Below, piece by piece: positions 1 to 9,915 of a stretch of DNA of 9,915 bases. The notes below the pieces were generated by a model. The model was not told the origin of the DNA. It made no database searches and was given only the letters and a program-made list of their open reading frames with translations. A program made the translations under genes and the position numbers. Origin of the DNA: Halalkalibacterium halodurans (GTDB lineage: Bacteria > Bacillota > Bacilli > Bacillales > Bacillaceae_D); NCBI RefSeq assembly GCF_004376175.1, contig NZ_SNUY01000095.1, positions 1 to 9,915 on the forward strand. Direction: 5' to 3'. How positions within the stretch are numbered: the first letter of the stretch is position 1; each line of letters begins with the position of its first letter.

Positions 1-20
1 TGACACAATTACTGTAGTGG

Positions 21-49
21 GACTTGGGGTGACTGGCAAGTCTTTTTTT
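21..49 (+). terminator. Rho-independent terminator candidate for an upstream plus-strand gene outside the window
   Basis: The 6-bp stem GACTTG (21-26) pairs with CAAGTC (37-42) around a 10-nt loop, followed by T7 (43-49). TGA at 1-3 could be the stop of the upstream gene. Confidence 0.45.
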
Positions 50-65
50 GTTTACGCACAAAAAT

Positions 66-305
66 TTAGTGCAGGACTCTGCATTTTTCCTTTGCAAAGC
101 TCTGCACTTTTATTTTGCCATACACAACCTTGTTTCTGACTCGTTCAGACACACCACCTTCTTCTCCAACAAGCTTATGAATTTCGTCACTCACATGTAA
201 GAATTGATTGCCTTTTATACTTGAATAAGTAATATCAAGCATAAAAGGCACTATAAAAACAAGCGACAAGACAAGACAAAAAAGGAAACCTGTCTTTTCC
301 CCCAT
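66..305 (-). CDS. Small membrane protein, 79 aa, unknown family
   Basis: ATG at 305 with GGGAGG about 12 nt upstream, inside the end of the preceding gene. N-terminal hydrophobic helix TGFLFCLVLSLVFIVPFML. It lies 5 nt after the upstream ORF, so operon context supports it. Confidence 0.5.
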   Translation of the reverse strand: MGEKTGFLFCLVLSLVFIVPFMLDITYSSIKGNQFLHVSDEIHKLVGEEGGVSERVRNKVVYGKIKVQSFAKEKCRVLH

Positions 306-310
306 ACTGT

Positions 311-712
311 TTACATTCCTCCCTTCAACCCTAGTCGGCGCTCTACCGTAGACGCAACTCGTCCTTTTTCATCCAGAATTTCCACTTTGAACTGGACACT
401 TGTGATCTCTTTTTCAATCTCTGTTATAGATTCATTTACATCTAAAAAAACATACTGAATTCTTAGATCCTTACCATGATCTTTTTGTGTATTGACTATC
501 TCAGTGATAAGGTTAGCCACTACATCTTTTTTGCTAATTGATATATTATTTTGGTTATCCCTCAAGTCCCCAACGTTTGCGGTCTTTAGAGTTGTTTCAA
601 TTTCTGTCACTGCATTCAACGACCCATAATGCTGTGAGTAATAGTACGCTGTAATTGCCATAACCCCACTAAAAGCTAGCCCTAATATTAGATATTTCAG
701 CCAAGAAACCAA
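311..712 (-). CDS. N-terminally membrane-anchored protein, 133 aa, unknown family
   Basis: TTG start at 712 with AAGGAGG 12 nt upstream. One N-terminal TM helix (WLKYLILGLAFSGVMAITAYYY) is followed by a soluble domain of about 100 aa. No family recognised. Confidence 0.6.
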   Translation of the reverse strand: MVSWLKYLILGLAFSGVMAITAYYYSQHYGSLNAVTEIETTLKTANVGDLRDNQNNISISKKDVVANLITEIVNTQKDHGKDLRIQYVFLDVNESITEIEKEITSVQFKVEILDEKGRVASTVERRLGLKGGM

Positions 713-861
713 AGCTTATTGTCTACCTCCTTTCCCTCTTCTCTAACTACTAATCCATACTGACGAGAAAGACCATATAACTCTTCTGCTACGAAAAAAT
801 ACGATAACAAGAAAAACATGACCTTTTGTACCTCATCCTCTGACATAACAGAACTACTCAT
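697..861 (-). CDS. Small hydrophobic protein, 54 aa, below the ORF-track cutoff
   Basis: Hand translation gives MSSSVMSEDEVQKVMFFLLSYFFVAEELYGLSRQYGLVVREEGKEVDNKLWFLG. ATG at 861 overlaps the stop of the upstream ORF (ATGA), and GAAGGTGA lies 4 nt upstream. The 3' end overlaps the TTG start of the next gene by 16 nt. Confidence 0.4.
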   Translation of the reverse strand: MSSSVMSEDEVQKVMFFLLSYFFVAEELYGLSRQYGLVVREEGKEVDNKLWFLG

Positions 862-1046
862 CTTATCACCTTCTCTTTATAAAGTTTGATTAATTCCGAG
901 TCACCCAGCCCCTCAAAATAGCCATCGTGCCAACCAGTTACCCAGACTAAAGTGGCAATCGTTTGTTTCCTTTGGTCACATGTCAATAACCCCTTCTTGT
1001 TGCATTCCTCTGTAATAATCTGATCTATGCTCTCTATAAAGCCCAC
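858..1046 (-). CDS. Hypothetical protein, 62 aa, start unresolved
   Basis: The open frame has protein-like composition (GWHDGYFEGLGDSELIKLYKEK). The listed GTG start directly abuts GGGAGG, so spacing is about 0. The ORF begins only 18 nt after a terminator-like hairpin. Confidence 0.35.
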   Translation of the reverse strand: MGFIESIDQIITEECNKKGLLTCDQRKQTIATLVWVTGWHDGYFEGLGDSELIKLYKEKVIR

Positions 1047-1063
1047 CTCCCATTCTTTTTACT

Positions 1064-1096
1064 AAAAAAAGACTTGCTCCGTAGACGAAGCAAGTC
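1064..1096 (-). terminator. Rho-independent terminator or attenuator candidate on the minus strand
   Basis: The 8-bp stem GACTTGCT (1071-1078) pairs with AGCAAGTC (1089-1096) around a 10-nt loop. A7 on the plus strand (1064-1070) reads as a T7 tract after the stem on the minus strand. Confidence 0.55.
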
Positions 1097-1274
1097 CTTA
1101 AAAATAATTCTATATTTTCCCACGCTACAAATATATCACAGGAAGCGTCCTTTTTCAGTTCTTAAAAAGTACTGAAAAAGTCCAACAATATAATCAGTTA
1201 TTTTTACGGATATTCGGATTATCTGGTGGAATACCCTTTGTTTTTGTTATGTCGCTATATGATCGTACTGCGAC

Positions 1275-1472
1275 TCAACCCATGCTTTCAAACATATCTT
1301 CTTCTGTTGGTTTTTTGTTTATTTCTTCAAAAGCTAATAGTGTCATTTCGATTTGCTCTAACGAAGGGCAATCTTCTGATTCAGCTATATATCTTTGTAT
1401 CTTGGTTAAAAAACTAGGGCATAAAGTCCAGCCACATTTCTTATTATCTTCATTTGCTTTTTGCAATCTCAT
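1275..1472 (-). CDS. Hypothetical small acidic protein, 65 aa, with three Cys
   Basis: ATG at 1472 is preceded by AAGGAGG with an 8-nt spacer (ataaggaggtaattaaATG). Two overlapping plus-strand ORFs lack any Shine-Dalgarno sequence. Confidence 0.6.
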   Translation of the reverse strand: MRLQKANEDNKKCGWTLCPSFLTKIQRYIAESEDCPSLEQIEMTLLAFEEINKKPTEEDMFESMG

Positions 1473-1532
1473 TTAATTACCTCCTTATTATTCCCCTTTC
1501 CAATAAGCCGTTTGTTCGAACTATTCATTAAC

Positions 1533-1829
1533 TCACATATCATCAAACGGTTTTTCTCTAACAAATTCCTTACCATTAAACCAATTTGCGAACTTCCAAA
1601 TGAATGCAGTTAAGTCAATCGCACCTTCACTTTTAAAATGACCTAAAGAATCTTGAATTTCTTTATCTGTTACACCAGCCTGTTTTAATACCTCTCTGTT
1701 GTCTTTTGTATCTTCGATTAAGGCATAATATAAAACTTCTCCGTCTGCATCAAAATCAACAATTTCAAGGCTATTTAGTAAAGGTAAAGCAGTGTCTAAC
1801 CAATCTTTTTCACCATATTTATTAGGCAT
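1533..1829 (-). CDS. Hypothetical acidic protein, 98 aa
   Basis: ATG at 1829 with AAGGGTGAG about 5 nt upstream. I counted 21 Asp/Glu against 11 Lys/Arg. No family recognised. Confidence 0.65.
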   Translation of the reverse strand: MPNKYGEKDWLDTALPLLNSLEIVDFDADGEVLYYALIEDTKDNREVLKQAGVTDKEIQDSLGHFKSEGAIDLTAFIWKFANWFNGKEFVREKPFDDM

Positions 1830-1987
1830 TTTTTCTCACCCTTTCTCACTGCACAGTATTGGTCTACTGTGTAACATTTATTATTTCGGTAAAATGTCCC
1901 AATTTGTTTTCCACTACATAATCCGATTAGCGATTTTTACTTTCGGTAATTTCCTTCCTATGATCAAATAAATATCATGATTAGCTA

Positions 1988-2019
1988 TTATAAAAGGGAC
2001 TAAGGATTCACTTAGTCCC
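1988..2019 (-). terminator. Rho-independent terminator of the surface-protein gene
   Basis: A perfect 9-bp stem, GGGACTAAG (1996-2004) with CTTAGTCCC (2011-2019), around a 6-nt loop. TTTTAT follows the stem on the minus strand. It lies 12 nt after the stop at 2031. Confidence 0.7.
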
Positions 2020-2030
2020 CATATAATAAT

Positions 2031-3128
2031 TTATTTTCCGAATAAAGCCTTAAGTTTACTAATCAATGAATTGATAAACTTTTGTGTGGCTTCATTATAC
2101 ATGTATAAAGCAGTTCCTCCACCAACGGTGACAACTGATCCACCGATAATGAATAATGGCGTAGCAGGGAATTGCTTGTCTTCTTCTTCCTGTGTTTCCT
2201 CTTCTAAGATTTCTTCTTCTTCCTGCATTTCTTCTTCAATTTCTTCCACTTCTCCATTTTCTTCATTTCCTAGCAAAATATCAGCTTCTTCTTTTGTAAC
2301 TTCCTGTTCAATTCCTTCTGATTTGACAATAGCAAAATAGCGACCGTTCCTTTCAATGACTTCCGCTTCCAGTTCTAATAATTCATCGACTGTATAGATT
2401 TTCGCTTTTTCTTCTTGAGCTTCTACACTGTCATCGTCTTTATCCTCTATTTTTACGTTGTTGCTTCCAGTGTTATTACTAGAAGAACCACCATTACTAC
2501 TTTGAGTGCTATTACTAGATTGACTACTATTGTTTGAATTACTTCCGCTTTGTTTTGATTCCTCTTTTTTAGTACTTGGATTAGATGAACCCGTATTTGA
2601 TGACCCTGATCCTGAGTTATTATTTTTATTAGAGCTTTCTGATCTAGGTTTATCCTGTTTTTTTGGTTGTTCTTTTTTCTTATCTGGTGTTGGGCTAACC
2701 GGTTTTGGTTCTGGTTTTGGTTCTGGTTTTGGTTCTGGTTTTGGTTCTGGTTTTGGTTCTGGTTTTGGTTCTGGTTTTGGTTTATTTTGTTCTTTGACAA
2801 TAGTTGTGACAGTTAATATAAAAGTTCCTTGTTCAGACCCTTCTGCTACATAGACCGTCACTTTATCGCCATTATTCACTACCCCTTCATAGCTTCCAGT
2901 GAGATAAAATTGACCAGAGTTTGGTTCATATCCCCCTCTCACAAACTTAGCTAAAGCTCCTGTTGCTGACGCTCTATTATCCCCAGTGTGATCCGTAGTA
3001 ATGGTAATTGATGATGATCCAGGATTGTCTGGCGTGTAAAAAGTATTAGCAAGCGCTGAGTTAGATGATGACATCATTCCATAAAAAACAAATACCGTTA
3101 AAAGTAATACTTTTACTGTTTTTCTCAT
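2031..3128 (-). CDS. Secreted, C-terminally membrane-anchored stalk protein (365 aa) with PEPK repeats
   Basis: Signal peptide MRKTVKVLLLTVFVFYGMMSSSNSALA. A beta-rich domain of about 85 aa is followed by the (PEPK) linker, a Ser/Asn-rich tract and a Glu-rich segment. The C-terminus has a TM helix (PLFIIGGSVVTVGGGTALYMY) and a basic tail. No LPXTG motif. I place the start at ATG 3128 (AGGAAGGGA 9 nt upstream), because the predicted promoter at 3153-3181 would initiate downstream of the ATG at 3152. Confidence 0.85.
   Translation of the reverse strand: MRKTVKVLLLTVFVFYGMMSSSNSALANTFYTPDNPGSSSITITTDHTGDNRASATGALAKFVRGGYEPNSGQFYLTGSYEGVVNNGDKVTVYVAEGSEQGTFILTVTTIVKEQNKPKPEPKPEPKPEPKPEPKPEPKPEPKPVSPTPDKKKEQPKKQDKPRSESSNKNNNSGSGSSNTGSSNPSTKKEESKQSGSNSNNSSQSSNSTQSSNGGSSSNNTGSNNVKIEDKDDDSVEAQEEKAKIYTVDELLELEAEVIERNGRYFAIVKSEGIEQEVTKEEADILLGNEENGEVEEIEEEMQEEEEILEEETQEEEDKQFPATPLFIIGGSVVTVGGGTALYMYNEATQKFINSLISKLKALFGK
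2701..2781. repeat. Perfect 12-bp tandem repeat GGTTTTGGTTCT, 6 full units plus 9 nt
   Basis: Read directly from the sequence. It encodes KPEP on the minus strand. The unit length is a multiple of 3. Confidence 0.95.
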
Positions 3129-3152
3129 CTTATGCGATCCCTTCCTTTTCAT

Positions 3153-3181
3153 ATCATATTTTATATCGTCAAAAGTTGCAA
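3153..3181 (-). promoter_or_regulatory. Sigma-A-type promoter candidate for the surface-protein gene
   Basis: On the minus strand: TTGCAA (3181-3176), a 17-nt spacer, then TATGAT (3158-3153). It sits between the ArpU stop and the ATG at 3128. Confidence 0.5.
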
Positions 3182-3198
3182 AACTTTGTACCCATATT

Positions 3199-3642
3199 TT
3201 ATTCTCTAAAAACTACAACTTTTAAGGCGAACGCCAAGTTTATCAAAGCTGATTTTTTCTTTGTATAATAGGCTGTTCGGCTTATTCCGCATTTTTCCTG
3301 TATGACATAATCTGGTTCATCTTCTAAGTCTCTTGTTAAGTATCTTTTTATTATTAATTCTTTATCTTCTTTTTTTAATTTGTTTACACATTGGATTACC
3401 CACAGCAAGAAATTTTCAATTTCCTCTTTTTTATCAATAAAGCTCTCTATTTTACTGTGGAATTGATTAGAAAAGGTAGCATTGTGTTCAAGCGTTGATG
3501 TAATTGAGACAGATTCAAAATCATAACTCAAGGAGTACTGTTGATAATCAAATAATATCTTTTCTACTGCGTGTTTCGTTCTATTTACGTCCACTTTAGG
3601 TACTTTTTTAATGATGTTTTGCTTTTCTATTACTCCACCCAC
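3199..3642 (-). CDS. arpU: ArpU-family transcriptional regulator (phage late-gene type, sigma region-4-like)
   Basis: The 147-aa size, the N-terminal PKVDVNRTKHAVEKILFDYQQY pattern and the C-terminal ELIIKRYL...CGISRTAYYTKKKSALINLAFAL HTH match my recollection of the ArpU family. GTG start with AAGAGGTGG 6 nt upstream. Confidence 0.75.
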   Translation of the reverse strand: MGGVIEKQNIIKKVPKVDVNRTKHAVEKILFDYQQYSLSYDFESVSITSTLEHNATFSNQFHSKIESFIDKKEEIENFLLWVIQCVNKLKKEDKELIIKRYLTRDLEDEPDYVIQEKCGISRTAYYTKKKSALINLAFALKVVVFRE

Positions 3643-3672
3643 ACATTTCCACCTCTTTCACCATATTTCATC

Positions 3673-3690
3673 GTTTACTATAGTGGACAC
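3673..3690. promoter_or_regulatory. Operator-like imperfect palindrome, site 1 (GTTTACTATAGTGGACAC)
   Basis: Lies between the Cro-like stop and the ArpU start. It matches site 2 at 15 of 18 positions and has the half-site structure GTTYAC-TATA-GTRRAC. Confidence 0.4.
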
Positions 3691-3703
3691 TCAAACAAAA
3701 AAA

Positions 3704-3937
3704 TTAATCTACAGTAATCAAAAAAATCTCGTCTACGTCTTTTTTAAGACCACTTGCAATTTTTGTAGCTACAAGAGTTCCAGCTTTTGTTTTCCCTCGT
3801 AAAACTCTGATAAAATAAGAATGAGAAACACCAATATTTTGCGCAAATTGCCTTTTTGTTAGTCCCATTTTCGCAAGGGTTAGTTCTATTTTCATACTCA
3901 CATCTTTTTTCATAAGAAATTTAGCTCTCACCGCCAT
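3704..3937 (-). CDS. Cro-like XRE-family HTH regulator (63-77 aa depending on start)
   Basis: HTH pattern LTKRQFAQNIGVSHSYFIRVLRGKTKAGTLVATKIASGL. It is divergent from the larger XRE repressor. Alternative in-frame ATGs occur at 3913 and 3895. Confidence 0.8.
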   Translation of the reverse strand: MAVRAKFLMKKDVSMKIELTLAKMGLTKRQFAQNIGVSHSYFIRVLRGKTKAGTLVATKIASGLKKDVDEIFLITVD

Positions 3938-4003
3938 ACTCCTTTCCTACTTTTCAGTCAGGTCATATTTATTTCGTATCAGTACCATTATATTACTACA
4001 AAA

Positions 4004-4021
4004 GTTCACTATAGTAAACAC
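4004..4021. promoter_or_regulatory. Operator-like imperfect palindrome, site 2 (GTTCACTATAGTAAACAC)
   Basis: Lies in the divergent intergenic region. It sits 11 nt upstream of a minus-strand TATAAT (3992-3987) and 15 nt upstream of the plus-strand -35 candidate. Confidence 0.4.
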
Positions 4022-4036
4022 TTTTTAATCACTTTA

Positions 4037-4065
4037 TTGGACAATTTTTTTCATCGACTTATATT
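4037..4065 (+). promoter_or_regulatory. Sigma-A-type promoter candidate for the XRE repressor operon
   Basis: TTGGAC (4037-4042), a 17-nt spacer, then TATATT (4060-4065). Confidence 0.35.
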
Positions 4066-4133
4066 AAACAGCTTAAAGCCTTATAATTATTTGTTAGAAG
4101 CGTTTAAAGAAATCCGCTTGAAAGGTGATCACT

Positions 4134-4553
4134 ATGGAAAATAATTTTAGATTCGGGGAATATTTAAAAAGAAAAAGAAAAGAAAAGGGCTTTACGATTC
4201 GCAACTTAGCTTTAAAATCTGGTATATCCAAATCCTATATATCCATGCTTGAGAGAGGAGTAAAAAAGTACCCCTCTGCCCAAGTACTTAATAAATTAGC
4301 TAAACCTTTAGGCGTGACAGAACAGGAACTATTTAAGATTATCGGCTACATGGGAGAACACAATGTAGAAAAGCAAGAAGATAGTAAAGGTGCTATTACT
4401 ACAAGTGATAAAAATAATCATATAATTAATGAAGAAGCTAACGTATTCTTTTTTGATTTAGACGGATTATCTGAAACAGATATACAACAGATTAAAGATC
4501 ATATAGAATTTCTTAAACATAGAGCAAAAGATAAAAACAAAGGTAATGAATAA
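4134..4553 (+). CDS. XRE-family HTH repressor with C-terminal extension (ImmR/CI-like), 139 aa
   Basis: HTH pattern FGEYLKRKRKEKGFTIRNLALKSGISKSYISMLERGVKKYPSAQVLNKLAKPLGV. ATG at 4134 has GAAAGGTGA 5 nt upstream; the listed GTG at 4125 lies inside that SD. The C-terminal tail reads ...NVFFFDLDGLSETDIQQIKDHIEFLKHRAKDK. Confidence 0.85.
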   Translation: MENNFRFGEYLKRKRKEKGFTIRNLALKSGISKSYISMLERGVKKYPSAQVLNKLAKPLGVTEQELFKIIGYMGEHNVEKQEDSKGAITTSDKNNHIINEEANVFFFDLDGLSETDIQQIKDHIEFLKHRAKDKNKGNE

Positions 4554-4602
4554 CGGTATTCCTGTTAATCTTAAAAATAGTACTGAAATAAAGGGGACTA
4601 TT

Positions 4603-5142
4603 ATGTCAGAAAAGAGTGTTAGGTCAGTTAATGAGTCGAAATCATATAGAGTATCTACTTTTTATAAAATATGCTTTGAGACTGTAGTTAGTATTTATGG
4701 TAAACGAGATCCACTTACTGATGAACTAATAAGCTTATATTTTAAGGAACATTTCTCAGAACATTTTAATATTGACGATTTAAAACAATTGAATAAAACA
4801 TCTTTAGCTGAAAAAATGCTAGATGAATTGATTAGATATAATAAATCCTTTAACGAATTAAAATACATTAAAAAAAGTGATCGGATAACAAGATTAGAGT
4901 CAAATTTAAAATCTAAGTATGGAGAAATACCAAGAGTACGAGAAAATATACACTTTAGATTACTTCCCCATTATCAAAATTTCATTACTAATTTTGCAGA
5001 AGGTACAATAGCAGAAGTACTAGAACTTGCAATTGCTAACTATATTACTAATCATTGTAGTACTTTTGAGTACGAATTGATCAATTTATCTTTTCATGGT
5101 CATATTAAACGATTAAAAAAAGAAGAAAATAAGCCCCTATAA
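4603..5142 (+). CDS. Hypothetical protein, 179 aa, with a ribbon-helix-helix-like C-terminus
   Basis: ATG at 4603 with AAAGGGGA 5 nt upstream. The longer ORF from 4546 has no good SD but would overlap the XRE stop (ATGAATAA). The C-terminal IHFRLLPHYQNFITNFAEGTIAEVLELAIANYITNH fits a strand-helix-helix pattern. Confidence 0.6.
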   Translation: MSEKSVRSVNESKSYRVSTFYKICFETVVSIYGKRDPLTDELISLYFKEHFSEHFNIDDLKQLNKTSLAEKMLDELIRYNKSFNELKYIKKSDRITRLESNLKSKYGEIPRVRENIHFRLLPHYQNFITNFAEGTIAEVLELAIANYITNHCSTFEYELINLSFHGHIKRLKKEENKPL

Positions 5143-5157
5143 AATTCTTAGGGGCTT
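5131..5157. terminator. Shared hairpin terminator between convergent genes
   Basis: The 9-bp stem AAGCCCCTA (5131-5139) pairs with TAGGGGCTT (5149-5157). The minus strand has a T-rich tract after the stem (ATTTTCTTCTTTTTTT). The plus-strand tail (TAAATAT) is weaker. Confidence 0.65.
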
Positions 5158-5282
5158 TAAATATAGTCTACTATTGTTACCGTACTCGTTGGCGTAATTG
5201 TATGTTTACTAGCAAGGTTTTCTGTTTCCTCTCCGAATAGACAAAGACCGCTAATCAAAACAAGAAAAATCACTTTGTTCAT
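5157..5282 (-). CDS. phr: Phr-type secreted signalling pro-peptide, 41 aa (not in the ORF track)
   Basis: Hand translation gives MNKVIFLVLISGLCLFGEETENLASKHTITPTSTVTIVDYI. ATG at 5282 lies 13 nt after the rap stop. GAAGGGG sits 8 nt upstream and overlaps the rap TGA. An N-terminal signal-like hydrophobic segment is followed by a hydrophilic pro-region. Confidence 0.75.
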   Translation of the reverse strand: MNKVIFLVLISGLCLFGEETENLASKHTITPTSTVTIVDYI

Positions 5283-5295
5283 TTTTTCAACCCCT

Positions 5296-6375
5296 TCAAA
5301 TTAAATCATTTCTAGATTTAATCACTCGCTCACGTGCCGTTTGAGCTAAATCAAAGAATTCACACGCATGATCATATTGCTCACTATCCTTATAGTATTG
5401 AGCAATCACTAAAGCATATTCCTCAACGTAATTCCATAACCCTTTTTCAATAAAAAAATCAATTATTTTATTAAACTCTGTTTCCATTTCAAAATAATAA
5501 GAGTAATCAGGGTCATATAGTGCTTTTTGTACTCTTAGATGATATATATACTCATGATTACTTGTTTCTTTGCATACACCTATCGCTTTTTCATAATATT
5601 CATTTCCTGTATCTATATCATTAATTCTATAACATTCTCTTGAGAGTAGATAATAAGTTTTGATGAGCTGTTCTTTATCATTAGTTACAAATTCAAGTGC
5701 GTTTGTTAATTGCAAAACGGATTCTTTTGGTTTCCCTAATTTTGAGTATAAATGACCCAAATTATGATAGCATATACTTACATTGTCGTGATTTAACTTT
5801 TTATAAATTTTTAGAGCTTGATTGTAATGTAATTCACTCTCTTTTAATTGCTTTATTTCATAGTTATTATTAGCAATTACTATGTGACAATCTGCCATTC
5901 TCTTTAGTTTATTATTCTCTTTAAATATCTCGTAGGCTTTATATACATTTTTAATCGATAAAGTAATTTTATCAATCTCATAGTAAAGTGCAGATAAATT
6001 GTAATAAAACTCCCCTCGTTCCAAGGGATCAACCTTATTTAAAAATTTACTTGCCAGTTTAAAAAAGTACAGTGATTCCTCATACTCTGACTGATAAAAT
6101 TTAAATAGCGCATTAAAATAATGATATGAGAAGTTATAAAGCTTATCATCCTCAATATAGGGTAACATTAATTCTTGTGTTTTTTCGAACAAATGAAAGT
6201 CTTTTTTAAGTAAATAATATCGTGCTGTTACAACATAATAGTATTTTTTTTCAGAAGGATTAACAGGTGGTTTTGTAGATAATTCAGAGAAAAGTTTATC
6301 AGCTTCTGGGTTTTGATCCCTTATCAATACATTTAAAGTTTCAAGTTCGTTGAAAGAACTCTCTTTTATTATCAT
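5296..6375 (-). CDS. rap: Rap-family TPR quorum-sensing receptor (response-regulator aspartate phosphatase / anti-repressor family)
   Basis: At 359 aa it has no N-terminal HTH. Repeated TPR signatures include YFFKLASKF, GEFYYNLSALYY, CHIVIANNNYEIKQLKESELHYNQALKIY and ICYHNLGHLYSKLGKPKES. The C-terminal WNYVEEYALVIAQYYKDSEQYDHACEFF parallels B. subtilis Rap proteins as I recall them. ATG has AAAGGAGGG 5 nt upstream. Confidence 0.88.
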   Translation of the reverse strand: MIIKESSFNELETLNVLIRDQNPEADKLFSELSTKPPVNPSEKKYYYVVTARYYLLKKDFHLFEKTQELMLPYIEDDKLYNFSYHYFNALFKFYQSEYEESLYFFKLASKFLNKVDPLERGEFYYNLSALYYEIDKITLSIKNVYKAYEIFKENNKLKRMADCHIVIANNNYEIKQLKESELHYNQALKIYKKLNHDNVSICYHNLGHLYSKLGKPKESVLQLTNALEFVTNDKEQLIKTYYLLSRECYRINDIDTGNEYYEKAIGVCKETSNHEYIYHLRVQKALYDPDYSYYFEMETEFNKIIDFFIEKGLWNYVEEYALVIAQYYKDSEQYDHACEFFDLAQTARERVIKSRNDLI

Positions 6376-6569
6376 TTTGTCCCTCCTTTATCTAGGTTAA
6401 TTTCTAGATCCTTAAATATAATTAGTATAAATGTACTGTTTTAATCGGTCTACTTAATATTTCTCAAAAAAAAATAAGAATATCGCTTTATTCGGTCTTT
6501 TTCCTTAAATTCTTTCTATATTTATTTATTTTTCTTACATGGACATAAATTTATTTATTTTTTTTACTC

Positions 6570-6598
6570 TTGATATGTATTCTTGAATACAATATAAT
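6570..6598 (+). promoter_or_regulatory. Near-consensus sigma-A promoter with an embedded palindrome, upstream of the ImmA-like gene
   Basis: TTGATA (6570-6575), a 17-nt spacer, then TATAAT (6593-6598). The spacer contains the inverted repeat TGTATTC-TT-GAATACA (6576-6591). Confidence 0.6.
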
Positions 6599-6669
6599 CC
6601 TATTAGAGGAAAAAAATAATAAAATATGAGAATCATATTATTCGTATAAGGGAAAAAGGAGTAGTACTT

Positions 6670-7143
6670 ATGGATTATTTTCCGAACAGACTTGAATATT
6701 TAATATCACAAAGATTTAAACAAAAAGGCATATTGTTACCAGATGATCTTAAAATTGAAACTGTTGCAAATGCGTTTGACATTGAGATTTTTTACCACCA
6801 AACCTCATTTGCCTTCTTTCAAGGCAATTACAAAGCAATCACCTTAAACAAACATGTTGATAGTAGGCAACAGCATTATGAATTTTGGCACGAGTTAACT
6901 CATATATTAATACATACTGGCGATCAACTCAAAACAGCTAAATACATAAACAAATATCAAGAAATTGACGCAAATAAATGCGCTCTCTTTTGCGCCATGC
7001 CATATCATATGTTGCAATATATCGATTGGTATCAAGAAAATTTACTAGAACTACTTTTAGAACAATTTCATCTACCGAAGCACCAGCTAATCAATAGGTT
7101 GCAACAGATTCAGACAAAACAACAAAATATGGTCTTTAATTAA
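6670..7143 (+). CDS. ImmA/IrrE-family (COG2856, peptidase M78-like) zinc metalloprotease, 157 aa
   Basis: HExxH motif in FWHELTHILIH, and a downstream EIDANKCALFCAMPYHML that matches the family's E-x-EAN-x-FA-x-x-LL-MP pattern. AAAAGGAG lies 8 nt upstream of the ATG. Confidence 0.8.
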   Translation: MDYFPNRLEYLISQRFKQKGILLPDDLKIETVANAFDIEIFYHQTSFAFFQGNYKAITLNKHVDSRQQHYEFWHELTHILIHTGDQLKTAKYINKYQEIDANKCALFCAMPYHMLQYIDWYQENLLELLLEQFHLPKHQLINRLQQIQTKQQNMVFN

Positions 7144-7152
7144 TATAACAAA

Positions 7153-7184
7153 AAACAGGTAAAGTTTTTTAGCTTTACCTGTTT
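7153..7184. terminator. Bidirectional rho-independent terminator
   Basis: A 12-bp stem, AAACAGGTAAAG (7153-7164) with CTTTACCTGTTT (7173-7184). A-run and T-rich tracts flank it on both sides. It sits between the convergent stops at 7143 and 7193. Confidence 0.8.
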
Positions 7185-7192
7185 CGTTTATT

Positions 7193-7447
7193 TTATTTGT
7201 TCTTGAGAAATCCATAGATCCCTTTTTCTTGTTCGGTCAGTCCATGTTCCGCGTAGTATTCTGCAATTTCACCGACCAATTCATATAACTTAACATCTTT
7301 ACTCTTTGCTAAAGCCATTAGTTTTTTGTGTGTATCTTCTGGCACCTTCATTGTCTTTAATTTAACATCTTCTTTCGGTCGATTTACATTCATAAACGGA
7401 TTTTCCGCTTGAGAAGTAACTTTTTTTCTATTTAAACTTTTAGACAT
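7193..7447 (-). CDS. Ribbon-helix-helix ParG/ParB-like partition adaptor, 84 aa
   Basis: The ATG shares one base with the ParA stop (TAATG). A disordered basic N-terminus is followed by KTMKVPEDTHKKLMALAKSKDVKLYELVGEIAEYY, which fits an RHH pattern. GAAGGGG lies 10 nt upstream. Confidence 0.7.
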   Translation of the reverse strand: MSKSLNRKKVTSQAENPFMNVNRPKEDVKLKTMKVPEDTHKKLMALAKSKDVKLYELVGEIAEYYAEHGLTEQEKGIYGFLKNK

Positions 7448-8253
7448 TAAACTTCAACCCCTTCTAACTTCTTAATTCTCATTAACATTTCATCTAAGAC
7501 ATTATTATACATGCCTAATACTTTTAAATCATGATGATCCTCTTCTGTGATTCCGTTAACATCAAACCTTTTGATACGCTCCCTGATCGATATATGCGCT
7601 TTGAATAGATCCTCTTCAAAAAGTTTCTCAGCTTCAGAAATAATGAAATTGTCTACTGTTCCATCCTTCTTCATCAAAACAGGCACAATACCGATTAAGT
7701 CAATTTTGGCATGGTAATTATCGATCATATCCTGTAGATATGGAATAAATTTTTCACTAGCCGACAAAGATCGTTCGTGTGTTTGCATTACTATCATCAC
7801 AAAATCACTAGACACGACAGCATTATTAGTAAAGTCAGAAATTGTAGGTGGCACATCAATAAAAATGTAATCATAAGTTGACTTAAGAGGTGCTAAAAGA
7901 AAGTCAACAAAATAAGCACGTTTATAATTGTCGTCTTTCGCTTCTTTATTAAGCAGGAATGGGAAAGCAACTAAGTCTAAGTCAGAAGGTAGTAAATCTA
8001 AATTTTCTTTTATTTTTACGATTGCTTTTGTTAGGTTTTTATCAGCCATTGCTTGATACAATGTAGTATCTAAACGCTCTAAATTTGCTGTTCTTGCAAG
8101 TAGATCAGTTGCATTTGCCTGTGGGTCGAGATCTAAAACAAGGACTCTCTCCCCTCTTTGAGCAAGTAAATAAGAAAGTAAAACGGTAGTGGTTGTTTTT
8201 CCCACACCTCCTTTAAAATTGGCTACATTGATTACTTTAGCTGCTGCGTTCAT
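7447..8253 (-). CDS. parA: ParA/Soj-family partition ATPase (deviant Walker A), 268 aa
   Basis: KGGVGKTTT deviant Walker A, VLVLDLDPQANAT and a Walker B-like YIFIDVPP. The preferred start is ATG 8253 (AAAGGGTG 6 nt upstream), not the listed GTG at 8286. Confidence 0.9.
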   Translation of the reverse strand: MNAAAKVINVANFKGGVGKTTTTVLLSYLLAQRGERVLVLDLDPQANATDLLARTANLERLDTTLYQAMADKNLTKAIVKIKENLDLLPSDLDLVAFPFLLNKEAKDDNYKRAYFVDFLLAPLKSTYDYIFIDVPPTISDFTNNAVVSSDFVMIVMQTHERSLSASEKFIPYLQDMIDNYHAKIDLIGIVPVLMKKDGTVDNFIISEAEKLFEEDLFKAHISIRERIKRFDVNGITEEDHHDLKVLGMYNNVLDEMLMRIKKLEGVEV

Positions 8254-8320
8254 ATTATACACCCTTTCAACTTTTGGTTTGTACACTAATTTTACTACAT
8301 TTATTAATAATAATTCAAGT

Positions 8321-8347
8321 AGTATTTTTAGTAATTTGAGTATTATA
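8321..8347. repeat. Three phased 9-bp direct repeats (AGTATTTTT, AGTAATTTG, AGTATTATA) upstream of parA
   Basis: Read directly from the sequence. They overlap a minus-strand TATAAT (8347-8342) about 90 nt upstream of the parA ATG. The region is AT-rich, so a chance occurrence is possible. Confidence 0.3.
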
Positions 8348-8407
8348 CCTAATACCCTAAGTCAGGTTGTATTATTCTATAATTATCAGGAAAGACTGCT
8401 GGTAATA

Positions 8408-8416
8408 TGTTATAAT
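8408..8416 (+). promoter_or_regulatory. Extended -10 promoter element (TGtTATAAT) for the toxin-antitoxin pair
   Basis: TG at 8408-8409, then one nt, then TATAAT at 8411-8416, about 25 nt upstream of the ATG at 8441. No good -35 is present. Confidence 0.4.
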
Positions 8417-8440
8417 ATAAAAAAGAAAGGAAGTGATCAG

Positions 8441-8596
8441 ATGATCAGAAAACGCAAAAAGATCGCAAATAGACCGGAAACACTGAAAGAAGTTACCACA
8501 AGAGAGGATGAAGCGATCAAAGTAGGAAAAGCTTACGATTTTTTGTTTGAAGGGGAAAATAACGATTATGACGAAGAGTACAACGATTACATCTAA
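8441..8596 (+). CDS. Candidate antitoxin, 51 aa, basic N-terminus and acidic C-terminus
   Basis: MIRKRKKIANRPETLKEVTTREDEAIKVGKAYDFLFEGENNDYDEEYNDYI. AAAGGAAGTGA lies 4 nt upstream of the ATG. It sits immediately upstream of, and overlapping, a MazF-fold gene. Only this C-terminal part of track ORF 8189-8596 is credible. Confidence 0.55.
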   Translation: MIRKRKKIANRPETLKEVTTREDEAIKVGKAYDFLFEGENNDYDEEYNDYI

Positions 8597-8963
8597 TGAA
8601 GTAATGAAACAAGGACACTTGTGGGTTGCCCCCATATGGTCACACACAGCTAATAAGTTTGTTGGTCGTCCTATTGTCATCACAGGAAATGATTCAGCAA
8701 ATGATAAGTTAGGTCTTATTGTGAATTTTGTTACTCGGACACCTGCCCGAAATGACTTTGACGTTGACCTAAAACATTGGAAATATGCAGGATTAAACTC
8801 TCCCTCTAGGGTTCGAACATCCAAACCGTTAACGATACTAAAAAAAGATCTAAATCAAACCCTATTTGAAAGAAATGGTGTTAGACAACCTAGAGGATAC
8901 ATAGGAAAATTACACGAAGAAGATTTAGCCAATGTTCTTGAAATGTGTAGGCTCATTTACTAA
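8568..8963 (+). CDS. PemK/MazF-family (CcdB/MazF fold) toxin
   Basis: KQGHLWVAPI...VGRPIVITGND aligns by eye with B. subtilis EndoA/MazF KRGDVYFADL...GVRPVLVIQND. Later GLNSPSRVRTSKPLTILKKDL...IGKLHEEDLANVLEM parallels ERDSVILLEQIRTIDKQRL...ITHLDDEMMDKVDEAL. The start is ambiguous: ATG 8568 (131 aa), or ATG 8604 (119 aa, 7 nt after the antitoxin stop). Confidence 0.75.
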   Translation: MTKSTTITSNEVMKQGHLWVAPIWSHTANKFVGRPIVITGNDSANDKLGLIVNFVTRTPARNDFDVDLKHWKYAGLNSPSRVRTSKPLTILKKDLNQTLFERNGVRQPRGYIGKLHEEDLANVLEMCRLIY

Positions 8964-8973
8964 CTTAACTTTT

Positions 8974-9006
8974 AAAACCTTTACTTAATAAAAGGTTTTT
9001 TTATTT
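8974..9006 (+). terminator. Rho-independent terminator candidate (AT-rich stem)
   Basis: AAAACCTTT (8974-8982) pairs with AAAGGTTTT (8991-8999) around an 8-nt loop, followed by a T-rich tail. Confidence 0.5.
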
Positions 9007-9022
9007 GTAATCTCCCCTTCCC

Positions 9023-9649
9023 CTATGTAACCTTATCTATCCATTCTTTAAGAGTGGTAGTGATTGATTGCGAGTTAATCTTAACTTCATCAAACAAGTA
9101 TTGTATAAGCTCAACCCATCCAAACTTCTCCTGATTAGGATTTTGACTCTCAATGTACTTAATCACCTTTTCTAATTCTTCCATTCTCCTTTTATCCAAA
9201 TTCCCTTGTATAAACTCTTTAACAAAAGAATTTATAATCTCAGCATGTTTAAAACTAAACTCAAGTAACAATGCCACACATTTAGATGGCGTAACATCCA
9301 GAGCAAATGCAAGGGATTTAATTTTTTCAATATCTTGTTGTTTAAATCTTATAGTGATTCTAGATGTATTCCCCTGTAGCTGTAGTTTCTGTAGTGATTC
9401 CCTCTTCACATCGCCAATATAAAAAACATTATTATTAAATGTATAATTTCTCCGCATATGTGGAGATAATGATTCTATAACTTTATCGCTTTCTAAACAC
9501 AGTAAAGTTAATGCTTCTGCAACATCTTTTATAGGCGTGTTAGTGATGTAACTCAATCTATCGATTGATTCCTTTAGGTTGTCTAAAATTGTAGGCTTAC
9601 AATCAATTTTTTTATCAGCACGAACTTTTCTAACTACCTCTTCCCTCAC
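9023..9649 (-). CDS. Hypothetical protein, 208 aa, with two RHH-like segments
   Basis: The preferred start is GTG 9649, with GGAGG 8 nt upstream; the listed GTG at 9664 is itself part of that SD. The segments KPTILDNLKESIDRLSYITNTPIKDVAEALTLLCLE and RITIRFKQQDIEKIKSLAFALDVTPSKCVALLLEF both fit a strand-helix-helix pattern. Confidence 0.6.
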   Translation of the reverse strand: MREEVVRKVRADKKIDCKPTILDNLKESIDRLSYITNTPIKDVAEALTLLCLESDKVIESLSPHMRRNYTFNNNVFYIGDVKRESLQKLQLQGNTSRITIRFKQQDIEKIKSLAFALDVTPSKCVALLLEFSFKHAEIINSFVKEFIQGNLDKRRMEELEKVIKYIESQNPNQEKFGWVELIQYLFDEVKINSQSITTTLKEWIDKVT

Positions 9650-9717
9650 ATTAAAAACCTCCACAAAAAAATTCAGATTAAGAACAGTGTCCCTAAGTCC
9701 TAGATTTATTTATTAGT

Positions 9718-9912
9718 ATGAAAAGGGGAGAGGTATTATGTATAAACAAAGCTAATTTTGGGAAACATCTTATTAAACTACGAAAGGCGTGTATTTTGCA
9801 AGCAAAAAGTTTAGAAGAATGCAATGAAAAGTTTAGAACTTTGCCAGCCCTTACTTTCTTTCTAATTAGCGATTCGATAATGCATGTTTCACACGGTAAC
9901 TATCGCCAGTAA
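9718..9912 (+). pseudogene. Possible frameshifted or degenerate small regulator gene
   Basis: The ATG at 9718 has no SD. A strong SD (AAAAGGGGAGAGG) serves ATG 9738, which opens only a 5-codon frame (MYKQS stop). The adjacent frame continues with NFGKHLIKLRKA, an XRE-like N-terminal motif. Confidence 0.25.
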
Positions 9913-9915
9913 AAC

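Follow-up and report, generated by a model that had tools for sequence, protein, structure and literature searches.

A Putative Conjugation Control Region of a pBS72-Like Plasmid from Halalkalibacterium halodurans Joins an Rco-Family Repressor and a Rap-Phr Pair to an ImmA/IrrE-Type Protease Gene

Introduction

[quoted passage not shown] The solved tetramerisation domain of Rco consists of two copies of the TetDloop motif (PMC9986798), and the Rco box of pLS20 reads CAGTGAAA (PMC8014075). In the ImmR/ImmA/RapI-PhrI system of ICEBs1, immR overlaps with immA, and int comes directly after them; this system sets the precedent that a Rap can act through the ImmA protease (PMC8014075), and ImmR is cleaved at F95-M96 (PMC8960796). 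A third, uncharacterised arrangement occurs on pBS72-type plasmids (pBS72, pCR3, CP123978 and a B. rugosus contig), namely an rco-like/M78-like gene pair facing an HTH-ArpU-LPXTG-sortase conjugation operon.

Within a 9,915-nucleotide stretch of H. halodurans DNA, hereafter the window, a sequence-only reading had described an XRE repressor, a Rap-Phr pair and an ImmA/IrrE-family protease beside a divergent HTH/ArpU operon. All genes concerned are present in the ORF list at the coordinates it gave, and profile searches as well as searches for solved structural relatives confirmed their co-occurrence. The locus is probably an on/off control for DNA transfer of a Bacillus-type plasmid. Its kind of repressor and its peptide-signalling pair are already known from pLS20; new with respect to pLS20 are an intact M78 protease gene and a hitherto undescribed, predicted DNA-binding protein that join them. 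On balance we hold it to be probable that positions 3199–7143 control conjugation of a pBS72-like plasmid and comprise two modules, one nested in the other, with the switch working as proposed below.

Results and Discussion

The repressor is encoded on the plus strand at 4134–4553. Its ORF spans 4125–4553, and ATG 4134, with AGGTGA 5 nt upstream, is the likely start, confirming the length of 139 aa that is likewise found in the gene call on L004. The protein comprises an XRE HTH (HTH_3, 57.6 bits), a linker of about 30 residues and a TetDloop-like tail, in which FFFDLDGLSETDIQQIKDHIEFLKHR was found as previously described. The proposed label "ImmR-like" could not be kept: the top solved relative is Rco of pLS20 (8BNY, E 8.7e-21), and the protein shares 35–44% identity with Rco-family proteins (38–44% with the XRE proteins of pBS72-type plasmids, its closest homologues, and 35–37% with Rco of pLS20) versus 25% with ImmR, the latter within the HTH only. 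By sequence, the repressor is a member of the Rco family of pLS20 and not ImmR-like. The tail stretch FFFDLDGLSETD, formerly read as a cleavage region, aligns instead to each of the two TetDloop tetramerisation motifs of Rco, and its similarity to the F95-M96 region of ImmR is not above chance, shuffled sequences scoring at least as high in 4145 of 5000 cases. The repressor does not conserve the REL motif known from the charged interface of the Rco tetramer and has Q, H and F at those positions.

Two candidate operator palindromes were detected, palindrome B (GTTCACTATAGTAAAC, 4004–4019) by pattern match and repeat analysis in the divergent promoter region and palindrome A (GTTTACTATAGTGGAC, 3673–3688) by pattern match between the HTH and arpU genes. 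A search of the window for GTTCACTATAGTGAAC, allowing up to three mismatches, yielded these two sites and no other, against 0.05 expected; weaker copies lie at 4029–4048 and 4129–4148. The half-site AGTGAA of palindrome B resembles the Rco box of pLS20, with which both palindromes have the AGTGAA core in common, and pBS72-type plasmids show similar palindromes, likewise between their HTH and arpU genes. The layout differs from pLS20, as the intergenic region measures 196 bp instead of about 600 bp and the palindromic candidate operators stand 331 bp apart, whereas pLS20 has clusters of direct boxes 75 bp apart. Operator and promoter assignments given here are consensus and repeat matches only.

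The minus-strand operon opens with a Cro-like HTH gene (3704–3937; HTH_3, 28.5 bits), whose product shares 36% identity with the one encoded at the head of the operon in pCR3 and CP123978. Gene 2 (3199–3642) encodes a 147-aa ArpU-family transcription regulator that scores 62.6 bits against TIGR01637 (cut-off 43.1), matches phrog_248 "transcriptional activator" (E 3e-22) and is 33% identical to the ArpU protein of pBS72. It is not related to gene 28, with which the pLS20 operon opens. A secreted surface protein follows (2031–3152, 373 aa), which bears a PEPK repeat and ends in a C-terminal membrane anchor; homologues of its N-terminal domain are the LPXTG protein of pBS72 and two more proteins of the same pBS72 operon, although, unlike in pBS72-type plasmids, neither an LPXTG motif nor a sortase gene was found among the ORFs of the window. 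Further along the same strand, a 133-aa protein (311–712) is 35% identical (E 1.5e-21) to the product of the pBS72 gene at 16570–16968, two genes upstream of the VirD4 gene, and a 79-aa protein (66–305) is 42% identical over 57 aa to that of the gene at 16961–17317, immediately upstream of it. The pBS72 operon, which is homologous and has the same gene order, runs on into VirD4, VirB11, VirB4 and a MobP2 relaxase. Judged by this homology, the HTH, ArpU and surface protein genes are the head of a pBS72-like conjugation operon, so that the output is more than the ArpU-type regulator and surface protein seen at first. The repressor gene is divergent from transfer genes as in ICEBs1, but the window holds no integrase or excisionase.

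An ImmA/IrrE-family (M78) metalloprotease of 157 aa is encoded on the plus strand at 6670–7143, its assignment being borne out by PF06114 (35.3 bits, cut-off 22) and by phrog_87 "metallo-protease" (E 1e-13). The intact motifs HELTH, at residues 74–78, and QEIDAN line up with the HELCH/HELGH and QExQAN motifs of classic ImmA proteins, that of ICEBs1 among them, so HExxH and the third-ligand Glu are retained, and the reading frame is full-length. The protein found no match in pLS20. It is 30–36% identical to its closest homologues, encoded beside rco-like genes on pBS72-type plasmids, where gene neighbourhood comparison placed the two genes adjacent, with a gap of about 95 nt, in pBS72, pCR3, CP123978 and the B. 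rugosus contig; at the level of protein matches, the repressor and the M78 protein both have counterparts on two further plasmids. These homologues, however, have lost the metal and catalytic residues (His, Glu and Glu, with KLFSH instead of HELTH), and the adjacency is therefore no proof of a protease-substrate relation. In the window, three genes separate repressor and protease, and the latter has its own promoter-like site, TTGATA-17-TATAAT at 6570–6598 (plus strand), which has 11 of 12 consensus matches and is the best in the region. The number of promoter-like sites in the region does not exceed that in shuffles, and this site is a consensus match only. The gene separation and the promoter-like site accord with the earlier view that the protease is transcriptionally uncoupled from the repressor.

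This separation would also fit an M78 protein that stands outside the switch, either as a leftover or with another function, e.g. in defence or as a toxin-antitoxin-like XRE/COG2856 pair with a lost partner. The loss of catalytic residues in the nearest pBS72-type homologues suggests a relaxed or changed function in this lineage, and relatives were found in only nine plasmid records and one reference genome. On the other hand, the window copy keeps every catalytic motif and its full-length frame, more distant homologues belong to classic XRE-ImmA-integrase immunity modules, and an rco-like gene is the only conserved neighbour of the closest homologues. We regard such an outside role as doubtful and retain the protease as part of the switch.

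The Rap-family TPR receptor (5296–6375, minus strand, 359 aa) matches TPR_12 with 54.7 bits and phrog_5208 with E 3e-47, and profile search revealed no HTH. The proposed family membership holds, with Rap of pLS20 (6T3H, E 3.2e-19) as closest solved structure, followed by RapF (1.5e-17) and RapI (5.2e-9). Identity to Rap of pLS20 is only 26%, and the N-terminal effector domain, residues 1–69, fails to align with it. It matched 797 plasmid records, nearly all of them Bacillus Raps. The closest relatives (37–42% identical) were found in the loci L010, L095, L098 and L110. No Rco-like protein accompanies these closest Raps in their loci, which weakens a direct Rap-Rco step.

Three protein families of ICEBs1 and a peptide gene thus come together within 3 kb, which raised the idea of a cascade in which peptide-free Rap stimulates the M78 protease, which in turn cuts the XRE repressor and is needed for quorum-sensing induction. 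The intact catalytic motifs, the rco-like/M78-like pair conserved on related plasmids and the ICEBs1 precedent speak in its favour. Rap, however, lies much nearer to Rap of pLS20 than to RapI, the repressor is of the Rco family with a tail lacking significant similarity to the ImmR cleavage region, and the M78 protein is only 17% identical to ICEBs1 ImmA. Moreover, the closest Raps have no M78 gene nearby, and the M78 gene of the window is divergent from rap, with its separate promoter-like site. An ICEBs1-type cascade consequently appears unlikely, and we favour a switch in which Rap acts independently of the protease.

Between the repressor and phr genes, where pLS20 has no counterpart, an ORF spans 4546–5142 on the plus strand. 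Its likely true start is ATG 4603, preceded by AAAGGGG, yielding 179 aa as in the library representative of the family, versus 198 aa from ATG 4546. The ORF matched no Pfam or NCBIfam family; only 28 relatives were found among 1.84 billion representatives, none with a Pfam family. AlphaFold2 with the family alignment modelled the 4603–5142 protein as two strand-helix-helix units (pLDDT 89.7, pTM 0.84), predicted to be tandem ribbon-helix-helix motifs; a fold search with this model gave no significant match. The "unknown ORF" is no bystander, as its family recurs beside Rap genes: five of ten loci examined have a Rap gene no more than about 5 kb away, and in four of these five that Rap is 37–42% identical to the one in the window. 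The close Rap of L010 has no ORF relative within 10 kb.

Those four loci show no Rco-like or M78 homologue in the sequence covered, and L095, L098 and L110 unite the ORF family with the Rap subfamily of the window, while the ORF relative of L107 adjoins a Rap of another subfamily. Plasmid-borne Raps acting on host regulators are well established. Together with a lower G+C content of the inserted stretch (26–28% versus 31–33% in the flanks), these observations are compatible with two independent systems, in which ORF, phr and rap would be a self-contained mobile cassette, with a Rap whose only targets are the ORF product or host response regulators and not the Rco-like protein, the conjugation operon being under the Rco-like protein and M78 alone. 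Against this stands the position of the cassette: in pLS20, rap-phr occupies the very same place, convergent on an Rco-family gene. Furthermore, the ORF starts only 50 nt past the rco-like gene in the same orientation, and the scan found nothing terminator-like between them, so both are probably co-transcribed. We deem full independence of the two systems rather improbable and prefer a single switch of two nested modules.

The ancestral module would consist of the Rco-family repressor gene, divergent from the conjugation operon and paired with the ImmA/IrrE-type protease gene, and the second module, inserted between these two, of the tandem ribbon-helix-helix gene, phr and rap. Given the Rap genes near members of the ORF family in five of ten loci, ORF, phr and rap resemble a cassette placed between the two genes of an rco-M78 pair. 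The first module and the operon head stand in the same order on pBS72-type plasmids, which lack rap-phr between the two genes; the one TPR protein of pBS72 is distant and encoded roughly 10 kb off. We infer this order of insertion from a handful of plasmids. The claim that the locus matches neither paradigm does not stand, as the geometry of rco, rap-phr and operon is that of pLS20 and the rco-M78 association that of pBS72-type plasmids.

The phr gene (5157–5282, minus strand) encodes a 41-aa secreted pro-peptide with a hydrophobic N-terminus and the internal core SKHTITP. Homologous small ORFs, among them tblastn matches, follow three related Raps; that of L010 contains AKHTITP twice, one copy being C-terminal, and that of L095 AKHTVLP. 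The core is conserved in three related loci and lies internally (KHTITP) and not C-terminally, so the C-terminal peptide suggested for testing is probably the wrong one. A hairpin with a 9-bp stem (AAGCCCCTA/TAGGGGCTT, 5131–5157) between the two convergent transcription units was not flagged by a simple terminator scan, but owing to the T-rich run after its stem on the minus strand it is likely the terminator of rap-phr.

In the proposed mechanism, the repressor would oligomerise via its tail and bind the AGTGAA-type palindromes at 4004–4019 and 3673–3688 as well as the weaker sites, keeping the operon off. Peptide-free Rap would bind a DNA-binding partner and turn the operon on, and secreted, re-imported Phr peptide with the core KHTITP would switch Rap off when donors are abundant. 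As partner, the Rco-like protein may serve as it does in pLS20, or else the ribbon-helix-helix protein encoded next door, which is a conserved neighbour of Raps of this subfamily; both are tentative candidates of equal standing. Action through the protease as in ICEBs1 or on a host response regulator seems unlikely in either case, and some other target more unlikely still. The catalytically intact M78 protease could open a second route, separate and irreversible, in which it would cleave the repressor between the part that binds DNA and the part that oligomerises.

Beyond the M78 gene, a bidirectional terminator-like hairpin (7152–7185) with a stem of 13–14 pairs and T runs on both strands marks the boundary to a partition operon (7193–8286, minus strand). 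It encodes a ParA (AAA_31, 142.5 bits; PrgP model, E 1e-53) and a small PrgO-like protein, which scores 27.7 bits against the PrgO model, below the cut-off. This ParA/PrgP-like system distinguishes the window from pLS20, and its ParA is 56–59% identical to ParA of pCR3-type plasmids (pCR3, CP123978) and of the B. rugosus contig. Partition genes and a PemK toxin, both recovered in profile searches, uphold the plasmid-like context recognised earlier.

Results and Discussion

Every gene described by the sequence-only reading was recovered at the locus by the ORF list and by profile searches. On the minus strand lie a 77-aa HTH_3 protein (3704–3937, profile search), an ArpU-family regulator (3199–3642; TIGR01637 with 62.6 bits against a cut-off of 43.1, covering model positions 2–134 of 136) and a secreted repeat protein of 373 aa (2031–3152, ORF list). 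The plus strand carries an XRE protein (ORF 4125–4553, HTH_3 57.6 bits), an ORF that matched no known family in profile searches (4546–5142) and a 157-aa peptidase M78 protein (6670–7143, PF06114 35.3 bits, cut-off 22). Between the latter two, on the minus strand, are a TPR protein of 359 aa without an HTH in the profile search (5296–6375) and a 41-aa ORF located 13 nt 3′ of it (5157–5282, ORF list). Profile searches place partition genes (ParA/PrgP-like and PrgO-like) and a PemK toxin beyond the M78 gene. The observations of that reading held and its interpretation held in part; its most specific claim, a likeness of the repressor tail to the ImmR cleavage site, was not supported.

The window has an overall G+C content of about 31–32 %, with 26–31 % in the stretch 4500–6500 (26–28 % in three of its four 500-nt segments) and 31–33 % in the flanks. 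As the chromosome of H. halodurans has a G+C content near 44 %, the low value fits a recently acquired plasmid with relatives in hosts of the Bacillus subtilis group. No near-identical DNA was found among the plasmid and phage records searched, and Rfam and tRNA scans of the window returned no match.

For the XRE protein the most likely start is ATG 4134, preceded by AGGTGA 5 nt upstream, giving a protein of 139 aa (4134–4553), the same length as in the gene call on contig L004. Its N-terminus is an XRE-type HTH (HTH_3 57.6 bits, HTH_19 52.4 bits), of which residues 7–75 align to Rco, and its best match among all solved structures is 8BNY (E 8.7e-21), the Rco protein of pLS20, a conjugative plasmid of B. 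subtilis (PMC9986798). The tail FFFDLDGLSETDIQQIKDHIEFLKHR aligns to both copies of a motif in Rco, LFDLTGLTEASINQIQNQIDQLK and RFFDVTGLSEKDIERVKEEIELLKIR. The second copy corresponds to the TetDloop solved by crystallography, a tetramerisation domain with a p53-like strand-turn-helix fold through which DNA is looped (PMC9986798). The pattern F.FDL.GL..DI...I..LK.RA is invariant in the window protein and those of the pBS72-type plasmids, and is kept by the Rco proteins of the pLS20 family as well. Among plasmid proteins, the XRE repressors from pCR3, CP123978 and pBS72 come nearest (38–44 % identity), ahead of pLS20-family Rco (35–37 %). On sequence grounds we assign the repressor to the Rco family, with a predicted C-terminal TetDloop motif (hydrophobic strand, Gly turn, helix) as its putative tetramerisation element. 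The REL motif of the charged Rco tetramer interface (Arg, Glu at +4, Leu at +7; PMC9986798) is absent, the aligned positions being Q, H and F; hydrophobic interfaces are described as an alternative (PMC9986798), so that this absence is compatible with oligomerisation. An alignment-based metagenome scan for the repressor found generic XRE HTH domains only, matching residues about 9–70, and was uninformative on the neighbourhoods of Rco-family genes.

The repressor had been proposed to be related to ImmR, for which we used a reference sequence verified by exact look-up (IMMR_BACSU). Identity to ImmR is 25 % and confined to the HTH, and the best solved relative is Rco. ImmA cuts ImmR at F95-M96 (PMC8960796), and a multiple alignment sets ImmR LLF-MNDG over VFFFDLDG of the repressor. 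When the two tails were aligned locally, however, 4145 of 5000 shuffles reached the observed score, as did 530 of 2000 shuffles when the tail of the pBS72 repressor was compared with that of ImmR. An alignment no better than shuffled sequences is not evidence of resemblance, and the FFF stretch was rejected as an ImmR-like cleavage site despite its placement over F95-M96.

The repressor gene is divergent from the HTH/ArpU operon, and a 16-bp palindrome occurs twice in this region: as GTTCACTATAGTAAAC at 4004–4019 in the divergent promoter region and as GTTTACTATAGTGGAC at 3673–3688 between the HTH and arpU genes. Two matches in the window compare with 0.05 expected, and 1 of 200 shuffles reached two. 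Weaker copies lie at 4029–4048 and 4129–4148, the latter overlapping the start codon of the repressor. The half-site AGTGAA also forms the centre of the Rco box in pLS20, CAGTGAAA (PMC8014075). CP123978 and pBS72 carry comparable palindromes between their HTH and arpU genes (TTTACTAAAGTAAA and TTCACT..AGTAAA), along with AGTGAAA boxes upstream of their rco-like genes. We infer that the Rco-like protein may bind these candidate operators and loop over 331 bp.

The operon facing the repressor has its counterparts on the pBS72-type plasmids. Searching with the M78 protein by tblastn matched only nine plasmid records, and pBS72, pCR3 and CP123978 share the order ParA, replication gene, adjacent M78-like/rco-like pair (about 95 nt apart), divergent HTH, ArpU, LPXTG protein and sortase. 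In pBS72 the operon extends over 30 kb to VirD4, VirB11, VirB4, a cell-wall hydrolase and the MobP2 relaxase. The plasmids encode homologues of the window ArpU (33 %), of its HTH protein (36 %) and of the N-domain of the surface protein. The window ParA is 56–59 % identical to ParA of pCR3-type plasmids and of a B. rugosus contig, and the two small genes at 311–712 and 66–305 match the two pBS72 genes directly upstream of the VirD4 gene. Judged from these homologies, the output operon of the window is a putative pBS72-type conjugation operon. ArpU was also considered as the counterpart of pLS20 gene 28, which was ruled out as the two show no similarity. A literature search on the regulation of pBS72 conjugation found no paper.

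The surface protein (2031–3152, minus strand) contains a run of PEPK repeats (about 2640–2740) and a Ser/Asn-rich region; other frames of this repeat DNA give rise to long artefactual ORFs with NQ and GFGS repeats. Its C-terminus is a hydrophobic anchor, compared with the LPXTG motif of the pBS72 counterpart, and a sortase gene is absent from the window.

The TPR protein (5296–6375) has the features of a Rap: 359 aa, TPR_12 with 54.7 bits, absence of an HTH in the profile search and homology to Rap proteins, including matches to phrog_5208 (E 3e-47) and to seven different solved Raps (E 3e-19 to 7e-8). The top solved match is the pLS20 Rap (6T3H/6T46, E 3.2e-19), followed by RapF (1.5e-17), with RapI much weaker (5.2e-9). 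Identity to the pLS20 Rap is 26 % over residues 70–351, with residues 1–69, the N-terminal effector region, left unaligned. RapH_N (PF18801) gave no hit in the window Rap, and the protein length leaves room for a three-helix effector domain. A word-indexed protein search with this Rap returned a single relative. As to its target, a host response regulator seems unlikely to us, and a target beyond those discussed here very unlikely.

In pLS20 the Rap binds the repressor directly, forming a reversible switch. That plasmid has its rap-phr operon convergent on rco, with rco and the conjugation operon transcribed divergently (PMC8557374). Comparison with this annotated region shows the same geometry in the window, so the earlier statement that the arrangement matches neither the ICEBs1 nor the pLS20 paradigm is wrong for the rco-like gene, rap-phr and the operon. 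Direct action of Rap on the Rco-like protein, to which these pLS20 homologies and the shared geometry point, is a plausible reading, short of a probable one.

The 41-aa ORF downstream of rap (5157–5282) has a hydrophobic N-terminus, and the core (A/S)KHT(I/V)(T/L)P is common to it and to small ORFs following the Raps of L010 and L095, two of the closest relatives of the window Rap. The core-bearing sequences are ASKHTITPTSTVTIVDYI in the window and LAKHTVLPYSSHYYYI in L095, and L010 shows AKHTITP twice, one copy being C-terminal. Its assignment as a real phr is thus supported at the sequence level, and the shared core makes it likely that the mature window peptide is internal and does not consist of the C-terminal residues. 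In L010, which is a conjugative element from an assembly bearing the label Streptococcus agalactiae, the Phr (11098–11256) belongs to the closest relative of the window Rap (40 % identical) and, with AKHTITP once internal and once C-terminal, is a tandemly duplicated pheromone pro-peptide. A distant Rap-like TPR protein is also encoded on pBS72 (L008:41927–43168, record positions 91927–93168); it has 413 aa, is 21 % identical to the window Rap, adjoins a histidine kinase and response regulator pair, and lies about 10 kb from the rco-like/M78-like genes across the record origin.

For the ORF between repressor and phr (4546–5142), a library representative and a good ribosome-binding site point to a start at ATG 4603 (179 aa), 50 nt after the repressor stop codon. 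An exhaustive HMMER search of 1.84 billion representatives returned 28 relatives, none with a Pfam family. A single-sequence fold was useless (pLDDT 35.6), whereas the AlphaFold2 model built with the family alignment reached a pLDDT of 89.7 and a pTM of 0.84. It contains two strand-helix-helix units (strands 32–37 and 132–137) and three connecting helices, which we read as a predicted tandem ribbon-helix-helix protein. A fold search with the model gave no significant match (best E 0.58 in the PDB and 0.13 in BFVD); the weak matches, among them ribbon-helix-helix proteins, NikA and F-plasmid relaxosome chains, are no more than suggestive.

Gene contexts were compared for ten loci, comprising the window and nine relatives of this ORF. 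In the window a convergent Rap adjoins the ORF. L095/L096 have a convergent Rap (38 % identical) with a phr, and an integrase on the opposite side; in L110 the Rap (37 % identical) is likewise convergent, and a small gene and ParA come after it; L098 has a Rap (42 % identical) with a phr 5 kb off; and in L107 the ORF relative shares its strand with an adjoining Rap from another subfamily, which has a phr of its own. Rap is absent within 6–7 kb in L101, L105 and L108, and in L099 and L103 the contig ends just past the ORF relative. In the sequence available, no Rco-like or M78 homologue is found at the Rap-containing loci of this family besides the window, and tblastn of ORF 4546–5142 against plasmids gave no match. 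From these few genomes and the lower G+C content of the stretch 4500–6500, we conclude that the rco-M78 pair received an insertion comprising the ORF, phr and rap as one unit; alternatively, and with the direction again drawn from few genomes, the pBS72 type may have lost this unit. That the closest Raps are accompanied by relatives of the ORF, and in no case by an Rco, points to the ribbon-helix-helix protein as the target of Rap, a reading that we hold as plausible to the same degree as direct action on the Rco-like protein.

The locus in L110 (4825–8954) is situated on a 3.6-Mb contig (GCA_005887555.1) and comprises an integrase, the ORF relative, the convergent Rap, and the small gene and ParA, with flanking transposases. 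No phr is visible for this Rap (37 % identical), a hairpin being found in its place. The locus looks like a plasmid-derived element with an orphan Rap in a chromosome-sized contig.

The M78 protein (6670–7143) scores 35.3 bits against PF06114, with a gathering score of 22, and matches phrog_87 ‘metallo-protease’ (E 1e-13). Its catalytic motifs are intact, with HELTH at residues 74–78 and E98 in QEIDAN, and align with HELGH and LEHQAS of ICEBs1 ImmA and, in three plasmid-encoded ImmA proteins from classic XRE-ImmA-integrase modules, with HELCH and QExQAN. With 17 % identity to ICEBs1 ImmA, it appears to be a member of the ImmA/IrrE family and not an orthologue of that protein. A promoter of its own, as originally suggested, agrees with the consensus match TTGATA-17-TATAAT, the best promoter-like site of the region, upstream of the gene; a bidirectional terminator-like hairpin lies 3′ of it. 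The M78 and repressor genes are not adjacent, with 2.1 kb and three genes in between. A word-indexed protein search with M78 returned only itself, a reference genome scan with its alignment one locus, and a sequence search of solved structures only spurious matches to designed TPR proteins.

Next to the orthologous rco-like gene of the pBS72-type plasmids and of the B. rugosus contig lie the closest homologues of M78. Unexpectedly, where the window has HELTH they read KLFSH or KLFAH, their third ligand is replaced by D or S, and HExxH occurs nowhere in them. All are encoded directly after rco-like genes, in pCR3 (L001:2138–2632), CP123978 (L002:6001–6495), pBS72 (L003:6001–6507) and B. rugosus (L009:8001–8504); some are annotated as ImmA/IrrE metallo-endopeptidases. 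Having lost HExxH and the third ligand, the M78-like proteins of pBS72-type plasmids cannot be ordinary metalloproteases, and they look like pseudo-enzymes kept beside the repressor gene. The rco-like/M78-like pair is conserved, and the only copy that looks catalytically competent, that of the window, is the one separated from its repressor.

In ICEBs1 the Rap requires the protease and the switch is irreversible, how RapI activates ImmA being still unknown (PMC8014075). The corresponding route, in which the window Rap acts through M78 as first proposed, seems improbable to us: the match to RapI is poor (E 5e-9 against 3e-19 for the pLS20 Rap), the closest Raps have no M78 nearby, and an ImmR-like site is lacking.

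The results show to which family each part belongs, and they show the synteny. By homology to pLS20 Rco and by gene position, the Rco-like protein would repress the conjugation operon; Rap, as a member of its family and by analogy to pLS20 and ICEBs1, would be a peptide-inhibited activator of transfer; and M78 could be a repressor-cleaving anti-repressor, as its ImmA/IrrE family and the conserved gene pair suggest. The window resembles pLS20 in layout and repressor type, has its backbone in common with the pBS72-type plasmids, and has its protein families in common with ICEBs1, though not as orthologues. As a variant combination, the locus fits the known categories and leaves them unchanged. 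Literature searches found no description of an Rco-family repressor, an ImmA-type protease and Rap-Phr together, nor of the Rco-ImmA combination. Speculatively, and with considerable doubt, the locus might be a natural intermediate of two Bacillus paradigms, with an Rco-family looping repressor under both reversible Rap-Phr control and irreversible ImmA-type cleavage near TetDloop; the ribbon-helix-helix family would in addition represent a novel type of DNA-binding partner under Rap control in several integrative and conjugative elements, and the dead M78 homologues of the pBS72 type would then be pseudo-enzymes still binding the repressor.

Control of Gram-positive conjugation is understood via very few models, and a compact natural system could allow reversible and proteolytic de-repression to be compared on one repressor. 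Of wider use are the predicted tandem ribbon-helix-helix family recurring beside Rap genes on mobile elements and the Bacillus plasmids whose ImmA-like repressor partner has lost its catalytic residues.

Two further observations concern the distal part of the window. In the stretch 8441–8963 (plus strand), the PemK/MazF-type toxin scores 24.0 bits in Pfam, barely over the cut-off of 23.1, and differs by one residue from the protein of contig L004. There, the preceding gene is called as 51 aa (4575–4730) and presumably encodes the antitoxin, whose acidic C-terminus is the end of the 8189–8596 ORF. On visual inspection, a 213-aa ORF (9023–9664, minus strand) has two stretches resembling ribbon-helix-helix motifs, TILDNLKESIDRLSY... 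and RITIRFKQQDIEKIKSLAF...; the only family hit was a weak PHROG whose function is unknown. The gene at 7773–8396 of L108, about 1.3 kb from a relative of ORF 4603–5142, is 45 % identical to this ORF, and the two families may travel together.

Follow-up and report, generated by a model that had tools for sequence, protein, structure and literature searches.

A rap-phr cassette on a plasmid-like element of Halalkalibacterium halodurans, with a probable internal pheromone

Related systems and the place of the locus among them

Among the Rap-Phr systems with solved structures, RappLS20-PhrpLS20 of the B. subtilis plasmid pLS20 (PDB 6T3H/6T46) gave the best sequence match to the receptor studied here, together with a fold match over its full length. 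The two loci are alike in layout, as pLS20 also carries on a plasmid a rap gene followed by a 44-aa phr, whose pheromone, QKGMY, carries Lys as its second residue. RappLS20 is the anti-repressor of an HTH repressor, Rco, controlling a divergent operon (PMC7430634), and our window (the whole stretch of 9,915 nucleotides that was analysed, from Halalkalibacterium halodurans) likewise encodes an XRE repressor at a divergent promoter adjoining rap-phr. However, RappLS20 is only ~22% identical to the window Rap, and the XRE repressor is likened to Rco by position, not by homology. Furthermore, the pLS20 pheromone is a C-terminal pentapeptide, whereas the conserved block of the window propeptide is internal and seven residues long.

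Rap-Phr pairs reside on other mobile elements as well, as exemplified by Rap105-Phr105 (phi105) and Rap3T-Phr3T (phi3T), and the window Rap matches the phage protein family phrog_5208 (3e-47). Phr105 contains ERPVGT twice, internally and at the C-terminus, four residues apart, and both copies are matured to active pheromone (PMC11343458). This two-copy layout with a short spacer is also that of the Niallia-type homologue described below, while the window Phr, unlike Phr105, has a single internal copy followed by a 10-residue tail; the pheromones ERPVGT and RRGHTA are unrelated to it. Closest in peptide format is NprR-NprX of the Bacillus cereus group, a sister receptor family, where NprX, a heptapeptide from within its precursor (SKPDIVG; PMC3763537), starts with Ser-Lys as does SKHTITP of the window. 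NprR, however, is a peptide-activated transcription factor with an N-terminal HTH, and the arbitrium receptor AimR is also HTH-bearing and pairs with a C-terminal hexapeptide, AimP, whereas the window Rap has no HTH and its conserved block is internal. No AimR chain appeared among the 39 sequence matches or the 50 fold matches listed for the window Rap. As its receptor lacks an HTH, the window cassette is neither an NprR-NprX nor an AimR-AimP system.

In ICEBs1, RapI-PhrI reportedly controls the XRE-type repressor ImmR through the M78 protease ImmA. Genes of an XRE repressor and of an M78 protease flank rap-phr in the window too, but the gene order differs, and the M78 gene adjoins rap in the window only, the homologous rap genes of other loci having no such neighbour. 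With the chromosomal RapF-PhrF and RapG-PhrG the locus has in common the fold, the anchoring Asn and Tyr, and an acidic anchor for a basic residue at peptide position 2, in the Glu/Lys variant that is also that of RapG-PhrG. It differs from the chromosomal B. subtilis Raps in giving no RapH_N match and in having Ile in place of Arg223. Its fold, its domains, its anchor residues and the layout of its genes all place the cassette among the Rap-Phr systems. We assign a probability of about 0.68 to the reading that it is a quorum-sensing cassette of a plasmid-like or mobile element, with a pheromone that is SKHTITP or a 5-7-mer within it, rather than the C-terminal tail, and that switches Rap off.

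The receptor and its relatives

The rap gene (5296-6375, minus strand) encodes a protein of 359 aa in which a 3-helix bundle at the N-terminus is joined by a linker helix to seven TPRs. Pfam reported TPR alone, with no HTH, and the ORF is already maximal at 359 aa, leaving no upstream extension that could encode one. A phmmer search against PDB sequences yielded RappLS20 (3e-19), RapF (1.5e-17) and Rap105 (5e-15), and further matches to RapH, Rap3T, RapI, RapJ and, at 1e-8, NprR. The AF2 model, built with 85 homologues (pLDDT 95), contains 18 helices, arranged as 3 + 1 + 14, and in a Foldseek comparison with the PDB the best 23 matches were all Rap chains aligned over the full length (~360 columns). 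In the Foldseek matches listed, the highest full-length TM-score among Raps was that of RapI (0.78), and one apo NprR chain scored 0.79. The RapH_N model (PF18801) gave no match at E <= 0.01 to the window Rap or its four closest relatives, although it does match the remoter relatives P0005 (weakly) and P0007. Despite this, the N-terminal domain is predicted to fold as a 3-helix bundle; its divergence puts it out of reach of the RapH_N model, and homology therefore does not point to a target of Rap.

To locate the peptide-binding residues we mapped the anchors of RapF, as defined in PMC3601957, through the phmmer alignment, in which the two proteins are only ~20% identical. Asn227 of RapF corresponds to N205 of the window Rap (Asn in 75 of the 85 homologues), Tyr152 to Y132, Asp194 to E173 (Glu in all four closest relatives) and Asp338 to E319, while Arg223, which holds the peptide carboxylate, is replaced by Ile201. 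In RapF, the partner of Asp194 is the basic second residue of the peptide, and in RapG-PhrG a change of Asp to Glu in the receptor goes with a change of Arg to Lys in the peptide (PMC3601957). Judged by this alignment, the window Rap keeps the peptide-anchoring Asn and the acidic anchor.

An exhaustive HMMER protein search with the window Rap returned 1177 relatives. The closest two dozen are 347-375 aa long, except for P0009, a multi-TPR protein of 1483 aa that matches Rap in short repeat stretches only, and HTH-bearing relatives of the NprR type (411-420 aa, HTH_3) begin at E ~1e-26. Since receptor identity to the window Rap falls quickly, from 41% to 37%, 36% and 32%, the clade is, by sequence comparison, small and rare. 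Its named members belong to Bacillaceae and related Bacillales families (Niallia, Lentibacillus, Tuberibacillus and Fictibacillus), and its receptors are labelled in the databases only as 'tetratricopeptide repeat protein' or 'hypothetical'. Plasmid and phage collections, searched by megablast with the rap region and with the entire window, yielded no match and no near-identical DNA; scans of genome and viral contigs with the receptor alignment gave no confirmed relative, and a 51-mer of phr was not matched exactly anywhere in the genome contigs.

Two of the relatives deserve a separate mention. A 59.5-kb contig labelled Streptococcus agalactiae (L001, GCA_030233755.1) holds a rap-phr whose neighbours encode DUF3888 and DUF4304 domains, which we take to be typical of Bacillaceae. 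Its Rap is at least 90% identical to proteins of Niallia spp. assemblies and its phr DNA is identical to theirs, so the species label, which may reflect contamination or recent transfer, is not to be relied on. The other is the propeptide encoded beside P0027, an HTH-bearing receptor of the NprR type (L021, 2779-2916): within it HDKVPDS is repeated perfectly in tandem (HDKVPDS-HDKVPDS), ahead of the tail SPAKTEIHI, and from its sequence the tandem looks like a duplicated NprX-like pheromone.

The phr gene and the position of its pheromone

Directly downstream of rap lies phr (5157-5282, minus strand, stop codon counted in), a 41-aa pre-pro-peptide gene with the full translation MNKVIFLVLISGLCLFGEETENLASKHTITPTSTVTIVDYI. 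Its ATG (5282-5280) follows the TGA of rap (5298-5296) after a gap of 13 nt, and a Shine-Dalgarno sequence read from the DNA, GAAGGGG (5291-5297, minus strand), overlaps that TGA and stops 8 nt short of the ATG. The original prediction had called this unlisted ORF from the letters of the window; its coordinates proved exact, the translation agrees, and the spacing of the start codon and the overlap of GAAGGGG with the stop codon both read as described. Across the interval the plus strand has no ORF of at least 20 aa, and Rfam gave no family match anywhere in the window. The rap-phr DNA is identical in L003 (Logan ERR1034890), an independent assembly from a separate sample, in which the 41-aa product is likewise called as a gene. 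Ahead of a 1-nt indel near 8353 the window and L003 differ by three substitutions, all outside rap-phr.

The transcription unit ends with an intrinsic terminator (5115-5157, minus strand), composed of a hairpin (5157-5131) and a U-rich tract (5130-5115). The hairpin is G+C-rich, with 9 bp and a folding energy of -14.1 kcal/mol (z = -2.7; 1 of 200 shuffles folds as well), and was missed by a scan for consensus terminators because its loop is 9 nt long. It sits directly past the TAA of phr, not after rap, and overlaps the stop codon of a convergent plus-strand gene for a 198-aa protein. A pattern scan of the window found no sigma-H-like promoter upstream of phr or inside rap; the single sigma-H-like match in the window lies upstream of rap and is at chance level. 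With no such promoter inside rap and a single terminator, rap and phr probably form one transcript.

The first 17 residues of Phr (5232-5282, minus strand; MNK, then VIFLVLISGLCLF, then G) resemble a signal peptide, with a basic n-region, MNK, and a hydrophobic core of 13 residues; the best 11-residue Kyte-Doolittle window, at residues 4-14, scores 2.99. This pattern of basic n-region and hydrophobic core is common to all the homologous propeptides. Applying the -3/-1 rule by eye, signal peptidase would cut between LFG and EE, leaving EETENLASKHTITPTSTVTIVDYI as the 24-residue pro-region. We also considered the leader as that of a lipoprotein and rejected this, as S-G-L-C does not have the small residue needed ahead of the Cys.

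We surveyed the DNA just past the genes of nine distinct homologous receptors. Eight of these genes are followed, on the same strand, by an ORF of 41-52 aa whose product has a basic N-terminus and then a hydrophobic core; in many cases the ORF overlaps the stop codon of rap by 4 nt. The original prediction had named conservation of the small ORF after rap homologues as a check, and the signal-bearing ORFs after eight of the nine receptors bear it out. The exception is Lentibacillus cibarius (P0003), where rap runs straight into a terminator and is an orphan. This orphan gene (L004, 3001-4071; GCA_005887555.1) encodes the third-closest homologue; it keeps the equivalents of N205 and E173 as well as the same ParA and small-gene neighbours, and its product might eavesdrop on AKHT-type peptides.

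The propeptides whose receptors are 33-40% identical have only one block in common, [A/S]KHT[I/V]xP. The window propeptide ends in ...TENLA-SKHTITP-TSTVTIVDYI, and its counterparts in ...SESI-AKHTITP-FSTVQVVKV-AKHTITP (Niallia type), ...SESI-AKHTITP-FSTVQV-AKHTITP (L007, an allele of the Niallia type), ...PVEV-AKHTIHP-SSISFTYYM (L005) and ...ANEL-AKHTVLP-YSSHYYYI (L014). In the block K, H, T and P are invariant, while leaders and tails are dissimilar. Its codons vary (ACA/ACT, ATT/ATC/GTT, CCA/CCT), so the conservation is at the protein level. The small ORFs of the remoter relatives L008, L009 and L011 are without this block. A peptide-profile search of a set of 5.8 billion proteins recovered only three peptides that were already known, and neither KHTITP nor KHTIHP occurred in the papers that a literature search for the motif listed.

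These observations bear on what the small ORF is. Its length by itself could arise by chance in an AT-rich intergenic spacer, as ORFs of at least 41 aa on the phr strand appeared in 64 of 5000 (1.3%) dinucleotide-preserving shuffles of the 156-nt gap. None of those 64 ORFs, however, combined a basic N-terminus with a hydrophobic core, the Shine-Dalgarno sequence stands at the proper distance, the terminator comes after phr and not after rap, and the motif recurs at the protein level in four other lineages; this conservation effectively refutes an untranslated chance ORF, to which we give next to no credence. It is also very unlikely that the ORF encodes a membrane-resident or non-signalling protein, such as a toxin-like or exclusion peptide, that merely lies beside rap. 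The N-terminal segment is strongly hydrophobic and small hydrophobic proteins are frequent on plasmids, yet it is the polar C-terminal block that is conserved and not the hydrophobic segment, and the place right after rap, often with the 4-nt overlap, is kept across receptors that are 29-40% identical; the duplication of the motif fits pheromone dosage instead. We conclude that the 41-codon ORF is a real gene, encoding the precursor of a signalling peptide for the adjoining Rap that, by its leader, would be secreted. The original assignment as a Phr-type pro-peptide gene after rap is upheld by the HTH-less Rap fold, the co-oriented and coupled ORF, and the counterparts after eight of the nine receptors.

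Which part of Phr becomes the pheromone is a separate question, and here the original prediction, which sought the signal in the C-terminal TSTVTIVDYI and remarked on its having no basic residue, is probably wrong, as the conserved block lies inside the propeptide and carries Lys as its second residue. We propose that SKHTITP, residues 25-31 (5190-5210, minus strand), the conserved core, is or contains the mature pheromone, and that the tail of residues 32-41 (5160-5189, minus strand), which is variable between homologues, is removed in maturation. By sequence, [A/S]-K-H-T-[I/V]-x-P fits the format of 5-7 residues with a basic residue at position 2, and x-K-H-T-... fits the acidic-anchor site of E173. 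Subtilisin-type proteases do not favour sites with Pro at P1. Since a cut at the end of the block would need such a site, the exact C-terminus of the pheromone may lie elsewhere, giving a 5-, 6- or 7-mer.

Alternatively, phr may be a genuine Phr gene whose mature pheromone comes from the TSTVTIVDYI tail, with [A/S]KHT[I/V]xP conserved as part of the pro-region or as a processing signal. In its favour, RRNPP pheromones typically come from the C-terminus of their precursors (PMC11343458), the tails vary from lineage to lineage, as specificity determinants would, and a weak common pattern, x-S-[S/T], follows the Pro of the block. Yet the tails (TSTVTIVDYI, FSTVQV(VKV), SSISFTYYM and YSSHYYYI, with none after the second Niallia copy) share neither length nor sequence, and they offer no basic residue to match the conserved acidic anchor E173. 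The Niallia type has AKHTITP in two copies, one internal and one forming the extreme C-terminus, and as this second copy ends the propeptide, the canonical C-terminal pheromone would be AKHTITP itself. Between the two alleles, whose DNA is ~95% identical, the spacer has lost three residues in L007 and an Ala has become Asp upstream of the repeats, whereas the repeats are intact and show synonymous differences only. Internal pheromones also have precedent in Phr105, NprX and the P0027 propeptide. On balance we consider a pheromone from the tail unlikely, although clearly less so than either of the alternatives weighed above, and prefer SKHTITP or a shorter peptide within it.

The surrounding element and a possible mechanism

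The window is an entire 9.9-kb contig with hallmarks of a plasmid or mobile element, in which rap-phr lies between a repressor operon (the XRE gene and the gene of the 198-aa protein) and the M78 protease gene. The XRE/CI-type HTH repressor (142 aa; 4125-4553, plus strand) matches Pfam HTH_3 (1.3e-15) and PHROG families of transcriptional repressors, and is a candidate target of Rap; a 77-aa HTH gene (3704-3937, minus strand) is divergent from it. The second gene of the operon (4546-5142, plus strand) encodes 198 aa, or 179 aa from M20, is convergent on phr, and its product is likewise a candidate partner or target of Rap. Homologues of this protein are found in the Lentibacillus contig (L004, 4126-4725, minus strand; 29% identity, 5e-24), convergent downstream of rap, and in L014 (4948-5604, minus strand), convergent downstream of rap(-phr), so that the family holds this position in three separate lineages. 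In both L004 and L014 a tyrosine-recombinase-like gene follows the homologue. The 198-aa protein had no Pfam, NCBIfam or PHROGs match at standard thresholds; with Pfam relaxed to E<=5, each of the three homologues gave one sub-cut-off match, mutually unrelated. Ribbon-helix-helix-like segments were considered for the family and set aside, as this permissive scan gave no meaningful match. A single-sequence AF2 model of the 179-aa form was unusable (pLDDT 38).

On the other side of rap, and divergent from it, is the gene of the ImmA/IrrE-type M78 metalloprotease (6670-7143, plus strand; Pfam Peptidase_M78 1.1e-8, PHROG metallo-protease 1e-13). Two 22-nt direct repeats, TAWATTTATTTATTTTTYTTAC, occupy 6517-6538 and 6546-6567 in the intergenic region between the divergent rap and M78 genes, 29 nt apart and just upstream of a sigma-70-like promoter (11/12) at 6570-6598 (plus strand); they may be operator sites. 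Partition genes for ParA and a PrgO-like partner follow (7193-8286), and beside them is a PemK/MazF-type toxin gene (8547-8963, plus strand; Pfam score 24.0 bits, cut-off 23.1), for which we identified no antitoxin; long ORFs that overlap on both strands near the toxin (8189-8596 and 8372-8824) are probably spurious. At the other end are an ArpU-family regulator (3199-3642) and, downstream of it, a secreted repeat-rich surface protein of 373 aa (2031-3152, minus strand), which contains a (PEPK)n repeat, a low-complexity stretch rich in Ser and Asn and an acidic region, and has a hydrophobic anchor at its C-terminus.

Positions 2753-9789 of the window are 99.9% identical to L003 over 7 kb, while the flanks, 1-2752 and 9790-9915, are unrelated to those of L003. 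One of the two boundaries falls inside the PEPK repeat, where the L003 contig breaks, and the unrelated flanks could stem from mosaicism of the element or from a break in assembly. Neither the window contig nor L003 shows the terminal overlap that would indicate circularity, and no conjugation genes were recognisable in the window.

The mechanism we propose starts with co-transcription of rap and phr up to their common terminator and translation of phr from a Shine-Dalgarno sequence of its own. The N-terminal leader would direct export of the 41-aa product, which would then be trimmed extracellularly, presumably at sites that release SKHTITP or a peptide of 5-7 residues inside it, starting at Ser25-Lys26. 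After re-import, which we infer, the peptide would sit in the TPR groove of Rap, with Asn205 and Tyr132 holding its backbone and Lys2 pairing with Glu173, and would turn Rap off. Peptide-free Rap most likely acts on the switch of the element itself, be it through the XRE repressor, the syntenic 198-aa protein or a route by the ImmA-like protease; these neighbours suggest that Rap controls a mobile-element switch. By analogy with RappLS20-Rco and RapI-ImmA-ImmR, peptide-free Rap would relieve the repression of the leftward operon of the element, and the pheromone would restore it. The most specific form of this proposal joins several parts, namely that the clade uses NprX-style heptapeptides, [A/S]KHT[I/V]xP, cut twice from mid-propeptide, that the Glu173-Lys2 salt bridge operates without the carboxylate-binding Arg, and that the output is an undescribed mobile-element switch acting via the 198-aa family. 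Taken jointly, we hold these to be doubtful.

The original gene call stands, and SKHTITP-type candidates are to replace its peptide prediction. The locus is an ordinary kind of system and leaves the general understanding of RRNPP signalling unchanged, but it adds a rare Rap-Phr subfamily with a conserved pheromone motif of its own, probably an internal NprX-like heptapeptide, and gives this subfamily a concrete pheromone prediction, SKHTITP, with Lys2 pairing with Glu173. Comparing cognate propeptides corrects, in this case, the default assumption of a C-terminal pheromone. Located in the regulatory region of a plasmid-like element, the cassette could be a handle on how expression is timed to the density of carrier cells, and if the proposed mechanism is true, the leftward operon of the element would respond to the density of the cells that carry it.
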